In this document: positions 1-64,000 of the stretch, piece by piece
How positions within the stretch are numbered: the stretch's first letter is position 1
Layout of the letters: every line of letters starts with the position of its first letter
Origin: Candidatus Poriferihabitaceae bacterium
GTDB taxonomy: Bacteria > Pseudomonadota > Gammaproteobacteria > Arenicellales > Poriferihabitantaceae
Length of the DNA: 64,000 nt
NCBI GenBank assembly: GCA_965226545.1
Contig: OZ245364.1
Span: 1,067,890 to 1,131,889 of the forward strand
Direction of reading: 5' to 3'
Notes under the pieces: model-generated
Seen by the model: the letters and a program-made list of their open reading frames with translations, nothing else
Told to the model about the DNA's origin: nothing
Databases searched by the model: none
Translations under genes and position numbers: made by a program

Positions 1-1160
<1,160 letters not shown>

Positions 1161-1219
1161 ACAACCCCAAGGGGTTTGGCTCTATGCGAGTTAAGGCAAA
1201 TGCGCCGATGACTGCCCAA

Positions 1220-1247
1220 TGTTGTTCAATTTGCAAATTGAACAACA
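1220..1247. repeat. Perfect 28-bp palindrome (14+14) in the 23S-5S spacer
   Basis: TGTTGTTCAATTTG immediately followed by its exact reverse complement CAAATTGAACAACA, 10 nt upstream of the 5S start. Confidence 0.9.
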
Positions 1248-1256
1248 CGACCGATT

Positions 1257-1376
1257 TGCCCGGCGGCCATAGCAGGCGGGTACCACCTGATTCCATCCCG
1301 AACTCAGAAGTGAAAACGCTTCGCGCCGATGATAGTGTGGGGTCTCCCCACGTGAAAGTAGGTCACCGCCGGGCAT
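1257..1376 (+). rRNA. rrf: 5S rRNA
   Basis: Canonical 5S sequence TGCCCGGCGGCCATAGCAGGCGGGTACCACCTGATTCCATCCCGAACTCAGAAGTGAAACGCTTCGCGCCGATGATAGTGTGGGGTCTCCCCACGTGAAAGTAGGTCACCGCCGGGCA; about 120 nt, directly after the 23S. Confidence 0.95.
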
Positions 1377-1387
1377 TTTATTTTTCC

Positions 1388-1420
1388 ATAACGCCATCAC
1401 TCGATGGCGTTATATTTATT
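1388..1420 (+). terminator. Rho-independent terminator of the rRNA operon
   Basis: 11-bp perfect stem ATAACGCCATC / GATGGCGTTAT with 4-nt loop ACTC, followed by the T-rich ATTTATT. Confidence 0.75.
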
Positions 1421-1491
1421 AATGGCGCCGCAAACCGCTTCGCCGATGCGGCAAGCCGTCGCCGTTTGTCGCACAACCGAAGGATTAAGAA

Positions 1492-1656
1492 ATGCGCTTG
1501 GATTTAAAGGAATTCCCCGCTTTTTTGCGAAACTTCGGGTTGGTTTTGTTGGCCGGCGGCGTGTTGCAAGGGGCGTTTGAAGTGTGGGATTTCAATGTGT
1601 ATAGTGTGTCTATCGTAGGCATTGCATTAATCGTTGCATCCTTTGTGCGGAGGTGA
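1492..1656 (+). CDS. Hypothetical 54-aa small membrane protein (below ORF-track cutoff)
   Basis: My own translation: MRLDLKEFPAFLRNFGLVLLAGGVLQGAFEVWDFNVYSVSIVGIALIVASFVRR. It has two hydrophobic segments and AAGGA lies 8 nt upstream of the ATG. Confidence 0.35.
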   Translation: MRLDLKEFPAFLRNFGLVLLAGGVLQGAFEVWDFNVYSVSIVGIALIVASFVRR

Positions 1657-1659
1657 TTT

Positions 1660-1767
1660 ATGGACCCATTATTAGTGTTTGCCTTGGTGACTGGCATACC
1701 GCTCCTGATTATTTATTTCTGGGCGTTATTCACCGGGCGGCTGGAAGACGAACCGGATGACAAATAA
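1660..1767 (+). CDS. Hypothetical 35-aa single-TM peptide
   Basis: My own translation: MDPLLVFALVTGIPLLIIYFWALFTGRLEDEPDDK. GGAGG lies 6 nt upstream, and the ATG starts 4 nt after the previous stop. Confidence 0.3.
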   Translation: MDPLLVFALVTGIPLLIIYFWALFTGRLEDEPDDK

Positions 1768-1855
1768 CACGGCGACAGCCGACGTACATTTTTGTTTTTG
1801 GCGCCTTTATTTTTTTGATAAAGGTTATTTTTAACTTAACGATGTGGAGGTTGTC

Positions 1856-1990
1856 ATGTCCAATGGACGCAATCCAAACGATGACCGTTCGGACGTAAAA
1901 AATCCGAACAATGACGCTTACGATGCGGATATGGAAAATCGTGAGCGGATGGGGCATCTGGATAACGATGATGACGACGACGAAGAGTAG
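1856..1990 (+). CDS. Hypothetical 44-aa hydrophilic Asn/Asp-rich peptide
   Basis: My own translation: MSNGRNPNDDRSDVKNPNNDAYDADMENRERMGHLDNDDDDDEE. GGAGG lies 6 nt upstream. The NPNN..AY motif resembles small conserved bacterial peptides; this is from memory and unverified. Confidence 0.35.
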   Translation: MSNGRNPNDDRSDVKNPNNDAYDADMENRERMGHLDNDDDDDEE

Positions 1991-2167
1991 TCGTCATCGC
2001 CGAGTTGTTGATGTGGTGAAGTTTTCTTGCCGGGACAGCAAGAACTTGTCTCATAGATAGAGATACCGGCGTGTGTTTGTCAGGATGACAAGCACACCGC
2101 CATTAAGCCGCAGAGTGGATTTGTAGGCAATTCATGTATAAATAACGGATTTGTCAAACTCTCGTTG

Positions 2168-2665
2168 TTATTCCACCCCCAACACCCCCCGCCCAACAAC
2201 CACCCCGTCCAAATCGCAATAAACGCAATCCCCCGGCACAAACAACACCCCGCCGAATGCCACCGGCACATCAATCGCGCCGATGCCAGTTTTGGCGCTG
2301 CGGGTTGGGGTGGCGGCGAGGGCTTTTATGCCGAGGGGGATGTCGGCGAGGCGTTCGGCGTCGCGGATGGCGCCGTTTATGATGACGCCGGACCAGCCGT
2401 TTTCGGCGCAGATGGCGGCGTAGCGGTCGCCCAACATTGCGGTGCGCATTGAGCCGCCGCCGTCGATGACCGCGATGCCGCCTTCGCCGGGTTGGGAAAA
2501 CAGCGATTGCGCGAGTTTGGAATCCTCCATTGTGACCACGGTGCGAATGCGACCGGCGAAGAGACGGGTTGCGCCGTAATCCACAAACGGCAACGTGCAG
2601 CGCAGCGCGTTTGGATTGGCGTCGTGCAGGTCGGTGGTTGGATGCGGCGGCAGGGCGTTTTTCAT
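2168..2665 (-). CDS. RraA family protein (RNase E regulator-like / 4-hydroxy-4-methyl-2-oxoglutarate aldolase-like)
   Basis: 165 aa. Family-typical strings GGIAVIDGGGSMRTAMLGDRYA ... GWSGVIINGAIRD ... PGDCVYCDLDGVVV. Confidence 0.85.
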   Translation of the reverse strand: MKNALPPHPTTDLHDANPNALRCTLPFVDYGATRLFAGRIRTVVTMEDSKLAQSLFSQPGEGGIAVIDGGGSMRTAMLGDRYAAICAENGWSGVIINGAIRDAERLADIPLGIKALAATPTRSAKTGIGAIDVPVAFGGVLFVPGDCVYCDLDGVVVGRGVLGVE

Positions 2666-2679
2666 ATTGGTGCCGAATT

Positions 2680-3828
2680 TTACTGCGGTGGTGCGCGAAA
2701 TTTTTTGGTGATGAACGGCAGGGCGAGGTAAATCAGCAACACGCGAAACACATGATGAAAGGCGACGAAAGCCAAATCAAAACCGAATAAAAAGGTCAAC
2801 AACGTCACTTCGTAAATGCCGCCGGGGATGAACGCCAACAGCAGATTGGCCGGCGATGCATCGACGAACCGCGCCAGCGCCAACGCGGTCAGGCAGTATA
2901 TCGCAACGATGAGCGCGGCGTTGACCAGCGAATCGCGCAGATAGCCGGTCAACTCCGCCGGCGTGACGCGCGCCAATTTTGCGCCGACGAAACCGCCGAC
3001 CGTGATTTGCGCGAGCAACATAAACTCGGCGATGCGCGGCGTGTTGACCGCGCCGACAAAATGCAGCGCGCCGCTTAACAACATTGGGCCGAGCAGATGC
3101 GGCATCGGCAGACGTATCAGCAAGGCGATGAGATAGCCGCCGACGGCGACGCCGAAAAATTGCGCCAACGCCAACGGCGCGACATCGACGACGCTTGGCA
3201 GGTCGGTCAATGCCGCATTGGATGCGTCGGTCGCATCGCCGCTGAACGCCGCGCTCAATAATATCGGCGTCAGGAAAAACACCAGCACGACGCGGGTCAA
3301 ATGGCAAATCGCGACGACATAATCCTTTTCACCGAGCATGCCGCCGACGGCGACCGCTTCGGCTTGACCGCCCGGCAAGCAACACAGCAGCGCGAGATTT
3401 TTGTCGTAGCCGCGCGCGACGGTGAGATGCCAAAACCCGCATGCGGTGGCGAGCGCGGTCGCAAAGATTAACCCGAGCAATGACGCCGACCATTGCGCGG
3501 CGTTGGCGAACAACTCGGCGGTGAACACGCCGCCGATGACCACGCCAAGCCCGAGCAGAATCGCGATGATGAACGCGCGCGGCACCGCCAACTTGTCGCG
3601 CAACGGTTTAATCAACGCGCCGCCGGCCCATACGCCGCATAAACTGCCGAGCAAATACGGCGCGGGCAACCCGATGAAGTGACACAACGCACCGAACAAT
3701 AAACCAATGCCGAGCGTGACGATGGCGCGGGCGACGGCGGCGAACGGCTGCAACGGCATTTGGGGAATCAAAGCGGTAACAATGAGGGACAAACGATGCG
3801 CGACAAACGATGGGGAACAAGCAAGCAT
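2680..3828 (-). CDS. AbrB-family (duplicated) integral membrane protein
   Basis: About 10 hydrophobic helices in two similar halves, with G/A/L-rich composition typical of the 'AbrB duplication' membrane family. The likely start is the internal MPLQPF at 3759. Confidence 0.65.
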   Translation of the reverse strand: MLACSPSFVAHRLSLIVTALIPQMPLQPFAAVARAIVTLGIGLLFGALCHFIGLPAPYLLGSLCGVWAGGALIKPLRDKLAVPRAFIIAILLGLGVVIGGVFTAELFANAAQWSASLLGLIFATALATACGFWHLTVARGYDKNLALLCCLPGGQAEAVAVGGMLGEKDYVVAICHLTRVVLVFFLTPILLSAAFSGDATDASNAALTDLPSVVDVAPLALAQFFGVAVGGYLIALLIRLPMPHLLGPMLLSGALHFVGAVNTPRIAEFMLLAQITVGGFVGAKLARVTPAELTGYLRDSLVNAALIVAIYCLTALALARFVDASPANLLLAFIPGGIYEVTLLTFLFGFDLAFVAFHHVFRVLLIYLALPFITKKFRAPPQ

Positions 3829-4152
3829 TCAAACGGCAAGTTAAGTAACAAGTTAACCGACAGGCAACCGTTGTTGATTCGCATTCCAAATTCGATTCGC
3901 GCGAGTGCGATTCGATAACTATTAATTATTAACTATTCACAATTAACAAACGGACAAAAACGATGAACAGTTAACGATGAACAATTAACAAATGCACAAA
4001 CGGTAAACAAACAACCAACGCGCGCATAGTATACTTGTCGTCATTACAACGCAACGTTAACTTGCACCACACACAACAACGGCGCGGCAATCAACACAGC
4101 AACTAACGCGTTTGCCGTCGCGTACAACGTAACGTTAACCAACACCAACGCC

Positions 4153-5124
4153 ATGAAAATTGCAATTTTGGATGATTACTTCGATACGATTCGAACGTTG
4201 CCGTGCTTTGCCAAATTGACCGGGCACGAAGTGACGATTTGGAATGACCATATCGAAGACATCGATGCGCTCGCCGAACGGTTGCGCGATGTCGAAGCGT
4301 TGGTGTTGTTTCGTGAACGCACCGCAGTGCGGCGCGATTTAATTGAGCGGTTGCCGAATCTAAAATTAATCAGCCAACGCGGCGTGTATCCGCACATCGA
4401 TATCGACGCCTGCACTGATGGCGGCGTGTTGGTGTGTACGAATTTGGCGGCGCGCGCGCCGTCATACGCCGCGGCCGAATTGACGTTTGGGTTAATGCTA
4501 GCCGCGTTGCGGCGCATCCCGCAACAGATGCGCGCGTTGCAGCAAGGCGTTTGGCAAACCGGCGTCGGCCACACCGCGCGCAACAAACGGTTTGGCGTGT
4601 ATGGCTACGGACGCATCGGCGCGGTGGTCGCCGATTATGCGCGCGCGTTTGGCATGCAGGCGGTTGTGTTTGGGCGCGAACAATCGCGCGCGCGCAGCCA
4701 AGCCGACGGCTTTATGTTCATCGACGACCGCCGCGAATTTTTTGCATCGTGCGATGTGCTGTCGTTGCATTTACGGTTGACGCCGGCGACGCGCGGCATC
4801 GTCACGACCGCCGATTTGTCGGCAATGAAACCGAGCGCGACGTTAATTAACACCAGCCGCGCCGGCTTAATCGCGCCGGGTGCGTTGTTGCGCGCATTGC
4901 AAAACGGCGCGCCGGGCGCCGCGGCGTTGGATGTTTTCGACTGTGAGCCGACCGCCGCCGACGAACCGTTGTTGGCGTTGCCAAACGTAATTTGCACGCC
5001 GCACATCGGCTTTGTGACCTTCGATGAGTTTGAGATTCAATTCGCCGATGTCTTCGATCAAATCGTCGCCTATCAACAAGGCGCGCCGATTCACGCGGTC
5101 AATCCGCGCGTCCTCGACCGCTAA
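4153..5124 (+). CDS. D-isomer-specific 2-hydroxyacid dehydrogenase family, NAD-binding
   Basis: Rossmann motif GVYGYGRIGAVVA, LSLHLRLTPATRGIV, catalytic region NVICTPHIGF. Confidence 0.9.
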   Translation: MKIAILDDYFDTIRTLPCFAKLTGHEVTIWNDHIEDIDALAERLRDVEALVLFRERTAVRRDLIERLPNLKLISQRGVYPHIDIDACTDGGVLVCTNLAARAPSYAAAELTFGLMLAALRRIPQQMRALQQGVWQTGVGHTARNKRFGVYGYGRIGAVVADYARAFGMQAVVFGREQSRARSQADGFMFIDDRREFFASCDVLSLHLRLTPATRGIVTTADLSAMKPSATLINTSRAGLIAPGALLRALQNGAPGAAALDVFDCEPTAADEPLLALPNVICTPHIGFVTFDEFEIQFADVFDQIVAYQQGAPIHAVNPRVLDR

Positions 5125-5328
5125 GGTTGCGCGGCGCACGGCGATTGCATACAATTTTCGCGGGCGGCAATTGCCGCGCTTGTCTTGTGTTGCCATCGCC
5201 ATCTCGATTGCCATGTCGATTTCGTATAGCCATTTCGATGTTGATGTCGATGTCGATTGTGATAGTGATTGCGACAACGTTGTGAAAGTTAAACTATTAA
5301 CACTTAACCGCTGATGCGGAGGAATGAA

Positions 5329-6408
5329 ATGAACGCGATGAAAAAGTTTTTTGCGGCGGTCTGCGTCGCGCTGGCGTTGGTGTCGATGCAAGTCGGCGCC
5401 GCCGATTTTGCCGGCAAGAACATTGAATGGGTGATTCCGTTTAAAGAAGGCGGCGGCTCGGATAAGTGGGCGCGGTTTTACGCGCCGCTGTTGTCCGAAG
5501 CGTTGCCGGGGCGTCCGAGCGTTGTGGTTAAAAACGTGCCGGGCGCGGGTTCGACCAAAGGCGCCAACTGGTTTGCCAGCCGCGCCAAGCCGGACGGCTT
5601 GACCATTCTCGGCACTTCGGGGTCGACGCAATTCCCGTTTTTGCTCGGCGACAAGCGCGTCAAATACGATTACGCCGATTGGCATGTCGTGCTGGCGACC
5701 GCCACCGGCGGGGTTGCATACTTGCCGCCGAAGTTGGCGAAGCGTTGGGCAAACAACCCGCGCGACGTCATCAACAACGTCAACTTCATCTACGGCTCGC
5801 AAGGCGCAACCCGTTTGGATTTGGTGCCGTTGCTGGCGTGGGAAATGTTGGGGCTGAAGGTCGACCCGGTGTTCGGCATCAAAGGACGCGGCGACGGGCG
5901 ATTGATGTTCGAACGCGGCGAAGTCAACATCGATTATCAAACCTCGTCGGCGTTTTTGTCCAAGGTGACGCCGTTGGTCGAAGAAGGCAAAGCCGTGCCG
6001 ATGATGACCTGGGGCGCGTTGGATAAACGCGGGCGAATTGTGCGCGACCCGACCTTCCCGGATATCCCGACGTTTAAGGAGGTCTACACATCAGTTCACG
6101 GCAAGGCGCCGTCGGGCGACGCTTGGGATGCGTGGAAGGCGTTTTTTGTCGCCGGCTTTCCGGCGCAAAAGATGGTGTTTTTGCCGAAAGGCGCCTCGCG
6201 CGACGTCATCAAAACCTATTCGAAGGCGTTTGCCAAAGTGATTGACCGCCCGGATTTTGCCGAGATTTCCAAATCCCGCCTTGGCGTGTATCCGCAATCG
6301 GTCGGCAAAGCCGCCGAAAAGAAATTGGTGCAAGGCACCGTGGTCGCCGAGTCGGCAAAGGTCTGGATTAAAAACTGGCTGGGCGAACGTTATGGCGTCG
6401 AACTGTAG
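5329..6408 (+). CDS. tctC: Tripartite tricarboxylate transporter substrate-binding protein (TctC/Bug family)
   Basis: Signal peptide MNAMKKFFAAVCVALALVSMQVGAA followed by the Bug-family opening KNIEWVIPFKEGGGSD. GGAGG lies 6 nt upstream of the 5329 ATG. Confidence 0.85.
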   Translation: MNAMKKFFAAVCVALALVSMQVGAADFAGKNIEWVIPFKEGGGSDKWARFYAPLLSEALPGRPSVVVKNVPGAGSTKGANWFASRAKPDGLTILGTSGSTQFPFLLGDKRVKYDYADWHVVLATATGGVAYLPPKLAKRWANNPRDVINNVNFIYGSQGATRLDLVPLLAWEMLGLKVDPVFGIKGRGDGRLMFERGEVNIDYQTSSAFLSKVTPLVEEGKAVPMMTWGALDKRGRIVRDPTFPDIPTFKEVYTSVHGKAPSGDAWDAWKAFFVAGFPAQKMVFLPKGASRDVIKTYSKAFAKVIDRPDFAEISKSRLGVYPQSVGKAAEKKLVQGTVVAESAKVWIKNWLGERYGVEL

Positions 6409-6700
6409 TATCCACTGCCGCAAGCCTCGCGCAACGCGCGCATTGTGCGCGGCGTCGACCAACCCGTTATGCGGTTGGTCGGCGCGTTGCTTGTGCATTG
6501 GCTTGCACACTTTCTTGCGCGCTTAATTCGTCTCTCGACTTCGCTTCGATTTCGATTTGCGTACGGGCGATTCGAATGCGATTCGAGTGCGGTTCGAATT
6601 CGATTCGACTTCGCTTCGACTTCGGCGCGACTTCGATTCACGATAATGCGCGCGTCGCCAACGTCAACCACCGCATCAGCGCAACCCCTCGTCAAGCGTT

Positions 6701-8713
6701 ATGGAATTTTTTAATCTTGCATTACCCGCGCTTAACGAGGCGTTTGCGCTGATTTTTTCACCGCAGGCGATGTTCTATCTCGCCGGCGGCGTGTTGCTCG
6801 GGTTGTGCGTCGGCGTGTTTCCCGGGCTCGGCGGCATCGCCGGGTTGTCGATGGTGTTGCCGTTTATCTACGGCATGGATCCGGTGTCCGGCTTGTCGTT
6901 GATGGTCGGCTTGGTTGCGGTGATACCAACCTCGGACACCTTCGCCTCAGTGCTGCTCGGCATCCCCGGCTCATCGGCGTCGCAAGCCACCGTGCTCGAC
7001 GGCTTCCCGTTATCCAAACAAGGCAACGCCGCGCGCGCCTTGGCTGCGGCGTTTACTTCATCGTTGTTCGGCGGATTGTTCGGCGCGTTTTTGTTGACCT
7101 TCTTTATTTTGATTGCGCGGCCGTTGGTGCTGGCGTTCGGCATCCCCGAATTGTTGTTGCTCACCATACTCGGCTTTTCGATGGTCGGCGTATTGGCCGG
7201 CAACAACCTGCTAAAAGGGTTGATAGCGGTCGGCTTGGGCGCGATGGTCGGCGCGCTCGGCGAAGCCCCGGCGCAAGGTTCGTCGCGGATGGATTTCGGC
7301 GTGTGGTATCTGCAGGACGGCTTTAGCCTGGTGGTCGTCAGCCTCGGCATCTTTGCAATCCCGGAAATCATTGCGCTGTTGCGCCAAGACCGCGCGATAT
7401 CAAAGCGCGCAAAACTCGGCGCCGGCTGGGCCGACGGCGTCGCCGATTGGTGGCGCAACAAATGGCTGTCGTTGCGTTGCGCGGCGATTGGCGTATTGGT
7501 CGGCGTCGTGCCGGGCATGGGCGGTTCGGTGGTCGATTGGATTGCCTACGGACACAGCATGCAATCCACCCGCGACAAAAGCCGATTCGGTCGCGGCGAA
7601 ATTCGCGGCGTCATCGGCCCCGAATCCTCCAACAACGCCAAGGAAGGCGGCGGGTTGGTGCCGACCTTGTTGTTCGGCATTCCCGGCTCGGGGTCGATGG
7701 CGGTGTTCATCGGCGGCATGATTTTGCTCGGCTATGAAGCCGGTCCGCAAATGATTCGCGGCGATTTGCCGATTGCCTACACGGTGGTTTGGTCGCTGGC
7801 GTTGGCGAATATTCTCGGCGCCGGCTTGTGCATCTTTTTATCCGGCGGCATCGCGCGCCTGACGACGATTCGCTTCGGGCAACTCGCGCCGTTTTTATTC
7901 ATGCTCATCGCCTTCGCCGCCTTCCAAACCAAACAAACTTTATGGGATGTGGTTGCGCTGGTGGTCATCGGATTGCTCGGCATCATGATGCGCCGATTCG
8001 GTTGGTCGCGTCCGGCGTTTCTCATCGGCTTTGTACTGGCCGAACAAGCCGAGGTGTACACTTATCAAGCGACGCAAATCGCATTGCTCAAGAAAAAATC
8101 GCTCGGCCTCGAGGGGATGTTGACCTATTTATTTTCGCCGATTGGCGTTACGTTGATTGCGGTGATTGTCGTGTCGGTGTGGCTCGGCGTCAAACAACTG
8201 CGCACCATGCAAGCATCCGCCGTGCCAAGTCGCGCCTCGGCCAAACGCCCGGCGGTGTTGTTTGCGGCCGGGCTGTGCATATTTTTTGCGATTGCGTTCA
8301 TCGATGCGATGCGGCTCAATGTATTGATTGACAAAGTGTTCCCGGCGACGGTGGCCGGGCTGTCGTTGTTGGGTTGCGCGGTGTTGTTGGCGCACATGGC
8401 GTTTCGCAAAGACGCCGCGCTGTTTCAAACCACTGTTGCCGACGCCGCCAATGTGCGCGGCTTATGGCCGACCTTGGGGTGGTTTGTGTCGTTGTTGGCG
8501 TTGACCGCGTTGTTTGGTTTTGTCATCGCGCTGGCGATTTTCTTTGTCGCGTTTTTGCGCGTGCATGAACGATTCACCTGGCGCAAAATCGCGCCGATAA
8601 CACTCGGTGCGCTGCTCTTTATCATCACGTTGGCCGGCATGTTAAACCGCGATTTCCCGGCCGGCTTGTTGCAGCAATTGGTGGAGTTGCCTTGGCCGTT
8701 GTCCGGGTTGTGA
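6701..8713 (+). CDS. tctA: Tripartite tricarboxylate transporter permease, TctA with C-terminal TctB-like extension
   Basis: 670 aa. The first ~500 aa are a multi-TM TctA-type permease (FPGLGGIAG, VPGMGGSVV, GIPGSGS). The last ~160 aa add four more helices of the TctB kind. No separate tctB ORF is present. Confidence 0.85.
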   Translation: MEFFNLALPALNEAFALIFSPQAMFYLAGGVLLGLCVGVFPGLGGIAGLSMVLPFIYGMDPVSGLSLMVGLVAVIPTSDTFASVLLGIPGSSASQATVLDGFPLSKQGNAARALAAAFTSSLFGGLFGAFLLTFFILIARPLVLAFGIPELLLLTILGFSMVGVLAGNNLLKGLIAVGLGAMVGALGEAPAQGSSRMDFGVWYLQDGFSLVVVSLGIFAIPEIIALLRQDRAISKRAKLGAGWADGVADWWRNKWLSLRCAAIGVLVGVVPGMGGSVVDWIAYGHSMQSTRDKSRFGRGEIRGVIGPESSNNAKEGGGLVPTLLFGIPGSGSMAVFIGGMILLGYEAGPQMIRGDLPIAYTVVWSLALANILGAGLCIFLSGGIARLTTIRFGQLAPFLFMLIAFAAFQTKQTLWDVVALVVIGLLGIMMRRFGWSRPAFLIGFVLAEQAEVYTYQATQIALLKKKSLGLEGMLTYLFSPIGVTLIAVIVVSVWLGVKQLRTMQASAVPSRASAKRPAVLFAAGLCIFFAIAFIDAMRLNVLIDKVFPATVAGLSLLGCAVLLAHMAFRKDAALFQTTVADAANVRGLWPTLGWFVSLLALTALFGFVIALAIFFVAFLRVHERFTWRKIAPITLGALLFIITLAGMLNRDFPAGLLQQLVELPWPLSGL

Positions 8714-9819
8714 ACAACGTGTCGTCTTCGCCCGCATCTTCTTCGTCGGCGTTGACCGCCACTCCATGCATCCTGATGCGTGGCGGCACGTCGCGCGGCG
8801 CGTATTTCAACGCCGCCGATGTGCCGCGCGCGCGCGACAAACTCGGTGAGTTTTTAATCGCGGCCATGGGCGCGGGTTCACCGCTGCAAGTCGACGGCGT
8901 CGGCGGCGGACAGCCGACCACCAGCAAAGCCGCAGTGTTGTCGCGCGCCGACCACGAGTGGGCGGAGATTGATTATTTGTTTGCGCAAGTGCATACCACC
9001 CGCCGCGAAGTCGATTTCACGCCGAACTGCGGCAACATTCTCGCCGGCGTCGCCCCGGCCGCATTGGAGATGGGTTTGGCGACCATCGACGGCGCAACCA
9101 CCCGCGTGCGCATCCGCAATCTCAACACCGACGCATTGGTCGAGGCGCATATCGAAACGCCGAACAATGCGGTCAACTACATCGGCGACGCACAAATCGC
9201 CGGCGTGCCCGGCGGTGCCGCGCCTGTGCGGCTGAATTTTATGAATGTGGTCGGCGCCGCCAGCGGCGCGTTGTTGCCGACCGGCAATGCGCGCGATCGT
9301 ATCGACGGCGTCGAAGTGAGTTGCGTCGATGTTGCGATGCCGATGGTGTTTGCGCGATGCGAAGATTTCGGCGTGTCATTGGATGATGCGCGCCGCCCCC
9401 TCGACGCCAACGCCAAATTATTCGAAAAAATCGAGCGGTTGCGAATCCAAGCCGGCGCAAAAATGAACTTGGGCGATGTGCGCAACAAAGTCATCCCCAA
9501 GGTGGCGTTGCTGGCGCGCGCGCGCCAAGGCGGTCACATCGCCGCGCGGTATTTAACGCCGTGGACTTTTCATCCGAGTTATGCGGTAACCGGCGCGCTA
9601 TGCACCGGCGCAAGCGCGCTGTGCGTTGGCGCATTAACCGCCGAACTCGCCGCACCGTGCGCATCAGGCAAACCGTTTGTGATTGAACATTTAAGCGGCG
9701 TCATCGAAGCGGTGTTTAATTATGAACATCAAGGCGATGCCTTGACGCTGCATTCCGCCGGCATACTGCGCACCGCGCGCAAAATTTTCGCCGGCGAAAT
9801 TTTTACCGCGGACAAATAA
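8692..9819 (+). CDS. PrpF family isomerase (2-methylaconitate isomerase / 4-oxalomesaconate tautomerase-like)
   Basis: Motifs PCILMRGGTSRGAYF and FTPNCGNILAGVAPAA. The track start is a TTG overlapping tctA by 22 nt, so the exact start is uncertain. Confidence 0.85.
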   Translation: MAVVRVVNNVSSSPASSSSALTATPCILMRGGTSRGAYFNAADVPRARDKLGEFLIAAMGAGSPLQVDGVGGGQPTTSKAAVLSRADHEWAEIDYLFAQVHTTRREVDFTPNCGNILAGVAPAALEMGLATIDGATTRVRIRNLNTDALVEAHIETPNNAVNYIGDAQIAGVPGGAAPVRLNFMNVVGAASGALLPTGNARDRIDGVEVSCVDVAMPMVFARCEDFGVSLDDARRPLDANAKLFEKIERLRIQAGAKMNLGDVRNKVIPKVALLARARQGGHIAARYLTPWTFHPSYAVTGALCTGASALCVGALTAELAAPCASGKPFVIEHLSGVIEAVFNYEHQGDALTLHSAGILRTARKIFAGEIFTADK

Positions 9820-9987
9820 TTCATTGCGTCGACGAACAGGCGGCGGGGTGATGTTGATGCGGCGTTTTGAAGCGGTGCGGTTGCTTTTGTTATAATCCGC
9901 GCCTATCCGCATTTGTTGATTTTTTACTTCGCATTGCACTTGTCGTTTTATTTACAACAAGCCAATCCGCAATTATTGGTGAACAAT

Positions 9988-10027
9988 TATAAATCTGGCA
10001 TTTAAAATATAAATCTGTCATTTAAAA
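9988..10027. repeat. 20-bp AT-rich tandem direct repeat x2
   Basis: TATAAATCTGGCATTTAAAA / TATAAATCTGTCATTTAAAA, with one mismatch. Confidence 0.85.
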
Positions 10028-10340
10028 TTCGGCGGTTGTTGGACTATCGATTGATGAACTTCGTTGGTGAGATATTGTGCGGCGAGCATCACTTCGCAGG
10101 ACAAGGGCGCGCGATTGTCATCGATATCGGTATGAATTGCGGTTTTGTATCGCTGTATTTTGCATCAAAACCACGCCCGTGCAAGTGCATAAAATGCAAC
10201 AACGCCGCGAAGCCGCGCGCACCAAATGAATCGTTAAACAGAAAAAACAAAGCAAACTGCCGGCGGCGATTTTTATCGCCTTGTTGCTCGGCAATATCGT
10301 GGGGTGGCAAATTAAATCCGGCGACTTAAAGCGACGCGGA

Positions 10341-10640
10341 TTATTCGCTTAACACCACTTCGTCTCGCGTCGGACTTACCGGTTCGGTAATCGGCTCACG
10401 GTTGATGGTGCCCGACCAATGTATCGGACGCAAGTTGGTCAATTTATCTGACCCACCCCGTGACGGCGGAAGGTGGTATTCGACTGTCCAGCCGGTGGCA
10501 ACCTCCTTGCCATAATTTTTCCACTCGATCGGATTGCACAACATATCCCTGCGCACAATTTTCGGGTCATAACCGCGGATAATCCGCGCGTTTTCCCAGA
10601 TTTGCAAAAGTTCATCTTCGGTGTATATGTCTTCGTACAT
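10341..10640 (-). CDS. Small HNH-endonuclease-domain protein (99 aa)
   Basis: HNH-like core GWTVEYHLPPSRGGSDKLTNLRPIHWSGTINREP (H..P...GG.....NL.P.H...N). The start was trimmed to MYEDIY, which is preceded by AGGAG. G+C is lower than in neighbouring genes. Confidence 0.6.
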   Translation of the reverse strand: MYEDIYTEDELLQIWENARIIRGYDPKIVRRDMLCNPIEWKNYGKEVATGWTVEYHLPPSRGGSDKLTNLRPIHWSGTINREPITEPVSPTRDEVVLSE

Positions 10641-10833
10641 TATAAGCTCCTGGTAACTATCGGCATGCCCCAATGGCGACCGAATGTTTGAGAAATACAA
10701 TTAAAATGTAACGGCGAATTGCACAAATGTCAATCCAATTATATTAAAATCCTGCCGCGCAGACAAGTCGCCGCAAAATTAGGCGGATGCCGATGGCAGT
10801 TTTTGTGAATGGTAATTTAATAAGGTGAATGAA

Positions 10834-11520
10834 ATGAAAGAAGTTAATGACATTGACGAAATGGATGATGCGAGTGGAGAAAATAAAGCGGACGCGCCGG
10901 ATGAAGAGGACACGAGTGAGTTGCGCGACCTCGCATTAGAACGCGCCCACGATATACGCAAATTCGAAATCGAACTTACTTGGAAACGCGCGACTTATGT
11001 TGCGACATTCCAAGGGTTTTTGCTTGCCGGCTTGGGCTTGTTGGTGGCGAGCGCGAGTATGAATGCCGAGGAATTGGATTTTTTCAAGTTCATCGTGTCG
11101 ATTATCGGCGTGGTTGTATCGGCGGCGTGGTTTGCGATTAATACGGCATCGAAACGCTGGCAAGAGCATTGGGAAAACAAGATAGAGTATTTGGAAAGCG
11201 ACTACCCTGCGCGCTACAAGACGCAACCCGCGACGCAACCTGCTACGAAGGACGGACGCACCTACTCAATATCCCGAACCAACATCGCCTTAAGTTGGCT
11301 TTTTTTCATCGCGTGGTCGTTTGCGGCGACAGTGTTTGCGGCAAAAATTATCGCACCGCAATGGGGATTGGAGCGAATCATTTGGGGTTTCATCGAGTCA
11401 TGGGTCGCGTGGCTGAATCTGGACCTATACGGATTTTTTACGGTTGGGATATTTGCTCTTGCCGCATATGCTTTATGCCGTTACCGAAATCAATTAAAAA
11501 AACCGCAAAACAAAAAGTAA
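10834..11520 (+). CDS. Hypothetical 4-TM membrane protein with acidic N-terminus
   Basis: An acidic ~45-aa head is followed by four hydrophobic helices (ATFQGFLLAGLGLLVASA, FIVSIIGVVVSAAWFAI, IALSWLFFIAWSFAATVFAA, FFTVGIFALAAYALC). AAGGTG lies 7 nt upstream of the 10834 ATG. I cannot name a family. Confidence 0.55.
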   Translation: MKEVNDIDEMDDASGENKADAPDEEDTSELRDLALERAHDIRKFEIELTWKRATYVATFQGFLLAGLGLLVASASMNAEELDFFKFIVSIIGVVVSAAWFAINTASKRWQEHWENKIEYLESDYPARYKTQPATQPATKDGRTYSISRTNIALSWLFFIAWSFAATVFAAKIIAPQWGLERIIWGFIESWVAWLNLDLYGFFTVGIFALAAYALCRYRNQLKKPQNKK

Positions 11521-11544
11521 CAACAACCCGCCGCGCACTCAATC

Positions 11545-12858
11545 TCACTCGGCGTCACTCGGCGTAAACACCTCAATCGCCGAATGTCTCCCGCGCAACA
11601 CGGCGGCGGCTTTGGCGGTGAAGCGGATTTTTTTTGAGTGGCAGAGTTCGACGGTGCGTTTGGACACCAAAATCGAAGTGCCGTATTCCTTGTTGAGTTG
11701 TTCCAAGCGCGCGGCGATGTTGACGTTGTCGCCGTATACGGTGTAGTTGAGGCGGTCGGCGGTGCCGACAAAGCCGCCGACGATGTTGCCGGTGTTGACG
11801 CCGATGCGCGCGCGCAGTTGCACGCCGCTTGCAAAAGTGCGCCCGGCCAGCAGGCGTTGTATCGCCAAGGCGGTGGCGACGGCGTTGTCGGCGTGATTGG
11901 GGTCGACGCCGGGCAGATTGAAACTCGCCATAATCGCATCGCCTTCGAACAAACAAATTTCGCCGTGGTGTTTTTTAATCGGCGCGTGAATCACCGACAG
12001 GTATTCATTGACCGTGGCGATTAATTCATCCGGGCTGAGTTTTTCGGACATCGTGGTAAACGATTCCAAATCGGCGAATAAAATTGTCGCTTCGCGGGTT
12101 TCCGGGCGGGCGTCGATTAATGAGCCGCCGCTGGCCGCGATGCGGTCGGCGACGCCGCTGGGGACAAAATGCGAAAGATTGGCGGCGGCGTTGGCTTCGA
12201 CAATCGATTCAATCAACAATCGCCGTGCGCGCGCAATCGCCACGCCGAGCACGGCGGTGACCACGCCTATCGAGATGATTTTGTCGACTTCGCCGCCGAC
12301 TAGCACACGGCGATTCGATGTCAAGTATTCGACATAGTCGCGGGTGATTGCCGAAGGGTCGGCTCCGATGGCAAGCGAAACCAACAACAACCAACCGCCG
12401 GCGCCGACTAGGCCTGCGAGCAGCACATAGCGCGGCTCAAACCGCAAGGCGCGCAAGGCGATGAAGATGAAGATATACAGCAGGGTCGGCGCCTTTAAAT
12501 AAAACGCCGGCGGCTGGGCGTATTGCAAATGAAACGACCAAATCAAGCCGAGCAACAGCGCCATGTCGACCAAAATCGACAGCAACAAAAACCAAAACGG
12601 CAGGCTGATTTTATGCGCCAAATACAGGCGCAAACAGGTGAACGCAAAATACGCAAGCAAAAACGCCGGCACCGGTTCGAACGCCGCACCGCTTGGCGCG
12701 GTTTTCGGCGCGGCAATGTAGAGCGCGGCGAAAGCCAATAATATCGAGAGTTGAATCCAGCCAATCAGACGTTCGCTGCCGTCCTGCTGGCGTTCAATCG
12801 CGTTGCGCACCACCGGCGGCAAGGCGGCTTCGGGCGATTTGCCCTTAAATAGGCGCAT
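11545..12858 (-). CDS. Membrane-anchored class III adenylate/guanylate cyclase
   Basis: Six N-terminal hydrophobic helices plus a cyclase homology domain (ILFADLESFT, FEGDAIMASF, RIGVNTGNIVGG, YTVYGDNVNIAARLE). Confidence 0.9.
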   Translation of the reverse strand: MRLFKGKSPEAALPPVVRNAIERQQDGSERLIGWIQLSILLAFAALYIAAPKTAPSGAAFEPVPAFLLAYFAFTCLRLYLAHKISLPFWFLLLSILVDMALLLGLIWSFHLQYAQPPAFYLKAPTLLYIFIFIALRALRFEPRYVLLAGLVGAGGWLLLVSLAIGADPSAITRDYVEYLTSNRRVLVGGEVDKIISIGVVTAVLGVAIARARRLLIESIVEANAAANLSHFVPSGVADRIAASGGSLIDARPETREATILFADLESFTTMSEKLSPDELIATVNEYLSVIHAPIKKHHGEICLFEGDAIMASFNLPGVDPNHADNAVATALAIQRLLAGRTFASGVQLRARIGVNTGNIVGGFVGTADRLNYTVYGDNVNIAARLEQLNKEYGTSILVSKRTVELCHSKKIRFTAKAAAVLRGRHSAIEVFTPSDAE

Positions 12859-12947
12859 GGTTTTGGCGCATCATCGCGGCGCGATTCGAGGCGTTCGAAG
12901 GGGATTGACGGTGATTGGACGGCGCTTCGAGCGTGGCTCGAGCGTTG

Positions 12948-14015
12948 TTACGAATGGCGCGCGAGCGGCTCGGCGCCCGCGTTCGGCGGCGTTGAGTCGC
13001 CGGCGTCGGTGGTGGCTTGATGCTTTACTTGGTCATACCACAAATCGTGATGTTGCTTTGCCCATTCGACGCTGACATGCCCGCGCGTCATGCCTTCGAG
13101 CGCGCCTTCGGTGCCGATGGTGCCGATGTAAACATGCCCGAAGAACACCACAATCCATAAAAGCGCGGCGACGGCGTGGATTTGATGCATGAACTGCATG
13201 TCGGCGCGGCTGTTGTCGACCAAGCCAATCGCGCCGAGCCAGCCAATCAAGCCAAAGCCGCTTATGCACACCGCGCCTAAGCCGACAAAAATCACCAGCC
13301 AAAACCAAATTTTTTCGCCGCCGTTGGCTTTGCCGGCGCTGGGGTGGGATGTGCCGATGATGCCGCCGCCTTGCTTCAGCCATTGGAGGTCGGCGCGGGT
13401 CGGCAGGTTGTTTTTGACCCAGCACAACAACATCGCCAACACGCCGAGCGAAAAGAACGGGCCGATGATGTTATGCAGATTAATCGACAGCGTTGCCCAA
13501 TTGGCAAAGCCGGCGGCGCCGAGCAACGGTATCAGCACGACGCGCCCAAACAATAAACTTAACCCGGTAATCGCCAACACGATGAACAAGCCGGCGGTAT
13601 ACCAATGCATGATGCGTTCCCAGCGTCGCCAGCGCGGCACGCGCATGCCGGAGGTTTCGCCATGCAGTTTGATTTTGCCGCGCACCGCGTAAAACAGCGC
13701 AAGCGCCAGCAACACGCCGATAATCGCCCAGCCGCCGTAAGTGGCGATGACGCCGTTGCGCATCTCGCGCCAGTTTTGCCCGCCGTTGTTAATCAACACG
13801 CCGCGCTCAAAGCCCGGCAATGAGGTGTAGCCGGCTTCGCCGCGCCGCACGGCGCGCCATAAATCGGCGCGCGGGTTGATTTCATCGATGGCGGTTTGCG
13901 CATGCGCGTTGGGTGCGCCGACAAAATACGATGCGGTCGGCAACGCCGTCGCACAAACGACCACCGCCGCCAACGCCAACGCCATCGCGCGGCTACGTGA
14001 ATTTTTTGTTTTCAT
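12948..14015 (-). CDS. Formate dehydrogenase gamma (cytochrome b) subunit with periplasmic N-terminal extension
   Basis: Signal-like N-terminus MKTKNSRSRAMALALAAVVVCA, then a 4-TM cytochrome b module (RWERIMHWYTAGLFIVLAITG ... HQIHAVAALLWIVVFFGHVY). It is the last gene of the fdh operon. Confidence 0.85.
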   Translation of the reverse strand: MKTKNSRSRAMALALAAVVVCATALPTASYFVGAPNAHAQTAIDEINPRADLWRAVRRGEAGYTSLPGFERGVLINNGGQNWREMRNGVIATYGGWAIIGVLLALALFYAVRGKIKLHGETSGMRVPRWRRWERIMHWYTAGLFIVLAITGLSLLFGRVVLIPLLGAAGFANWATLSINLHNIIGPFFSLGVLAMLLCWVKNNLPTRADLQWLKQGGGIIGTSHPSAGKANGGEKIWFWLVIFVGLGAVCISGFGLIGWLGAIGLVDNSRADMQFMHQIHAVAALLWIVVFFGHVYIGTIGTEGALEGMTRGHVSVEWAKQHHDLWYDQVKHQATTDAGDSTPPNAGAEPLARHS

Positions 14016-14160
14016 GGTGGATTGCCTCGGGCGTGAATGGTGAGTGTTAACCAATGGGGTCGGCGTAACGATGTTCGTAACGATGCTCGTAATTACGTTA
14101 ACGGCGTTGTCGATGCCAACAGTCGAAGTCGTTAATTAACGCAATGAACGGGCGGTGACA

Positions 14161-14484
14161 TTAACGGTCGGTTTGTCGCGCAAAGCGCGCGGCCAAAGCG
14201 GCGTCGTCGGTGTTGTTGACCAGCGGGTCCGGCGCGCCTTGATAGACGCCCGGGCGATAACAAATCGCCCCGGATTTTTCCCAACAGCCGGACAACAACA
14301 CACAACTCAACAACACGCCGAGCAACGTTGCCGGCTTAACCAATCGACGTACGCCGCCGATGTTGCCGTTGGCATCGTCGGCGGCGACGGTTGACCGTGC
14401 GGTTGAACGTGCAGTCGACCGTATAGTCGACGATGCAATTGACGCATCACTTTGCATTTTGATTTGCGGCACGATTCGATTCAC
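14161..14484 (-). CDS. Small lipoprotein encoded inside the fdh operon
   Basis: Lipobox LLSGC preceded by the hydrophobic stretch KPATLLGVLLSCV. The N-terminal STARSTARST part is translated 12-nt repeat DNA, so the real start is probably downstream (ATG 14457 or TTG 14343). Confidence 0.5.
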   Translation of the reverse strand: MNRIVPQIKMQSDASIASSTIRSTARSTARSTVAADDANGNIGGVRRLVKPATLLGVLLSCVLLSGCWEKSGAICYRPGVYQGAPDPLVNNTDDAALAARFARQTDR

Positions 14485-14600
14485 GTTTCGGTTTGCGGGT
14501 TGTGGGTTACGTTTGGGGCAACTGTCGTTTATCGGTCAAGCGCGGCTTCGTTCATCGATGAACGCAATTAACCGTAATTAACCGCGCAACCAACGCGCGA

Positions 14601-15191
14601 CTAACCGGTTTTGCCGTACGCCGATTCCCAGCCCCAACTTTGCGAGCGTCCGCCGCGTTTGGTTACGCGTTCGCGATAGATGTCCGACACCATGTCGCCG
14701 TCGCCGGCGAGCAGGGCTTTGGTCGAACACATCTCGGCGCACAGCGGCAACTTGCCTTCAGCCAGACGGTTGCGGCCGTATTTGGCGGTCTCGATGGGCG
14801 AGTTGTCGTCGCCGGGGCCGCCGGCACAGAAGGTGCATTTATCCATCTTGCCGCGCACGCCGAAGGCGTCCTGTTGCGGATATTGCGGCGCGCCGAACGG
14901 GCAGGCGTACAGGCAATAGCCGCAACCGATGCATAAATCCTTGTCGTGCAACACCACGCCGTCGTCGGTGGTGTAAAAACAATCCACCGGACAAACCGCC
15001 GCACACGGCGCATCGGTGCAGTGCATGCACGCCACCGATATGGATTTCTCGCCAACTTCGCCGTCGCCGAGCGTGACCACGCGGCGTCGATTGACGCCCC
15101 ACGGCACTTCGTTTTCGTTTTTACACGCGGTGACGCAACCGTTGCATTCGATGCAGCGGTCGGCGTCGCACAAAAATTTCATTCTTGCCAT
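14601..15191 (-). CDS. Formate dehydrogenase beta (4Fe-4S) subunit
   Basis: 196 aa with four ferredoxin-type Cys clusters (CIECNGCVTACK, CMHCTDAPCAAVCP, CIGCGYCLYACP, CTFCAG...). Confidence 0.9.
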   Translation of the reverse strand: MARMKFLCDADRCIECNGCVTACKNENEVPWGVNRRRVVTLGDGEVGEKSISVACMHCTDAPCAAVCPVDCFYTTDDGVVLHDKDLCIGCGYCLYACPFGAPQYPQQDAFGVRGKMDKCTFCAGGPGDDNSPIETAKYGRNRLAEGKLPLCAEMCSTKALLAGDGDMVSDIYRERVTKRGGRSQSWGWESAYGKTG

Positions 15192-15209
15192 GATGATTTC
15201 CCCCGGAGG

Positions 15210-15245
15210 TTACGCCGCTTGTACGCGGCACAGTGACACTTTGGA
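15210..15245 (-). pseudogene. Relic copy of the last 11 codons plus stop of fdhA
   Basis: The minus strand reads TCC AAA GTG TCA CTG TGC CGC GTA CAA GCG GCG TAA = SKVSLCRVQAA*. The live fdhA end at 16035-16070 reads SKVSLCRVEAA*. The relic sits 18 nt upstream of the fdhB ATG, where the native fdhA stop would be expected. Confidence 0.8.
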
Positions 15246-15269
15246 TTGAGGTGATGGACGTTTAGAGTT

Positions 15270-15734
15270 TCAGTTGTCCTCCACTTCACCCACATTAACA
15301 AAGGATGAAAAAGTAACAACATTGCCGTCAACATTGTTGACTTTTGCCGTCACCTTAAAAGGATGCCATGCGTTAATTTTAATGCGGTTGCCGCGCAATT
15401 CATCGTCCGGCAAGTAGTCGGATTTGTCAAATTGCCACCTAACCTGTTCATTTTCAGGCAATGTAATATAGTCCGGCAATGAAAGACTGAGCATGATTTC
15501 GCTTTTGGGCGTAATCACCCCCCACGAAGCGAGTGTTTTGAGAATAATGCCTGTGCGCATCGATTTTCCCGCAACTTTAATGGCCGGGTTTACTACGCTA
15601 CCGGGGTTCGTCGATATATCCGGCAATAACGGTCGCCCTTGATTTACTGTCAGCACATTTTCCGCATGTGCGGCGAATGGCATTGCCGCGGCAACGCCAA
15701 GAAACAAGCACAGGGCAAGGTGTTTTTTCATCAT
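15270..15734 (-). CDS. Hypothetical secreted protein (154 aa) in low-GC cassette
   Basis: Signal peptide MMKKHLALCLFLGVAAAMPFAAHA, then a beta-rich-looking mature part. No family recognised. Confidence 0.6.
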   Translation of the reverse strand: MMKKHLALCLFLGVAAAMPFAAHAENVLTVNQGRPLLPDISTNPGSVVNPAIKVAGKSMRTGIILKTLASWGVITPKSEIMLSLSLPDYITLPENEQVRWQFDKSDYLPDDELRGNRIKINAWHPFKVTAKVNNVDGNVVTFSSFVNVGEVEDN

Positions 15735-15744
15735 TGGGCGATTT

Positions 15745-16035
15745 TTAAAATGTGTATTTAATGCTGTTGGATATGAACGGCGCATAAGTGGTTGCCAAAA
15801 TATGCAACCCAAACAATACAATGGTGCGGGCATTCGACAAGATTGGGCCGACCCAAATGACATACCACAACGCCGCACTTGTCATAACCAACACGGAAAC
15901 ATGAATTATGCCGGTTAAATTCACTTCAGTGACCGGCCATATCGTTCCTAACAACGCCGAAAGCATAGTGATTGTAATGCCAACTTTCACGCTTAAATAA
16001 GCGTGATTAAATTGATTGGATGTGTCTACAGCCAT
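15745..16035 (-). CDS. Hypothetical 3-TM membrane protein (96 aa) in low-GC cassette
   Basis: Its ATG (16035-16033) overlaps the fdhA stop TGA (16037-16035) as TGATG. It has three hydrophobic helices and no recognised family. Confidence 0.5.
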   Translation of the reverse strand: MAVDTSNQFNHAYLSVKVGITITMLSALLGTIWPVTEVNLTGIIHVSVLVMTSAALWYVIWVGPILSNARTIVLFGLHILATTYAPFISNSIKYTF

Positions 16036-18887
16036 CACGCCGCCTCAACCCTACAAAGCGACACTTTGGATTCCTGCATTTGCGTTACCGAATCGTAGCC
16101 GTAGGTAAACGCGGTGTTGCCGGCTTCGCCGCGCACATACGGCGCGGCGCCGCGCGGGTATTTGTCGAGCAAATCCTCGCCTTCATACCAGCCGCCGAAA
16201 TGGAACGGCACAAACAAAACGCCGCGCGCGACACGACGGGTTACAAACGCCTTGACTTTGATGCGCGCGCCTTCGGGCGATTCAATCCACACCATCTCGC
16301 CGTGCGCGACATCGTTGTCATTGGCGTCGGCCGGGTGAATCTCGCAGAACATATCCTGCTGCAATTCCGCCAGCCACGGATTCGAGCGGCTTTCTTCGCC
16401 GCCGCCTTCGTATTCGACCAACCGCCCGCTGGTGAAAATCATCGGGAAGTCTTTGGAATAATCGGTCGCTTGAATCGACGCATAGCGCGTCGGCAGGCGG
16501 TAAAACCGCTTGCGGTCTTCATAGGTCGGGTATTTGGCGGCCAGTTCGCGATCCGGGGTGTACAGCGGTTCGCGGTGAATCGGCACGCGGTCGGGGAAAG
16601 TCCACACAATCGCGCGCGCTTTGGCGTTGCCAAACGGCGCGCAACCGTGCGCAATCGCGACGCGTTGAATGCCGCCGGATAAATCGGTCTTCCAGTTTTT
16701 GCCTTCGGCCGCGGTTTGTTCGGCCGGGGTTAAATCGTCCCACCAGCCGAGATTTTTCAGCAGTTTGTCGCTGAACTCGGGATGACCATCGCGAATCTCC
16801 GAGCCTTTCGGCCAGGAATCCTCCGCCAGAATGTTGACGCCTTCGTGTTCGGTGCCGAAACGCGCGCGGAATGCCAGCCCGCCTTCGGCGACCGGGCGGC
16901 TGGTGTCGTACAACACCGGCGTGCCCGGATGACGCATCTCGGGCGTGCCCCAACACGGCCACGGCATGCCGTAATACTCGCCATCGACCGGCCCGCCTTC
17001 GGCAAGCAAGGTGGTGGTGTTGAAGGTGTGTTTGTTGCGCATGTGCGCTTTGAGCCGCTCGGGGCTTTGCCCGGTGTAGCCAATCGTCCACATGCCTTTG
17101 TTGTATTCGCGGGTGATGTCTTCGACCAGCGGTTCGTCGTCGTTGACTGCAATGTTTTTGCAGTATTCATCGGCAAACCCAAACTTGCGCGCGAATTTAT
17201 ACAAAATCACGTGGTCCGGCAACGATTCGAACAGCGGCGCAATCACCCGTTCGCGCCATTGCACCGAGCGATTCGATGCGGTGACCGAGCCGTAGGTTTC
17301 GAATTGCGTACATGCCGGCAACAAATACACGCCGTCGGTGCGGTCGTGCATGACCGCGGCATGCGTCGGATACGGGTCGATGATGACCATCATGTCGAGT
17401 TTGGCCATCGCCTTTTTCATTTCCGGCCCGCGCGTTTGGCTGTTGACCGCATGCCCCATCCACACCATCGCGCGCAGGTTGTCGCGCTGACCGATGTGGT
17501 CTTCGAGCACGCCATCGACCCAACGCGACACCGGAATGCCTTTGTAGTTCATCGCATGCACCGGCTTGCCGGAATCGCCTTCGATGCGCACCGGGCTAAA
17601 CCGCGATTTAACCCAATCGTGTTCCAGCCCCCACACTTTTGACCAATGCTTCCACGCGCCGTCGCTGAGTCCGTAATAGCCGGGCAATGAATGCGACAGC
17701 ACGCAAAAATCGGTCGCGCCCTGTACATTGTCATGCCCGCGGAAGATGTTCGCACCGCCGCCGGATTTGCCGATGTTGCCGAGCGCAAGTTGGAAGGCGC
17801 AATAGGCGCGCGTGTTGTTGTTGCCGATGGTGTGTTGGGTGCCGCCCATGCACCACACAAAAGTCGCCGGGGCGTTTTTCGCCATCATCTCGGCGGCGGT
17901 GCGCACCTCCTCTTCGGAGGCGCCGGTGACTCGTTCGGTTTCGCTCGGCGTCCATTTGGCGACTTCGGCGCGCACTTCATCCAAGCCATAGACGCGTTGG
18001 CGAATGTATTCGCGGTCTTCCCAGCCGTTTTCGAAGACATGCCACAGCATGCCCCAAATAAACGCGACATCGCTGCCGGGACGCAGGCGGACAAAATGGT
18101 CGGCGTGCGCGGCGGTGCGGGTGTATCGCGGGTCGATGACAATCATTTTCGCGCCGTTTTCCTTGGCGCGGAATATGTGCTGCAACGACACCGGATGCGC
18201 CTCGGCCGGGTTCGCGCCGATAAACAGCATGCACTTGCTGTTGTGCATGTCGTTGTAGGAATTGGTCATTGCGCCGTAGCCCCAGGTGTTGGCGACGCCG
18301 GCGACCGTGGTCGAATGGCAGATGCGCGCCTGATGGTCGACGTTGTTGGTGCCCCACATCGCCGCAAACTTGCGGAACATATAGGCTTGTTCGTTGCTGT
18401 GTTTTGCCGAGCCCATCCAATAGACCGAATCCGGGCCGGATTGTTCGCGGATTTCAATCATCTTGTCGCCGACTTCGTCGATGGCGGTTTTCCACGAGAT
18501 GCGCCGCCATTTGCCGCCGACCAATTTCATCGGGTATTTCAGCCGGCGTTCGCCGTGTCCGTGTTCGCGCACTGAGGCGCCTTTGGCGCAATGTGCTCCT
18601 AAGTTAAACGGCGAATCAAAATCCGGCTCTTGCCCGGTCCAAACGCCGTTTTGCACTTCGGCGACCACGCCGCAACCGACCGAGCAATGCGTACACACGC
18701 TCTTTTTAATCGTCACTTCGCCGTCGGCAACGGCGCTCGCCGCATGCGCCTTGCGCACACGCCCGGGCGCAAGCGCGGCCGCACCGGCGCCAAGCGTCAG
18801 CCCGCTACGCTGCAAAAATGCGCGGCGGCCAATCGTGTTGGTCGATGCCGAAGATGCGGCGTTGGGTTGTTTGCGCGTTAATTTCAT
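16035..18887 (-). CDS. Formate dehydrogenase alpha (molybdopterin) subunit, Cys-type, TAT-exported
   Basis: 950 aa. Twin-arginine signal GRRAFLQRSG, 4Fe-4S motif CTHCSVGCG, and a molybdopterin oxidoreductase core. The active-site position is Cys (QARICHSTTVAG), and there is no in-frame TGA. Confidence 0.95.
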   Translation of the reverse strand: MKLTRKQPNAASSASTNTIGRRAFLQRSGLTLGAGAAALAPGRVRKAHAASAVADGEVTIKKSVCTHCSVGCGVVAEVQNGVWTGQEPDFDSPFNLGAHCAKGASVREHGHGERRLKYPMKLVGGKWRRISWKTAIDEVGDKMIEIREQSGPDSVYWMGSAKHSNEQAYMFRKFAAMWGTNNVDHQARICHSTTVAGVANTWGYGAMTNSYNDMHNSKCMLFIGANPAEAHPVSLQHIFRAKENGAKMIVIDPRYTRTAAHADHFVRLRPGSDVAFIWGMLWHVFENGWEDREYIRQRVYGLDEVRAEVAKWTPSETERVTGASEEEVRTAAEMMAKNAPATFVWCMGGTQHTIGNNNTRAYCAFQLALGNIGKSGGGANIFRGHDNVQGATDFCVLSHSLPGYYGLSDGAWKHWSKVWGLEHDWVKSRFSPVRIEGDSGKPVHAMNYKGIPVSRWVDGVLEDHIGQRDNLRAMVWMGHAVNSQTRGPEMKKAMAKLDMMVIIDPYPTHAAVMHDRTDGVYLLPACTQFETYGSVTASNRSVQWRERVIAPLFESLPDHVILYKFARKFGFADEYCKNIAVNDDEPLVEDITREYNKGMWTIGYTGQSPERLKAHMRNKHTFNTTTLLAEGGPVDGEYYGMPWPCWGTPEMRHPGTPVLYDTSRPVAEGGLAFRARFGTEHEGVNILAEDSWPKGSEIRDGHPEFSDKLLKNLGWWDDLTPAEQTAAEGKNWKTDLSGGIQRVAIAHGCAPFGNAKARAIVWTFPDRVPIHREPLYTPDRELAAKYPTYEDRKRFYRLPTRYASIQATDYSKDFPMIFTSGRLVEYEGGGEESRSNPWLAELQQDMFCEIHPADANDNDVAHGEMVWIESPEGARIKVKAFVTRRVARGVLFVPFHFGGWYEGEDLLDKYPRGAAPYVRGEAGNTAFTYGYDSVTQMQESKVSLCRVEAA

Positions 18888-18961
18888 TGTCGCCCCCGAT
18901 GGGTTGTCAGTGGTTTGTTAAGTTGGTTGACTCATTGCACCGATTCAAAGCGCGCGTCGAT

Positions 18962-19180
18962 TCAAAATCTCGCCAAGCGGTAATAGCGACGCACATGCGC
19001 GGTTTCGCGATAGCCGTGCGCCGGCGAAGTTTCGGTGGGTTGGGTGTCGTCATTCGGCGCGCCGACGGCGGCGCGTGATGCGCCAATCGCGACGCCGGCG
19101 ACCGCGGCTTTCTTTAAAAAATCGCGGCGCGCAAGCGAATGTTGCGCCGTGTTGGCGGTGCGGTTTGCGGATTGTTTCAT
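18962..19180 (-). CDS. Small 'formate dehydrogenase region TAT target' protein
   Basis: 72 aa, with the twin-arginine signal ARRDFLKKAAVAG and the C-terminal motif GYRETAHVRRYY. This matches the family signature as I recall it (Y-[HRK]-x-[TS]-x-H-[IV]-x-x-[YF]-Y; I recall it as TIGR02811, which needs verification). Confidence 0.8.
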   Translation of the reverse strand: MKQSANRTANTAQHSLARRDFLKKAAVAGVAIGASRAAVGAPNDDTQPTETSPAHGYRETAHVRRYYRLARF

Positions 19181-19535
19181 TGCAAAACCTCTGTTGGTAT
19201 GTCGTTAATAATGATTAGTCAAGAATAATTGGCAAGGCAAAATTAAATCGTTGTGATGCGATTTAATCAAAACCGTTAGGTCACTCAAAAACAATATAAC
19301 CCATTGGCAATGATTAATGCCAAAAAATCGGCGGTATGTCAACTTAATTGGCAAATAAATTATCCAATAAATTGCCCATTAAAATGCCCATTAAAATGTC
19401 AATTAAATGGAAACCATCCAAAATGACCAGCCGCGATAAGGCATTGATAATGCGATTTAATTGACGATTATTGGCGATTTAATCGCAATAATCAAAAGTC
19501 AGCGATACATTAAATGCGTCCGCAATACGACATTA

Positions 19536-20171
19536 TTAATGCGTCTGAATTTGCAGATATTCGTTTTCGAAGCGAATAAACCGCTCGCCGAATTCGCCGA
19601 CTGCGCGATAAAACTGCGCGGCATCGGCGCGGGTTAAGGCGGTGAAAAACTTGCCGGCCCAGGAATGGATATGCCGCAGAAAAAATTCGCGTTCGCGCGC
19701 TTCGGGAATGTCGGGCGCATCGATGGCAATCGCCATCGCTTCGCACAAGGCGGCGATGTGGTCTTCGGGGTCTTGATTGTCCGCGGCGCGTTGCATGCCA
19801 AATGCGCGCAAATCATCGCGCAATGCGCTCAGCGGTTTCTCCATCAAAAAGCCGGTCAGATGCCAAGACGCAAACGGCACAATCTCGCCACGCCCGAGCC
19901 CGATGAATAAATCGTGATATTCATCATTAAGCAAATCGCAATCGGCGTCGCGGGCGGCATCGCGCAGTTGTCGCCAAGCGTCCGCCAGCGGATGTTGCGC
20001 ATCAGTGGCCGGCAAAGCGGCGAGGGCGTCGAGCGTGTCGCGGCTCGGCGGTGCGTTGAGCGTCGCCGCGAGAATTAAATAGCCGTCGGCGCGCAATCGC
20101 TTTTCCTCCGCATCGGTGTGCGGTGCATTTTGCGGCTGGCGTTGCGGCGTTGGTTTAATCGTTTCACCCAT
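19536..20171 (-). CDS. TorD/DmsD-family redox-enzyme maturation chaperone
   Basis: Motifs EYHDLFIGLGRGEIVPFASWH and EDHIAALCEAMA. The start was trimmed to MGETIK. Confidence 0.8.
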   Translation of the reverse strand: MGETIKPTPQRQPQNAPHTDAEEKRLRADGYLILAATLNAPPSRDTLDALAALPATDAQHPLADAWRQLRDAARDADCDLLNDEYHDLFIGLGRGEIVPFASWHLTGFLMEKPLSALRDDLRAFGMQRAADNQDPEDHIAALCEAMAIAIDAPDIPEAREREFFLRHIHSWAGKFFTALTRADAAQFYRAVGEFGERFIRFENEYLQIQTH

Positions 20172-20243
20172 CGGTCGTTGGCAGTTGGTATGAATCAATT
20201 TCGCGCACCATAGCATTAAGTTGCGCGCGTCAAAGTGTTGCGG

Positions 20244-20507
20244 TCATGCGTTTTGTTGCAGTTGTTTGCGCGTCATTATTAACAACACGGCGGAAGCGAG
20301 GTTAATCACCATCCAAAATTCCTTGAAAAGATGAACGCGCAGGATTGGGTTGTACAGCACCGCTAAAACGACGCACACTGCAAATAACCCTTGTGCATTG
20401 CGCGCAAACGCCGTATGCGCGCCCATGCAAACCCGGCGCAGGCGAGGATGCGCAACAATGTGTAATAGCCGTATGGCAACGGCACGCTTGTCAACAAAGC
20501 GCGCCAA
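20244..20507 (-). CDS. Possible small 2-TM protein
   Basis: Hydrophobic segments LFAVCVVLAVLYNPI and FWMVINLASAVLLIMT. Resemblance to a DUF family is only a vague recollection. Confidence 0.3.
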   Translation of the reverse strand: MARFVDKRAVAIRLLHIVAHPRLRRVCMGAHTAFARNAQGLFAVCVVLAVLYNPILRVHLFKEFWMVINLASAVLLIMTRKQLQQNA

Positions 20508-20633
20508 TCAGCAAAGCCGTCGCAAGCGCGTAAATTAAGGGAGTTGGCATGGCGCGATTCCTCAAGTCAATCGTCACTGTTAAATAACGCTTATGCGCTT
20601 GTCTTAACGTGCGCAAGTACAGTGTCGCAAAAA

Positions 20634-20689
20634 GTAAAGCGTAAAGCGCGAAGTGCGAAGTGCGAATTACAAATTACAAATTACAAAGC
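20634..20689. repeat. Eight tandem 7-nt units that mutate stepwise
   Basis: GTAAAGC GTAAAGC GCGAAGT GCGAAGT GCGAATT ACAAATT ACAAATT ACAAAGC. Confidence 0.9.
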
Positions 20690-20707
20690 GCACACCCAAC
20701 GCCACAA

Positions 20708-22489
20708 TCAATCCCCCGCCGCACGGTTTTCCGCGGCGAATAAATCCTTCACGCGACATTCTTCACACAACCGCAAACGACGCATCGCTTGTTCATTGGC
20801 GAACATCCAGTGGTCTTTGAGTTTTTCATGCATGCGGTCAATCATCGAGCGCGTGGCGAATGCCTTGCCGCATTGCGGGCAATGCAATGCCTCTTCCTCT
20901 TTTAAGGTTTGTTCAGTGCGCGCGGCGACGGCGTCGAACAGCAGGCGCGCCTGCAAGGTCAGCGCGTCTTCCGGGCAGGCGCGGGTGCAGATGCCGCACT
21001 GTACGCAATTGGCTTCGATGAATCGCAACGCCGGCGTATCGCCGCCGGCATGCAATGCATTCGCCGGACACACCGATGCGCAGCCCATGCATAAAGTGCA
21101 TTTGGGCGCATCGATGTTCACGCGCCCAAACAACGCCGCATCCGGCAAGATTGCGCTCGGCGGCGGTGCGTCGGCGATTTCGGCGAAGAACGACAAGGCG
21201 GCGCGGATGATGGCGCGCTTGTCGCCGGTTGGCGCAAATTGCGCTGCGTGCGGACTCGGCGGCGGCGGGCAGCCGTTTATTAATGAATCCAATTGGTCGA
21301 TGATTTCTGCGCGATGAGTCGTGCAACCGGTTTGCGCCAGCACAGATTCAATCACCGCAACATTGCCGCGCAACGCTTCGCGCACTTGCGCGCTCACCGT
21401 AGGCGGCGCGTATAAACACACGCGCCCGGCGCCGTAGGCAAGCGCAGCAGTGACCAACGCCAAATCAGCCGCGCCGATTTCTTCGAGCATCAACGGCATT
21501 ACATGTCCGTCCAACCGTGCGGCGACGGCTTCGACTTCGGCGCGACCGTGTTCGTTGCCGAAGATTAACAGCGTGATGCCGCAGTGTTCGATGCCGCACT
21601 GTTCGTTTTGTTCGCGCATGGCAAAGAGCAAGGCGCGCACCAATTCAATTTGTTCGCCGCTGGGCGGATGAATGTATTCGATGGCGCCGCTCGGACACAC
21701 CGCCGCGCACACGCCGCCGCCTTGACATAAATGCGAATCAACTTCGATGGCGTCGCCCAACGAATGAATCGCGCCGGTTGGGCAGGCGTCCAAACATCGC
21801 GTACAACCGCGCACGCCGCTGCGACCGTGCGCGCATAAATCGGCGTGGTGGGCGAAGTATTTTGGCTTTTCGAATTCGCCAATCCATTGCGGCAAAATTT
21901 CCGCCACGGCCGCGCGCGTTTGCGCATCGGGCGCGCAATGATAGCCGGGCGGTTTGACGGCGGCGGTGATTATCGGCGTTGCACTGCAATCCACGACTTG
22001 GTCGAAACAACCGTCGGCGACGGCGAACACTTCGCCCAAATCGCGCATGCCGTCATCGCCGCCGTCATCGACTCGACACCGCGCGCGAAACCGCCCCAAA
22101 TGTCCGTCAATCGTCAACTCGGCGCAACGAAACACTCGCGCGCGCGTATTGTTACCGCCACCGTCACCTCGCGCGGTTTGCGCCGCCGGCACGGCGAGAT
22201 ATGCGGTCAATGCATCCGGCAGTTGCGCAATAAACGCCTCGCCCGCCGCCAACTCGGCGACAACCAACACACGATTGGCGGCGGCATATGCCACTTGCGT
22301 AGTCGGCGTCGGCGACCATGCAGTCGCCGCCAACACGACATCGCGCGCACGTCCGGCGGCGTCGGCGTTGGATAGCGGCAGGTTTAATGCGTTGCGGTAA
22401 TCGGTCATTGGGTTGGTGTGGTTGGGGTTTATGGTTTGGCTGTAACTGTTACTTGTTACTGTCGCACTCGGCAATGTCGACGACATCAT
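20708..22489 (-). CDS. Multi-cluster 4Fe-4S ferredoxin-type protein of the fdh accessory set
   Basis: Several CxxCxxCxxxCP motifs (CTRCLDACPTGAI, CQGGGVCAAVCPSGAI, CTLCMGCASVCPANAL, CVQCGICTRACPEDAL). The alternative start MTDYRN at 22408 is more plausible, because the first 27 codons lie in repeat DNA. Confidence 0.85.
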   Translation of the reverse strand: MMSSTLPSATVTSNSYSQTINPNHTNPMTDYRNALNLPLSNADAAGRARDVVLAATAWSPTPTTQVAYAAANRVLVVAELAAGEAFIAQLPDALTAYLAVPAAQTARGDGGGNNTRARVFRCAELTIDGHLGRFRARCRVDDGGDDGMRDLGEVFAVADGCFDQVVDCSATPIITAAVKPPGYHCAPDAQTRAAVAEILPQWIGEFEKPKYFAHHADLCAHGRSGVRGCTRCLDACPTGAIHSLGDAIEVDSHLCQGGGVCAAVCPSGAIEYIHPPSGEQIELVRALLFAMREQNEQCGIEHCGITLLIFGNEHGRAEVEAVAARLDGHVMPLMLEEIGAADLALVTAALAYGAGRVCLYAPPTVSAQVREALRGNVAVIESVLAQTGCTTHRAEIIDQLDSLINGCPPPPSPHAAQFAPTGDKRAIIRAALSFFAEIADAPPPSAILPDAALFGRVNIDAPKCTLCMGCASVCPANALHAGGDTPALRFIEANCVQCGICTRACPEDALTLQARLLFDAVAARTEQTLKEEEALHCPQCGKAFATRSMIDRMHEKLKDHWMFANEQAMRRLRLCEECRVKDLFAAENRAAGD

Positions 22490-22498
22490 TATTCATTA

Positions 22499-23194
22499 TT
22501 AACGTGACGGTGTTGGTTTGGTTTTATTATTTTTACTGTCGTTACTGTCTTTGCCGTCTTTGACATTGTTACTTCCACTGTCACTGTCGTTGTCGGCACC
22601 GTCAACGTTACCGTGACCGTCATCGTCACCAACGACATCACCGTCACCGGCAACCTCATCGCCACCGTCAGCGTCACTATTAACGCCGTCGTCACCGTCA
22701 CTTTCACCGTCCCCATCCCGCATCTCTTGTTCACGCTGCTTGCGTTTTTCCGCCATTTCCATTTGGTGTTTCATATCGCTGGTAATTAAATCGCCGAGCG
22801 GGGCGAAGTTGCGGAAGTCGTCGTCGTAATCATCCAAGCCGTCGCGGATATTAAACACCGCGCTGCGAAATAATTTGCGCAACGCACTGCGGCGCAATTG
22901 TTCGCTGACCTTGGGCGACATAAAGCCGGAGTAATCGCTGTTTTCATCCAATGCATCGAGCGGCGGCATTTGTTCATCGGTCGGCTCGGGTTGCGCGCGC
23001 GTCTCGGCGATGGTCGGCGGCGTCGATGAATCATCAAGCACAGTCGAAGCATTCGCCGCGTCGACCGTCGCATCGACTGTCGTATCGACCGTTGCATCGA
23101 CCGTCGACGCAGGCGTTTCAGTCGCGGCTTTGCGGCGCGACCAGCGGGCGATGAATCCTTCAGCGCGTTTTGGATTGTCGGTTTCGTTTGGCAT
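22499..23194 (-). CDS. DUF3306-like protein with long acidic low-complexity tail
   Basis: N-terminus MPNETDNPKRAEGFIARWSRRKAA and a conserved central region (PPLDALDENSDYSGFMSPKVSEQLRRSALRKLF). It occupies the position typical of this fdh cluster type. The C-terminal ~70 aa are D/G/V/N repeats encoded by hexamer repeats. Confidence 0.65.
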   Translation of the reverse strand: MPNETDNPKRAEGFIARWSRRKAATETPASTVDATVDTTVDATVDAANASTVLDDSSTPPTIAETRAQPEPTDEQMPPLDALDENSDYSGFMSPKVSEQLRRSALRKLFRSAVFNIRDGLDDYDDDFRNFAPLGDLITSDMKHQMEMAEKRKQREQEMRDGDGESDGDDGVNSDADGGDEVAGDGDVVGDDDGHGNVDGADNDSDSGSNNVKDGKDSNDSKNNKTKPTPSR

Positions 23195-23738
23195 AAATGG
23201 ATTCTTGCGCCCATTCGCGGCGCGTGCGTTTTTTCTTTTCCTGCGGGCGATAATGTGAAATGACATAACGCTCGACGATGTCGCACAACCCGCCCGGCAT
23301 CGGCGCGGATAAAACCAAGCGATCGGATTCCATATAGCCGTTGGCTTCGTCTTGATTGGCGGTTACAAACGCCGCCGCGATTCGTTCGTCGCCTTGTTCG
23401 CCGTCGCACACGACAAACAAATGCGGCGCGCGCGCCAGCAAATTAACCCAATAGCCTTCGCCGCCGTCTTTGTATAAATGCAGCGTCAAGCCGCCGCATA
23501 AATATCGACGCAACCCGCCGTCGTCGTGAATCATTATCGGCGCGCCGCTTGGTTCGTCGCTTGGTTCGGCGTCTTGTCGAATGTGTTCGCCGGCGATGAT
23601 TTCGGCAACTTGCCAATGCGGCATCGCCCATTTTTGATTGGCGCGCAGGCTGCGTTGCAATACGACCGCCAACGGCACGGTGACTTCGCGCGCTGATTCG
23701 ATAAACGATGGCGGGGATGGTTGGTGGGCGGCGGTCAT
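23160..23738 (-). CDS. DUF3305-like protein
   Basis: Start trimmed to MTAAHQ. The upstream track extension (CNCDFDCNYDCNCDCDCHCYCD) is translated repeat DNA. Gene position and length fit the fdh-associated DUF3305 family as I recall it. Confidence 0.6.
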   Translation of the reverse strand: MTAAHQPSPPSFIESAREVTVPLAVVLQRSLRANQKWAMPHWQVAEIIAGEHIRQDAEPSDEPSGAPIMIHDDGGLRRYLCGGLTLHLYKDGGEGYWVNLLARAPHLFVVCDGEQGDERIAAAFVTANQDEANGYMESDRLVLSAPMPGGLCDIVERYVISHYRPQEKKKRTRREWAQESIYAKRNRQSKTR

Positions 23739-23756
23739 TTTGGAATGACGGTTAAA

Positions 23757-23980
23757 GTCACAGTAACAGTGACAGTCACAGTCACAATTACAATCATAGT
23801 TACAATCGAAGTCACAATTACAATTAATCAATATCAACATTAATTACAACGACGGCATAGTGTCACCGCAATATCAATACAATTGCAAGTTAATGAAGTT
23901 GTCGTTATCCGTGACTTGTGTCGTTGCCATTGTAGTTACTGTTACCGTTACTTTTACCAATTATTAATTAACGTTACCAA
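23757..23980. repeat. Two opposed hexamer-periodic GTNAC-rich tracts in the divergent fdh/fdhD control region
   Basis: Left tract: GTCACA GTAACA GTGACA GTCACA GTCACA ATTACA ATCATA GTTACA ATCGAA GTCACA ATTACA. Right tract (23898-23980): GTTGTC GTTATC CGTGAC TTGTGT CGTTGC CATTGT AGTTAC TGTTAC CGTTAC TTTTAC C. The right tract has the complementary flavour. Confidence 0.9.
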
Positions 23981-24076
23981 TCATCGCCGCCATCATCGCA
24001 CCGCGTACGGTGCCGCGTAAAAATCGGCTATGATTAAACAACATCCAACGGTTCATCCAAAGGTTTACCACTTCCA

Positions 24077-24946
24077 ATGGCGTACAAAACACCCACATTC
24101 GAAACGCCCACATTGTCGCGCGCGCCGACGCCGCCGCAGATGAGCAGCGCCGGCTTGTCGGCGATTCATCGCGTGCGCGCGCACAATCAATTCGGCGAGC
24201 AGCATACGATTAACATCGTCGGCGAGTTGCCGTTGACGATTAAGGTCGATGGGCGCGAGTTGGTAACCTTAATGACGCTCGGCACGCATCCGGAAAAATT
24301 GGCGCTGGGTTATTTGCGCAATCAAACGTTGTTTACCGACCTTGCACAAATCAAATCGATTCGCGTCGATTGGCAACGCGAAATCGCCGAGGTCGAGACC
24401 GCCGCCGGCGACGGCGTGCCCGGATTCGATTCATTAAAACGCACGGTCACCAGCGGCTGCGGTCAAGGCACGATTTTAAGTTGCACCCTCGACAAACTCT
24501 ACGACCATCGCCTGCAGCCGCGCACGATTCTTCAATCCGACATTTACCGCGTACTCGCCAATGTCACGCGCCACAACAACGCCTATCGCACCGCCGGCTC
24601 GGTGCATGGCTGCGGGTTGTGCGCCGACGGTGAAGTGCTGATGTTTATCGAGGATGTCGGCCGGCATAACGCAATGGACACCATCGCCGGCGAAATGTGG
24701 CTGCAACAAATGTCCGGCGACGACAAAATTTTCTACACCACCGGCCGCCTAACCTCCGAAATCGTAATGAAAGCCGCGCTGATGGGCGTGCCGCTTCTGG
24801 TATCGCGCAACGGCGCAACCCACATGGGCTTCGAACTCGCCGAAGAACTCGGCGTAACCTTAATCGCCCGCGCCAAAAGCCGGCAATTCGTCGCCCTCAA
24901 CGCCGACAATGTTGTGTTTGATGAGATGCCGGTGAAGCGCGCTTAA
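24077..24946 (+). CDS. fdhD: Formate dehydrogenase accessory sulfurtransferase FdhD
   Basis: 289 aa, with motifs TSGCGQGT, GSVHGCGL, EDVGRHNAMD and TTGRLTSEIVMKAALMGVPLLVSRNGAT. Confidence 0.95.
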   Translation: MAYKTPTFETPTLSRAPTPPQMSSAGLSAIHRVRAHNQFGEQHTINIVGELPLTIKVDGRELVTLMTLGTHPEKLALGYLRNQTLFTDLAQIKSIRVDWQREIAEVETAAGDGVPGFDSLKRTVTSGCGQGTILSCTLDKLYDHRLQPRTILQSDIYRVLANVTRHNNAYRTAGSVHGCGLCADGEVLMFIEDVGRHNAMDTIAGEMWLQQMSGDDKIFYTTGRLTSEIVMKAALMGVPLLVSRNGATHMGFELAEELGVTLIARAKSRQFVALNADNVVFDEMPVKRA

Positions 24947-24982
24947 AAAAATATCGCGGCAAAGCCAAAGCCTTGCCGCGAT
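24944..24982 (-). terminator. Rho-independent terminator, best read on the minus strand
   Basis: Perfect 10-bp stem ATCGCGGCAA / TTGCCGCGAT with a 10-nt loop. On the minus strand the stem is followed by ATTTTTTTA. It lies between the convergent fdhD and DUF3800 genes. Confidence 0.65.
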
Positions 24983-25168
24983 GAAAACCACAGCCGGGCG
25001 AACCACCTGGATTCAACGGACCTTGCAACCAAAGCCCTCCCAACCGCGAATGTCAATATTAATGGCGTGTCGATACAGTGTCAACCACTTTTGTCATCTT
25101 TTTGTGACTTTCACTCGTCTTTTGGCGACTTTGCCTGTGTTTTTAAGGCGCGAATTTTACCCTCCGCA

Positions 25169-25942
25169 TTAATCGGCGCGCCCCGTCGATGTTGATTTCG
25201 CCCGCGATAAACATGCCGGGCAATAGCATTCTTGTTGTTGCTTGCGATGCACCAAACCGTGAATAACGCCGCTTTCTTTGTGGAATCTGCCGACGACAAC
25301 TTTAAAATAACGGGTGTCGTCATGTTCATAGCATCGCCACACTGCCCATGCAAGCAGGTCGGCCAGTTGTATCAATCGCGAAGCGGCGGAATCGACAAAC
25401 AACGGAACCTCGGCAAGATTTCTAAAAGGCCCCCAACGGGAACCTTTTTCGCGAAATTCTCGGGCGAGTATTTGCAACGCTTCTTCATAATGCGATTTGT
25501 CCATTATTATCAAACCGCGCTGTTGTTTGACGCGATCGTTTCGCCACATTTGTTCAAGGAATTTGTTAAAGCGATTGCAGATTTCTTCGTAGGCGTATTT
25601 AACCGGATCGTCGTCGGCAACGGCGTGTTTATCCACCACCACGGCAAAAGTTTTTACGGTGTGATGCGCATTGGCGATTAAGCCCATGCTGTCTTCGATT
25701 ATCTGCAGGCGTTTTTGGCGCACCACGCCTTTCCAAGGAGATTTCTTGCCCGCGGACATCACGCTGCCGTGCAATTCCACAGCGTGCGATTCGTCGTCCA
25801 AGTTAAGTGAAGCCGCGAACTCATCGCATTTTTTGATGAGGTGAAAAATTTGGCGTTCGAACACCGCCACGCCGGCAAGCACAAAGTGTCGCTCCGTTGG
25901 ATTTTTGATTGAGCCGGAGCCATCAAGATAAAGGATGTACAT
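25169..25942 (-). CDS. DUF3800-domain protein
   Basis: Start trimmed to MYILYLDGSGS (the D-x-S-G opening typical of DUF3800). The C-terminal motif IQLADLLAWAV also fits the family. Confidence 0.7.
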   Translation of the reverse strand: MYILYLDGSGSIKNPTERHFVLAGVAVFERQIFHLIKKCDEFAASLNLDDESHAVELHGSVMSAGKKSPWKGVVRQKRLQIIEDSMGLIANAHHTVKTFAVVVDKHAVADDDPVKYAYEEICNRFNKFLEQMWRNDRVKQQRGLIIMDKSHYEEALQILAREFREKGSRWGPFRNLAEVPLFVDSAASRLIQLADLLAWAVWRCYEHDDTRYFKVVVGRFHKESGVIHGLVHRKQQQECYCPACLSRAKSTSTGRAD

Positions 25943-26156
25943 AAAAATAATCCGTTTTGGATTGATTAAAAAGCGCCGAGACGAACGGCGCAACATAATC
26001 GCACAAAAGGCAAAAATCAAGCGGCGTTTGCCGCGCGTCAATTTGGCTTAAAGTCCGCTTGCATTTTGCGCGCGCATTTGGCAAAGTTGCACGCTCGACT
26101 CCGGCCGGCGCAGATGCGCTTTGCCGCCTTAATTATCTTAATCAGGGGTGTTAAAA

Positions 26157-26750
26157 ATGTCATTAGAAGATTCGCGTTATAAAGAGTATGTGTTGTCGTT
26201 AATCCATGAAATCAACGCCAATTGCGGCGAGTTGGTTGGGATTGATTTGCAGCGCAACAAAGTCGGCGCCGATGAATTGAGCGGGTTGCCGATGTACGCC
26301 TTTTATGTTTTCGGTCGTCCCGAGTTGCAGTTTCACATCGGCTTCGAAGCCAATGAATACACCCGCGAAATTCGCTTTCGTCACGGCGTGGCGTTCTTTT
26401 TTCAGCGTTCGAAATTTTTGTCGGATGTCGATTCATTGCGCCCGAAAGCGGCGCGGTTTGACGACTATGTCGCCCAGCATCGCCAACGCTTGAGCATCGA
26501 AGGGTTCAAGATGTGGTATTGGGACAACGGGCTGTATCGCAATCGTCCGAGCGATGATTTGGACATGGTCAGCGGCGTATGGCGCGCCGGCGATTTTGTG
26601 CGCGACGGGGTGTTTTTCATGCTCGGCAAGCACACCGAAGCCAACGACGAATTCATGCGTCGCGGCGTCGCCCACACCGCCCCCGGCGTGTTGCGCGATT
26701 TAAATTTCCTTGCGCCGCTGTACAACACCGTTGAGAAATCCAAGGGCTAA
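26157..26750 (+). CDS. Hypothetical protein (198 aa), no recognisable family
   Basis: Clean ORF with GGGG 8 nt upstream of the ATG (MSLEDSRYKEY...). It is divergent from the DUF3800 gene. Confidence 0.55.
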   Translation: MSLEDSRYKEYVLSLIHEINANCGELVGIDLQRNKVGADELSGLPMYAFYVFGRPELQFHIGFEANEYTREIRFRHGVAFFFQRSKFLSDVDSLRPKAARFDDYVAQHRQRLSIEGFKMWYWDNGLYRNRPSDDLDMVSGVWRAGDFVRDGVFFMLGKHTEANDEFMRRGVAHTAPGVLRDLNFLAPLYNTVEKSKG

Positions 26751-26898
26751 GCCGACGCTTAGCCGGCGACGGTTAACCCCGCGCGTCGCATCGTTGCCCG
26801 CCGTTTTACGGTTGGGTCGCGGTGCGGCGCGTTTGTTGTTTAACAAACTCGATAATGTCGCGCGATAACGTCGCGCAATAACGTACTCGCCCGCCCGA

Positions 26899-28299
26899 AT
26901 GTCCGATTCGATTTTCCAACAACTCCGCGCCGGCGGCGCGCGTTGGCGTGCGCCGACTGAATTCACCTTGTGCGGCGAAACCTTTACCGCGGTTGCGCCG
27001 TTGTGCGCGGTGCGGCGCAAACGGGTGGCGGTGCGCGCGCTGTGGCGCGGGCGGGCGGTGCGGGTGCAGTTGATGGCTGATGCCGACGCGCGCCGAACTT
27101 TGCGCCGCACTGTCGTCGGTGCGCGCGCGATGCGCACCGCCGGGATTGCGGCGGCGGAATTATTGCATTGCTTGCGCGCCGACGGCGGTGTCGCGATGGT
27201 GTTTGGGTTTATCGATGGCGCGCAATCGCCGGCGACGGTGTGGCGCGATGCGCCGTCAAAACGCGAATCGCTGGCGCGCGCGGCGTTGCATGCATTGACC
27301 GATTTGCATGCGCATGGCTTGACTCTCGCCGGCGCGAAGTTGCAAAGTTTTATGTTGGTCGATGAAAGGATGCTGCCCTGCGATTTGGGCGCGGTGCGGC
27401 GGGTGACGATGATGCCCGCGCAAATTCGGCTGCGCAACATCGCGCGGTTTATCGCGCGGTTTACGCCGCAATGGCAGCGGCAGTTAATCGAATTGCAGGC
27501 GCCGGACATCGAGGCGCGCGCGCCGCTCGAGCGTGCGGTGTTGCGCGCCACTCGCCGTCATCAATCGCGGCGATTAAAACAATGCATGCGCGCCAGCGGC
27601 GAAGTTGCGGTGCATAAAAGTTGGCGGCGCAACGCCGCTTGGAAACGCGCCGCACACAGCGATGCATTGCTTGCCTTTGTGCAACATCCGAATCGATGGA
27701 TTGCGCAACACGCCGCGCCTCATCAAACGTGGCTTAAGGACAGCGCGATATCGAGTGTGTTGTGCGTGCAGATGAGCGGGCGGACGGTGGTGATTAAACG
27801 CCACAAGAGTAAGGACGCGATGCAGGCGGTGCGGCGGTCGGTGCGCATCAGCCGCAGTTGGCGCAATTGGCGCAACGCGCATTTGTTGGCGATGAACGAC
27901 ATCGCCACGCCCGAACCCATCGCCTTTGTCGAGCGGCGGTTTGGTCCGCTGCGGTTGGGCGGCGGTTATTATGTCTGCGCATTCGATGATGCGCCGACGG
28001 CTTTGATGAAATATCAAACCGATTTGCCGAGCGCGGATGAACTTATGCACTTTGCGCAATTGTTTTCGACCTTGCAGTTGGCGCGATTGTGCCACGGTGA
28101 TTGCAACGCCAAAAATTTATTGGTGCGCGATGATTGCATTGCGTTGGTGGATTTGGATGCAAGCAAAAAACAACACTCGGCAAAAAAGGCGCGCGCCTGC
28201 GCCTTGCGTGATTGGCGGCGATTTTTGCGTTGTTGGGAAGATCGTCCGCAAGTATTAAAGGTGTTTCGCGATGCGATTCAATCGCCGCCGGCGCCTTAA
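26899..28299 (+). CDS. LPS-kinase (InaA/Kdo kinase-like) family protein with two tandem kinase-like halves
   Basis: The C-terminal half has the catalytic-loop/DxD strings LCHGDCNAKNLLV and IALVDLDASKK. The N-terminal half is kinase-like but has a degenerate loop (HAHGLTLAGAKLQSFML). Confidence 0.75.
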   Translation: MSDSIFQQLRAGGARWRAPTEFTLCGETFTAVAPLCAVRRKRVAVRALWRGRAVRVQLMADADARRTLRRTVVGARAMRTAGIAAAELLHCLRADGGVAMVFGFIDGAQSPATVWRDAPSKRESLARAALHALTDLHAHGLTLAGAKLQSFMLVDERMLPCDLGAVRRVTMMPAQIRLRNIARFIARFTPQWQRQLIELQAPDIEARAPLERAVLRATRRHQSRRLKQCMRASGEVAVHKSWRRNAAWKRAAHSDALLAFVQHPNRWIAQHAAPHQTWLKDSAISSVLCVQMSGRTVVIKRHKSKDAMQAVRRSVRISRSWRNWRNAHLLAMNDIATPEPIAFVERRFGPLRLGGGYYVCAFDDAPTALMKYQTDLPSADELMHFAQLFSTLQLARLCHGDCNAKNLLVRDDCIALVDLDASKKQHSAKKARACALRDWRRFLRCWEDRPQVLKVFRDAIQSPPAP

Positions 28300-28504
28300 T
28301 GATTCGTCTTGCGGCGAATTATTAAACGATTTTGTTTTACGTTTTGCGTTTTGATGTTGTTGCCGGTGTTGACAGTGGAGCGACATTGCAAAGTAACAGT
28401 GCGAAGTGACAGTACAAGTGACATTGCCGTCGTTGTCGCCCCAACCAACGCAACGTTACGCAAGTTAACTTGCGCGCATTACTTATGCGCATCACTTCCC
28501 CACA

Positions 28505-29413
28505 TCACTTTGCCGGCAACACCGCCACTCGACCGTATTCGCGCCAATGCAATCGTTTGCAACGGCGGATAATCGCATTGCGCAGTTTGCGGTCGGCGAG
28601 GAATCGCCGCGCATCGTTTTGCGTATAGGCGCGAATGAAGCGCAACACATCGCGCGCATCCAGCGGCAACGCCAGCACCGAAAAATACAACGCGGCGAGG
28701 TCTTTGATTCGCCATCTGCGCGGCGTTTTGCGGCGCAGTTGCGCGCGATGCAAATCGATGACAAACAGCCGCAGGTTGTCGGCGGTTAACTGCGCCGCGC
28801 CCATCTGCATATCGATGAAAAAATGGCACAGATAAAAATCGCGGTGATTGACGCCGTTGTCATGCAACGTGCGCGCAATGCATCCGAGTTGATGAATCAG
28901 CGCGCGTTTGAGCGCAGGCGGCGGCGGGTGCGCGCGCCAGTCGGCGCATAATTCGCTGAGGCTGATGGCGCCGTGCAATTCGCAAGTAACCAAAAACGAC
29001 AATTGCCGCGCCGGATTGACGCCGCGCCGACCGTAGGCGGCGACGCGCATCGTGTTCAGCCCGAGTTGATGCACGCGCGCAATCGCGCGCCATTCATTGC
29101 CGGCGTTGACGACCGGGCTGCGCAGATGCAAAAGATTTTTAAAAATTTCACGCCAACCGACGCCGCGGTGAATTTTTAAAAAATACTTCCGCCCGCCAAG
29201 CGCAAACCGCAATGTGCGACGGTTGTCTTGGTCGCGATACACCTCGCCCGATTGACGCAAGGCGCAGGCAAACGGATCTTCGTCGCGCCACGCGTCGGCG
29301 AAGGTTTGGTTTAAAAATAATTGGGTTATGCCAAACACGGGGTGGTCGTAAGGTTGAGTTGTTGATGTTGGTGTTGACGTTAACATTGACATTGACATTG
29401 TCGTCACCGGCAA
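28505..29413 (-). CDS. waaP: LPS core heptose(I) kinase
   Basis: DPFACALRQSGEVYRDQDNRRTLRFALGGRKYFLKIHRG matches the WaaP/RfaP N-terminus. The catalytic loop is HRDFYLCHFF, followed by VIDLHRAQ. The N-terminal M..TSTPTSTT stretch is repeat-derived, so the start is uncertain. Confidence 0.9.
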   Translation of the reverse strand: MPVTTMSMSMLTSTPTSTTQPYDHPVFGITQLFLNQTFADAWRDEDPFACALRQSGEVYRDQDNRRTLRFALGGRKYFLKIHRGVGWREIFKNLLHLRSPVVNAGNEWRAIARVHQLGLNTMRVAAYGRRGVNPARQLSFLVTCELHGAISLSELCADWRAHPPPPALKRALIHQLGCIARTLHDNGVNHRDFYLCHFFIDMQMGAAQLTADNLRLFVIDLHRAQLRRKTPRRWRIKDLAALYFSVLALPLDARDVLRFIRAYTQNDARRFLADRKLRNAIIRRCKRLHWREYGRVAVLPAK

Positions 29414-29559
29414 CGTTAACGTTGTTGTTACAAATGTTGTCGTTACAAATTAAGTGCAATCCAACAGCGAGTCAACTGCAAGTTAATTGCAAGTGAAGTG
29501 CAAGTCAATTACAAGCGAATCACAAATCAAAGTCACCGTCGTCACTGTCATCGTTACCG

Positions 29560-30741
29560 TTACCGTCGTTGCGCACCGATGTGTTCGATGCAGTCGCAGG
29601 CGTGTTGCGTCATATCGTAGATATCGGCGCGTGCGGCGAAATCGCGGGCGCGGTGGCGCCAACTGTCGCGGTCGCTTTGTAATACGCGCACGACCGCGCG
29701 ATTGAATTCGAGTTGCTTAAACGGCGCGGCGACGACTGCGCCGAAATGTTCGTCGGCAATGTAATGCGCATAGCCGCACACATCGGTGGCGACAATCGGC
29801 AAGCCGGCGACCATCGCTTCGAGCAACACCGTGCCGGTGTTTTCCGACACCGCCGGATGCACCAACACATCGGCGCCGAGCATAAACGCATCGACATCAT
29901 CGCGTGCGCCGGTAAAAATCACCCGCTCGCCCAAGCCCAAGCGTCGCGCGCGCCGTCGCCATTGCGGCAATTTATCCGCACCAACCACAAACAGATGCGC
30001 CTGCGCGCGCAGCGACGGCGGCAACGACGCCAAGGCGCGCAAACTGCGCGACACGCCTTTGGTGCGAAAGCCCGAACCGACCGCGAGCATCACCTTATCG
30101 GAATCGGTCAATTGCCAATCGCGGCGAAACGCGGCGCGGCGCGTCAAGACATCGGCGCCGGCGATGCGCGCGCGGTCGATGCCGGGCGGCAGGGCGGTAA
30201 ATCGCGCGTCGGGGGTTGCATACCAACGTTGAAAATGGCGGCGTTGATTGGCGGCTATCAGCAAAATCTGCGCACCAAAGTCGCCTGCGAAGACGGCGCG
30301 TTCCATCGCCAAATAGGCGCGATAGCGCGGCAGATGCGCCAGCAAGCGATGCAGCAAGCGATGGCGGACGGTGATTTTATGCGCGAAGCAACCGTCGGCG
30401 GCGTAATACAAATCCAAGCCGGGCATTTTGTTAAAGCCGATGCATAGTTGCGCGCCGAAGTCGCGCGCGACCGCGCGCCATTCGTCGGCGAATTGACGGT
30501 CTTTGGCGTGATTATGGCGCGCGCGATTGGGCAACAATCGCAAGGTGAAGTCGTGTGACGATGTGTTCGGTGATGTGTGCGACGATTCATTCGACGATTC
30601 GCGCGGCGGGGCGTCGCGACGTTCGCGCGCAATCATCAGCACTTCATGTCCGCGCGCGCGGCAGGTTTGCGCAATCGCGCATGCATCGCGCGTCAAGCCG
30701 CCGCTGGGGAAATAATTGAACAGCACAAACGCCAGTTTCAC
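29560..30741 (-). CDS. waaG: LPS core glycosyltransferase I (GT4)
   Basis: GTG start chosen at VKLAFVLFNYFPSGGLTRD, a WaaG-typical opening. The C-terminal EX7E-type region is PAVSENTGTVLLEAMVAGLP. Confidence 0.85.
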   Translation of the reverse strand: MKLAFVLFNYFPSGGLTRDACAIAQTCRARGHEVLMIARERRDAPPRESSNESSHTSPNTSSHDFTLRLLPNRARHNHAKDRQFADEWRAVARDFGAQLCIGFNKMPGLDLYYAADGCFAHKITVRHRLLHRLLAHLPRYRAYLAMERAVFAGDFGAQILLIAANQRRHFQRWYATPDARFTALPPGIDRARIAGADVLTRRAAFRRDWQLTDSDKVMLAVGSGFRTKGVSRSLRALASLPPSLRAQAHLFVVGADKLPQWRRRARRLGLGERVIFTGARDDVDAFMLGADVLVHPAVSENTGTVLLEAMVAGLPIVATDVCGYAHYIADEHFGAVVAAPFKQLEFNRAVVRVLQSDRDSWRHRARDFAARADIYDMTQHACDCIEHIGAQRR

Positions 30742-30793
30742 GGCGGCTCCGGGGGTAACGTCGCTTGAGTGCGACGGCAAAATCGTAACACAA

Positions 30794-30920
30794 TCGCGCG
30801 GTGCGCGCCGCTTAAATGCAATGGCGGCGTCGCGCAGTGTGCGTAAAAATGGTCGCGCACGGTGCGCGCGCAAATAGTCGCGCACGGTGCGCGCAAAAAT
30901 AGTCGCGCACGGTGCGCGCA
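30794..30920. promoter_or_regulatory. Array of five copies of the palindromic core TCGCGCAC-G-GTGCGCG between waaG and glnA
   Basis: Three perfect tandem units (A)AAATAGTCGCGCACGGTGCGCGC at 30846-30920, spaced about 24-27 bp apart, plus degenerate copies at 30829-30844 and 30794-30808. Confidence 0.6.
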
Positions 30921-31042
30921 AAAATAGTTTACACTTGCATTGACCAACGCAAACTTAACGTTGCATTTTGTTTTGGCGCAATTGGAATTGCGAAGGTCAC
31001 GCACTCATTTTAATTTTGATTAGTTACGAGGAACTTGTGACC

Positions 31043-32452
31043 ATGTCCGCAGCAGATGCACTTAAACTCATTCACGACAGCGAAGCCAAATTTGTTGATT
31101 TGCGATTTACCGACACGCTCGGCAAAGAGCAGCATTTAACTTGTCCGGCGGCGGTGGTGGATGAAACCTTCTTAACCGGCGGAAAAATGTTCGACGGCTC
31201 GTCGATTGCCGGCTGGAAGGACATCGAAGAATCCGACATGTTGTTGTTGCCCGATTTGGATTCGGCGGTGCTCGACCCGTTTTATCAGGAAGCCACCGTC
31301 AATTTGCGTTGCGACATCATCGAGCCGGAAACGATGAAACCGTATCGCCGCGACCCGCGTTCGATTGCGCGACGCGCCGAACAATATCTCGCCGATAGCG
31401 GCGTCGGCGACCGCGCCTTTTTTGGCCCCGAGAACGAATTTTTTTTGTTCGATTCGGTGCAGTGGAGCAATGAAATGGGCAGCGCGTTTTACGAAATCGA
31501 TTCCATCGAAGCGGCGTGGAACAGCGGGCGCGATTATGAAGAGGGCAACAGCGGGCATCGTCCGCGCGTCAAGGGCGGCTATTTTCCGGTGCCGCCGGTC
31601 GACAGCCAAGCCGATGTGCGCTCGGCGATTTGCCTGATTGCCAAGGATATGGGGCTGGTCGCCGAAGTGCATCACCACGAAGTCGGCACCGCCGGACAAG
31701 CCGAAGTCGGCGTGCAATTTAACACCTTGGTGCGCAAAGCCGATGAAGTGCAGATTTTAAAATATGTCGTGCACAACGTCGCCGAGCATCACGGGCTGAC
31801 CGCCACCTTCATGCCCAAGCCGTTGGTCAACGAAAACGGCACCGGCATGCACGTGCATCAATCCATCGCCAAAGGCGGCAAGAATGTGTTTGTCGGCGAC
31901 CAGCATCTCGGCTTGAGCGAGATTGCGTTGCATTACATCGGCGGCATCTTTAAACACGCGCGCGCGATTAACGCCTTCGCCAACGCCAGCACCAACAGTT
32001 ATAAACGCCTGGTGCCGGGCTTCGAGGCGCCGGTGTTGTTGGCGTATTCGGCGCGCAACCGTTCGGCCTCGTGTCGGATTCCCTTCGTCACCGACCCGGC
32101 GCATCGCCGCATCGAGATTCGCTTCCCCGACGCCAGCGGCAATCCGTATCTCACCTTCGCCGCAATGCTGATGGCCGGGCTGGACGGCATCGCCAACAAA
32201 ATCGACCCCGGCGCCCCGTCCGATAAAAATTTATACGACCTCTCGCCGGCCGAAGAAAAAGCCATCCCGAGCGTTGCGCACGGTTTGGACATCGCCTTGG
32301 AAGCGTTGGACAACGACCGCGAATTTTTATGCGCCGGCGGCGTGATGGACAACGACACGATTGACGCCTATATCAAATTGAAAATGGAGGAAGTCAATCG
32401 CCTGCGCACCGACCCGCATCCGTGCGAGTTCGAGATGTATTACAGCCGGTAG
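31043..32452 (+). CDS. glnA: Glutamine synthetase type I
   Basis: 469 aa from [24 protein letters not shown], with GAGGAA upstream. Motifs [30 protein letters not shown], and the adenylylation-site context NLYDL. Confidence 0.97.
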
Positions 32453-32667
32453 TTGTTGCGCGTCCGTTCGTCCGTCCGTCACTTTCATTGTCGCCATTGT
32501 CGCCATCGTCGCCATCGTTGTCACTTAAGTCGTCACTGTTACTGTCGCGTCACTTGTTACCGTTGCCACTGTCGTTAACTGTTAACGTTGCATGTTGACT
32601 ACGGTGGCAACGACGGCAATGACAGTCACGGTGACAACGATGTCAAAAACATCAACGGCGTTATAAA

Positions 32668-33891
32668 GTGACCGCCACCGCCGCGCGTATGCGCGCCTAT
32701 TTGCAGAAAGTCGCCACCGGGCCCGAACTTGGCAAATCGCTCGACCGCGCAAGTGCGCGTGATGCGATGGCGATGATTTTGTCGGGCGACGCCGACATTG
32801 TGCAGGCGGCGGTGTATTTGATTGCGCTGCGCATCAAGCGCGAAACGTTGGATGAAACCCTCGGCGGCTTGGATGCCTTGACCGATATGCGCGCACTGTG
32901 CGCCGTCGATTGCGCGCAACTCCTCACCATCGCCGAGCCGTTCAATGGAATGTTGCGCGCGCATCCGCCGACGCCGTTTGTGCCGGCGGTGCTTGCCGCC
33001 TGCGGTTTGCCGGCGTATTGCCACGGCGTGCGCACGGTCGCGCCCAAATTCGGCGTCACCGCACATCGCGTGTATCGCAGCATTGGCATCGCAACCGACT
33101 TAACGCCGTCCGCCGCCGCCGCGCAATTGGCCGATGATTCGATTGGCTGGGCGTATTTGGATCAATCGATTTATTTGCCGGCGTTGTATGCATTGCGCGG
33201 ATTGCGCGCGCGCATGGTCAAGCGCACTTGTTTATCGACGCTCGAAGTGACGCTGGCGCCGTTGCGCGCGCGGCGTACGCAGTTGTTGTGCGGCTATGTG
33301 CATCGCGATTATCCGCCGGTGTATTTGGCGTTGGCGCGCGCCTGCGGGTATGACGGCGCGAGCGTGGTGCGCGGCGTCGAAGGCGGCTGCATTCCATCGC
33401 TGGCGCAGCCGTCGAAGTTGTTTTGTTATGACGCCGACGGCGAACGCAAATTGCCGTTGCGTCCGGCGGAATTGGGCATTCGCCACAACGAACGGGCGAC
33501 CGCGATTGCTACGCAATTGACGCGCGAGACGCCGGCGCAGGTTGACGAATATGGCGATGTCGGCGGCGACGGTGACGGTGGCGGTAAAAGTAACAGTAAA
33601 AGTAAAAGTAACATTAGTAACGATGCATTAACAACGCCGATTGATGTCGAGGCAAGCGCGGCGGTTTGTGCGGCGTTGGGGCGGTGTGCATTGGGCGGTC
33701 GTGCGGATGTCGATGTCGACGATGCGGCGGTGTGCACGATGCGTGATGCAATTATTTACGGCGCGGCGATTGGCTTGATGCAATGCAATCGCGCCGATGA
33801 TTGGCGTGATGCGGCGCAACAGGCGCGCGCGGCGATTGACGACGGTCGCGCCTTGGCGCGGTTTGATGCGGGGCGTGAGGTGGCGGGGTGA
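32668..33891 (+). CDS. Anthranilate phosphoribosyltransferase-like (glycosyltransferase family 3) paralog
   Basis: Its N-terminal helical domain resembles TrpD (GPELGKSLDRASARDAMAMILSGDADIVQAAVYLIALRIKRET), but it is clearly distinct from the bona fide trpD at 50940. It contains an in-frame low-complexity insert. Confidence 0.7.
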   Translation: MTATAARMRAYLQKVATGPELGKSLDRASARDAMAMILSGDADIVQAAVYLIALRIKRETLDETLGGLDALTDMRALCAVDCAQLLTIAEPFNGMLRAHPPTPFVPAVLAACGLPAYCHGVRTVAPKFGVTAHRVYRSIGIATDLTPSAAAAQLADDSIGWAYLDQSIYLPALYALRGLRARMVKRTCLSTLEVTLAPLRARRTQLLCGYVHRDYPPVYLALARACGYDGASVVRGVEGGCIPSLAQPSKLFCYDADGERKLPLRPAELGIRHNERATAIATQLTRETPAQVDEYGDVGGDGDGGGKSNSKSKSNISNDALTTPIDVEASAAVCAALGRCALGGRADVDVDDAAVCTMRDAIIYGAAIGLMQCNRADDWRDAAQQARAAIDDGRALARFDAGREVAG

Positions 33892-34213
33892 CGGTGGTGA
33901 CAGCGTGACAAGTATTGTGACGAATTGTTTTCGATGTTCGATTGTTGTGCGATTGTTGTGTGATGTTTTTGTGACCTTTGTTAATGTGTAGTGCATTTTA
34001 TTTGGCGCGCATAAAATCTGTACAATGCGCGGTCGCATGTGTTGGCAATGTCGGCGATGTTGACAGAGTCGGCATTGACAGAGTCGACGGTCGACAATTG
34101 ACAATTGACAATTTCGTCAATGCCGTCGATGTCGGCGATGTCGGCGACAACATTGCATGTGTAATCGAATTGACTCATTAACAGTAACCTCAACCGCACC
34201 CCAACCCAACCCA

Positions 34214-35431
34214 ATGCCCCCCGCCGCCACCATCGTTAATCGCTCGGCGTATGCCGCCGTGGTGATTGCCGCGTTGTATTATTTTTTTGAATTTGTCGCG
34301 CGGGTCGAGCCGAGTTTGGCGACGGCGCAGATTGCGGCGTTTTATCGATTGTCCGAAGCCGAATTCGGCACTTTGGCGAGTTTGTTTTTTTGGGTGTATG
34401 CGCCGATGCAAATTGTCGTCGGTGTGTTGCTCGACCGCCACGGCGCGCGCGTGCCGGTGCTCATCGGGTCGTTGTTGTGCGCCTTGGGCGTGTTGGTGTT
34501 TATCGCGACGCCGACGCCGCTGTTGGCCGGCGCCGGGCGATTGTTGACCGGGTTGGGCGCGTCGTTTGCATTTGTCAGCGCATTGTATTTGGTCAATCAT
34601 TGGTTTCCGCCGCGCCGTTTTGCATTATTGTCCGGCGCGGTCAACGCGGTTGGCATGGTCGGCACAGCAGCCGGCTCGGTGGCGTTGACATTGTTCATCG
34701 CCGATTGGGGTTGGCGCCCGGTGTTTTTTGCGACCGCATTATTCGGCTTCGGCGTGTTTGTGTTGGCGGCGTTGTTTTTGCGCGATGCGCCGAAGCGCGA
34801 AGCGCGCGCATCCGATGCGCACGTCGGCAAACTGCGCGCGGTGTTCGTCAATCGACGGCTGTGGCTGATTGCCGGCTTGGGGATGTTGTATTACATGCCG
34901 GTCAATGTGTTCGGCGTGCTGTGGGGGCATGAGGCGTTGGTGCAACAAAACCGCTTGAGCGCGGTGCAGGCGCAAACCGCGATTGCGATGATTTTTTGGG
35001 GGTTGGCGTTGGGCAGCGTGGTATTCGGCGCATTGTCGGACCGCCTCGGGCATCGTCGGCTTTTGATACTCTGCGGCTTGGCGCCGGCGATGGCGGCGTT
35101 TGCGGCGGTGATTTATCTGCCGCTAAGTTCGCCGTATGCAATCGGCGCGCTGTTGTTCGCCGGCGGATTTTTTGTCGGCGGGCAAATGCTGACCTTTGCG
35201 ATGGCAAAAGAATGCCTCGGCGCGCAACACACCGGCACGGTGGTCGCGTTTGTCAATATGATTGGCATCGGCGGCGCGATTGTGTTTCAGCCGTTGACCG
35301 GTTATTTGTTGGAATTGTTCGGTCACAATTTCAGCAAGGCGCTCACCTTGATGCCGGCGTCGTTGGCGGCGGCGGCGGTGGTTGCGCTGTTGTTGCGCGA
35401 TGAACGTCATCCGGACCATTCGCTTGATTGA
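34214..35431 (+). CDS. MFS transporter
   Basis: 12 hydrophobic helices and the MFS loop motif LLDRHGARVPVLIG. Start trimmed to MPPAATIV. Confidence 0.85.
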   Translation: MPPAATIVNRSAYAAVVIAALYYFFEFVARVEPSLATAQIAAFYRLSEAEFGTLASLFFWVYAPMQIVVGVLLDRHGARVPVLIGSLLCALGVLVFIATPTPLLAGAGRLLTGLGASFAFVSALYLVNHWFPPRRFALLSGAVNAVGMVGTAAGSVALTLFIADWGWRPVFFATALFGFGVFVLAALFLRDAPKREARASDAHVGKLRAVFVNRRLWLIAGLGMLYYMPVNVFGVLWGHEALVQQNRLSAVQAQTAIAMIFWGLALGSVVFGALSDRLGHRRLLILCGLAPAMAAFAAVIYLPLSSPYAIGALLFAGGFFVGGQMLTFAMAKECLGAQHTGTVVAFVNMIGIGGAIVFQPLTGYLLELFGHNFSKALTLMPASLAAAAVVALLLRDERHPDHSLD

Positions 35432-35742
35432 TTAATGATTAACCAATGCGTTGTGTGCGCACTGTGGTATGTGGTATGCTCGCGCTTTCCCGCATTTTGT
35501 TTTGATGGCGCGGGTTGGCGGGTGATGATTAATTAATGCGAGGTTAATTAACGCGCCGCTTGTAATATCCTTATAATGTTAATGTGCAATTCGCTGTACG
35601 CAACTTCGACGCGCATCTTAAACTCGACAACTCGACATCGACCTAAGCCGCGAATTTTTGATTCAATTTTAATTTGGCTTGGTTTGATTTCATTTCCTTT
35701 AATGCACTTCGCTAACCGACGGTTAAATGGGTTAACGCAATC

Positions 35743-36981
35743 GTGGACAACACCGTGAAACATGCAGACAACGCGCAGCTCGCGCGCAATCAATCCGGCG
35801 GCAACGGCGAAAATCCGTGGGGGCAACGCGGTCGACGCAATGCACCGCCGGATTTGGATGAAATCTTTCGTCAAGTGCGCGCGCGTATCGAGGCGTTCTT
35901 GGGCGGCGGTCGCGGACGCGGCGGCAATGGCGGCGGCAAACTCGGCGGCGGCTTGTTTGGGCTGGGCGCGATTATTTTAATCGGCGTGTGGCTGGCGAGC
36001 GGCTTTTACACCGTCGACCAAGGCGCGCATGCGATTGAATTGCGCTTCGGCAAATACAGCGAAACCACCGACGCCGGCTTGCATTGGCATTATCCGCGCC
36101 CGATTGAACGGCGCATCGAAATCAACACCCAACAAGTCAACACGGTCGAAGTCGGCTATCGCAAAGGCGCCAGCAACTTAAAGCCGGTGCCGCGCGAGGC
36201 GTTGATGTTGACGCAGGATGAAAACATCATCGATATTCAGTTTGCGGTGCAATACGACATCAAAAGCCCGACCGATTTGTTGTTTAACGTAAGCGAATTC
36301 AGCACGCGCAACATGGCCGAAACGGTGGTGCGTCAAGCGACCGAAAGTGCGGTGCGCGAAATTGTCGGGCGCAACACGATGGATTTTGCAATCACCCAAG
36401 GGCGCGCGCAATTGGCGGCCGAAACCAAAACCTTGGTGCAACAAATTCTCGACCGCTATCAAAGCGGCATCAACATCCGCACCGTCGAGATGCAAAACGC
36501 ACAACCGCCGTCGCAGGTAAAAAACGCATTTGACGATGTGGTGCGCGCGCGCGAGGACGAAGAGCGCATCATCAATCTCGCCCAAGCCTACGAAAACGAC
36601 ATTATTCCCAAAGCGCGCGGCGCGGCGGTGCGGGTGGTCGAAGACGCCGAAGCCTATAAAGCCGCGACGGTCGCTCAAGCCGAAGGGCAGGCGTCGCGCT
36701 TCGACCAAGTGTTGCTCGAATACGCCAAAGCGCCCGAAGTTACTCGCGACCGTTTGTATCTCGAAGCGATGGAGGAAGTGCTCGGCAATTCCTCGAAAAT
36801 GATTATTGACCAACAAGGCGGCAACAGCGTGATGTATTTGCCGCTCGACCAACTGTTGCGCAACCGCAATCTCAGCGGCGCGTTGGGCGATTTGGGCGGC
36901 GCGACTTCAGACGCGGCTCAAACGGTGTCCGGCGCGGTGCGTTCATCGGGACGCAGCAACGAACGCACCGGGAGGAATTAA
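35743..36981 (+). CDS. hflK: FtsH protease modulator HflK
   Basis: N-terminus ...GGNGENPWGQRGRRNAPPDLDEIFRQ, one TM helix and an SPFH/band-7 domain, directly followed by hflC. GTG start, so the exact start is uncertain. Confidence 0.92.
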   Translation: MDNTVKHADNAQLARNQSGGNGENPWGQRGRRNAPPDLDEIFRQVRARIEAFLGGGRGRGGNGGGKLGGGLFGLGAIILIGVWLASGFYTVDQGAHAIELRFGKYSETTDAGLHWHYPRPIERRIEINTQQVNTVEVGYRKGASNLKPVPREALMLTQDENIIDIQFAVQYDIKSPTDLLFNVSEFSTRNMAETVVRQATESAVREIVGRNTMDFAITQGRAQLAAETKTLVQQILDRYQSGINIRTVEMQNAQPPSQVKNAFDDVVRAREDEERIINLAQAYENDIIPKARGAAVRVVEDAEAYKAATVAQAEGQASRFDQVLLEYAKAPEVTRDRLYLEAMEEVLGNSSKMIIDQQGGNSVMYLPLDQLLRNRNLSGALGDLGGATSDAAQTVSGAVRSSGRSNERTGRN

Positions 36982-36983
36982 GC

Positions 36984-37859
36984 ATGTCCGGCAAAGGGGT
37001 GTTGTTTTCATTAATCGGCGTCGTCATCGCCGCGTTGATGCTGGATACGGTGTTCATCATCGATGAACGCAAGAAGGCGATTGTGTTTATGTTCGGCGAA
37101 ATCGTCGATTCGAATTTGCAGCCCGGCTTGCATTACAAAATTCCGTTCGTGCAAAAAGTCAAATATTACGACGCGCGCGTGCAAACGATGGACGCCGACC
37201 CGGAGTTGTACTTGACCGGCGAAAAGAAAAACTTGGTGGTCGATTCATTCGTCAAATGGCGCATTCGCGATGTGCATCAATACTACACGCGCCTGCAAGG
37301 CCTGCAATCCAACGCCCGTTCGCGCCTGTCGCAACGCGTCAACGACAGCCTGCGTCAGGAATTCGGGCGGCGTTCGGTGCAGGAAGTCATCTCCGGCGAC
37401 CGCAGCGAGATTATGGACGTCGTGCGCTTGGCGATGGATGAAGACGCCGCCAGTCTCGGCATCGAGATTATCGATGTGCGCTTAAAGCGCGTCGATTTGG
37501 ACCCGGCCATCAGCGAACGCGTGTATGAACGAATGAACGCCGAACGCGCGCGCGTCGCCAATGAATTTCGCGCCGAAGGCGAGGAAGAAGCGGAAAAGAT
37601 TCGCGCCAACGCCGACCGTGAACGCGCGATTTTGCTCGCCGAAGCCGAGCGCGACGGACAGCGGATTCGCGGCGAAGGCGATGCGGTCGCAACCGACATC
37701 TATGCGCGCGCATTCGGCAAAGACCGCGAGTTCTACAACCTGTACCGCAGTTTAAACGCCTACAAGCAAACCTTCGACGGCAAGGAAAACTTAATGGTGC
37801 TTGACCCCAGTTCGGATTTCTTTCGCTATTTCAAACAACCGCGCGTGCCGAGCAATTAA
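36984..37859 (+). CDS. hflC: FtsH protease modulator HflC
   Basis: 291 aa with an N-terminal TM helix and an SPFH domain. Starts 2 nt after the hflK stop. Confidence 0.92.
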   Translation: MSGKGVLFSLIGVVIAALMLDTVFIIDERKKAIVFMFGEIVDSNLQPGLHYKIPFVQKVKYYDARVQTMDADPELYLTGEKKNLVVDSFVKWRIRDVHQYYTRLQGLQSNARSRLSQRVNDSLRQEFGRRSVQEVISGDRSEIMDVVRLAMDEDAASLGIEIIDVRLKRVDLDPAISERVYERMNAERARVANEFRAEGEEEAEKIRANADRERAILLAEAERDGQRIRGEGDAVATDIYARAFGKDREFYNLYRSLNAYKQTFDGKENLMVLDPSSDFFRYFKQPRVPSN

Positions 37860-38197
37860 TCGCGCGGCGTACGCGTCCGTGTGGCGTGTCGAGGTGGTGT
37901 GTCGATACAGTGTCACAGTGTCGTATACATTGTCGGCAATATCGAAGTGCTATCTGCAAGTTACGGCGTCAATCGCAACACCGTTTAAGTGTCGGTTAAG
38001 TGTTGGTTAAAAGTTTCGTGACAAACTGTGCGCGTGTCGCCACAAATGGATTGTGACTTTGTGACTTATTTTGTGACGTGGTTACTTAATCGCGTTGTTT
38101 GATTATTGAGTTGTCGAGTTGTTTAATTGTCGAATTCGCTTAAGCATTAATCCGCATTGATTCATTTATTCACGCGCCAATTCGCCGGCGGTCGGCG

Positions 38198-38416
38198 ATG
38201 CGCTACATACGGGGGATTGTCGTGTCATTGCAGTGGGCTGATTTGTTTGCCGGGTTGGCGTTCTTTTTGATTTTGGAGGGAATGTTGCCGTTGGTTTATC
38301 CGGAGGTATACCGCCGCCATCTGAAAAAAATCGCCGACAGCGACAACGGTGCGTTGCGGCTGACCGGCGCGGTGTGCATGTTGGTCGGCGCGGTGTTGTT
38401 GTTCATCATCCGCTGA
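38198..38416 (+). CDS. DUF2065-like small membrane protein
   Basis: Two hydrophobic helices ([20 protein letters not shown] ... [19 protein letters not shown]), in the conserved position between hflC and purA. Confidence 0.7.
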
Positions 38417-39726
38417 TGGCAAACAACGTCGTCGTGCTCGGCGCCCAATGGGGCGACGAAGGCAAGGGCAAAATCGTCGACCTGTTGACCGAGCGCGCCG
38501 ATGCGGTGGTGCGCTTTCAAGGCGGACACAACGCCGGGCACACCCTGGTCATCGACGGCAACAAGACCGTGCTGCATTTGGTGCCGTCGGGCGCGTTGCG
38601 CGAACAAGCCGAATGTTTGATAGGCAACGGCGTGGTGGTCGATACCGCGCAGTTGCTCGATGAAATCCGCCGCCTCGACCAAGCCGACGTATCGATGCAT
38701 GGACGGCTGTTGGTCAGCCGCGCCTGCCCGATGATTTTGCCGCATCATGTTGCGCTGGATGTTGCGCGCGAACACAAACGCGGGCGCAATGCAATCGGCA
38801 CCACCGGGCGCGGCATCGGCCCGGCGTATGAAGACAAAATCGCGCGCCGCGGCCTGCGACTCGGCGATTTGCAAAATCCAACGGCGTTCGCCGCGCGCCT
38901 CGAGGAATTAACCGATTATCACAACTTCGCGCTCGAACATTATTACCGCGCCGCGCCGATTGATTATCAACAGACCTTGCAACGCGCGCTGGCCGACGGC
39001 GAACGAATCAAAGCGATGCTCGGCGATGTCGGCGCGCGGCTTGCGCAATTGCGCGCCGAAAAAAAGGCGGTGTTGTTCGAAGGCGCACAAGGCGCGTTAT
39101 TGGACATCGACCACGGCACCTATCCGTTTGTCACCTCGTCCAACACAATCGCCGCGGCCGCATCGATTGGCGCCGGCGTCGGCGCGCGCCAATTGGAATA
39201 CGTGCTCGGCATATGCAAGGCGTATGCCACGCGCGTCGGCGCCGGCCCGTTTCCGACCGAATTATCCGACGCCGTCGGCGCGCAATTGGGCGAACGCGGC
39301 GCTGAATTCGGCGCCACCACCGGACGCGCACGACGTTGCGGTTGGTTCGATGCGGTGATGATGCGCCGTTGCGTGCAGGTGAGCGCGCCCGATGCGTTGT
39401 GCATCACCAAGTTGGATGTGCTCGACGAATTGCCCGAAATCCAACTTTGCGTCGCGTATCAACGACGCGGCGAACGCCTCGACACGCCGCCGAGCGACGC
39501 CGAAGTGTTGGCCGAATGCACGCCGGTGTATGAAACAATGCCCGGCTGGCGCAGCCCGACCGGCGACGTGCGCACGCGCGACGATTTGCCGGTCAATGCG
39601 CAAAATTATCTGGCGCGTCTTAGTGCGTTAAGCGGGCTGCCGATTGATTTAATATCGACCGGCGCCGAGCGCGACAACACGATTATCGTGCGTCATCCGT
39701 TTGAGGAGGCGACAACGCGCGATTAG
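38416..39726 (+). CDS. purA: Adenylosuccinate synthetase
   Basis: Start [22 protein letters not shown] (P-loop), overlapping the previous stop as TGATG. Motifs GGHNAGHT and [13 protein letters not shown]. Confidence 0.97.
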
Positions 39727-39994
39727 CGGGTGTTGTTTTGGTGTACTGTATTAATGGGCGCGCGGTTTGTTCGAGTTTGTTTGAAGTTGTTTTGACTTGT
39801 TGCGACTTGCTTCGACTTGTTTCGACCATCGATGCGCGTTTTGATTTTTCGATTTTGTGATTGTTAATTTGGTAATTTTTTAATTTGTATGATTTTGTAA
39901 TTTGATTCGATTCGATTTGATTCGATTTAATGACGCTTGTTATTCTTGTTATTCATGTTATTAACTTGACTTTACCCAATCAGAGGAACCGCAA

Positions 39995-41464
39995 ATGAAT
40001 CTTCCGGCAAAGAAGTTGGATGAACCGAAGTTGTATCGTCAACAATGTTACATTGACGGGCAATGGGTCGACGCCGCTGACGGCGCGACGGTCGAGGTCA
40101 TCAACCCGGCCAACGATGAAGTTATCGCCAATGTGCCGAACATGGGTGGGGCTGAGGCGCGCGCGGCGATTGAAAGCGCGGCGCGTGCGTTGCACGATTG
40201 GCGCGCGATGCTCGCCAATGAACGCGCGCAGGCGTTAAAACGCTGGCATCAATTAATGCTGGCCAACGCCGAAGACCTCGCGCAACTCATCACCCTCGAG
40301 CAGGGCAAGACCATCGCCGAATCGCGCGGCGAGATTCAATACGCCGCGTCGTTTTTGGAATGGTTTGCCGAAGAGGCGCGGCGCGTATATGGCGAAGTGA
40401 TTCCGCAACATCAGCGCGACAAACGATTGTTGGTGATTAAACAACCGATAGGCGTGTGCGTTGCGATTACGCCGTGGAATTTTCCATCCGGAATGATTAC
40501 CCGCAAAGTGTGTCCGGCGTTGGCCGCCGGCTGCACGGTGGTGGTCAAGCCGGCGATGCAGACGCCGTTGTCGGCGTTGGCGTTGTGCGAACTCGCCGAA
40601 CAAGCCGGCTTGCCCAAGGGCGTGTTGAATGTGGTTACCGGACGCGAAGCCGAAATCGGCGCGGAGATGACTTCGAATCCGCAAGTGCGGCATTTAAGTT
40701 TCACCGGCTCGACCGAAGTCGGGCGGTTGTTGATGAAGCAATGCGCGGATTCGGTGATTCGCGTCGCGTTGGAATTGGGCGGCAATGCGCCGTTCATTGT
40801 GTTCGATGACGCCGATTTGGATGCGGCGGTCGATGGCGCGGTGATGTCCAAATACCGCAACGCCGGGCAAACCTGCATCTGCAGCAATCGAATGTATGTG
40901 CAAGATTCGATTTACGACGAATTCGCGGCCAAGATGGCGGTCAAGGTCGCCAAGTTGCAAACCGGCGACGGTTTTGCCGACGGCGTCGCGCAAGGTCCGA
41001 TGATTGACGCGCATGCGGTCGAGAAGGTCGAGGCGCACATCGCCGACGCGCTCGGCAAAGGCGCGAAAATCACGCTCGGCGGCAAACGCCACGAACTCGG
41101 CGGCAATTATTTTCAGCCGACGATTATGACCGGCGTCAACAACAAGATGAAGGTCGCGCGCGAAGAAACCTTCGGCCCGCTGGCGCCGCTGTTTCGCTTC
41201 AAAGACGAGCAATCGGCCATCGACATGGCAAACAACACCGAATTCGGCTTGGCGTCGTATCTGTACAGCCGCGACTTGGCGCGCATTTGGCGCGTCGCCG
41301 AGGCCTTGGAATACGGCATGGTCGGCGTCAATGCCGGGGTGATTTCCACCGCCGAGATTCCGTTCGGCGGCGTCAAACAATCCGGCATCGGTCGCGAAGG
41401 CGGACGTTGCGGCATCGATGAATATGTCGAGATGAAGTACATCTGTTTGGGCGGCATCGAATAG
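39995..41464 (+). CDS. gabD: NAD(P)-dependent succinate-semialdehyde dehydrogenase
   Basis: Aldehyde dehydrogenase motifs ITPWNFP, FTGSTEVGR, ELGGNAP and the catalytic Cys in GQTCICSNR. The overall pattern is GabD-like. Confidence 0.88.
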   Translation: MNLPAKKLDEPKLYRQQCYIDGQWVDAADGATVEVINPANDEVIANVPNMGGAEARAAIESAARALHDWRAMLANERAQALKRWHQLMLANAEDLAQLITLEQGKTIAESRGEIQYAASFLEWFAEEARRVYGEVIPQHQRDKRLLVIKQPIGVCVAITPWNFPSGMITRKVCPALAAGCTVVVKPAMQTPLSALALCELAEQAGLPKGVLNVVTGREAEIGAEMTSNPQVRHLSFTGSTEVGRLLMKQCADSVIRVALELGGNAPFIVFDDADLDAAVDGAVMSKYRNAGQTCICSNRMYVQDSIYDEFAAKMAVKVAKLQTGDGFADGVAQGPMIDAHAVEKVEAHIADALGKGAKITLGGKRHELGGNYFQPTIMTGVNNKMKVAREETFGPLAPLFRFKDEQSAIDMANNTEFGLASYLYSRDLARIWRVAEALEYGMVGVNAGVISTAEIPFGGVKQSGIGREGGRCGIDEYVEMKYICLGGIE

Positions 41465-41711
41465 GGTTGGTTAACCCGTTGGGCATCGTCGCCTTGTCCG
41501 GTTGGCTGGCGGGCCGGGCGACTTTGTCGATTTTGTTTTCGACTTCGTTGTCGAATGCGGGCGGGTTATTTGTGACTCGTGTACTTTTACTTGCACTTGC
41601 ACTTTTCACTTTTACCGTCTCGTTATGTAACTTGTAACGCGTCACTTGTTACTCGTCACTCGTCATCCACCGTCGCCGTTATCCGTTTAACCGTTAATAA
41701 TTAATAATTAA

Positions 41712-43676
41712 TTAATCATTAATCACTTCTTCAACACCGCGCAACGACTCGCGCAATAAAAATCCGCCGGATTGACGCGCCCATAATTGCGCATACAAGC
41801 CGCCGTCGCGCAGCAATTGTTCGTGGTCGCCTTGTTCGACGATTTTGCCTTGGTCCATAATCACCAAACGATCCATCGCCGCGATGGTCGATAAGCGATG
41901 CGCGATTGCAATCACGGTCTTGCCGTGCATCAAGTTGTATAAACTTTCCTGTATCGCCGCTTCGACTTCCGAATCGAGGGCGCTGGTGGCTTCATCCAAA
42001 ATTAAAATCGGCGCGTTTTTGAGCAGCACACGCGCGATTGCGATGCGTTGGCGTTGTCCGCCGGAAAGTTTAACGCCGCGTTCGCCAACATGCGCGTCGT
42101 AGCCGGTGCGTCCGGCTAAATCCTTTAAGTCCAAAATAAAATCATGCGCGCGCGCTTTTTTTGCGCAAGCGATAATTTCGTCGAGACTGGCGTCGACTTT
42201 GCCGTAGCGAATGTTGTCGGCGACCGAACGATGCAACAGCGAAGTGTCCTGCGTGACCATGCCGATGTGCGCGCGCAGGGATTCTTGGGTGACGCTCGCG
42301 ATGTCGACGCCGTCGATTAAGATGCGACCGTGTTGTAAATCGTAAAAGCGCAACAGCAGATTAACCAACGTTGATTTGCCCGCGCCGGAGCGCCCGACCA
42401 CGCCGATTTTTTCGCCGCCGGCGACGCGCAACGACACGCCGTCAATCACGCCGCCGCTCGGTTTGACGTCGCCGTAATCGAAGCCAATGTTACAAAACCG
42501 CACTTCGCCTTCGCGCACCCGCAGGCGACTCGCGGTTGCGCGGTCGGTCACGGCGACATCGCGCGCAATCATCAACGCGCCGTCTTCGACCACGCCGATG
42601 TTTTCGAACAAGCCGGCAATCTCCCATAAAATCCATTCGGAGATGCCCTGCAATCGCAACACCAAGCCAAGCGCAAACGCAATCGCGCCGACGCTGATGG
42701 CGTCGCCGCTCCACAGCCACAACGCGACCGCGCCGACCGCGGCGAACAGCAGCCCGTTGATGTAATGCAGGGTGAAGTTCATCAGCGTCGCCAATCGCAT
42801 TTGCCGATGCACCGCTTCGAGAAACACTTCCATGCCGGCGCGCGCGTAATTGTCCTCGCGTTCGGCGTGGGCGAACATTTTGACCGTGTGGATGTTGGTG
42901 TAACTGTCGACCGCGCGTCCGGTGACCATCGAGCGCGCTTCGGCTTGTTGCATCGACACCACGCGCATGCGCGGCACAAAATAAAACAGCGTGCACAAAT
43001 AACCAACCAACCAGGCAAGCATCGGCGCGCCGAGCCGCCAATCGCTTTTGGTAAATAACACCAACGCGGCGCTGAAATAAACCAACACATATAAAATCAC
43101 CTCAGTGACTTTAATCACCGCGTCGCGCACGCCGAGCGAGGTTTGCATCATCTTGGCTGCAACCCGTCCGGCAAAATCGTTTTGATAAAACTCGACGCTT
43201 TGGCGCAGCAAATAACGATGCGTTTGCCAGCGGGTGCGCATCGCAAAGTTGCCGAGGATGCCTTGATGAATGAATCCGTCGTGCACAAATTTAAGCGCCG
43301 GCAACAACACCAACACAATCGCGCCGACCCAAATAATTTGCGCGCCGTGCGCCGACCAAAACGCGCCGCGCGACGGCGCCTCGGTTAACCAATCAATCAA
43401 CACGCCGACAAATGAAAACAACAACACTTGCGTCACCGCAATCGCAACCGACAACGCCGCACTGGCCGACAACACCGGCCAAAACGGTTTGGCGTAATGC
43501 CAAACAAAGCCGACCAAGTTGCGCGGCGGCTTGCGCGGTGCGCGCGGCGGGAACGGGTCGCACAGCCGCTCCAATTGGCGAAAGAAGGCGGAAACAAACA
43601 AGGTGAGTTTTGATTTGCGAGGTGGTGCGGGAAAACGATTGCGAGTGAATGGTTGTGAATAAACGATTGCAAACAA
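41712..43676 (-). CDS. ABC transporter, fused permease/ATPase (exporter type)
   Basis: Six-helix TMD plus an NBD with Walker A GRSGAGKST, signature LSGGQRQR and Walker B ILILDEATS. The track start is a TTG inside the 14-nt repeat array, so the true start is probably downstream (about 43590-43620). Confidence 0.9.
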   Translation of the reverse strand: MFAIVYSQPFTRNRFPAPPRKSKLTLFVSAFFRQLERLCDPFPPRAPRKPPRNLVGFVWHYAKPFWPVLSASAALSVAIAVTQVLLFSFVGVLIDWLTEAPSRGAFWSAHGAQIIWVGAIVLVLLPALKFVHDGFIHQGILGNFAMRTRWQTHRYLLRQSVEFYQNDFAGRVAAKMMQTSLGVRDAVIKVTEVILYVLVYFSAALVLFTKSDWRLGAPMLAWLVGYLCTLFYFVPRMRVVSMQQAEARSMVTGRAVDSYTNIHTVKMFAHAEREDNYARAGMEVFLEAVHRQMRLATLMNFTLHYINGLLFAAVGAVALWLWSGDAISVGAIAFALGLVLRLQGISEWILWEIAGLFENIGVVEDGALMIARDVAVTDRATASRLRVREGEVRFCNIGFDYGDVKPSGGVIDGVSLRVAGGEKIGVVGRSGAGKSTLVNLLLRFYDLQHGRILIDGVDIASVTQESLRAHIGMVTQDTSLLHRSVADNIRYGKVDASLDEIIACAKKARAHDFILDLKDLAGRTGYDAHVGERGVKLSGGQRQRIAIARVLLKNAPILILDEATSALDSEVEAAIQESLYNLMHGKTVIAIAHRLSTIAAMDRLVIMDQGKIVEQGDHEQLLRDGGLYAQLWARQSGGFLLRESLRGVEEVIND

Positions 43677-43857
43677 GCGACTGCGAACAAACGGTTACAA
43701 ACAAACGACTGTGAACAAATAACTGCAAGCAAACGACTGTGAATAAACGATTGCAAACAAACAACTACAAGCAAACGGTTGCGAATAAAAAACCGTGAAC
43801 AAATAATTACAAACAAATGATTGCAAATATAACGACTATAAATAAACAACTGCGAAC
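43633..43857. repeat. About 16 tandem copies of a 14-nt unit, consensus AAACGAYTGCRAAC
   Basis: Units read in register: AAACGATTGCGAGT, GAATGGTTGTGAAT, AAACGATTGCAAAC, AAGCGACTGCGAAC, AAACGGTTACAAAC, AAACGACTGTGAAC, AAATAACTGCAAGC, AAACGACTGTGAAT, AAACGATTGCAAAC, AAACAACTACAAGC, AAACGGTTGCGAAT, AAAAAACCGTGAAC, AAATAATTACAAAC, AAATGATTGCAAAT, ATAACGACTATAAAT, AAACAACTGCGAAC. Confidence 0.95.
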
Positions 43858-43973
43858 AAACGATTAAACGATTGGCGATTCAATTGGCGACTGTGAACAA
43901 ACATCGTGACGCGCATCGCAATAATAACAAACGCGCGGCGCGTGTGCGGCGATGCGGTGATTTCGTCTTCGCG

Positions 43974-45194
43974 TTAGGTTGGTTTCGCCGCGCGTTTCAG
44001 GCGATGGCGCAACATCAACAACGCCGCCGCGATTAACAGCCCGGCAATCGGCGCACCGACCGCAAGATAATCATTGTCGCGCAACACGCCGACCGCAAAG
44101 GCGCCGAGCCCGCCGACCACCATCTCGCAGGCGCCGAGCATCGCCGCGGCCGCGCCGGCGTTTTTGTCGGTGCCCAACATCGCCTTGGCCGGTGCCACGG
44201 CAAACAGCGGCGCCAACCCAAAGGTCATCAGCGCAAACGCCGCAGTAAACGTCGTCGGGTTGATTGCATTCGCGAGCATTGCGCCGAACAGCGCCACGCC
44301 GCCGCACAACACCAACGCCAACCCGATGTTGAGCAGTTGCTCGGCGCGGATGAAGTTAATCGCGCGCATGCAAATTAAACTGCCGACAAAATAGGCGAAC
44401 ACAATCGCCGCTTGAAAATAACCGAAATGTTCGGTCGCGATTCCCAATTGGTTAATCAATACAAACGGCGCGCCGGTGATGAACACATACAACACGCCCA
44501 TGCCGATGCCGGTCAAGGCGGCGTAAAAAATGAAATTGTCATCCGCCAACAAGGCGCGATAATCGGCCAGCACCGCGCGAATTCGTCCGGCGCGCGCACT
44601 GGGCGGCGGCGCCGATTCGGGCAGGTGTCGCCAAATCAAAAACGCCACCAACGCGCCGAGCGCGGCGATTAAATAAAAATTCGCGCGCCAACCAAACCAC
44701 ACATGCACATAGCCGCCGAGTATCGGCGCGGCCGCGGGCGCCAATGCAATCGAGACGCCAAAAATTGCCAAGGCGCGCACTTGTTGTTTCTCCGCAAACA
44801 AATCCTTAAAGATGGCGAGGCACACCACGGCCTCGGCCGCGCCCATCGCGCCTTGCACCATGCGCGCGGCGATTAACCAGCCGATGGTTTGCGCCAAGGC
44901 GCAACCGATGCCGGCTGCGCTAAACAACATCATCGCACCGAGCAACACCGGCTTGCGTCCGAAGCGGTCCGACAACGGCCCGTGAATCATCTGCGCGAAG
45001 CCGAACATCAACACGTTTAAACTCACGGTCAATTTAACCGACACCGCATCGGTCGATAACAACGCCGGCAGATGCGGCAAACTCGGCGTGTAAATGTCGG
45101 TCGACATAATGCTGACCGAACTGGCCGCAATCAGCACAAACATTATCACGCCGAATTTAATCGGCGCGCGATGAGTCGGCGGGGCCTGGCGCAT
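43974..45194 (-). CDS. Bcr/CflA-family MFS multidrug efflux transporter
   Basis: 12 TM helices, with the family-typical N-terminus TDIYTPSLPHLPALLSTDAVSVKLTVSLNVLMFGFAQMIHGPLSDRFGRKPVLL. Confidence 0.88.
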   Translation of the reverse strand: MRQAPPTHRAPIKFGVIMFVLIAASSVSIMSTDIYTPSLPHLPALLSTDAVSVKLTVSLNVLMFGFAQMIHGPLSDRFGRKPVLLGAMMLFSAAGIGCALAQTIGWLIAARMVQGAMGAAEAVVCLAIFKDLFAEKQQVRALAIFGVSIALAPAAAPILGGYVHVWFGWRANFYLIAALGALVAFLIWRHLPESAPPPSARAGRIRAVLADYRALLADDNFIFYAALTGIGMGVLYVFITGAPFVLINQLGIATEHFGYFQAAIVFAYFVGSLICMRAINFIRAEQLLNIGLALVLCGGVALFGAMLANAINPTTFTAAFALMTFGLAPLFAVAPAKAMLGTDKNAGAAAAMLGACEMVVGGLGAFAVGVLRDNDYLAVGAPIAGLLIAAALLMLRHRLKRAAKPT

Positions 45195-45239
45195 TAATTA
45201 ATGTATCGACGCTTATCGATGGTTAACGACGCTTATTGT

Positions 45240-46298
45240 TTAACGACGCGGCAGTTGCGCAAGGCGCGCATCGATGTAGGTGCGGGCGAGGTCGAATGGC
45301 GGCGGGTGCGCGCGGGCGGTATCGTGCGCCAACCAAGCGAGGTTGGAGAAACGGCGCATCCAAGTCAGTTGACGTTTCGCCAATTGACGCGTCGCCGCAA
45401 TGGCTTGCGCGCGCATCGTCGAGTAATCGCATGCGCCGCGCAAATGTTGCAGCACTTGCCGATAACCGACCGCGCGCAACGCCGGCAGCGAGTCGATGTC
45501 GAATGTGTCGGGCGCGTCGAGTGCATCTTGCGCATCGCGCGCATCGAACGCGGCATGCAGATTGGCGACGATGGTTTCGACTTCGTCGAGCAAACCGGCA
45601 TCGAGCATTTGCGCAAAGCGCGCTTCGATGGCGGCGTGCAATGCGCTACGCTCGGCGACAAACAGCCCGAGTTTAATAATCGGAAAATCGAAGGCGTGAT
45701 GCGCGCCTTGCGCATCATCGATTAATGCGCTTGGTGCGCGTTGGCTGAGCGCGTAAATCTCGAGCGCGCGACCGATGCGTTGGCGGTCGCTTGGGCGAAT
45801 GCGCGCGGCGGTGCGCGCATCTATGCGCGCCAATTTTGCATGCATTGCATGCGCGCCGAGTTGCGCAAACTCGCGCGCAATTTGTGCGCGCACGGTTGCA
45901 TCGGCGCTCGGCAATTCAGCCAAACCGTTTTCCAAGGCGGAAAAATAAAACATCGTGCCGCCGAGCAAAATCGGCAACTTGCCGCGCGCGTGAATTGCGC
46001 GAATCGCCGTCAATGCATCACGGCAAAATTGCGCCGCGCAATACGGTTGATGCGGTTCGCGAATGTCGATTAAATGATGCGGATGTCGCCGCAAAAATTC
46101 CGCGCACGGTTTGCCGGCGCCGATGTTCATCGTGCGATACACCTGCGCGGCGTCGACGCCGATTAACTCGGCGTCATAATGCGTCGCCAAGGCCGCGCCC
46201 AATTCGGTTTTGCCGGTCGCGGTTGCGCCCAACAAAAAAATCACCGGGCGATTGCAGTGGGCGGCGGACAAGGGTGACGGACGGCGACGGGGATGCAA
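45240..46298 (-). CDS. miaA: tRNA dimethylallyltransferase
   Basis: P-loop LLGATATGKTELG and VDAAQVYRTMNIGAGKP, with the later motif LLGGTMFYF. Confidence 0.93.
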   Translation of the reverse strand: MHPRRRPSPLSAAHCNRPVIFLLGATATGKTELGAALATHYDAELIGVDAAQVYRTMNIGAGKPCAEFLRRHPHHLIDIREPHQPYCAAQFCRDALTAIRAIHARGKLPILLGGTMFYFSALENGLAELPSADATVRAQIAREFAQLGAHAMHAKLARIDARTAARIRPSDRQRIGRALEIYALSQRAPSALIDDAQGAHHAFDFPIIKLGLFVAERSALHAAIEARFAQMLDAGLLDEVETIVANLHAAFDARDAQDALDAPDTFDIDSLPALRAVGYRQVLQHLRGACDYSTMRAQAIAATRQLAKRQLTWMRRFSNLAWLAHDTARAHPPPFDLARTYIDARLAQLPRR

Positions 46299-46671
46299 GA
46301 GAGATTATTGCGGTGCGTTGCGCTTATGCTTGTACGATATGCCTGAGGCGCCAATGTGATGCAACAAGTGCGATGCAATCGGCGCTGCGATTATGCAACA
46401 AACCGCGCGCGATTGCGCAATGCAATCGGTTACCAAAGGCGCGCGCAATTCGCTACAATTCGCGCCGCAAAGCGATGCGCGCATTCGATGGTTGTTTGAT
46501 TCGCGAGTCGTTAATGTTAATCGCGTCACTGTTGTCAGTATTGTCGATGTCATCGGTCTCGTTAAAATTGCGTTCGTCGCGTTCACCTTGTTCATTAATT
46601 TATCGCGCACCCATCCGCTTGCGTTGGCGTCGGTTTATGATTATCCCCGCTTAAGTGTTTGTCTTAATTTA

Positions 46672-47337
46672 ATGCAATCCAATCACCCCCATTTATCCGA
46701 GGCGAAGTTCATGCGCGCGCGCGTGAAGTTGACGGCGGAGTTGCGCCGGCGCGGCATTCGCAATCCGTCGGTGTTGGATGCAATCAAACGCACGCCGCGC
46801 CATTTGTTTATCGACGAAGCGCAAGCGGCGCGCGCGTATGACGATGTCGCGTTGCCGATTGAATGCGGGCAAACCATCTCGCAGCCGTTTATCGTTGCAT
46901 TGATGAGCGCGATGTTGCTCGGCGGCGCGCGTCCGGTGCATCGCGCGCTCGAAATCGGCACCGGTTGCGGCTATCAAAGCGCGGTGCTGGCGCGGTTGGT
47001 CGAGCGGGTGTTTAGCATCGAGCGCATCGGTGCGCTGCATACAAAAGCCAAAACATTGTTTGCGCAATTAAAATTGAACAACATCCGCTGTCGCTATGGC
47101 GACGGTTTTTTCGGCTGGCGCGAACATCAGCCGTATGACGGCATCTTGGTCACCGCCGCACCGCGCGAAGTGCCGCCGCAATTGATTGCGCAACTGGCGC
47201 CCAACGCGCGATTGGTTATCCCGGTCGGCGACGAACTGCAGCGGCTGCGCATCATCACGCGCACCAAAGATGGCGTCGACCAACAGTATTGCGATGCGGT
47301 GCGGTTTGTGCCGATGCGCGGCGGCGCGGTTAAATGA
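46672..47337 (+). CDS. pcm: Protein-L-isoaspartate O-methyltransferase
   Basis: Motifs RTPRHLFIDE, GQTISQPFIVALM, the SAM motif LEIGTGCGYQSAVLA, and VRFVPM. Start trimmed out of repeat-derived upstream sequence. Confidence 0.93.
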   Translation: MQSNHPHLSEAKFMRARVKLTAELRRRGIRNPSVLDAIKRTPRHLFIDEAQAARAYDDVALPIECGQTISQPFIVALMSAMLLGGARPVHRALEIGTGCGYQSAVLARLVERVFSIERIGALHTKAKTLFAQLKLNNIRCRYGDGFFGWREHQPYDGILVTAAPREVPPQLIAQLAPNARLVIPVGDELQRLRIITRTKDGVDQQYCDAVRFVPMRGGAVK

Positions 47338-47912
47338 AACTCTTTCGCGGTTTATATCAACGGGCGATGCGCTGGTCGCGACATCCGCGCGCCGAATGGT
47401 ATTTGGGCGCGGTCAGTTTTACCGAGTCGTCTTTTTTTCCGTTGCCGACGGCGATGATGCTCGCGCCGATGGTGTTGGCGAATCGCGCGCGCGCCTGGCG
47501 ATTGGCCGGCATCGCCACCGTCACTTCGGTCGGCGGCGGACTGCTCGGTTATTTCATCGGCTTGTTGGTGTTCGAACAAATCGGTCAACCGATTATCGAT
47601 TTTTACCACGCCGCTGAAAAATTCGCCGCAATGAAAATTTGGTTTGCGCAATACGGCGTATGGCTGGTGTTGCTGGCCGGGTTTACGCCGATACCCTACA
47701 AGGTGATTACGATTACCTCCGGCGTGTTGGTGTTGCCGTTGGGGTGGTTTGTGATGGCATCGTTCATCGGCCGCGCTTCGCAATTTTTTTTGGTTGCCGC
47801 AGTGTTGTGGTGGGGCGGCGCAAAACTCGAATCTGTGTTGGAAAAATGGATGGAGCCGATTGGCTGGGCGATGGTGGCGCTTGCACTCGGCGGTTATTGG
47901 GCGCTTCGATGA
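47334..47912 (+). CDS. YqaA-family (DedA-superfamily) membrane protein
   Basis: Motifs SFTESSFFPLPTAMMLAPM and FTPIPYKVITITSG. The start overlaps the pcm stop (ATGA). Confidence 0.8.
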   Translation: MKLFRGLYQRAMRWSRHPRAEWYLGAVSFTESSFFPLPTAMMLAPMVLANRARAWRLAGIATVTSVGGGLLGYFIGLLVFEQIGQPIIDFYHAAEKFAAMKIWFAQYGVWLVLLAGFTPIPYKVITITSGVLVLPLGWFVMASFIGRASQFFLVAAVLWWGGAKLESVLEKWMEPIGWAMVALALGGYWALR

Positions 47913-47932
47913 AACGGGCGCTTCGATGAAAC
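47899..47932. repeat. Perfect 17-bp tandem duplication at the yqaA/nlpD junction
   Basis: GGGCGCTTCGATGAAAC occurs twice. Copy 1 supplies the yqaA stop (TGA 47910-47912) and copy 2 supplies the nlpD ATG (47926). Confidence 0.95.
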
Positions 47933-48696
47933 GCTTGGCGTTATGCATTGTGTTCGGCGTTGCGATGAGCGTCGTCGGGTTGTTGACGGCGTGCGGCGGA
48001 CGCAGCTTGGCGCCGGTCATTAATAAATCGCCGGACCGAATCATCCCGGCGACTGCGGCGGTGCAGCCGAATGATTCGATTTACAGCGTGGCGTGGCGTT
48101 ATGGCTTGGATGCCGAACGGTTAATTAAATTAAACGGTTTGCGCAAACCGTTCGCCGTTAACAACGGACAACGTCTGCGCCTGCGCGGCGCCGCAACCGC
48201 GTCGACCGGCGCCGCCAAAAAGAAATCAACCACCGCAACCAAACCCACCACCGCAACGCAAGCCAAGCCATCAACCAAAAAAGCCGCGACAAAACCGGCG
48301 ACGCGCAACTCATCGAATCGATTGCGCGCACCGCGCAAATGGCGCCGCCCGGCGCAAGGCAAAATCATCGGCGCATTCTCGCGCGCACAAGGACGCAACG
48401 GCGTGCAAATCGCCGGCAAAGACGGCAGCGCGATTCGCGCCACCGCCGCCGGCGAAGTCGTATACGCCGGCGAAGGCTTGCGCGGCTACGGCAAGTTAAT
48501 CATCGTCAAACACTCCGCCGATTTTTTAAGCGCCTATGCGCACAACCGAAAAATTTTGGTGGGCGAAGGACAAAACGTTCGCGCCGGCCAACAAATCGCG
48601 CAAATGGGCAACAGCGGCGCAAAACGCACAATGCTGCATTTCGAAATCCGCAAAAACGGCAGCCCGGTCGACCCGTTGAAGTATTTGCCGAAGTGA
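47926..48696 (+). CDS. nlpD: Murein hydrolase activator NlpD (LysM + M23 peptidase-like lipoprotein)
   Basis: Lipobox LLTACGG, LysM segment VQPNDSIYSVAWRYGLDAERLIKLNGL, a low-complexity linker, and an M23 domain (NGVQIAG ... YGKLIIVKH ... LSAYAHN ... LHFEIRKNG). Confidence 0.92.
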   Translation: MKRLALCIVFGVAMSVVGLLTACGGRSLAPVINKSPDRIIPATAAVQPNDSIYSVAWRYGLDAERLIKLNGLRKPFAVNNGQRLRLRGAATASTGAAKKKSTTATKPTTATQAKPSTKKAATKPATRNSSNRLRAPRKWRRPAQGKIIGAFSRAQGRNGVQIAGKDGSAIRATAAGEVVYAGEGLRGYGKLIIVKHSADFLSAYAHNRKILVGEGQNVRAGQQIAQMGNSGAKRTMLHFEIRKNGSPVDPLKYLPK

Positions 48697-48771
48697 GTTG
48701 TGGTTGGGGGGCAAAGTAAATTGGTTTTTAATTGGTAACTAAATATTAACCTGACTTTTGCGAGGCATTAA

Positions 48772-48999
48772 ATGAATATTGCAGAACTGAGACGAGAGAT
48801 TAAGTTTGCGAAAAAACACCGCCGCAGTCGCGCGGCGTTCGGCAGCATCATTCGTCGCCATTACGATGAAATAAGTAAGATGACTCCGGACGAGAAGAGA
48901 CGATTTATTGCGGCGCTTGGGTCTCCGTCCACTTACTACACTGAACTGCAAAAAGAGTTGAATGTGGTTAAATACAACGCTTGGCGCGCACGCCAGTGA
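48772..48999 (+). CDS. Hypothetical basic 75-aa protein
   Basis: Lower-GC ORF (MNIAELRREIKFAKKHRRSRAAF...). Its stop overlaps a possible GTG start of the next gene (GTGA at 48996-48999). Confidence 0.4.
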   Translation: MNIAELRREIKFAKKHRRSRAAFGSIIRRHYDEISKMTPDEKRRFIAALGSPSTYYTELQKELNVVKYNAWRARQ

Positions 49000-50009
49000 A
49001 CTTACAAAACACCCTCACCCAATTCCCGCGCGCCGCATTGGTCACGCAACCAACGCCGCTCGAGGCGTTGCCACGGTTGTCGATGCAGTTTGCGCCGCAT
49101 CAATTTTTTGTCAAGCGCGACGATTGCACCACATCGGCGATGGGCGGCAACAAGGCGCGGCAGTTGGAATTTTATTTGGGCAAAGCCTTGGCCGACGGTT
49201 GCGATTGCGTGCTCGGCACCGGCGCGGTGCAATCCAATTACATGCGCCTGCTTGCGTCCGCCGCCGCGAAGTTGCGTTTGGAATGTTATGTGCAATTGGA
49301 ATCGCGCGTTGCCAACTTTGATGCCGATTATCAACATTCGGGCAATGTGTTGCTCAATCATTTGTTGGGCGCGCGGGTTGCGCGCTATCCGCACGGCGAA
49401 GACGAAGCCGGCGCCGATGCGGCGTTGATGGCGCGCGCCGAACGATTGTCGGCGGACGGCAAAAAGCCGTATGTGATTCCGCTCGGCGCAAACCACGCGC
49501 CACTTGGCGCATTGGGCTATGTGCGCGCCGCGCATGAATTGACGGCGCAATTGCGCGCGCAACAAATGCGCATCGATTTAATCGCGGTCGGTTCCGGCAG
49601 CGGCATGACGCATGCCGGCTTGTTGGTTGGTTTGCGCTTGCTTGGCGTGACGACGCCGCTGCTCGGCGTATGCGTGCGCCGCAATGTCGAACAACAACAC
49701 GCGCGCGTGCTGTCGCATTGTCGCCGCTTGGCAACGATGCTCGACGCCGATGCGGTAGACGCGGATGAGGTGTGGGTCGACGACACCGTACTCGCCCCGG
49801 GCTACGGACGCGCATCACAACAAGTGCGCGACGATGTGCGCATGCTGGCGCGTCAATGCGGCTTGCTGACCGACCCGGTGTATTCGGGCAAAACATTTTC
49901 CGCCGCACTCAACTTAATTCGCGCGGGCGATGCGGCGCGGTTTAAAAACATTTTGGTTGTGCATACCGGCGGCGTGCCGGCGTTGTTTGCTTATCGGGGG
50001 GTGTTGTAA
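48981..50009 (+). CDS. D-cysteine desulfhydrase / ACC deaminase family PLP enzyme
   Basis: PLP-lysine context KRDDCTTSAMGGNKARQLEFYL, with a Gly-rich loop VGSGSGMTHAGL. The start is either ATG 48981 or GTG 48996. Confidence 0.85.
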   Translation: MARTPVNLQNTLTQFPRAALVTQPTPLEALPRLSMQFAPHQFFVKRDDCTTSAMGGNKARQLEFYLGKALADGCDCVLGTGAVQSNYMRLLASAAAKLRLECYVQLESRVANFDADYQHSGNVLLNHLLGARVARYPHGEDEAGADAALMARAERLSADGKKPYVIPLGANHAPLGALGYVRAAHELTAQLRAQQMRIDLIAVGSGSGMTHAGLLVGLRLLGVTTPLLGVCVRRNVEQQHARVLSHCRRLATMLDADAVDADEVWVDDTVLAPGYGRASQQVRDDVRMLARQCGLLTDPVYSGKTFSAALNLIRAGDAARFKNILVVHTGGVPALFAYRGVL

Positions 50010-50060
50010 CATGGCACGCGGTTGTGCTATGCTGTTTCTATCAATCCACAGGGGGTAATC

Positions 50061-50594
50061 ATGACCGCCAAAACGAAAACCAAACCGCCTTATTTGCCGG
50101 TGCATATCGCCAACTATTTGCTGTGGTTGGCTGAAGAAGGCGGCTATAAAATCACTTCGCTGAAATTGTTGAAGTTGGTTTATTTTAGTTATGCGTGGTA
50201 TCTCAATATAACCGGCAAGAAACTGTTCGCCGAGCGAATCGAGGCGTGGCGTTTTGGCCCGGTGGTTGCGTCGTTGTATCACGAGTTCAAACGATTCGGC
50301 AGTCGTCCGATTACCGGATACGCCGAGTTTTACAACACGCCGGAGGATGATACGCCGCAATATTTAACGATTGATGGCGACGACAAAACGTCGTGGGCGA
50401 TTGTTTACGCGGCGTGGACGCATTACAAGGATAAATCCGCGTTTGAATTAACCAACCTTACGCATGCGGTCGATTCACCGTGGCATGAGGTTTATAAGCC
50501 GGGGCAAAACAAACCGTTGAACGACAAAAAAATCGCCGCGCATGTGCAAAAGGCGGTTGACGAATATATCGGCAAAATCAAACAGGCGGCGTAA
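50061..50594 (+). CDS. Panacea (DUF4065) domain protein, putative antitoxin
   Basis: ITSLKLLKLVYFSYAWYLNITGKKLFAERIEAWRFGPVVASLYHEFKRFG matches the DUF4065/SocA-type signature (KLxKLxYF ... AWxxGPVxxxxY). GGGGG RBS upstream; low G+C. Confidence 0.8.
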   Translation: MTAKTKTKPPYLPVHIANYLLWLAEEGGYKITSLKLLKLVYFSYAWYLNITGKKLFAERIEAWRFGPVVASLYHEFKRFGSRPITGYAEFYNTPEDDTPQYLTIDGDDKTSWAIVYAAWTHYKDKSAFELTNLTHAVDSPWHEVYKPGQNKPLNDKKIAAHVQKAVDEYIGKIKQAA

Positions 50595-50890
50595 TGGCGA
50601 ATCAAACGGAAGAGATGCTGGTCGCCAGCGCACCGGGAACAATCAAACCGCAAAGCGTCGCGTTGCAAAGAAAGCAACACCAATTCGAATACGAAAAACT
50701 TTACGATAAATTGATGTATCGAGTGATTGTCGTGAGTTTAATTGGTTGCGGCGCGCTTGCCATCGCTTACTTCATTTTGTTGGCGTTCGAGCCGGTCGTC
50801 GCTGAGGCGCTTTTTGTCTTTTTAAAATACTACAGCACCTTGATTATCGGCGGTGCCTTGGGCGCGCTGTTTGCGCGTGTGCGCGCTTGA
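50594..50890 (+). CDS. Small 2-TM protein, candidate toxin partner
   Basis: The ATG overlaps the upstream TAA (TAATG). The protein has a 45-aa polar head and two hydrophobic helices (VIVVSLIGCGALAIAYFILLAF, YYSTLIIGGALGALFA). Confidence 0.5.
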   Translation: MANQTEEMLVASAPGTIKPQSVALQRKQHQFEYEKLYDKLMYRVIVVSLIGCGALAIAYFILLAFEPVVAEALFVFLKYYSTLIIGGALGALFARVRA

Positions 50891-50939
50891 TGCAATCAAA
50901 CTGCGCCGTCCAAACTTCATTAAGTTAACAGCCACCCCA

Positions 50940-51962
50940 ATGAACCTCCCCACCGCCATCCGTCAAGTCGCCGCCGGCGAGTCGCTCAGTCGCGAGGCGA
51001 TGCGCGCGGTGATGCGCGAGGTGATGCGCGGCGAGGCGAGCGACGGGCAGATTGGCGCGTTGTTGACGGCGTTGGCGATTAAGGGCGAAAGTGTCGATGA
51101 GATTGTCGGCGCGGCGACGATTATGCGCGAGTTGGCGGCGCGCGTCGAAGTTGCCGCCAAACCGGTGACCGATTCGGTCGGCACCGGCGGCGACGGCGCG
51201 CGGTTGTTTAATGTATCGACGGCGAGCGCGTTGGTCGCGGCCAGCGCCGGGGCGGTGATGGCAAAGCACGGCAATCGCGCCGCCACCGGCAACTCCGGCA
51301 GCGCCGATGTATTGGAAGCGGCCGGGGTCAACATTAATCTCACCGCCGAACAAGTCGGGCAATGCATCGCGCAATGCGGCGTCGGTTTTTTGTTTGCGCC
51401 GAATCATCACGCGGCAACGCGCCATGTGGTCGGCGTGCGCCGCGAGATTGGCGTGCGCACGATTTTTAATTTGCTCGGCCCGCTGACCAATCCGGCGTCG
51501 GCGACGCATCAATTGGTCGGCGTGTTTGCGCAACGTTGGTTGCGTCCGCTGGCTGAAGTGTTCGGCGCGCTCGGCAGCGTGCATGCGTTGGTGGTGTGTT
51601 CCGACGACGCCCTCGATGAGATTTCCATCGCCGCGCCGACGCAAGTCGCCGAGTATCGCGACGGTGCAGTGCGTGAATATGAAATCACGCCGAGTCAATT
51701 CGATGTGCAAATCCAATCGTTGGATTCATTGGTGGTCTGCGACGCCGCGCACAGTTTGCGTTTGATTCGCGATGCGCTTGGCGGTGCGCGCGGTGCGGCA
51801 GGTGACATGATTGCGCTCAACGCCGGCGCGACGATTTACGCGGCCGACTTGTGCGATTCGCTCGAGGACGGCGTGGCGCGCGCGCGTGAAATTCTTGCCG
51901 ACGGCGGCGGCTTGGTTAAGTTGGATGCGTTGGTGAAATGTTCGCAACAATTCGCATCTTAA
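50940..51962 (+). CDS. trpD: Anthranilate phosphoribosyltransferase
   Basis: Motifs GQIGALLTALAIKGES, DSVGTGGDG, FNVSTASALVAA, KHGNRA and NLLGPLTNPA. Confidence 0.95.
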   Translation: MNLPTAIRQVAAGESLSREAMRAVMREVMRGEASDGQIGALLTALAIKGESVDEIVGAATIMRELAARVEVAAKPVTDSVGTGGDGARLFNVSTASALVAASAGAVMAKHGNRAATGNSGSADVLEAAGVNINLTAEQVGQCIAQCGVGFLFAPNHHAATRHVVGVRREIGVRTIFNLLGPLTNPASATHQLVGVFAQRWLRPLAEVFGALGSVHALVVCSDDALDEISIAAPTQVAEYRDGAVREYEITPSQFDVQIQSLDSLVVCDAAHSLRLIRDALGGARGAAGDMIALNAGATIYAADLCDSLEDGVARAREILADGGGLVKLDALVKCSQQFAS

Positions 51963-51984
51963 TCGTCCGCGTTAATCGCCTGCT

Positions 51985-52905
51985 TTAATCACGCACTTTA
52001 ATCGCGCGGCGTTGCACAAAATAAACGCCGACCAACACCAACGCCAGCGCAATCAACATGCGAAACTGCAACACCTCGCCCAACAACAACACGCCCCACA
52101 AGCCGCCGAGTATCGGCACCGCATAATTGATTTGCGAAAAAGTGGTCGCGCCAAGATTGCGAATAACGCGAAAATAAAGCAGGGCGGCGAGCGCGGTTTG
52201 GAATACGCCGAGCGCGGCCAACGCGCCGAGTTGCGCGAAGGTTGGCGTCATCGAAAACGGGTCTTCCAAATAAAACGCCGGCACAATGCTAATCAACATT
52301 GCAGCCAGCACCGCGCCGGTCGCCATCTGCAGGCCGGGGAAGGGCGGTTGGGTGCGCACAAACACGGTGGTCACGCCATAACAAATCGCCGCGCTTAACA
52401 CCGCCAACTGCCCGAGCACATGCCCGCCGCCAATGCCGGCGAGCGCCGACCAGCCGATTAAGGTGAGCAAGCCGCCAAGCCCAAGGCAAACGCCGAACAC
52501 CGTGCGCGCGCTCATCGGTTCGTCGGGAACAAAAAAATGCGCGAGTACGAAAGTAACAATCGGCATCGCGCCAATCATAATCGCGGCGAGCGAACTGTCA
52601 ATATGCGTCTCGCCCCAACTGATTAAGGTAAACGGCAACGCGTTGCCCATCACGCCGACCACCAAATACAACAACAACGCGCGCCGATGCAACGGCAAGC
52701 GACCGTTGCGCGCGCGCATGAACAACCACAAGATGAGTGCCGCAATTGTCAATCGCGCGCAAGTCAACGTTGCCGGGCCAATGCCGCCGACGCCGATTTT
52801 GATTAACAAAAAAGACGCGCTCCAAATCATCGCCAAGCAAAACAAGAAAAAATAATCCGTGATGTGTTGCGACGGTTTTATTCGTGTTGGTTTTATTAAC
52901 GGCAT
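51985..52905 (-). CDS. DMT-superfamily (EamA) transporter
   Basis: 10 hydrophobic helices in two EamA-like halves. Confidence 0.8.
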   Translation of the reverse strand: MPLIKPTRIKPSQHITDYFFLFCLAMIWSASFLLIKIGVGGIGPATLTCARLTIAALILWLFMRARNGRLPLHRRALLLYLVVGVMGNALPFTLISWGETHIDSSLAAIMIGAMPIVTFVLAHFFVPDEPMSARTVFGVCLGLGGLLTLIGWSALAGIGGGHVLGQLAVLSAAICYGVTTVFVRTQPPFPGLQMATGAVLAAMLISIVPAFYLEDPFSMTPTFAQLGALAALGVFQTALAALLYFRVIRNLGATTFSQINYAVPILGGLWGVLLLGEVLQFRMLIALALVLVGVYFVQRRAIKVRD

Positions 52906-53016
52906 GATTTTTTTTGATGATGGTTGCGCGCGCCAACATTAACAAAACGGTCGCTACGCAATTGCACAAAATGGTGTAAAGTATTATGCCACTTGCAATC
53001 CAAGCGCGAAGCAACA

Positions 53017-54078
53017 ATGTCCGGCAACACCATAGGGCAACAATTCACCCTGACCACCTACGGCGAAAGTCACGGCGCATGCATCGGCGGCGTGGTCGAT
53101 GGTTGTCCGCCGGGCATGGCGTTATGCGCCGATGATTTGCAAGCCGATTTGGATAGACGCAAGCCGGGGCAATCCAAATACACGACGCAACGCAATGAGA
53201 CCGATAGCGTCGAAATTCTCTCCGGGGTGTTCGAAGGCGAAACCACCGGCACGCCCATCGGCTTGCTGATTAAAAACATCGATGCGCGCAGTCGCGATTA
53301 TGAAAAAATCAAAGACCGCTTCCGCCCCGGACACGCCGATTACGCTTATTACAAAAAATACGGACGGCGCGATTATCGCGGCGGCGGGCGGTCATCGGCG
53401 CGCGAAACCGCAATCCGCGTCGCCGCCGGCGGCATCGCGCGCAAATATTTGGCGGAGCATTACGGCATCACCATTCGCGGCTGCGTTTGTCAAATTGGCG
53501 AGATGCACATCGCGCATAAAAGTTGGGATGCGGCGCGCGCCAATCCGTTTTTTGTCACTGACGCTTCGCAAGTCGACGCCCTCGCCGCCTATATCGACAG
53601 CATCCGCCGCGAAGGCGATTCGATTGGCGCGGCGGTGTATATCGAAGCGCGCGGCGCGCCGCCCGGTTGGGGCGAGCCGGTGTTCGATCGTCTCGATGCC
53701 GACATCGCCAAAGCGATGATGAGCATCAACGCCGCCAAAGGCGTCGAAATCGGCGCGGGGTTTGCAAGCGTGGCGCAACGCGGCAGTTATCATCGCGACC
53801 AAATGAACGCGCGCGGCTTTTTAAGCAATCACGCCGGCGGCGTGTTGGGCGGCATCTCCAGCGGGCAACCCATCGAAGTCAAAATCGCCTTCAAACCCAC
53901 CTCGAGCATCGCCGCCGCGGGACAAACCGTCACCATCGACAATCAATCGGTCGATGCGACAGTCACCGGTCGCCACGACCCATGCGTCGGCATTCGCGCG
54001 GTGCCGATTGCCGAGGCGATGTTGGCGTTGGTGCTTATCGACCACGCCTTGCGCGACCGTGCGCAGAATGTGCGGTGA
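53017..54078 (+). CDS. aroC: Chorismate synthase
   Basis: Start [20 protein letters not shown]. Motifs [18 protein letters not shown] and GRHDPCV. Confidence 0.96.
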
Positions 54079-54084
54079 CCTGAA

Positions 54085-56118
54085 CTATTTGCGTCGATAA
54101 TCCACGTCGATGCCCGGTTGCCCGAGTGCGCGGGCGAGGTGGTGTGCCGAGAAAATCGCGTGCGCAATAAGCCCCGGCGCTTCGCAATCGCCGATGCGAT
54201 GCACTGATGCATTGTTGTTGATGTCGGCGGCGGCGAGGGAATGATAGAGGTTATCGTTGGGAATTCTTGAGGCAACCATCACGATGCATGCGGCGTCAAA
54301 GCGGCGACTTTCACCGCTGTCGGCGCAGTTAAATTCCGCGATTGCGCCATCGACATCGAATGCGCGCAATGTCAGCGCACATTCCAACCGCACGCCGAGT
54401 TCGCGCATGCGTTTTCGCAATCGGTCTTGTTCCAATGTCAGCCGCGTCCAGCGGGCGAAATCGCGGTGCGGCGTGATGATGCTCGTCGCCACTCCATCGC
54501 CGCGCAGTTTTTCCGCAAGGGCGGCGGCGAGATAGCCGCCGTCATCGTCATAGATGATTGTCGGGCCGGCCATCGTTGCGCCGTCCAGCACATCGTCCGG
54601 GGTGAATACGCCCTGTTGGCTGGCGAGCGGCGGCGTTCGGTGCCGGCGCCCGACGCCGTCTCGATGCCAGGTTGCGCCGGTCGCGCAGATAATATGCTGC
54701 GCGCCGAATTCGGCGGCATCGTCGGCGGTCATCGGCGACGCCGGATAAAGCGCGACATTCGCCATCTTCTCGATTTGCGCAAGTCGATAGTCGCGCACGC
54801 GAATCCATTCGTGCAAGCCGGGCAATTTCGATTCGCGCAACACGCGCCCGCCGAATTGATGCGCGCGTTCGGCCAGCGCAACTTCATAACCTCTGCGCGC
54901 GAGGGTAAGCGCGCATTCCAACCCGGCCGCGCCGCCGCCAATGATGAGCGCGCGCTCGTTGGGTGCATCTTGCGCGATATATTCAGGATGCCAGCCGCGC
55001 CGCCACTCTTCCATGATGGTCGGGTTTTGCGTACAGCGCATCGGGGTGAAACTGTTTTCGCCGGCGACGCAAATATTGCAGCCGATGCATTCGCGGATAT
55101 CCGCTTCGCGCCCTTCGTCAATCTTGCGCGGCAAAAACGGGTCGGCAATCGACGGGCGCGCGGCGCCGATAAAATCCACCACCCGCCGTTTGATTTGCGC
55201 CAACATCGTATCCGGCGAGGTGAAACGCCCGACGCCGACCACCGGTTTTTTGGTCACCGATTTGACGAATGCGATGTGTTGTTCCTCATGCCCCTCGGGC
55301 GCAAAGCGTGAAGTGGCCGAATCATGCGCCCAGTCGTTTACGGTCACATCCCATAAATCCGGTTCCTCGGATTGCGATTCGATTAAGTCGCGCACTTCGT
55401 TGATGTCCACGATGGCGCTTTCGCCAAAATCGGCGACCGCGATGCGCACCGCAACGGCGCATCGGTTGCCGACTGCGTCCTTGGTGTCGGCGAGCAATTC
55501 GCGAAACAATCGGCTGCGGTTGGCGAAACTGCCGCCATATTCATCGGTGCGGTCGTTTAACGTTGTCGACAAAAACTGCGACAAGATGGAGTTGTCGTGC
55601 AAAAAATACACATAGACGACGTCAAAATCGGCCTGCTTGGCGCGCAATGCGGCGTCGCGATGGCGGCGACGCAACTCGCGGATGTCGCGTTTATCCATCG
55701 CGCGCGATTGGCGCGGGTCGATTGATTCAAGCGTCATTCGGCTGCTCGGGCCAAGCGGCGGGCGGCGGGTGGTGCGGTTGGCGGCGGCGATGCCAAAGTG
55801 CGCGAGTTCGCAACCGGCCAATGCGCCGTGCCGGTGAATCGCTTCGGTAACCGCCGCTTGCGCCGGCAAATCATGCGACGACCACAGGCGCGGTTGGGCA
55901 AACGGGCTGATGTCGCTCCATGCATCGGCCATTAAGTTTTCGGTGCACACCACGCCCCAGCCGCCTTCGGCTTTGACCGCGCGCATGCCGGCGGTAATCT
56001 GAGGCGAAGCGTCGCCGACGCCGTTGCAGTGCGGCACTTGGTAAAACCGATTGCGCGCGGTTACCGGGCCAATCGCCACCGGTTCAAACAGCGGGTCGTA
56101 GCGGGGGTTGCGGGGCAT
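54085..56118 (-). CDS. Trimethylamine/dimethylamine/histamine dehydrogenase-family flavoprotein (OYE-like FMN domain + 4Fe-4S + ADP-binding domains)
   Basis: N-terminus YDPLFEPVAIGPVTARNRFYQVPHCNG, with a Cys at the position of the FMN-linking Cys of TMADH. Cluster motif CIGCNICV and dinucleotide fold IIGGGAAGLECA. Confidence 0.8.
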   Translation of the reverse strand: MPRNPRYDPLFEPVAIGPVTARNRFYQVPHCNGVGDASPQITAGMRAVKAEGGWGVVCTENLMADAWSDISPFAQPRLWSSHDLPAQAAVTEAIHRHGALAGCELAHFGIAAANRTTRRPPLGPSSRMTLESIDPRQSRAMDKRDIRELRRRHRDAALRAKQADFDVVYVYFLHDNSILSQFLSTTLNDRTDEYGGSFANRSRLFRELLADTKDAVGNRCAVAVRIAVADFGESAIVDINEVRDLIESQSEEPDLWDVTVNDWAHDSATSRFAPEGHEEQHIAFVKSVTKKPVVGVGRFTSPDTMLAQIKRRVVDFIGAARPSIADPFLPRKIDEGREADIRECIGCNICVAGENSFTPMRCTQNPTIMEEWRRGWHPEYIAQDAPNERALIIGGGAAGLECALTLARRGYEVALAERAHQFGGRVLRESKLPGLHEWIRVRDYRLAQIEKMANVALYPASPMTADDAAEFGAQHIICATGATWHRDGVGRRHRTPPLASQQGVFTPDDVLDGATMAGPTIIYDDDGGYLAAALAEKLRGDGVATSIITPHRDFARWTRLTLEQDRLRKRMRELGVRLECALTLRAFDVDGAIAEFNCADSGESRRFDAACIVMVASRIPNDNLYHSLAAADINNNASVHRIGDCEAPGLIAHAIFSAHHLARALGQPGIDVDYRRK

Positions 56119-56201
56119 TGCAATACTTGCCGCCAACTGCGCAAACAAAAAATGCCGCCGCTGAAAAAATCAGCGGCGGCGTGATTGCCGCGCCATGCGC
56201 G

Positions 56202-57755
56202 TTATGCGCGCCACCAGCGTTCGGCGATGCGCATGCCGTCCAAGTCGAGATTGCCGCCCACTTGATGATGGGTGAATTTGTCGGAGTGGGCGTTGACATA
56301 GTTGGCGAACATTGGCACGAGCGTCCCGCCTTGCGCGTGGATGTAACGCTGCATCTCGCCGTACATTTCGCGGCGCTTGGCGTCGTCCAATTCGGCGCGC
56401 GCTTTAACCAGCAGTTCGTCAAACCGTGCATTGGCTTGCGCGGTTTCATTCCATTCGGCGCCGGTTCTGTGCACCACCGTGAAGATGTAATCCTCCTCGC
56501 GTCCGGCCCAGTAACTAAACGACCACGGCTTTTTGTTCCACACATTCGACCAATAGCCGTCCTTCGGTTCGCGGATGACATTGATGGTGATGCCGGCTTT
56601 GGCGGCGTGCTCTTTATACAGCACGGCGGTATCCTCGCAACCGACGAATGCGGCATCCGACGCCGACAGGTCGAGCGTAAGGTCTTGCATCCCGGCCTTT
56701 TTGAGATGATGCTTCGCTTGGTCGGGGTCGTAGTTGTGTTGCCGGAGGTCGGCGTTGAAATAACGATGTTGGCGCGAGATCGGGTTGTCGTTGCCGATGT
56801 TGCCGTAGCCGCGCAGAATTTTTTTGACGATTTCCTCGCGGTCAATCGCATATTTGAGCGCAAGGCGCACGTCGTTGTTGTCGAATGGCGCAACATTCAT
56901 TCGCATCGGGATGGTGTAATACTGCCGCCCTTCGGTGGCCGCCACAACCACGCCTTTGCGGCGCTTTAACCGGTCGACCGTTTTTAAATCGCAACGGTCG
57001 ATGTAATCCACATCGCCGGTAATTAACGCACTGGTGCGCGCGACCACATCCAAAATGGCGATGAGCACGACCGAATCAAAATACGGCTTGCCGTCGCGAA
57101 AGTAGTTTGCATGCCGCTCAGCGGCGGCGCGCACCCCCGGCTCAAAATTCTTCAACGCGAATGGCCCGGCGCCAATGCCGGAGACATCCACTGTGCCGCC
57201 GGTCGACGGCATTACCACCAGACGGAAATCGGCAAACAACAACGGCAAATCGGCGTTGCCGTCGCGCAACGTCACGTTAATGCGGTTTGCACCGGCGGCT
57301 TTGATTGAGGTAATCGCCTTCAACAGCGGCTTGGCGCCGGATTTGGAATCTTCGCCGCGGTGGTGGTTGATGGAGGCGACGACATCGTCGGCGGTCACCG
57401 TTTTGCCGTTGTGAAATTCGGCGCCGCGCACCAGTTCGAATGTCCACTGCTTGGCGCCCGGTTGCGCCTGCCAACGCTCGGCCAACATCGGCGCAAGCGA
57501 GCCGTCGGGCGCGACTTCGGTCAGCGTCGCATGCAACGTGCCGCCTAAGCCCTGGGTGAATGAGTTGGCGTAGTTCGCCGGGTCAAGCGAATCACCGGTG
57601 GCGCCGGCGCCGATGCCAAGGCGGAAATGCCCGCCGCGTTTCGGCGCCGCCTGTGCGCCAAACGACAACGGCAACGCCGCGCTTGCCCCGAGTATCGCCG
57701 ATTGCTGTAAAAATTTGCGGCGCGAAAAACCGCCGCGCAGGTTGGACTGTTTCAT
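56202..57755 (-). CDS. Family-5 (peptide/opine/nickel type) ABC substrate-binding protein with TAT signal
   Basis: MKQSNLRGGFSRRKFLQQSAILGASAALPLSFGAQA followed by an SBP_bac_5-like body. No cognate permease or ATPase genes are adjacent. Confidence 0.8.
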   Translation of the reverse strand: MKQSNLRGGFSRRKFLQQSAILGASAALPLSFGAQAAPKRGGHFRLGIGAGATGDSLDPANYANSFTQGLGGTLHATLTEVAPDGSLAPMLAERWQAQPGAKQWTFELVRGAEFHNGKTVTADDVVASINHHRGEDSKSGAKPLLKAITSIKAAGANRINVTLRDGNADLPLLFADFRLVVMPSTGGTVDVSGIGAGPFALKNFEPGVRAAAERHANYFRDGKPYFDSVVLIAILDVVARTSALITGDVDYIDRCDLKTVDRLKRRKGVVVAATEGRQYYTIPMRMNVAPFDNNDVRLALKYAIDREEIVKKILRGYGNIGNDNPISRQHRYFNADLRQHNYDPDQAKHHLKKAGMQDLTLDLSASDAAFVGCEDTAVLYKEHAAKAGITINVIREPKDGYWSNVWNKKPWSFSYWAGREEDYIFTVVHRTGAEWNETAQANARFDELLVKARAELDDAKRREMYGEMQRYIHAQGGTLVPMFANYVNAHSDKFTHHQVGGNLDLDGMRIAERWWRA

Positions 57756-57909
57756 AATGAGCACCTTTACAGTTGAGACCGGCAATTAACATACTCCGAT
57801 ATTCACATAAATTGCAAACTATCGAACGCGGCGAAAAGTCAATTCGCCGCGCAATTCACCGCGCAAATGCCGTATTGCGCGAAACACTCGGCATTGCTAT
57901 GATTCACCA

Positions 57910-59304
57910 ATGCCCAAACAAACTTTATACGACAAACTCTGGCAACAACACGTTGTCGACGACGCCGACGACGGCACGACGTTAATCTATATCGACCGTC
58001 ATCTGGTGCACGAAGTCACTTCGCCGCAGGCGTTCGAAGGGTTGCACTTGGCAAAGCGCACGCCGTGGCGCACCGACAGCGTGTTGGCGGTGCCCGACCA
58101 CAACATCCCGACGACATCCGACAGCGGTGCGATTGACGACCCGGTGTCGCGGTTGCAGGTGCGCACGCTCGCGCAAAACTGCACGCATTTCGGCATCACC
58201 GAATTCGGCATGGGCGATCCGCGTCAGGGCATTGTGCATGTCATCGGGCCGGAGCAGGGGTTGACCTTGCCCGGCATGACGATTGTGTGCGGCGATTCGC
58301 ACACTTCGACGCACGGCGCATTCGGTGCGCTTGCATTCGGCATCGGCACTTCGGAGGTCGAACACGTGTTGGCGACGCAATGTTTAATCCAACGCAAATC
58401 CAAAAACATGCGCATCGTGTTGCGCGGTCAACCGCGCGCGCATGTATCGGCGAAAGATTTGGCGTTGGCGCTTATCGGCGAAATCGGCACCGCCGGCGGC
58501 ACCGGGTATGCGATTGAGTTTGCCGGCGAGGCGGTCGAATCGCTGTCGATGGAAGGGCGGATGACGCTGTGCAATATGGCAATCGAAGCCGGTGCGCGCG
58601 CCGGCATGATTGCGGTTGACCAAACGACAATCGATTATTTAAAAGACCGTCCGTATGCACCGCAAGGCAAGTTGTGGCAATCGGCGGTGGCGCATTGGCG
58701 TCAATTCACCAGCGACGCCGACGCCGTATTCGACCGTGAAGTTGACATCGATGCGTCCGCCGTCGCCCCGCAAGTTACTTGGGGCACTTCGCCGGAGATG
58801 GTCACCGACATCGACGGCAGCATCCCCGACCCGGCCGCGCAATCCGACCCGGGCAAACGCGAGAGTATGCAACTTGCGCTCGATTATATGGGGTTGCGCC
58901 CCGGCACCAAGATGCGCGATATCCCGTTGGATTTAATTTTCATTGGTTCATGCACCAACAGCCGCATCGAGGATTTACGCATCGTCGCCGAGGTTGTTAA
59001 AGGCAAACGCGTTTCCGCCGACATTAAACAAGCGTTGGTTGTGCCCGGCTCCGGGTTGGTAAAACGTCAAGCCGAAAACGAAGGCTTGCATCAAGTGTTC
59101 ATCGACGCCGGTTTCGAATGGCGCAACCCGGGTTGCTCGATGTGTTTGGCGATGAACGCCGACCGATTAAAGCCCGGCGAACGATGCGCATCGACTTCGA
59201 ATCGAAACTTCGAAGGTCGACAAGGTCAAGGCGGGCGCACGCATTTGGTCTCGCCGGCCATCGCCGCCGCCACCGCCATCGCCGGCCGTTTCGCCGCAAT
59301 CTAA
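57910..59304 (+). CDS. leuC: 3-isopropylmalate dehydratase large subunit
   Basis: [16 protein letters not shown] opening with aconitase-family Cys ligand contexts ([26 protein letters not shown]). Confidence 0.96.
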
Positions 59305-59945
59305 TGGACGCCTTCACTCGTTTGGATGCGCTGGTCGCCCCGCTCGACCGCGCCAATGTCGACACCGACGCGATTATCCCCAAGCAATATTTAAAATCCA
59401 TCAAGCGCACCGGCTTCGGCGCCAATTTATTCGATGAATGGCGCTATCTCGACCCCGGCGAACCCGGCGGCGACCACGCCAGCCGCCGCATCAACCCGGA
59501 TTTTGTGCTCAATCAAAAACGCTACACCGGCGCACAATTATTACTCGCCCGCAAAAATTTCGGCTGCGGCTCATCCCGCGAACACGCCCCCTGGGCGCTG
59601 CTCGGCTACGGCTTCCGCTGCCTAATCGCCCCAAGTTTCGCCGACATTTTTTACAACAACTGTTTCCAAAACGGCATCCTGCCGATTGTCACGGACGAAA
59701 AAACCGTCGACACCCTATTCACCGAAGTCGAACAAACCCCCGGCTATCGCCTGCAGATAGACCTCGCCGCCCAATGCATCACCAAACCCGACGGCGAAAA
59801 AATCCCCTTCGACATCGATGCGGCGCGTAAGAAAGCGTTGCTGGAGGGGTTGGATGATATTGCCGCGACACTGGCGCGGGCGGGGTTGATTCGGGCGTAT
59901 GAGGAGCGGCGGAGGGGGGAGGTGCCTTGGTTGTTTGGGGCATAA
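59304..59945 (+). CDS. leuD: 3-isopropylmalate dehydratase small subunit
   Basis: The ATG overlaps the leuC stop (TAATG). Motifs [13 protein letters not shown] and [13 protein letters not shown]. Confidence 0.95.
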
Positions 59946-59988
59946 TGCTGTTTTGCGGTAAAAATCTCACAATCCAACGGGGGTTGAA

Positions 59989-62433
59989 ATGAACATGAAA
60001 GAATTGGGCATGAAGTTGCTTCGCGCCGAGTCGGAGGCGGAAGTGGCGGCGATTGTCGATGTTGACCCGGTAATGTCCGACGCGTCAAACTGGCGCGCAG
60101 TTGACGACCGTGACACCAACTTCAACATCGTCAAGAATCAATCGTCTACCGGCGGCAAAGCGGCCACCGAGTTAATCACCAATATGGTGGATGCGGTGCT
60201 GATGAAGCGGTGTTTGGAGGAAGGGATTGACCCAAAAGGTCAAGACGCCCCGGCAACGATGTATAAAGCGGTTGACGCTTTTATACAAAACTTAAATGGC
60301 GGGCGAATTATTGACGCCGATGATGATTGGTTGCTGAGCTATGCTCGGGAAAATCTAATAATCGGTGTAACCGCCGTTAACACCCGCGTCAAGCCTTGCT
60401 ATACATTTGCCGACAACGGCGAAGGACAACACCCGGACGATTTTCCGAGTACGTTTCTGTCGCTCAGCAAGAAAAACAAAAGTCAAATTCCTTTTGTGCA
60501 GGGGAAGTACAACATGGGTTCTTCAGGCGTGTTGGGTTTCTGCGGCACAAGGTGGTTCAAACTCATAGTGTCTCGACGTTTTGACAAAAGCGGCGGTTGG
60601 GGCTGGACGCTTGTTAAAAAACATTCGGGTGACGCCGACCAAGACGTGTACGCCGAGTATTTTGCGCCACAAGGCAAAATCCCGACGCTGGGAGACCTTC
60701 AGATTCTTTTGCCGTTCCAGACAAAAGGCGGAAAAGAGTTCAATCAATTTAGTCTTGATGCCGGCACCGTGGTAAAAGTCTATGACTTTTATGTTGGGAA
60801 AGATTTTAAAGGATTCTATGGTTCGCGCGAGGCGTTTAACGAAAACCTTGTGGAAACCATATTGCCTTTCAGAATCTACGATTTTCGATGGCCCGCCAGT
60901 GCCAACCGCAGTGGTTTGCGCGCGCTGGGGGTTGACGAGCGGACGTTCTACGGCATGGAGTTTTTATTGCGTAGAGCGCACAGTGACGTTAATGCAGTTG
61001 CTGATGATTTGGATGGTCACGATACGGTGGAAGCCGATTCAAAGAGTGCTTTGCACGTCGCGACGATTGAAGCCCCCAATCTTGGGAGAATTGTTCTTTC
61101 CGCCATCCCGATTAAAAAACCAAAAGTTTCAAAAAAGAAAACTTGGTTTCAAAGGTCTAAAAACCGGGTATTTCACCATGTTAATGGGCAGGTGCATTTT
61201 AAGCGCCCGCGCGGGTTTTTGACCCAATGCGGACTTCAGGCACTGAAAGACCGTGTGGTAATTTTTGTTGACGCCAGTGCTTTGAAGGACGTCGCGCGCC
61301 AAGATATATGGAAAAGCGACCGTGAACAAATCTTCGATAGCCCCACAGGCGAGGAGTATAAAAGCGAAGTTCAGAAGGCAATAAGCGAATCTCCCGTGCT
61401 GAAAGAGTTAAATCATCGCGTTGCGCGCGAGGAACTGGCAACAGTGGTGGAAGACATTTCGCGCGACGTGGTTGGCGCGCTTATAAAGCGAGACCCCAAT
61501 TTGGCACTCTTGCTGGATGAGAGTTACCCGCAGGTGCAAGTGCCTGGAGACGGTGTGCCCAATCCGCAACCCCCCGTGAACTTTTCGCATCAATACAGTC
61601 CTAGTTTTATAAAATTTGCCACGCGCAAATTGGACATTGAACTGCCAATTAACCGAAAGCGTCCGATTCCGTGCATAACAGACGTGAATCGGGATTACTT
61701 TATCCGTGCATCCAATCAAGGGCATTTGCATTTCGAAAAAGACGAAACGGCTGACATGTTTTCGTTTCGCGCAAACTTCGATGAAATTGGGAATTTGGTC
61801 GTGTTTGTTACCCCGAATGCGCAACAACTGCGCGTTGGCGATGTACACGAATTTAAGATTGGGTTATATGACGACGCAATGCCGGAGCCTGTTTATACAG
61901 ATGTTGCGATTCGCATTACGGTTGTAAAAAAGCAGCCGCCTCGCCCACCTCCGCCTCCCGTGCCTGTACCGGACCCAAAGCCAAAGGTAACATCCAAGGG
62001 GTTACCTCGGGTCAGGTTGCTTACGAAAAAAGGGCGCAAAGTGCTTGACAAAGACACTGTGCGCTGGGATGACCCTCTTGTCAGTGAACTTGCTTTTACC
62101 GAGCAAGACGGCGGTTTCGTCCAAGATTTGGGTGAGGGGAAAATTTACAACATTAACTGTGATAATCAGTGGTTCATAAACTACCTGGGACACCAAAAAA
62201 GGGCTGACCAGAAAAGTGCGGCTACGCACAAATACATCCTGGGGATGCAAATTATGATGCTGGGGTTAGAAATCGCCTTGGCGAAAGAGCAGCCCGAAGA
62301 AGATGATGCATTCGATACAGACAAATTCCGCCGTTTAGCATCGAAAGGCGTTGCGGCGGCTATAATGTCCCTGTGCCAGTTGCCGGAGAGTTTTGATTCG
62401 AGCGGCGATGCGGGCGATGCAGATGATGAGTGA
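59989..62433 (+). CDS. GHKL-superfamily (HATPase_c_3-like) ATPase, 814 aa, first gene of an m5C methyltransferase/Vsr operon
   Basis: Bergerat-fold motifs appear in the right order: N-box ATELITNMVDA (ExxxNxxD), G1 box FADNGEGQ (DxGxG) and G2 box GKYNMGSSGVLGF. I found no nuclease motif. There is a proline-rich linker PPRPPPPPVPVPDPKPK. G+C is markedly lower than in leuCD. Confidence 0.7.
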   Translation: MNMKELGMKLLRAESEAEVAAIVDVDPVMSDASNWRAVDDRDTNFNIVKNQSSTGGKAATELITNMVDAVLMKRCLEEGIDPKGQDAPATMYKAVDAFIQNLNGGRIIDADDDWLLSYARENLIIGVTAVNTRVKPCYTFADNGEGQHPDDFPSTFLSLSKKNKSQIPFVQGKYNMGSSGVLGFCGTRWFKLIVSRRFDKSGGWGWTLVKKHSGDADQDVYAEYFAPQGKIPTLGDLQILLPFQTKGGKEFNQFSLDAGTVVKVYDFYVGKDFKGFYGSREAFNENLVETILPFRIYDFRWPASANRSGLRALGVDERTFYGMEFLLRRAHSDVNAVADDLDGHDTVEADSKSALHVATIEAPNLGRIVLSAIPIKKPKVSKKKTWFQRSKNRVFHHVNGQVHFKRPRGFLTQCGLQALKDRVVIFVDASALKDVARQDIWKSDREQIFDSPTGEEYKSEVQKAISESPVLKELNHRVAREELATVVEDISRDVVGALIKRDPNLALLLDESYPQVQVPGDGVPNPQPPVNFSHQYSPSFIKFATRKLDIELPINRKRPIPCITDVNRDYFIRASNQGHLHFEKDETADMFSFRANFDEIGNLVVFVTPNAQQLRVGDVHEFKIGLYDDAMPEPVYTDVAIRITVVKKQPPRPPPPPVPVPDPKPKVTSKGLPRVRLLTKKGRKVLDKDTVRWDDPLVSELAFTEQDGGFVQDLGEGKIYNINCDNQWFINYLGHQKRADQKSAATHKYILGMQIMMLGLEIALAKEQPEEDDAFDTDKFRRLASKGVAAAIMSLCQLPESFDSSGDAGDADDE

Positions 62434-63532
62434 CAAAAACGCCAATCCACTCAAAGCCGTCGATTTTTTCTGCGGCGGCGGCGGCATGTCGCTTGGCATG
62501 CGCAAAGCCCGCGTGGAAATTATCGCGGGCATCGACAACGACCCTAAGTGTCGTGAAACCTACGAAGCCAACCACCCGGCGTCCAAGTTTATTAACAAGG
62601 ACATAAAGGAGTTTGGGCCGCGACAACTTGGGCGGGAAATTAAAATCGCCAGAAACGACGACAACATGATTTTCATCGGTTGTTCGCCGTGCCAGTATTG
62701 GAGCGTTATCACCGGCAAAGACGGTTCGCACCGCAAGCAATCGGCGCATGACAGCCGCAACTTACTGCAATATTTTTTGCGCTTTGTAGACCACTATCGC
62801 CCGGGATTCGTGCTGATAGAAAATGTCCGCGGCATTGAGCGTCGCCCGGAGGAAAGTGGTCTTGCCGAGTTGACCAATTTTTTGGACAAAGCGAATTATC
62901 GCCACAAATCAGAACTGTTGTTGACCAATGATTACGGCGTGCCGCAATCACGCCGGCGGTTTATTCTGGTCGCTTCGCGCGTGCTTGATTCCGTTTCATT
63001 GCCGCCGCCGCAAAGGAAACATCCGGCAACTGTGCGCGAATTCATCGGCGATGGACGACTGCCGAAAATTAAGGCGGGCGAATGCGATGCGAAGGACAAA
63101 CTGCATAAATCTTCTTCGCTTAGCGCAACCAACATCGAGCGATTGGAATTGACGCCGATGGGCGGGTTGCGCGGGCATTGGCATGAGCGCAACGACCTGC
63201 AGATTGACGCTTATCGAAACAAAACGGCGGAATTTTTTCGCGAGAACTATGGGCGCATGGCGTGGGATGAACCTGCGCCGACCATCACCACCAAATTTTT
63301 CGCGCTCGGTTGCGGGCGTTTCGGGCATCCCGACCAAAACCGCGCAATTTCACTTCGCGAAGGTGCGATGTTGCAAACCTTTCCCAAGAGTTACAAATTT
63401 AAAACGTCAGGCTTCGGTAATACTGCGCGAATTATCGGCAATGCAGTTCCGCCTGAGTTCGCCAAGGCGATTGGCAAGTCAATCGTAAAGCAATGGCGGA
63501 TGTCTTCGACCGGCAAACGCGCTCGCGCATAA
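62423..63532 (+). CDS. dcm: DNA (cytosine-5)-methyltransferase
   Basis: All hallmark motifs are present: I DFFCGGGGMSLG, IV GCSPCQYWS, VI LIENVRG, VIII VPQSRRRFILVA, X IGNAVPPEF. The ATG overlaps the end of the upstream gene by 8-11 nt. Confidence 0.95.
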   Translation: MMSDKNANPLKAVDFFCGGGGMSLGMRKARVEIIAGIDNDPKCRETYEANHPASKFINKDIKEFGPRQLGREIKIARNDDNMIFIGCSPCQYWSVITGKDGSHRKQSAHDSRNLLQYFLRFVDHYRPGFVLIENVRGIERRPEESGLAELTNFLDKANYRHKSELLLTNDYGVPQSRRRFILVASRVLDSVSLPPPQRKHPATVREFIGDGRLPKIKAGECDAKDKLHKSSSLSATNIERLELTPMGGLRGHWHERNDLQIDAYRNKTAEFFRENYGRMAWDEPAPTITTKFFALGCGRFGHPDQNRAISLREGAMLQTFPKSYKFKTSGFGNTARIIGNAVPPEFAKAIGKSIVKQWRMSSTGKRARA

Positions 63533-63915
63533 TGTCGCGCGTTCGCGCGCGCGGCAACCTGTCGACCGAGCGGCGCTTTGCCGACATTTTGCGCAAGCAA
63601 AAGATAATCGGCTGGCGGCGCGGTTATGCGTTGCCGGGCAAACCGGATTTTGTTTTTCCCGCCGCGCGCGTGGCGGTGTTTGTGGACGGATGCTTTTGGC
63701 ACGGTTGCCCGGTGCACGGGCAAATTCCGGTGAACAACAGGGGATTTTGGAAAAACAAAATCAACGGCACCGTCGCCCGCGACCTCCGCATCACCCGCAA
63801 ACTGCGCACACTCGGCTGGCATGTCTTTCGCATTTGGGAACACGACATCAACAAGCCGACGTTGAATCGCAAGATTGGCAGGATACGGCGGATTGTGGAA
63901 CAATCGAATTATTGA
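63493..63915 (+). CDS. vsr: Very-short-patch repair endonuclease
   Basis: Motifs RSRIMSRVRARGNLSTE, LPGKPDFVFPAARVAVFVDGCFWHGCP and NNRGFWKNKI. Overlaps the dcm end by 40 nt. Confidence 0.93.
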   Translation: MADVFDRQTRSRIMSRVRARGNLSTERRFADILRKQKIIGWRRGYALPGKPDFVFPAARVAVFVDGCFWHGCPVHGQIPVNNRGFWKNKINGTVARDLRITRKLRTLGWHVFRIWEHDINKPTLNRKIGRIRRIVEQSNY

Positions 63916-64000
63916 CTGTTTGACCGCAACTATATGTTGCGCGTGTATCGACGGAATGCTTGGATGGCTTGGTAGATTAATGAACCTTCCAAGACGCGAA

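Follow-up and report, generated by a model that had tools for sequence, protein, structure and literature searches.

A duplicated fdhA terminus inside a formate dehydrogenase operon is probably the scar of a joint between pair-bearing and pair-less operon variants

Integration at the 3' ends of genes is familiar from phage 21 and e14 at icd and from islands at tRNA genes. In the E. coli icd gene the incoming DNA supplies a synonymous variant of the terminus, and the displaced original stays behind as a direct-repeat relic. Phage 21 and e14 are prophage-type elements of 20–40 kb that encode an integrase of their own and have defined att cores. A different route to new joints, homology-facilitated illegitimate recombination, has been described for naturally transformable bacteria and combines a one-sided homologous anchor with an illegitimate joint.

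The locus analysed here resembles the icd case in that an insert sits at the 3' end of a protein-coding gene, leaves that gene intact and has a relic of the terminus at its far end. It lies in the window (the whole 64-kb stretch of DNA that was analysed). The host clade is gammaproteobacterial, and among named organisms its closest relative is a symbiont of a deep-sea sponge. Unlike the icd elements, the insert amounts to only 825 bp with two non-recombinase genes. Its 'replacement' terminus is how fdhA normally ends in an operon variant that co-exists with this one, and most carriers of the pair lack the relic. Read directly from the sequence, the whole arrangement runs on the minus strand in the order fdhA, gene pair, relic, spacer and fdhB, within the following features:

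18962..19180, minus strand, TAT-target gene ('formate dehydrogenase region TAT target'), 72 aa (NCBIfam TIGR02811, 50.1 bits versus a cut-off of 48.45)
16035..18887, minus strand, fdhA, molybdopterin catalytic subunit, 950 aa (open reading frame)
16035..16072, minus strand, live 'B-type' fdhA terminus, AATCCAAAGTGTC followed by GCTTTGTAGGGTTGAGGCGGCGTGA (sequence and direct-repeat search)
15745..16035, minus strand, ORF1, small membrane protein, 96 aa, about three TM segments (open reading frame and hydropathy)
15270..15734, minus strand, ORF2, Sec-exported protein, 154 aa, predicted Ig-like beta-sandwich fold (signal peptide and AF2 model)
15248..15269, minus strand, stretch between the ORF2 stop and the relic, 22 nt, AACTCTAAACGTCCATCACCTC, without counterpart in fdhA
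15210..15247, minus strand, relic 'A-type' fdhA terminus, AA, 11 codons and TAA (36/36 to sister strain L084)
15192..15209, minus strand, native fdhA–fdhB spacer, 18 nt, CCTCCGGGGGAAATCATC, holding the fdhB ribosome-binding site (sequence)
14601..15191, minus strand, fdhB, FDH3-type iron-sulfur subunit, 196 aa (NCBIfam NF038355 FDH3_beta, E 2e-102)
12948..14054, minus strand, fdhC, cytochrome b gamma subunit (TIGR01583, E 8e-44; Pfam Ni_hydr_CYTB)

The TAT-target gene, fdhA, fdhB and fdhC all match curated models, as in FDH3-type periplasmic operons. For fdhA the Pfam models Molybdop_Fe4S4, Molybdopterin and Molydop_binding were matched on sister FdhA proteins of identical length, and the window FdhA shares 99.6–99.8% amino acid identity with those of nine sister loci. 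The operon stretch examined opens with the TAT-target gene, and the annotated neighbours at the sister loci comprise FdhD, DUF3305, DUF3306, an Fe-S protein, a TorD-like chaperone, cytochrome b and a guanylate cyclase. The operon departs from the canonical organization at the fdhA–fdhB junction: in 75 of the 78 related operons examined the two genes follow each other with nothing in between, the gap from the fdhA stop to the fdhB ATG being 3–41 nt, and the gene pair is present in none of the 78. The usual spacing is kept at the relic, which therefore stands exactly at the native stop position. The spacer CCTCCGGGGGAAATCATC, after which the fdhB ATG follows directly at 15191, is like the pair-less junctions of other taxa (for example GCGGCGTAA GGGGGAAA...ATG in L067 and L068).

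The live fdhA end reads TCCAAAGTGTCGCTTTGTAGGGTTGAGGCGGCGTGA at 16070-16035 and the relic TCCAAAGTGTCACTGTGCCGCGTACAAGCGGCGTAA at 15245-15210, both on the minus strand. The earlier note had reported a second copy of the fdhA terminus 18 nt before fdhB, and the repeat search ranked these two copies first among direct repeats (36 nt, 78% identity, spacing 825). By direct count they are identical at 27/36 positions over 12 codons and at 29/38 with the two flanking A's; the strong likeness claimed earlier is thus confirmed, with the figure of 28/38 one off. The 13-nt identical core, AATCCAAAGTGTC, was given correctly, as was identity at 10 of 11 residues (SKVSLCRVEAA* live, SKVSLCRVQAA* relic): outside the stop codons, every difference is synonymous except GAG/CAA. 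No other 36-mer with at least 24/36 identity to the live end occurs on either strand of the 64-kb window, and the relic matches, at 36/36 positions, the end of the functional fdhA in L084, a sister strain that lacks the pair, so that chance resemblance is excluded. It is also 35/36 identical to the live fdhA ends of two further pair-less strains, L083 and L085. The relic is untranslated and lies in the frame of ORF2, behind the ORF2 TGA. The proposal that this downstream copy is the displaced native terminus holds, as it equals the pair-less live end and is still followed by the native spacer that holds the ribosome-binding site of fdhB. The similarity to fdhA begins at AATCCAAAG, which places the putative illegitimate joint at the 3' edge of the 22-nt stretch AACTCTAAACGTCCATCACCTC.

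The live terminus does travel with the two genes, as had been suggested. With one synonymous difference it is present, together with the TGATG overlap of stop and start codons, in six sister loci (L081, L082 and L086–L089), where it precedes another version of the pair; the outgroup L090 shares the TGATG overlap. The relic is absent from all six, and there the ORF2 stop is followed 4 nt later by the start of fdhB. The live terminus contains the sequence GAGG, made by the fdhA codons AGG GTT GAG and located 7 nt before the ORF1 ATG, which appears from its position to be a Shine-Dalgarno-like motif for ORF1. The earlier note took the rare codons of this terminus as a mark of foreign origin, a reading that does not fit codons that build GAGG and a terminus that recurs, one synonymous change apart, ahead of a different pair in L081.

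Among strains with FdhA about 99.7% identical, the slot between fdhA and fdhB has four contents: pair version 1 (six loci), pair version 2 (found nowhere beyond the window), a secreted KYNSFENKWE-repeat protein and a secreted GNFSYHNWSDGTSGSSN-repeat protein. A fifth content is seen in L001. Terminus type follows content, with pair-bearing strains being 'B' and pair-less strains 'A'. Between the window and L081, FdhA is 99.7% identical, versus 27% for ORF1 and 29% for ORF2, and the two ORF2 proteins belong to different deep subclades of their family; this indicates non-allelic replacement rather than divergence in place. Version 1 is 99–100% identical across its six strains, which argues against hypermutation. 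The nearest FdhA outgroups, L095 (86.8%) and L090 (85.4%), both carry the pair between fdhA and fdhB and both lack the relic; the pair is present twice in tandem in L095–L097, and the next FdhA relative, L005, is without it. A cassette-free 'type-0' strain (A terminus, 18-nt spacer, fdhB) was not found.

Such a slot, with flanks more than 99% identical and unrelated contents in conspecific strains, recalls flexible genomic islets and other replacement-type loci, as do the exported or envelope proteins that the contents encode and their lower GC. It differs from these in its size (only 0.4–0.8 kb, or 1.5–2 kb in L095) and in lying inside a respiratory-enzyme operon between subunit genes, with its contents translationally chained to the subunits. 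Like integron gene cassettes, the units are small, promoter-less, made of one or two genes, tandem in L095 and expressed from an upstream promoter; unlike them, they come without IntI, attI or attC (their ends carry no imperfect inverted repeats), and their boundaries are not uniform.

The duplicated terminus is probably the scar of a single joint between pair-bearing and pair-less operon variants rather than the footprint of a site-specific element. The insert is one version of a two-gene module, a small inner-membrane protein and an exported one, that in this clade resides between fdhA and fdhB, tied to fdhA by the TGATG overlap and, presumably, by GAGG in its last codons. A single recombination event would then have joined a pair-bearing to a pair-less variant, with a homologous exchange somewhere in fdhA and an illegitimate one at the other end, 38 nt before the pair-less stop codon, yielding the order B terminus, pair version 2, 22 nt, A terminus, native spacer and fdhB. 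Selection would keep only joints that leave fdhA complete and the translation-initiation region of fdhB intact, and the scar would look tidy for that reason. This pattern would correspond to homology-facilitated illegitimate recombination: one end of the tract lies in highly similar DNA (fdhA, about 99% identical) and the other is a joint without homology that makes a short duplication. The one-sided homology is suggested by the polymorphism of the flanks. Compared with A-type L084, the window has no differences from -864 to +1600 of fdhA, 19 over the next ~1,250 nt and 9 in the last 25 nt of the gene, so that the SNP tract has its start within fdhA, near nt 1600–1641. Private alleles of the window are seen in fdhA (nt 1945, 2229 and 2244) and at 11 downstream sites from fdhB nt 366 to ~2.4 kb downstream. 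As they lie on both sides of the slot and reach past the scar, the tract is not attributable to this event alone, a difference from the described pattern, and the whole block, scar included, may derive from an unsampled lineage.

As to direction, entry of a B block into an A-type operon is slightly favoured, the upstream 2.5 kb of the window being identical to A-type L084. The reverse is possible but doubtful: a pair-bearing B operon would be the resident, pair-less DNA would have replaced the ORF2–fdhB junction, and the 'relic' would be the imported last 38 nt of fdhA. The presence of the pair in L095 and L090, although not in L005, makes it probably ancestral in the clade, the right junction CAACCGAGGGTTAACATCATG shared by L081 and L095 implies that the relic-free B arrangement is old, and short recombination tracts form a mosaic in the population. 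However, the structure is symmetrical as to direction, and the window's earliest variable positions in fdhB (nt 21 and 36) agree with B-type L087 and L088, not with A-type strains, which would limit the imported tract to only ~60–80 nt. That the insert acts as a small site-specific element, targeting the fdhA 3' end with a replacement terminus and either mobilised in trans or left over from a larger element, is improbable. It is indeed flanked by direct repeats of the target with the 13-nt core on the crossover side, the slot contents are many, and the pair is also found outside fdh operons. Repeated use of one junction could even hint at a process more directed than illegitimate recombination by chance, given the four contents in the population, the fifth in L001, the tandem arrangement in L095 and, around the slot gene of L083, a 7-nt direct repeat (CGTAACC). 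But no integrase, transposase or other recombinase is present in the segment or among the annotated sister-locus neighbours, in agreement with the earlier note; the repeat search gave no attC-like or terminal inverted repeats at the insert ends, those ends vary between cassettes, and same-ended copies were not found elsewhere. The core is conserved fdhA sequence upstream of the point at which the A and B types diverge, and the 'replacement terminus' also precedes a pair only 27–29% identical. The six pair-bearing sister loci, like both outgroups, have no relic. A chimera of co-existing A-type and B-type strains, joined during metagenome assembly, is very unlikely indeed. At least one sample of the population (ERZ25073868) does contain many close strains side by side, yet the assembly would have had to switch where the stretch downstream of ORF2 meets fdhA position -38, without shared sequence; the sole shared stretch, of 13 nt, is far under overlap or k-mer lengths, the window sits on a 2.67 Mb contig, and all reading frames and the ribosome-binding site are intact.

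The two ORFs are as first described, with about three TM segments and the TGATG overlap in ORF1 and a Sec-type signal peptide (MMKKHLALCLFLGVAAAMPFAAHA/E, ending AHA/E) in ORF2, and together they represent an uncharacterised family of a small 3-TM protein and a Sec-exported protein with a predicted Ig-like beta-sandwich. They are not the orphans they had seemed: the ORF2 family has 8 other representatives in 1.84 billion proteins (9 in all) and 31 clusters by profile search, and ORF1 homologues align at every pair locus, although ORF1 matches no Pfam or NCBIfam family. Domain searches detected no recombinase, transposase or other known domain in either ORF, fold comparison of the ORF2 model gave weak matches only, and there is no promoter-like or terminator-like site within the segment. 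Between the two functions envisaged earlier, the data favour a hitch-hiking module over an obligatory FDH subunit. On balance, the pair may be an envelope or periplasmic module, dispensable for FDH catalysis, that rides on operon transcription and translational coupling; a true but optional accessory, such as a tether or stabiliser, is a more tentative reading. Genuine FDH3 accessory subunits (a membrane anchor with a periplasmic partner), whose alternatives are swapped in the slot, are likewise conceivable but rather doubtful. The pair keeps a constant place directly after fdhA and is translationally coupled in three lineages, its topology suits a TAT-exported periplasmic enzyme with an anchorless beta subunit (196 aa), and the confident AF2 model (mean pLDDT 80) suggests that ORF2 is a real folded protein. 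Against this, sister strains with almost the same FdhA have unrelated repeat proteins in its place, all 78 related operons do without it, and in L092–L094 it occurs on its own, flanked by MFS and ABC transporter genes. Moreover, the ORF2 family has no conserved Cys, His or Met (Q, P, I, L, W, Y, F and T make up its invariant residues), and pair versions are mutually 27–33% identical, versus 85–99% for FdhA and FdhB.

The base composition of the insert is AT-rich, as had been noted, with a GC content of 42.3% for ORF1 and 46.9% for ORF2 versus 59.9% for fdhA, 60.9% for fdhB and 56.3% for the window. The view of a foreign low-GC cassette is not borne out, the pair being resident in the fdh operons of the clade (L095, L090). 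In every genome examined the pair is 5–15 points lower in GC than its flanking genes; low GC is thus a trait of the family and no sign of recent arrival. Other 1-kb bins of the window are just as low in GC (46.8–50%).

The operon lies on the minus strand of the window and belongs to the FDH3 type, as its beta, gamma and TAT-target proteins all score above curated cut-offs. Its genes, in the direction of reading, are the following.

18962-19180, minus strand: TAT-target gene (TIGR02811, 50.1 bits, cut-off 48.45)
16035-18887, minus strand: fdhA, 950 aa
15745-16035, minus strand: ORF1, 96 aa
15270-15734, minus strand: ORF2, 154 aa
14601-15191, minus strand: fdhB, FDH3 beta subunit (NF038355, 340.8 bits, cut-off 240, E 2e-102)
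12948-14054, minus strand: fdhC, gamma subunit (TIGR01583, 150 bits, cut-off 115.85)

The live fdhA terminus, TCCAAAGTGTCGCTTTGTAGGGTTGAGGCGGCGTGA, is found at 16070-16035, where its TGA overlaps the ATG of ORF1 (TGATG). A second copy, TCCAAAGTGTCACTGTGCCGCGTACAAGCGGCGTAA, occupies 15245-15210 and is followed by the spacer CCTCCGGGGGAAATCATC and the fdhB ATG. A repeat search ranked the two copies first among direct repeats, with 36 nt at 78% identity and a spacing of 825. By direct count they agree at 27 of 36 positions over the codons and at 29 of 38 when two flanking A's are included, with an identical core of 13 nt; the encoded peptides are SKVSLCRVEAA for the live end and SKVSLCRVQAA for the displaced copy (hereafter, the relic), each followed by a stop. 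No other 36-mer matching the live end at 24 or more of 36 positions was found on either strand of the 64-kb window. The GC content is 42.3% in ORF1 and 46.9% in ORF2, versus 59.9% in fdhA and 60.9% in fdhB. The repeat search, identity counts and GC values thus confirm the duplicated terminus and low-GC two-gene insert described in the earlier note, whose count of 28/38 for the repeat was one nucleotide off. Neither sigma-70-like promoters nor terminator-like sites were found within the 825-bp segment, which is consequently read as part of the operon. The relic is also in frame with ORF2 beyond the ORF2 TGA (window 15210-15272; …EVEDN-stop-NSKRPSPQSKVSLCRVQAA-stop), so that read-through would add 19 residues with the FdhA C-terminal peptide last; taken alone, this frame match is a one-in-three coincidence.

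Related fdh loci (80, with FdhB 77-88% identical) were taken from GTDB representative genomes, and 78 of these hold both fdhA and fdhB. The fdhA stop lies 3-41 nt ahead of the fdhB ATG in 75 of the 78, with a GGAG-like site in between, so the relic and its spacer are built like an ordinary fdhA-fdhB junction. The ORF1/ORF2 pair is present in none of the 78 operons. In a distant gammaproteobacterial MAG (FdhA 73% identical), a gene for an unrelated 129-aa signal-peptide protein lies between fdhA and fdhB (L001:5586-5975), which indicates that the junction has been used independently outside the clade of the window.

Sister strains were reached through the FdhA 90%-identity cluster (17 members), the contigs of which yielded nine loci, most from ENA assembly ERZ25073868. 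FdhA is 99.6-99.8% identical across these nine and the window. At L081, L082 and L086-L089 fdhA ends ...TCGCTTTGCAGGGTTGAGGCGGCGTGATG (the B terminus), one synonymous nucleotide from the live end of the window; a 99-aa TM protein and then a 162-164-aa signal-peptide protein follow (pair 1; the version in the window is pair 2), with 4 nt from the ORF2 stop to the fdhB start and no relic. At L083 and L085 fdhA ends ...TCACTGTGTCGCGTACAAGCGGCGTAA (the A terminus), 35/36 identical to the relic, and is followed by a single 128-aa secreted protein with KYNSFENKWE-type repeats (X1). The A terminus of L084 matches the relic at 36/36 positions and precedes a 138-aa secreted protein with GNFSYHNWSDGTSGSSN repeats (X2). 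By these matches in L083-L085 the relic is the functional fdhA terminus of a co-existing operon variant, and the live terminus of the window is the normal one of the pair-bearing variant. Compared with the nine sister loci, only the window carries both. With four contents among the 10 loci (pair 1, pair 2, X1 and X2), the fdhA-fdhB slot fits a strain-variable (flexible) genomic islet, having conserved flanks and differing content in conspecifics. A scan of metagenome DNA with a conserved 20-mer from the fdhA 3' end hit nothing but L091, an unrelated organism whose junction is normal, and yielded neither a second carrier of pair 2 nor a strain in which the A terminus and 18-nt spacer lead directly into fdhB.

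On both sides of X1 in L083 (8848-8860, 9255-9280) lies CGTAACC, a 7-nt direct repeat that derives from the region of the fdhA stop, and the 19 nt ahead of fdhB (CCGTAACCGGTAAATCATC) resemble a shortened native end and spacer (GCGTAACCTCCGGGGGAAATCATC). X1, a second cassette of this slot, may thus bear a small junction duplication as well. Resemblances to the relic of 8-14 nt upstream of fdhB in L084, L001 and L095 were judged too weak to use.

The pair in the window is a different version rather than an allele of pair 1. Between the window and L081, FdhA is 99.7% identical, versus 27% for ORF1 and 29% for ORF2, and the two pairs are as distant from one another as either is from the pair of the outgroup locus L090. 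Overall, pair versions are 27-33% identical versus 85-99.7% for FdhA. In a family-wide comparison the window ORF2 groups loosely with the representatives P0033-P0035 and with L090, and the L081 ORF2 with the first pair of a second outgroup, L095. Hypermutation and divergence in place are rejected by the 99-100% identity of pair 1 across six strains, and the difference is thus one of replacement.

At 90% identity each window ORF forms a cluster of its own (5.8 billion clusters), and word-indexed protein searches with single ORFs returned only the ORFs themselves. The orphan status that these searches suggested, and that could be read from the earlier failure to recognise either protein, does not hold. 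Exhaustive HMMER found eight further ORF2 representatives among 1.84 billion proteins (E 8e-17 to 7e-4), a profile search gave 31 ORF2 clusters, all unnamed, and ORF1 homologues accompany ORF2 at all loci examined. The two genes lie side by side in the window, L081, L090, L095 (twice) and L092; gene calling missed ORF1 in L093 and L094, and there only tblastn detected it. The ORF1 alignment (A2) has a common YLSVKIGI motif and conserved M1, K17, A81 and P86. The two genes form an uncharacterised family that nonetheless recurs.

The deep-sea sponge gammaproteobacterial symbiont represented by L090 (accession LFLB01000000, ~2.7 Mb; PMC5361782) has the order fdhA-TGATG-ORF1-ORF2-fdhB. The outgroup loci L095-L097 have five genes between fdhA and fdhB (L095:3481-5540), namely a pair, an unrelated 130-aa gene and a second pair; the two pairs are paralogous and in tandem, and inspection of L095 revealed no fdhA-end relic between them. 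In three contigs of 0.8-2.6 Mb from sample ERZ22155170 the pair stands alone outside any fdh operon (L092:4663-5480; L093 and L094:4660-5483), between two transporter genes, a divergent one of the MFS type and a convergent one of the ABC type. The nearest FdhA outgroups, L095 (86.8%) and L090 (85.4%), both have the pair, and the next, L005 (83.2%), is without it; the pair is thus probably ancestral to the fdh operon of this clade. In each host the pair has a lower GC content than the genes beside it (49-52% versus 60% in L081, 40-46% versus 52-53% in L090, 53-63% versus 64-66% in L095 and 51-52% versus 60-62% in L092), so low GC is a trait of the family and no mark of recent arrival. The proposal of a foreign low-GC cassette fails on both counts. 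The rare codons cited as a second foreign mark also find another explanation: AGG GTT GAG in the B terminus spells GAGG 7 nt ahead of the ORF1 ATG, a motif missing from the A terminus, which we infer to be the Shine-Dalgarno site of ORF1.

Of the earlier interpretation, the displaced terminus is supported and the site-specific mobile element is not; comparison of the loci points instead to a scar left by recombination in an FDH3 operon, at a slot that varies between strains. Up to ...AATCCAAAGTGTC the A and B variants show no difference, and the 25 nt that follow contain 9; the remaining fdhA is <1% different, so the divergent block begins 25 nt ahead of the stop in every A/B comparison. The order in the window is B terminus, pair 2, 22 nt without an fdhA counterpart, AA plus A terminus, native spacer and fdhB. 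One recombination event that joined a B-type operon to an A-type one would yield this order, given homology within fdhA at one end and, at the other, an illegitimate joint at position -38 of the A-type fdhA. One homologous end and one illegitimate joint is the pattern of homology-facilitated illegitimate recombination. The joint, at 15247/15248, is without homology. Selection for a working enzyme would account for the tidy look of the scar, since the only joints to survive would be those in which the B terminus completes fdhA and the relic and spacer leave the start region of fdhB undamaged.

The flanking SNP patterns, which were examined for the direction of the event, fit this account in part. 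The window and L084 (A-type) are identical, shared indels included, over the 864 nt upstream of fdhA and on to about nt 1600 of the gene, and the two then differ along a SNP tract from fdhA nt ~1641 to the terminus (19 sites, three private to the window). Alleles private to the window continue from fdhB nt 366 to ~2.4 kb downstream. With private alleles on both sides of the scar and so mosaic a population, the SNPs do not separate the two directions, and the window may owe the whole block, together with its scar, to a lineage outside the sample.

An integrase-dependent element targeting the fdhA 3' end, akin to the site-specific elements to which the earlier note likened the insert, would also explain the duplication, and the insert does share one trait of integrative elements: it is bounded by direct repeats of the target terminus (36-38 nt, spacing 825), the replacement copy on one flank and the displaced relic on the other. 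However, this explanation is not supported. The segment contains ORF1 and ORF2 only, with no tyrosine or serine recombinase detected by Pfam, NCBIfam, PHROG or PADLOC, and none occurs among the Pfam-annotated neighbours of the syntenic sister loci. There are no inverted repeats at the segment ends, no further copy of the element with matching att ends was found in other genomes or sites, and the other pair-bearing loci are without a relic. Moreover, the supposed replacement terminus also precedes a different pair (pair 1), and the 13-nt core is no more than fdhA sequence that is conserved. An integron cassette would differ in having an attC-type imperfect inverted repeat at its 3' end and an IntI/attI platform; none of the 20 inverted-repeat pairs reported for 14900-16400 lies at the segment ends, and there is no integrase nearby. 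Unlike an IS, MITE or transposon, the segment has no terminal inverted repeats or transposase, and its 38-nt repeat is an imperfect copy of coding DNA and not a target-site duplication of fixed length. A chimera made in assembly could join two operon variants in this way, but appears unlikely because the joint is without shared sequence. The scar belongs, as a variant, with two known phenomena, flexible islets and the duplication of 3' ends by insertions, and is no new kind of mobile element.

The hydropathy of ORF1 is consistent with three TM segments, and ORF2 has a Sec signal peptide. The AF2 model of ORF2 (9-sequence alignment; mean pLDDT 80, pTM 0.71) is an all-beta sandwich with one helix, for which Foldseek against the PDB returned only generic Ig-like sandwiches (SoxYZ, YEATS, PKD, CrdA and PmoD; E ~0.01, TM 0.3-0.4); no function was assigned from these matches. 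A PDB sequence-profile search was empty. Invariant residues are Q32, P35, I52, L68, P76, L82, W100, Y107, W123, F126 and T141. The ORF2 alignment has no conserved Cys, His or Met, which makes a redox or metal-binding role unlikely. Pfam, NCBIfam, PADLOC and PHROGs gave nothing above threshold for ORF1, ORF2 or the other slot genes, mobile-element and defence families included; the sole matches among slot genes were pYEATS below threshold (E 0.03-0.14), a 2TM 'effector' (E 0.003) and phrog_28453, of unknown function, over 31 residues of X1 (E 1.7e-06).

An obligatory FDH subunit is rejected, as the pair is absent from the A-type sisters and 78 related operons and is far less conserved than FdhA. 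The pair appears dispensable for FDH, because unrelated genes replace it beside a near-identical enzyme, the 78 operons do without it, and it stands alone elsewhere; nonetheless, it is repeatedly chained to fdhA. We lean towards an envelope or periplasmic module that rides on expression of the operon. The main alternative, an optional FDH accessory, is possible but less likely. All slot contents seen (pair 1, pair 2, X1, X2 and the L001 ORF) encode exported or membrane proteins, and this keeps alive a further and improbable reading, in which the fdhA-fdhB junction is a dedicated cassette slot that works without an integrase and whose contents are under diversifying or frequency-dependent selection. 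If so, genes for small exported or membrane proteins would be swapped among co-existing strains, probably sponge-associated gammaproteobacteria, through recombination in the conserved subunit genes, and each swap would restore the end of fdhA together with the ribosome-binding site of fdhB. So far such contents comprise several deep versions of the TM plus Ig-like pair, tandem pairs and secreted repeat proteins of two kinds. They would use this respiratory operon, which is strongly expressed, as an expression platform, and selection could come, for example, from competition between strains (an effector/immunity-like pair), interaction with the host or evasion of phages.

As read here, the scar would be a rare readable record of an accessory block moving between two versions of an essential-looking operon with both neighbouring genes unbroken: the block carries a full fdhA terminus with an inferred built-in ribosome-binding site for its own first gene, and the old terminus stays as the untouched fdhB translation-initiation region. 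It exposes an uncharacterised family of two proteins (3-TM and exported Ig-like) repeatedly wired into periplasmic FDH3 operons, and a sub-kilobase slot whose content varies among strains ~99.7% identical there, neither of which could be seen in the window by itself. The finding is useful for marking recombination and diversity at strain level in uncultured symbionts, and as a lead on periplasmic formate dehydrogenases.

Several further features of the neighbourhood were observed. Gene presence varies at a second place in this operon neighbourhood, the junction between fdhC and a guanylate-cyclase-domain gene (11545-12858), at window ~12859-12947: L081, L086 and L088 have an additional gene there (180 aa, ~650 nt, family unknown), which the window, L083, L084, L087 and L089 lack. 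The fdhB-fdhC spacer (window 14055-14600) has many small indels among sisters and contains a 107-aa ORF with a GTG start (14161-14484) and no family match; small genes are called there in L086 (98 aa), L090 (63 aa) and L095 (81 aa). The 94-nt 'tRNA-Arg (acg)' reported by ARAGORN at 12918-13011 on the plus strand overlaps the fdhC 3' end on the opposite strand, and its length and position make it probably a false positive. Upstream of the TAT-target gene and fdhA, the AT-rich stretch 19100-19500 (31-42% GC) is probably the promoter region of the operon; it has several strain-specific indels, and a 25-nt insertion there is common only to the window and L084. Elsewhere, window 1-1374 holds part of a 23S rRNA gene (model positions 1771-2925) and then a 5S rRNA gene, and an Rfam DUF3800-VI RNA motif is located at 24991-25046 on the minus strand (45.1 bits, gathering score 35).

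Follow-up and report, generated by a model that had tools for sequence, protein, structure and literature searches.

A degenerate 14-nt tandem array upstream of an ABC exporter gene of a gammaproteobacterium, probably an old and slowly evolving minisatellite

Background

Tandem repeats of very short units form the contingency loci of Neisseria, Haemophilus and other bacteria. Their units are 1-9 nt long and near-perfect, they undergo high-frequency slippage and vary within clones, and they sit either within an open reading frame (ORF) or between the -35 and -10 boxes. Bacterial minisatellites, or VNTRs, which are used in MLVA typing, are composed of head-to-tail units of 10-100 bp, are non-coding and of local origin, are missing from related species and occasionally differ between strains by the length of whole units. 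The STRR and TAACTGA heptamers of Cyanobacteria, Beggiatoaceae and Bacteroidetes are abundant intergenic direct repeats (MacGregor 2015, PMC4679880). Repeats of the TAACTGA type often lie just upstream of starts devoid of a canonical ribosome-binding site, and RNA-binding proteins have been proposed to act there (PMC4679880).

In this work we focused on a tandem array found in a 64,000-nucleotide stretch of DNA, hereafter the window (GCA_965226545.1 OZ245364.1:1067890-1131889), of a gammaproteobacterium, the genome of which is designated G000. The relatives of this bacterium, as judged from the exporter gene next to the array, are sponge-associated gammaproteobacterial MAGs, some of them labelled Candidatus Poriferihabitaceae. 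The array resembles contingency loci in being a tandem repeat upstream of a gene, but its unit measures 14 nt with a lag-14 identity of 0.55-0.61, and it lies outside the ORF without a credible -35/-10 pair around it on the gene strand. Membership in this class was therefore rejected on two of its defining features, the purity of the repeat and its position. With the STRR and TAACTGA repeats it has in common that direct repeats occupy an intergenic region before a gene without ribosome-binding motif. However, those systems use one 7-nt word at many loci (PMC4679880), whereas here each spacer has its own unit, the 14-mer of the array occurs at a single locus of the genome, and arrays are as common in convergent spacers as elsewhere. 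Membership in this class was rejected too, the unit being unique to one locus and having no 7-nt sub-period. The array shares with minisatellites all the features named above. It differs from them in that its units are far more degenerate (approximately 60% identical pairwise), that the strains seen hardly differ in unit number, that the differences between units are almost purely transitions, and that it belongs to some 700 arrays in a genome of 2.67 Mb, a density far above that of most relatives.

Methods

Tandem arrays were searched with TRF over the 2.67-Mb genome of G000, and the gene set used for the genome-wide repeat counts was a rough one made in this analysis. The periodicity of the array was evaluated against 2000 dinucleotide-preserving shuffles, in which the best lag between 5 and 45 was recorded. 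The start of the exporter gene was studied by comparing its protein with five genomes of the same genus using tblastn.

For the comparison of strains we used 14 MFS and 11 ABC cluster proteins from other assemblies, the ABC cores of which are 99.0-99.8% identical to that of G000. About ten ENA assemblies have ABC and MFS proteins with 97.5-99.8% identity to those of G000. Over-extended protein calls were aligned to the three-frame translation of G000, so that the comparison is one at the peptide level and in one arbitrary frame.

Results and discussion

Structure of the array

The array is located in the spacer between a gene coding for a Bcr/CflA-family MFS efflux transporter and a gene coding for a fused ABC exporter (Table 1). 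The reading made from the sequence alone had placed it in a co-directional spacer with both genes on the minus strand, and profile searches agreed on the two flanking genes, although no NCBIfam equivalog scored above its cut-off for the ABC exporter. The neighbourhood contains an aldehyde dehydrogenase gene and miaA in addition to the genes of the exporter and of the MFS transporter, and none for a regulator. The weak hairpin found 3' of the MFS stop is not above chance, with 4 such sites in the region against 3.8 expected in shuffles.

Table 1. Features of the locus and over-extended proteins of other strains aligned to it (positions in the window)
Feature	Position	Strand	Remarks
Fused ABC exporter (transmembrane and ATPase domains), 629 aa	41712-43601	-	PF00664 and PF00005; start TTG 43601
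Leader of 31 nt, from the array to the true start codon	43602-43632	-	T4C3 run, length varies by 1 nt between strains
Array core	43633-43857		16 x 14 nt, one 1-nt slip
Degenerate distal tail	43858-43899 (end approximate)		AAACGATT x2, then two GGCGAYT-type pieces with indels; +2 nt in one strain
Weak terminator-like hairpin 3' of the MFS stop	43931-43943	-	5-bp stem, loop of 3, T-rich tail
Bcr/CflA-family MFS efflux transporter	43974-45194	-	TIGR00710 252.8 bits (cut-off 200.9); PF07690
P0144 (731 aa), residues 15-93	43864-43628	-	Ungapped over 237 nt, 75/79 codons identical
P0141 (712 aa), residues 2-74	43846-43628	-	Ungapped over 219 nt, 70/73 codons identical
P0016 (659 aa)	near 43647-43669	-	Exactly 14 nt different from G000; proximal ~90 nt visible

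The 16 units of 14 nt have the plus-strand consensus AAACGATTGCGAAC, and the purine/pyrimidine skeleton of the unit is AAAYRRYYRYRARY. The array had been described as about 16 units lying in register over 225 bp, and this description was confirmed. The register is strict for 14 units (43633-43828), after which an extra base near 43829-43830 introduces a 1-nt slip before the last two units (43830-43857). TRF reported a period of 14 (14.6 copies, 64% matches), together with periods of 28 and 42. The base identity at lag 14 is 0.607 inside 43633-43857, compared with a mean of 0.382 and a maximum of 0.46 for the best lag of the shuffles (z = 13.6). A degenerate 14-mer allowed up to 2 mismatches matched 14 times in the window against 4.4 expected, and 10 of these 14 matches fall inside the array.

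The units are approximately 60% identical to each other and diverge by about 23% from the consensus, 12 of the 14 columns being variable. The longest exact match between neighbouring units is 8 nt, and the longest one anywhere in register measures 23 nt, between copies 84 nt apart. Distant units are no less alike than neighbouring ones (identity of 0.55-0.58 at lags 14 to 84), and a higher-order repeat of 28, 42 or 84 nt was rejected on these grounds. A 7-nt sub-period was not found within the array either (lag-7 identity 0.28). The flat identity and the exact matches of at most 8 nt between neighbours indicate that no local duplication has occurred recently, and the profile fits a single amplification burst followed by independent decay of the units.

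Start of the ABC exporter gene

In tblastn searches against the five same-genus genomes, the protein starting at TTG 43601 was aligned from residue 1 with 67-72% identity. The orthologues of these congeners begin with M-F/H-x-x-x-F-F at the codon homologous to 43601, which is ATG in two of the five genomes, and two close strains are annotated with the same 629-aa form of the exporter. These alignments and strain records place the array outside the gene. With TTG 43601 as the start of the exporter, the array stops 32 nt short of the gene, and the earlier statement that the array runs into the start of the gene applies only to the longer ORF 41712-43676, which begins at TTG 43676 inside the array and is an over-extension. 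No Shine-Dalgarno-like motif was detected in the 43602-43632 leader.

Origin of the spacer and distribution of the array

In the five congeners a distance of 4-5 kb separates the MFS gene from the ABC gene, and the genes in between code for an ABC ATPase, for an FtsX-type permease of 836 aa and, in a single genome, for an acetyltransferase. The gaps before the ABC gene are short or array-free in these genomes, the ABC gene lying tightly behind co-directional genes, and the array is absent before the orthologous ABC gene in all five. In G000 no tblastn match to the FtsX-type permease was found anywhere, and the congener ATPase gave paralogue-level matches only. In the simplest reading, the G000 lineage would have lost the intervening block and the array would have grown in the new junction.

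A search of the G000 genome for the 14-mer, which the sequence-only reading had suggested, found the doubled purine/pyrimidine skeleton at the array locus and nowhere else. Among 60 genomes of the family it was found in none, apart from one isolated, chance-like match. No contig of the same species was present in the metagenome collection searched, the best match having 66% amino-acid identity. The spacer and the array are thus restricted to the species. One genome of the same genus, G010, carries unrelated, near-perfect arrays at the orthologous position, which could hint at recurrent use, though G010 is itself repeat-rich.

Tandem arrays in the genome

With the rough gene set, TRF identified 707 arrays outside genes in G000, and arrays cover 12.6% of the non-coding against 1.8% of the coding DNA. 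The periods of the intergenic arrays peak at 12-14 nt, and the arrays across the genome have only a few common 5-mers. The array at 43633-43857 is the longest short-period intergenic array that TRF found in the 2.67-Mb genome. Arrays amount to 3386 bp per 100 kb in G000, to 126-1116 in six of the seven congeners and relatives sampled, and to 2403 in the congener G010.

Between 41 and 46% of the spacers of 40-700 nt contain an array, for every orientation of the flanking genes, and arrays cover a proportion of 0.17 of the convergent spacers, 0.155 of the tandem ones and 0.11 of the divergent ones. Elements acting in promoters or leaders should be rarest in convergent spacers, and the arrays are not, which argues against a switch or an operator. 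A T-rich skew of the sense strand of spacers was considered as a sign of transcription-linked mutation or of leaders and was rejected, the genome-wide skew being only 0.02-0.03 and inconsistent in divergent spacers.

Stability of the array among strains

The gene caller ran through the array in three other assemblies, resulting in proteins of 731, 712 and 659 aa (P0144, P0141 and P0016, respectively), the ABC cores of which are 99.0-99.7% identical to that of G000. P0144 and P0141 have the same unit number as G000 and share its unit-specific variants. Their changes of frame are due only to +2 nt in the distal tail and +1 nt in the T4C3 run adjoining the array. P0016 differs from G000 by one unit, most likely an extra one, as the G000 ORF from 43676 is shorter than the P0016 protein by 5 residues. 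A whole-unit length polymorphism was therefore seen once, in P0016, among three strain comparisons.

The few differences visible between strains include a transversion. Between strains, the array would differ at approximately 2% of its nucleotides, which is 5-12 times the divergence of the ABC gene at non-synonymous sites, an estimate obtained with an assumed dN/dS, and this value would be roughly that of unconstrained DNA. Since the units diverge by about 23% from their consensus, against about 2% between strains, the divergence of the units is much older than the split of the strains.

Taking these observations together, we consider that the array is probably an old, non-coding and degenerate minisatellite, which arose in the lineage of the species and serves as slowly evolving filler. 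A 14-nt word may have been amplified in one burst, by slippage or by unequal exchange, within a spacer that would have been created when some 4-5 kb of genes was lost from between MFS and ABC. The units would then have decayed independently by point substitutions, almost all of them transitions and mostly from G:C to A:T, a course that can be seen in part in the present units. Turnover of units would now be rare, as close strains keep the 16 units with their variants and a single one-unit difference was seen. Some 700 arrays of this genome are each specific to their spacer, and this one most likely performs no regulatory task of its own. It may at most provide AT-rich spacer DNA or, should transcription of the MFS gene continue into the ABC gene, a U-rich leader without structure between the two cistrons. 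Such read-through is reasonable to suppose from the congeners, in which the ABC gene closely follows co-directional genes.

Transition bias of the units

Counted against the consensus, the changes in the 16 units amount to 49 transitions and 2 transversions, and one of the transversions vanishes when the additional base at 43830 is taken as the insertion. Lag-14 comparisons over the in-register part gave 64 transitions, 2 transversions and 117 identities. When tied columns are read as G/C, the changes consist of about 40 from G:C to A:T, 9 from A:T to G:C and 1-2 transversions. The changes in the array are balanced between the strands (C>T 15-23, G>A 17-25), and the mutated sites have no sequence context in common. 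As a baseline for the genome, 276 intergenic arrays, the coding arrays and 145 alignments of paralogues all gave 57-58% transitions.

The significance of the excess depends on how the changes are counted. With each change taken as independent (49:2) the nominal P is 6e-10, with parsimony on a neighbour-joining tree of the units (28:2) P is about 1e-5, and with one event per variant column, the most conservative count (12:2), P is 0.03. All four allele combinations are present in 30 of 66 column pairs, which makes recurrent change likely. The arrays of the genome vary in their fraction of transitions beyond binomial sampling (X2 = 260 on 120 df), and the array at 43633-43857 has the most extreme bias. 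The second most extreme is a hexamer array, RTRYAR, with 19:0 in a convergent spacer, and several smaller arrays are transition-only. Loss of mismatch repair was rejected, at the level of gene content, as a cause of the repeats and of the transition bias, mutS (open frame of 1033 aa) and mutL (645 aa) being intact in G000 and in nearly all relatives. A rise of the transition fraction with the age of the arrays was carried by one 58-copy, probably coding array and was discounted.

The excess of transitions is not predicted by simple neutral decay and could mean selection on the purine/pyrimidine skeleton. The array would then be a multi-site lattice bound once per unit, either by a shape-reading DNA-binding protein or by an RNA-binding protein of the S1, cold-shock or Hfq type, with selection keeping the skeleton while transitions drift. 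Taken as a whole, this explanation survives better than any other alternative and is still unlikely. It is suggested by the identity at lag 14, which is 0.86 for purine/pyrimidine against 0.55 for bases, and by the 49:2 and 28:2 counts, and transversions are more disruptive than transitions to factor binding and to DNA shape in regulatory DNA (PMC5438547). The sense RNA of the array is also unusually unstructured (fold z = +2.16, worse than 100 of 100 shuffles, with z = +0.93 for the antisense strand) and precedes a gene without Shine-Dalgarno motif, a situation for which MacGregor proposed binding of RNA-binding proteins to the TAACTGA repeats (PMC4679880). However, the array is missing before the same gene in every congener, no regulator gene is adjacent to it, 14 bp is not a helical repeat and the divergence between strains is compatible with neutrality. 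The most conservative count reaches only P = 0.03, and the second transition-only array lies in a convergent spacer, where neither a leader nor a promoter is expected.

A local mutation process producing only transitions, on top of a neutral minisatellite, is improbable and comes after the lattice. For example, C and A might be deaminated where the repeat DNA is slipped or single-stranded, or a repeat-directed route might exist that loosely resembles fungal RIP. The predominance of G:C to A:T changes with hardly any transversion and the heterogeneity among arrays, led by this array and the 19:0 hexamer array, would be in line with such a process. It is opposed by the proportion of about 58% transitions in most other arrays and in the 145 paralogue pairs, by the lack of strand asymmetry and of a shared context, and by the intact mutS and mutL. 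The trend with age rests on the one probably coding array, and the few differences visible between strains include a transversion.

A bolder proposal combines the two: the near-perfect retention of AAAYRRYYRYRARY while 12 of the 14 columns toggle would be no mutational accident, and would reflect either 16 sites before the exporter, read by shape in the DNA or by ring size in the RNA, or a transition-only route undescribed in bacteria. We regard it as a doubtful, speculative extension. Our conclusion that the array is an old minisatellite requires neither selection on the skeleton nor a transition-only route.

Regulatory and coding alternatives

A contingency or phase-variation switch, in which frequent gain or loss of 14-nt units would alter promoter spacing or leader length and thereby toggle the ABC exporter, had been put forward from the sequence alone and is now very improbable. 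The array is indeed a tandem repeat upstream of a gene, P0016 differs from G000 by exactly one unit, and indels of +1 and +2 nt are present at the array edges between strains. Nevertheless, adjacent units, 55-61% identical, share at most 8 exact bases and are thus too degenerate for frequent slippage, for which they are a poor substrate. The strain comparison called for by the same reading, made at the peptide level, showed the unit number and the variants to be unchanged in P0144 and P0141 over 219-237 nt and a difference of one unit in the third strain. No credible sigma-70-like hexamer pair was found on the gene strand between 43560 and 43990 with relaxed thresholds, the single weak match being located at the MFS hairpin, and arrays are no rarer in convergent spacers.

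The companion proposal of a dedicated multi-site operator was not supported, as the array is absent before the orthologous gene in the congeners and convergent spacers are equally filled with arrays. An iteron or operator array was rejected on the further grounds that base-specific sites are not kept (12 of 14 columns vary) and that no regulator gene is nearby. Helically phased A-tract DNA, with its spacing of 10-11 bp, was rejected in view of the 14-bp period. A structured cis-regulatory RNA, either a riboswitch or a leader, was also rejected: no Rfam match overlapped the array at E values up to 1, and neither strand folded better than its shuffles.

Translation of the array, either as part of an exporter extended at its N terminus or as an independent hydrophobic peptide of repetitive sequence, can be dismissed as extremely improbable: all three minus-strand frames are largely open and gene callers gave 659-, 712- and 731-aa versions in other strains, but the openness is explained by the low A content of that strand, the period of 14 is not divisible by 3, the orthologues begin at the position of 43601, the exporter frame of G000 contains in-frame stops, and the open frame differs among strains through 1-2-nt indels. 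Neither of the two ORFs across the array, of 138 and 123 aa, has a Pfam match or a homologue among the called proteins, and no separately called ORF across it was found in other strains. The first reading had judged the array to be non-coding and both the TTG inside it and the 138-aa ORF to be spurious, and in this it was right. Because the array is open in all three frames, the start of the ABC exporter has been mis-called in six ways (620 to 731 aa) among near-identical strains, and annotators of genomes of this type should expect such calls.

Conclusions

The genome is unusually rich in repeats, and the array is an element of an ordinary kind in it, apart from one curious signature of mutation or selection. 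As a candidate switch it matters little, since the evidence points to stable filler DNA. Its transition-only divergence, which is common to a few other arrays, could serve to separate mutation bias from shape-level selection, given strain DNA. The locus would also represent a dated case in which the deletion of a gene block was followed by the formation of a repeat-filled spacer, which then froze.

Gene content and annotation of the exporter locus

Comparison of the spacer that holds the 14-nt array with the corresponding locus of a relative (L011) showed that a module composed of an ATPase and an 836-aa FtsX-type permease, together with neighbouring genes, is missing from the source genome, G000. 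In five congeners this module is located between the MFS and ABC genes, and a tblastn search of the whole of G000 gave no match to the permease.

The annotated length of the ABC gene takes six values (620, 625/626, 629, 659, 712 and 731 aa) among strains that share at least 99% identity. This arises because all three frames read open through the array, and indels of 1-2 nt switch the frame joined to the gene. At the other end of the gene, the exporters P0142 and P0143, from two strains, contain insertions of a few residues (PQTV and PQSAQTV) directly before the C-terminal end, at a site that adjoins AT-rich repeats of the TTAATAA type.

Repeats across the genome

Over the whole of G000 the periods of intergenic tandem repeats peak at 12-14 nt (85, 77 and 62 arrays), with no peak at the helical repeat or at multiples of 3, and convergent spacers are at least as rich in repeats as divergent ones. 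One convergent spacer outside the window contains a hexamer array that differs from its own consensus by 19 transitions and no transversions, and ranks second in transition bias among the arrays of the genome.

Spacers upstream of the ABC gene in relatives

In G007 an element of ~90-100 nt is repeated 600 to 100 nt upstream of the ABC gene. It comprises the motif GGGAATCCAGT...ACATG...GCCGACTCC and a hairpin-like part, GGGAATAACGAGTTGGGGACACGGGAATCC, and resembles a dispersed palindromic repeat of small size, which is a style unlike that of G000.

In G010, of the same genus, the orthologous ABC gene is preceded by a 610-nt spacer with three unrelated, near-perfect arrays, between which lie two GC-rich hairpins. 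The word CAAAAGC is present again at other loci of G010, and the repeat style of this genome is therefore dispersed, and purer than that of G000.

Coordinates of the features at the exporter locus, elsewhere in G000 and in relatives
Feature	Coordinates	Unit	Copies
ABC gene, extended annotation	window 41712-43676		
Insertion site, C-terminus	near window 41712-41760		
AT-rich repeats	window 41694-41725	TTAATAA-type	
G000 spacer compared	window 43602-43973		
Module and neighbouring genes	L011:2841-7463		
Hexamer array	G000 C1:419704-419815	RTRYAR (skeleton)	~18
G007 element	L013:6169-6668	~90-100 nt	~3
G010 array 1	within L008:903-1436	TTTGCT-type	~14
G010 array 2	within L008:903-1436	AAATCA	~30 (95% match)
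G010 array 3	within L008:903-1436	AGCCAAA	~17
G010 ABC gene start	L008:1471

Follow-up and report, generated by a model that had tools for sequence, protein, structure and literature searches.

Directly 3' of leuD, a genome of Candidatus Poriferihabitaceae bacterium carries three overlapping genes on the forward strand, the first of which encodes an 814-aa protein that, in its structural model, is a GHKL ATPase with a transducer module. The second and third genes encode a C5-cytosine DNA methyltransferase (Dcm) and a very-short-patch T:G mismatch endonuclease (Vsr). Because its relatives adjoin three different DNA-modification systems, the ATPase probably serves as the effector in a modification-linked type of defence. 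On balance, we favour reading the whole cassette as a modification-linked defence module that is self-contained and horizontally mobile and resembles a restriction-modification system. All positions refer to the window, the whole stretch of 64,000 nucleotides that was analysed, and all features lie on the + strand.

Organization and boundaries of the cassette

The cassette is preceded by leuC (57910..59304; PF00330 Aconitase, E 3e-177), a host gene outside it, and by leuD (~59304..59945; PF00694 Aconitase_C), which forms its left boundary; these genes encode the large and small subunits of 3-isopropylmalate dehydratase, respectively. The leuD gene call of the sister strain L082 (95.7% nucleotide identity) also carries LeuD families. 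A gap of 43 nt separates the leuD stop from the ORF of the 814-aa protein (59989..62433), which was read to end at the TGA codon 62431-62433. The dcm gene (62393..63532) was matched by PF00145 (E 9e-55), TIGR00675 and PADLOC MTase_II (E 9e-86). Its start could be ATG 62426 or 62423, overlapping the preceding ORF by 8 or 11 nt, and further candidates are ATG 62408 (26 nt) and TTG 62393 (41 nt); an ATG within 62408-62426, overlapping the ATPase stop, is the likely start. The vsr gene (63493..63915; PF03852, E 1e-17; PADLOC Vsr) forms the right boundary, and its product scored 103.8 bits against TIGR00632, above the cut-off of 97.85. Since its N-terminus (MADV...) aligned to Vsr models from residue 1, the start was placed at ATG 63493, giving an overlap of 40 nt with dcm. 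The first-pass annotation had described a GHKL-Dcm-Vsr operon after leuD with overlaps of 8-11 nt and 40 nt, and the ORFs, the Dcm and Vsr family matches and these ATG codons agree with it. No promoter belonging to the cassette was recognisable, and transcription may occur by read-through from leuCD.

The G+C content of the cassette was 0.512, compared with 0.567 (sd 0.015) for the rest of the window, in which the lowest value among the other 4-kb windows was 0.522. The drop in G+C noticed earlier was thus real, but smaller than claimed, leuC having 0.591 and not about 0.65. An independent copy of the cassette (locus L001; 67.5% nucleotide identity), which is flanked by unrelated housekeeping genes, was also G+C-poor (0.511 versus 0.572). 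The nucleotide homology of this copy is limited to 59992-63897 of the window, and accordingly we place the end of the island at vsr and not, as had been supposed, beyond the window. From these homology limits, the cassette is exactly three genes, running from the leuD side to vsr. The genes 3' of vsr in L082 were found beside no other family member. The cassette had also been thought to displace leuB; no leuB signature was detected anywhere in the window, nor over the 10 kb that follow in L082, and such displacement is therefore unsupported. The three genes are a horizontally acquired set that travels as one unit.

Predicted structure of the 814-aa protein

The 814-aa protein had no family match in Pfam, NCBIfam or PADLOC, and Pfam gave HATPase_c_3 at E 0.15 and nothing else. 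Distant members of the family matched HATPase_c_3 at E 2e-5. When an AlphaFold2 model of the protein (pLDDT 80.5) was used for Foldseek, the matches were Hsp90 (E 2.5e-9), MORC3 (1e-6), MutL (1.8e-6) and TopoVI-B (2.6e-6), with SMCHD1 and MORC2 also among them. The alignments extended over ~450-500 columns and covered Hsp90 N+M and the MORC, MutL LN40 and TopoVI-B ATPase-transducer modules. On the basis of these structure matches and, transitively, of the HATPase_c_3 matches of the distant members, the GHKL assignment made from hand-read motifs was upheld.

The Bergerat (GHKL) ATP-binding domain (residues ~51-330; 60139..60978) was delimited by its conserved boxes, Foldseek and the distant-member HATPase_c_3 matches. 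It contains the N box E61/N65/D68, the G1 box D142-G144-G146 and the G2 box Q171-G172-K173...G177...G180, as well as T207; the motifs quoted previously are present, and each of these residues recurs in 90% or more of the Dcm-linked members and in 85% or more of the distant ones. The transducer (S5-like) domain (residues ~352-450), followed by long helices (452-510; 61042..61518 in total), was defined by Foldseek, secondary structure and conservation, and its conserved residues are N399-G400-Q401, D428 and R445. Next, an Ig-like β-sandwich domain (residues ~535-650; 61591..61938; pLDDT 86 in the C-terminal model) was matched by Foldseek solely to Ig/PapD/cadherin-like sandwiches (E ~4e-4). Secondary structure and conservation delimited a C-terminal small β plus three-helix domain (residues ~672-797; 62002..62379), followed by an acidic tail. 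This domain was the least conserved segment when identity was compared by segment, and it is a candidate dimerisation or partner-binding domain.

Distribution of the ATPase family and its partners

The first search gave 739 homologues, and the family comprises ~1,980 clusters at 50% identity. In the close clade (38-60% identity), found in Proteobacteria, Acidobacteria, Dehalococcoidia and Omnitrophota, Dcm adjoined the ATPase gene at 45 of 47 loci, which show four different gene orders. Vsr was adjacent in ~29 loci, and about one third of the Dcm-linked loci had no adjacent Vsr. The divergence of the ATPase co-varied with that of Dcm (Mantel r 0.64, 0/2000 permutations). The gene trio is thus conserved, with a tight linkage of the ATPase to Dcm across phyla, which answers, as regards conservation, the refutation that the first-pass annotation had set for itself. 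In the divergent-arrangement type, a MerR-like HTH gene lies upstream of dcm and a conserved gene of ~75 aa upstream of the ATPase gene; this placement of a small regulator gene next to the one for modification is reminiscent of restriction-modification systems and their control genes.

The distant clade (26-30% identity) was located in or beside sspABCD phosphorothioation clusters in 29 of 34 loci, and the ATPase gene was often inside the operon, as sspA-ATPase or sspD-ATPase-GIY-YIG-like-DndB-like. In four loci of this clade, a PF01555 N6/N4 methyltransferase gene directly adjoined the ATPase gene. The full domain architecture of the ATPase was kept with all three partner classes, and Vsr was absent from all Ssp-linked and N6/N4-methyltransferase-linked loci. 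Defence genes, among them those for Mrr_cat and GmrSD_N/DUF262 proteins, were frequent nearby, and a Type ISP enzyme was present in the neighbourhood of L082.

Orphans were rare. An intact ATPase gene was found beside an IS200-like transposase in locus L077, and in L033 the sole Dcm remnant next to an intact ATPase gene was a C-terminal fragment. Locus L042 had no Dcm and a degraded ATPase gene, and in L045 the entire module had decayed. PADLOC (2023), which matched Dcm and Vsr of the window, has no model for the ATPase family; therefore, the family has not surfaced in the defence screens represented in PADLOC.

Search for a nuclease or target-recognition part

In agreement with the earlier reading, no nuclease was recognised in the 814-aa protein by the Pfam, NCBIfam and PADLOC libraries, which gave no restriction endonuclease family match, by a PDB profile search, or by Foldseek of the C-terminal half model; residue conservation revealed no nuclease-like residue set across the family. 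No DNA-reading domain was identified, and no variable target-recognition region was evident from identity by segment.

These results bear on the possibility that the protein is by itself a full ATP-dependent restriction enzyme with its catalytic site in an unrecognised fold, such as the β/helical domain at the C-terminus or a composite dimer site, in which case the cassette would have an ordinary restriction-modification mechanism with an unusual enzyme. In favour of this, the ATPase holds the R position beside M in four gene orders, D681, D707, D725, K748 and E761 are invariant in the C-terminal domain within the Dcm-linked clade, and the endonuclease site of MutL likewise escaped sequence-based recognition for years. 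However, when both clades were compared, conservation in this domain was limited to W693, N723 and D725, and this result, together with the missing nuclease fold, endonuclease family matches and target-recognition region, makes such an enzyme unlikely.

Other roles of the ATPase

Somewhat less likely again is a role as a dedicated MutL-like accessory of modification or repair, which would, for instance, stimulate Vsr in very-short-patch repair or aid the modification enzymes in scanning DNA, and would not be a defence effector. Such a role would fit the MutL/Hsp90-like fold of the N-terminal half, the fact that Vsr is the sole nuclease within the trio, and the functional interaction of E. coli MutL with Vsr referred to in PMC2292703 (refs 17-18). 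It is difficult to reconcile with the Dcm-linked loci without an adjacent Vsr, with the Ssp- and N6/N4-methyltransferase-linked members, and with the lateral mobility and low G+C of the cassette, which are as in defence genes. Moreover, to our knowledge, characterised Dcm-type methyltransferases and SspABCD function without such a factor.

The pair could also be mainly a selfish addiction module, in which the ATPase would be a toxin, perhaps acting as a clamp that traps DNA, restrained epigenetically by the linked modification, and would stabilise the cassette without acting against phage. The tight linkage and co-inheritance of the ATPase and Dcm, as well as the decay in L042 and L045, are consistent with this, and unrestrained SspFGH and DndFGH are toxic in cells without modification (PMC8092258). 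Nevertheless, the ATPase gene is intact next to the truncated Dcm of L033 and as an orphan in L077, and addiction is compatible with defence and hence no exclusive alternative. Most restriction-modification systems behave both as defence and as addiction. We consider a mainly selfish module a little less probable still. That the adjacency carries no function, the 814-aa ORF being a hypothetical gene that hitch-hikes by a solitary Dcm-Vsr pair (such pairs are common), is very improbable in view of the linkage across phyla in several gene orders with overlapping frames, the co-variation with Dcm, and the pairing of related ATPases with other modification systems.

Proposed function of the cassette

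We infer restriction by the cassette from its gene context. In the modification-linked defence module favoured here, Dcm would put a 5-methylcytosine mark on the host DNA, and Vsr would mend T:G mismatches arising from deamination of 5-methylcytosine. The 814-aa effector would be a GHKL-transducer clamp like those of Hsp90, MORC and MutL, gated by ATP and probably dimeric, and would act on DNA without the mark. Modified and unmodified DNA would most plausibly be discriminated via or with the partner modification enzyme, as Type III Res depends on Mod. Damage might be caused by a nuclease in trans (Vsr in the present case, the small GIY-YIG-like protein where relatives are linked to Ssp, or an enzyme of the host), modelled on the activation of Vsr and MutH by MutL, by an active site so far unrecognised, or without cleavage as in BREX.

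This reading draws on the GHKL-transducer fold with its conserved boxes, the movement of the cassette as a unit, the linkage to Dcm, the exchange of partners in the distant clade, the regulatory layout and defence-gene neighbours, and the precedents of the predicted GHKL restriction-modification components, VcSduA and BREX. Against it, the ATPase is well conserved (40-60% identity) and its partner Dcms are diverse (~30-37% identity), which is unlike a sequence-specific restriction enzyme. The orphans L077 and L033, the absence from PADLOC, the fact that no promoter of the cassette was recognised and the fact that no nuclease or DNA-reading domain was identified were likewise counted against it.

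Comparison with known systems

The trio resembles the E. coli MutL-Vsr partnership of very-short-patch repair in that a GHKL-transducer ATPase is encoded or acts with Vsr and a Dcm methyltransferase. However, MutL carries a dimerisation domain of its own at the C-terminus and has MutS as a partner, whereas the window ATPase has an Ig-like domain and a helical C-terminus, and its family also occurs without Vsr and with non-m5C modification systems. SspE, SspFGH, DndFGH and BREX share with the cassette an effector tied to self-marking, and relatives of the window ATPase lie inside sspABCD clusters; nevertheless, they have no sequence relationship to the ATPase, which was not matched by the PADLOC SspE, Dnd and Brx models. 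BREX, for which we know of no nuclease, employs methylation in type 1. Phosphorothioation is employed by BREX type 4 (PMC12914056), and SspF has a Walker A motif and SspH an FtsK-like C-terminus (PMC8092258).

Mza (mzaABCDE) comprises five genes, including those for a MutL-like ATPase and the nuclease MzaD. Like the window system, for which this role is putative, it has a GHKL/MutL-like ATPase in an anti-phage role (activity data in bioRxiv 10.1101/2022.06.16.496414), but none of its PADLOC models matched the window ATPase. VcSduA (Shedu type I-D, formerly paraMORC3), a GHKL-nuclease fusion and validated anti-phage protein in which the ATPase glutamate is essential (PMC12137116), is also one large GHKL ATPase, and the middle domain is clamp-like. 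It differs in its C-terminal DUF4263 PD-(D/E)xK nuclease and works without a methyltransferase, whereas the window ATPase has no DUF4263 match and no nuclease fold and is paired with a modification module.

GHKL ATPases near Dcm and Vsr have been predicted as restriction-modification components (PMC2292703; Iyer, Abhiman and Aravind 2008), and the link to paraMORC drawn by the first-pass annotation was apt. As in paraMORC/MORC proteins, an N-terminal GHKL domain with intact motifs precedes a transducer/S5 domain, and the C-terminal extension is specific to the family; the neighbourhoods are laterally mobile, with cytosine methylases and Vsr-family nucleases. These ATPases were proposed to be a MutL-like ATP-driven engine partnering a nuclease, and their operons usually add an SF2 helicase, a nuclease of the restriction-fold, HNH or HKD type, or both, unless the ATPase itself is fused to such a nuclease (paraMORC3) or to TIR (paraMORC4) (PMC2292703). 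In contrast, the window system consists of the ATPase and Dcm, with or without Vsr, alone; its ATPase falls below the HATPase_c_3 match level of Pfam and has no match to the MORC-specific S5 motif. No report of linkage to Ssp phosphorothioation was found in the literature searched. The cassette is a novel variation on the predicted GHKL/paraMORC restriction-modification theme.

Organization, extent, and mobility of the cassette

The three genes were found in the same orientation directly downstream of leuC (57910-59304) and leuD (about 59304-59945). The first gene (59989-62433) encodes the 814-aa ATPase, the second (62393-63532) a Dcm protein of 379 aa if counted from the first TTG, and the third (63493-63915) a Vsr protein of 140 aa. 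The second product matched PF00145 (E 9e-55), TIGR00675, and the PADLOC model MTase_II (E 9e-86), and was a complete C5-cytosine methyltransferase. The third matched PF03852 (E 1e-17) and also TIGR00632 with 103.8 bits, above the curated cut-off of 97.85 bits, which places it among the Vsr proteins. The gene overlaps claimed in the first-pass annotation were indeed observed: the stop codon of the ATPase gene (TGA, 62431-62433) overlaps Dcm reading frames starting at the ATG codons 62426 (8 nt) and 62423 (11 nt), Dcm might also start at 62408 or 62393, and the ATG of Vsr at 63493 sits 40 nt inside the Dcm gene, its MADV... N-terminus aligning from position 1 of the Vsr model. The drop in G+C described after leuD was also present, since the G+C of 59946-63915 was 0.512 against 0.567 (sd 0.015) in the remaining window, where no other 4-kb piece was below 0.522; however, its size had been overstated, as leuC showed 0.591 and not about 0.65. 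When a promoter and a terminator of the cassette were sought, no clear promoter of its own was found, the promoter-like matches being at the consensus level only.

The locus of a sister strain (L082) was 95.7% identical to the window over 57872-64000 and showed the same leuCD-ATPase-Dcm-Vsr arrangement. Beyond the point corresponding to the window end, it continued with a convergent 430-aa gene of no family, DUF4926, SprT-like, trpA, and trpB. The trio also occurred as an independent copy (L001), flanked by genes for a sulfatase and cytochrome b; its proteins were 59-70% identical to those of the window, its G+C was 0.511 against 0.572 in the flanks, and its nucleotide homology to the window was confined to 59992-63897. 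The limits of this homology and the unrelated flanking genes indicate that the mobile unit is exactly the three genes. Thus, the cassette ends with vsr, and the earlier view that the island continues past the window was not borne out. Neither a flanking repeat pair nor a nearby tRNA target was found for the cassette. Because neither the window nor the flank of L082 showed a leuB signature, the proposal that the cassette displaced leuB is not proven.

The 430-aa gene adjoining vsr (L082:13942-15234, minus strand) has its 3' end at about 63930-64000 of the window, and its product, which is rich in repeats in the N-terminal part and hydrophobic at the C-terminus, resembles a membrane or repeat protein. 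This gene was rejected as the true nuclease of the system, as the product had no Pfam match in addition to its membrane- or repeat-like character and the gene stood beside no other family member. On the other side of leuCD, the segment upstream of leuC differed between the two 96%-identical strains: window 54583-57872 carries minus-strand ORFs of 687 and 527 aa, by sequence flavin oxidoreductase-like and ABC-type substrate-binding-like, and L082:4659-7885 a 1048-aa Type ISP restriction-modification enzyme (N6_Mtase, MmeI_Mtase, Type_ISP_C). Therefore, in this lineage the DNA on either side of leuCD is variable and of the defence type.

Elsewhere, the window begins within a 23S rRNA gene (1-1374; model positions 1771-2925), and a 5S rRNA gene comes next. 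The Neisseria DUS was looked for and was absent. An unusually long (94 nt) tRNA-Arg(ACG) was predicted by ARAGORN at 12918-13011, and an Rfam DUF3800-VI cis-regulatory RNA motif, unrelated to the cassette, was found at 24991-25046 on the minus strand (45.1 bits; gathering score, 35).

Assignment of the 814-aa protein to the GHKL ATPases

The 814-aa protein, searched as a whole and as three sub-fragments, gave no match at E < 0.01 in Pfam, NCBIfam, or PADLOC; the sole library signal was that of the N-terminal third to HATPase_c_3 at E 0.15, and single-sequence and profile searches of PDB sequences returned nothing usable. A word-indexed search yielded 739 matches, all unnamed or "hypothetical", and an exhaustive profile search yielded 1,980 clusters at 50% identity. 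The family ranges from Proteobacteria to Chloroflexota, Bacteroidota, and Poribacteria, under no name in the three libraries.

An AlphaFold2 model built from 45 homologues (mean pLDDT 80.5) was compared with the PDB by Foldseek. The best matches were Hsp90 (E 2.5e-9), MORC3 (E 1e-6), MutL LN40 (E 1.8e-6), TopoVI-B (E 2.6e-6), and SMCHD1 and MORC2 (E about 1e-5), with a probability of 1.0 to Hsp90, MORC3, MutL LN40, TopoVI-B, SMCHD1, and isolated Hsp90 N-domains. The modelled N-terminal part thus shows the Bergerat α/β sandwich, and the alignments covered 450-500 columns of two-domain targets, corresponding to the ATPase and transducer pair. The model suggests a dimeric, ATP-gated clamp.

The GHKL motifs I (N box, ExxxNxxD), II (G1, DxGxG), III (G2, glycine-rich lid), and IV were all present in order. 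The two deep clades of the family shared E61, N65, and D68 of the N box, D142, G144, and G146 of the G1 box, Q171-G172-K173...G177...G180 of the G2 box, T207, and, in the predicted transducer, N399-G400-Q401, D428, and R445; K405 and R408 were conserved in the Dcm-linked clade. In the GHKL subgroup with a transducer (S5-fold) domain (MutL, Hsp90, type II topoisomerase B, and MORC), this second α/β domain provides a basic or polar residue to the γ-phosphate, for which N399-G400-Q401, K405, and R408 may be candidates. Furthermore, distant family members matched PF13589 (HATPase_c_3) at the gathering score (E 2e-5, 25.1 bits). Taken together, the model matches, the conserved Bergerat motifs, and the HATPase_c_3 signal of distant members confirm the GHKL assignment made in the first-pass annotation at the level of predicted structure and sequence, and the ATPase is probably active.

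Search for a nuclease in the 814-aa protein

A cognate methyltransferase, as in Type II restriction-modification, is present, the gene of the PF00145 Dcm overlapping that of the ATPase. No endonuclease fold or family was recognized in the 814-aa protein with Pfam, NCBIfam, the PADLOC REase models, PDB sequences, or Foldseek. For the C-terminal fold search, residues 525-814 were modelled separately (pLDDT 86), and this model matched only β-sandwiches of the Ig/PapD/cadherin type, covering about 535-650. In the model, the last ~125 structured residues fold into a small sheet and three helices; of this part only W693, N723, and D725 were conserved throughout the family, a set too small for a PD-(D/E)xK, HNH, GIY-YIG, or PLD site, although the far C-terminal domain could hold a cryptic one. 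The claim that the protein has no recognizable nuclease stands. With the corrections to the G+C figures, the extent of the island, and leuB, the observation of a GHKL ATPase-Dcm-Vsr operon was confirmed, and its interpretation as a restriction-modification-like module was supported.

ATPase loci linked to Dcm

We compared 81 loci (80 from species-representative genomes and one from a metagenome) together with L082. In the close clade, which comprised 47 loci with ATPase identities of 38-60%, Dcm adjoined the ATPase gene in 45, one of which retained just a C-terminal piece of Dcm; the two loci with no Dcm match were one at a contig edge and one with a broken ATPase gene. An adjacent Vsr was observed in about 29. 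The gene order was ATPase→Dcm→Vsr in the window, L082, and L001; the other orders were Vsr→ ←Dcm with a divergent ATPase→, Dcm→ATPase→(Vsr), mainly in Dehalococcoidia, and ATPase→Vsr→Dcm. The pairwise identities of ATPase and Dcm co-varied (Mantel r 0.64, 0 of 2000 permutations).

The divergent subtype carries two extra genes, a MerR-type HTH gene upstream of Dcm and a ~75-aa gene upstream of the ATPase gene, neither of which was found in the window subtype. The ~75-aa protein (L003:9697-9927, L081:9652-9876, and 20 other loci) is encoded on the same strand immediately upstream of the ATPase gene, in the divergent Dcm subtype and in one N6/N4-methyltransferase-linked locus. Its conserved core reads ...KFVRLANKRVNNALKSIQLIGNLSNRSNYDYTEEDV..., and it belongs to no known family, with weak DUF4145-like matches (E 0.02-0.07). 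The MerR/HTH_17-type regulator gene was found at L020:9394-9609 (minus strand), L005:2038-2286 (minus strand), and eight other loci; a small regulator beside a modification gene recalls, by analogy, the control genes of restriction-modification systems. The other recurrent short-ORF neighbours in the Dcm-linked clade were set aside as mostly shadow ORFs, lying inside the three main genes.

Several loci showed decay or additional genes. An intact 797-aa ATPase ORF (L033:1875-4678) followed a Dcm remnant that comprised just the C-terminal ~120 aa, even though ~1.9 kb of sequence was available upstream; either an effector gene has survived here without its methyltransferase or the arrangement is an artefact of MAG assembly. 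At L042:10001-12468 the ATPase gene was split into three ORFs with Dcm absent nearby, and at L045:7622-12376 the ATPase, Dcm, and Vsr genes were all fragmented. A second, unrelated GHKL protein of ~743 aa was encoded near several modules (L026:13432-15663, L027, L034, L036, L040, and L075). It has an N-terminal HATPase_c_3 and a C-terminal, histidine-kinase-like HATPase_c, matched the PADLOC model REase_II PDLC03419 (E 1e-10), and resembles paraMORC/HEF_HK two-component-like elements (PMC8011034).

ATPase loci linked to Ssp and N6/N4 methyltransferases

The distant clade comprised 34 loci with identities of 26-30%, and Dcm was absent from all of them. Twenty-nine lay within 10 kb of sspB/C/D and/or sspA (PADLOC SspA-D, E 1e-67 to 0), the ATPase gene often being within the ssp operon. 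The order was sspA-ATPase in Bacteroidota; in Poribacteria and others, sspD-ATPase was followed by a GIY-YIG-like protein of 165-170 aa and then by a DndB/DGQHR protein. In four of the remaining loci a PF01555 N6/N4 methyltransferase immediately adjoined the ATPase gene, and one (L077) was an orphan beside an IS200-like transposase gene. A full-text literature search returned no description of a GHKL or MORC ATPase linked to Ssp or phosphorothioation clusters. The ATPase kept all of its seven structural segments with each of the three classes of partner, and the C-terminal helices were the least conserved.

The two genes downstream of the ATPase gene were observed at L058:12497-14250, L066:3923-5648, L057, L068, L071, and L073. 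The GIY-YIG-like protein matched GIY_YIG_2 (E 0.009) and the UvrC N-terminus (E 0.006), and the DndB/DGQHR protein matched PF14072 (E 2e-32). The three genes could constitute a restriction module for sspBCD distinct from SspE and SspFGH.

Discussion

In 2008, Iyer, Abhiman and Aravind predicted that GHKL+S5 ATPases (MORC and paraMORC1-5) in Dcm/Vsr neighbourhoods are restriction-modification components (PMC2292703). As a rule, such systems also contain a helicase and/or a nuclease (PMC2292703), whereas the module described here is nuclease-less. The 814-aa protein was not assigned to MORC sensu stricto, the S5 motif of which is GhXhhpXXRhl (PMC2292703): the best candidate, G400-Q-V-H-F-K-R-P-R408-G-F, keeps the G...R spacing but is polar where the motif demands hydrophobic residues, and the distant clade does not conserve R408. 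paraMORC3, the validated Shedu type I-D protein VcSduA, bears a DUF4263 nuclease (PMC12137116). This identity was excluded, as the window protein is devoid of the C-terminal DUF4263 PD-(D/E)xK domain or any restriction-fold domain; DUF4263 gave no match even at E 10 on C-terminal fragments, and none in PADLOC. paraMORC4 is unlikely, since no TIR match was found. The published Ssp restriction partners, SspE (DUF262 + DUF1524) and SspFGH, are unrelated to the protein (PMC8092258). SspH was specifically rejected, published SspF having a Walker A motif and SspH an FtsK-like C-terminus (PMC8092258), and the PADLOC SspA-D models matched neighbouring genes and in no case the ATPase.

The Mza system has a MutL-like ATPase. 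It includes the nuclease MzaD (bioRxiv 10.1101/2022.06.16.496414). We rate the present module as one of a largely predicted kind; it is a GHKL module that is minimal and nuclease-less, and the range of its modification partners is newly noted.

Judging from the gene context, we cautiously favour the 814-aa protein as the effector of a modification-linked defence module. Its architecture is kept while the partner switches among a C5 methyltransferase, an amino-methyltransferase, and phosphorothioation; accordingly, it behaves like an effector half rather than a helper of a single chemistry. The same constancy argues against a dedicated MutL-type helper for Vsr, and so does the distribution of Vsr, which about a third of the Dcm-linked loci and all of the other loci lack. 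The ATPase stays 40-60% identical while the partner Dcms are only ~30-37% identical, from which we infer that the choice of target comes from the partner enzyme. The partner modification enzyme, rather than a recognition domain in the ATPase itself, would then select the target in the manner of Type III systems. Harm to DNA might be done by a nuclease in trans (Vsr here, the GIY-YIG-like protein of certain Ssp clusters, or an enzyme of the host), which would echo the activation of Vsr and MutH by MutL (PMC2292703), by a cryptic active site in the ATPase, or by exclusion without cleavage, as in BREX. A more specific and tentative proposal, which we consider less likely than not, is a nuclease-free restriction effector, namely an ATP-gated GHKL clamp that is recruited by the paired C5 methyltransferase, N6/N4 methyltransferase, or SspABCD and that traps or topologically disables unmodified incoming DNA or hands it to a small trans nuclease (Vsr, GIY-YIG). 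If this proposal were true, the module would parallel, in prokaryotes, the silencing of unmarked DNA by MORC-type proteins, and among modification-linked defence systems that do not cleave DNA themselves it would be the smallest known.

The family is large, with about 2,000 clusters at 50% identity and no name in Pfam, NCBIfam, or PADLOC. According to the work on SspFGH, about 84% of sspBCD clusters lack a known restriction partner (PMC8092258), and the family is a candidate partner for some of them. If the protein is a defence effector, one scaffold would serve three self-marks, 5-methylcytosine, N6/N4 methylation, and backbone phosphorothioation, and would be well suited to studying how an effector tells modified from unmodified DNA with neither a dedicated reader nor a nuclease domain. 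With just two or three genes, the module would also provide a minimal model in which to examine the origin of MORC-like ATPases as restriction-modification components, as predicted in 2008.
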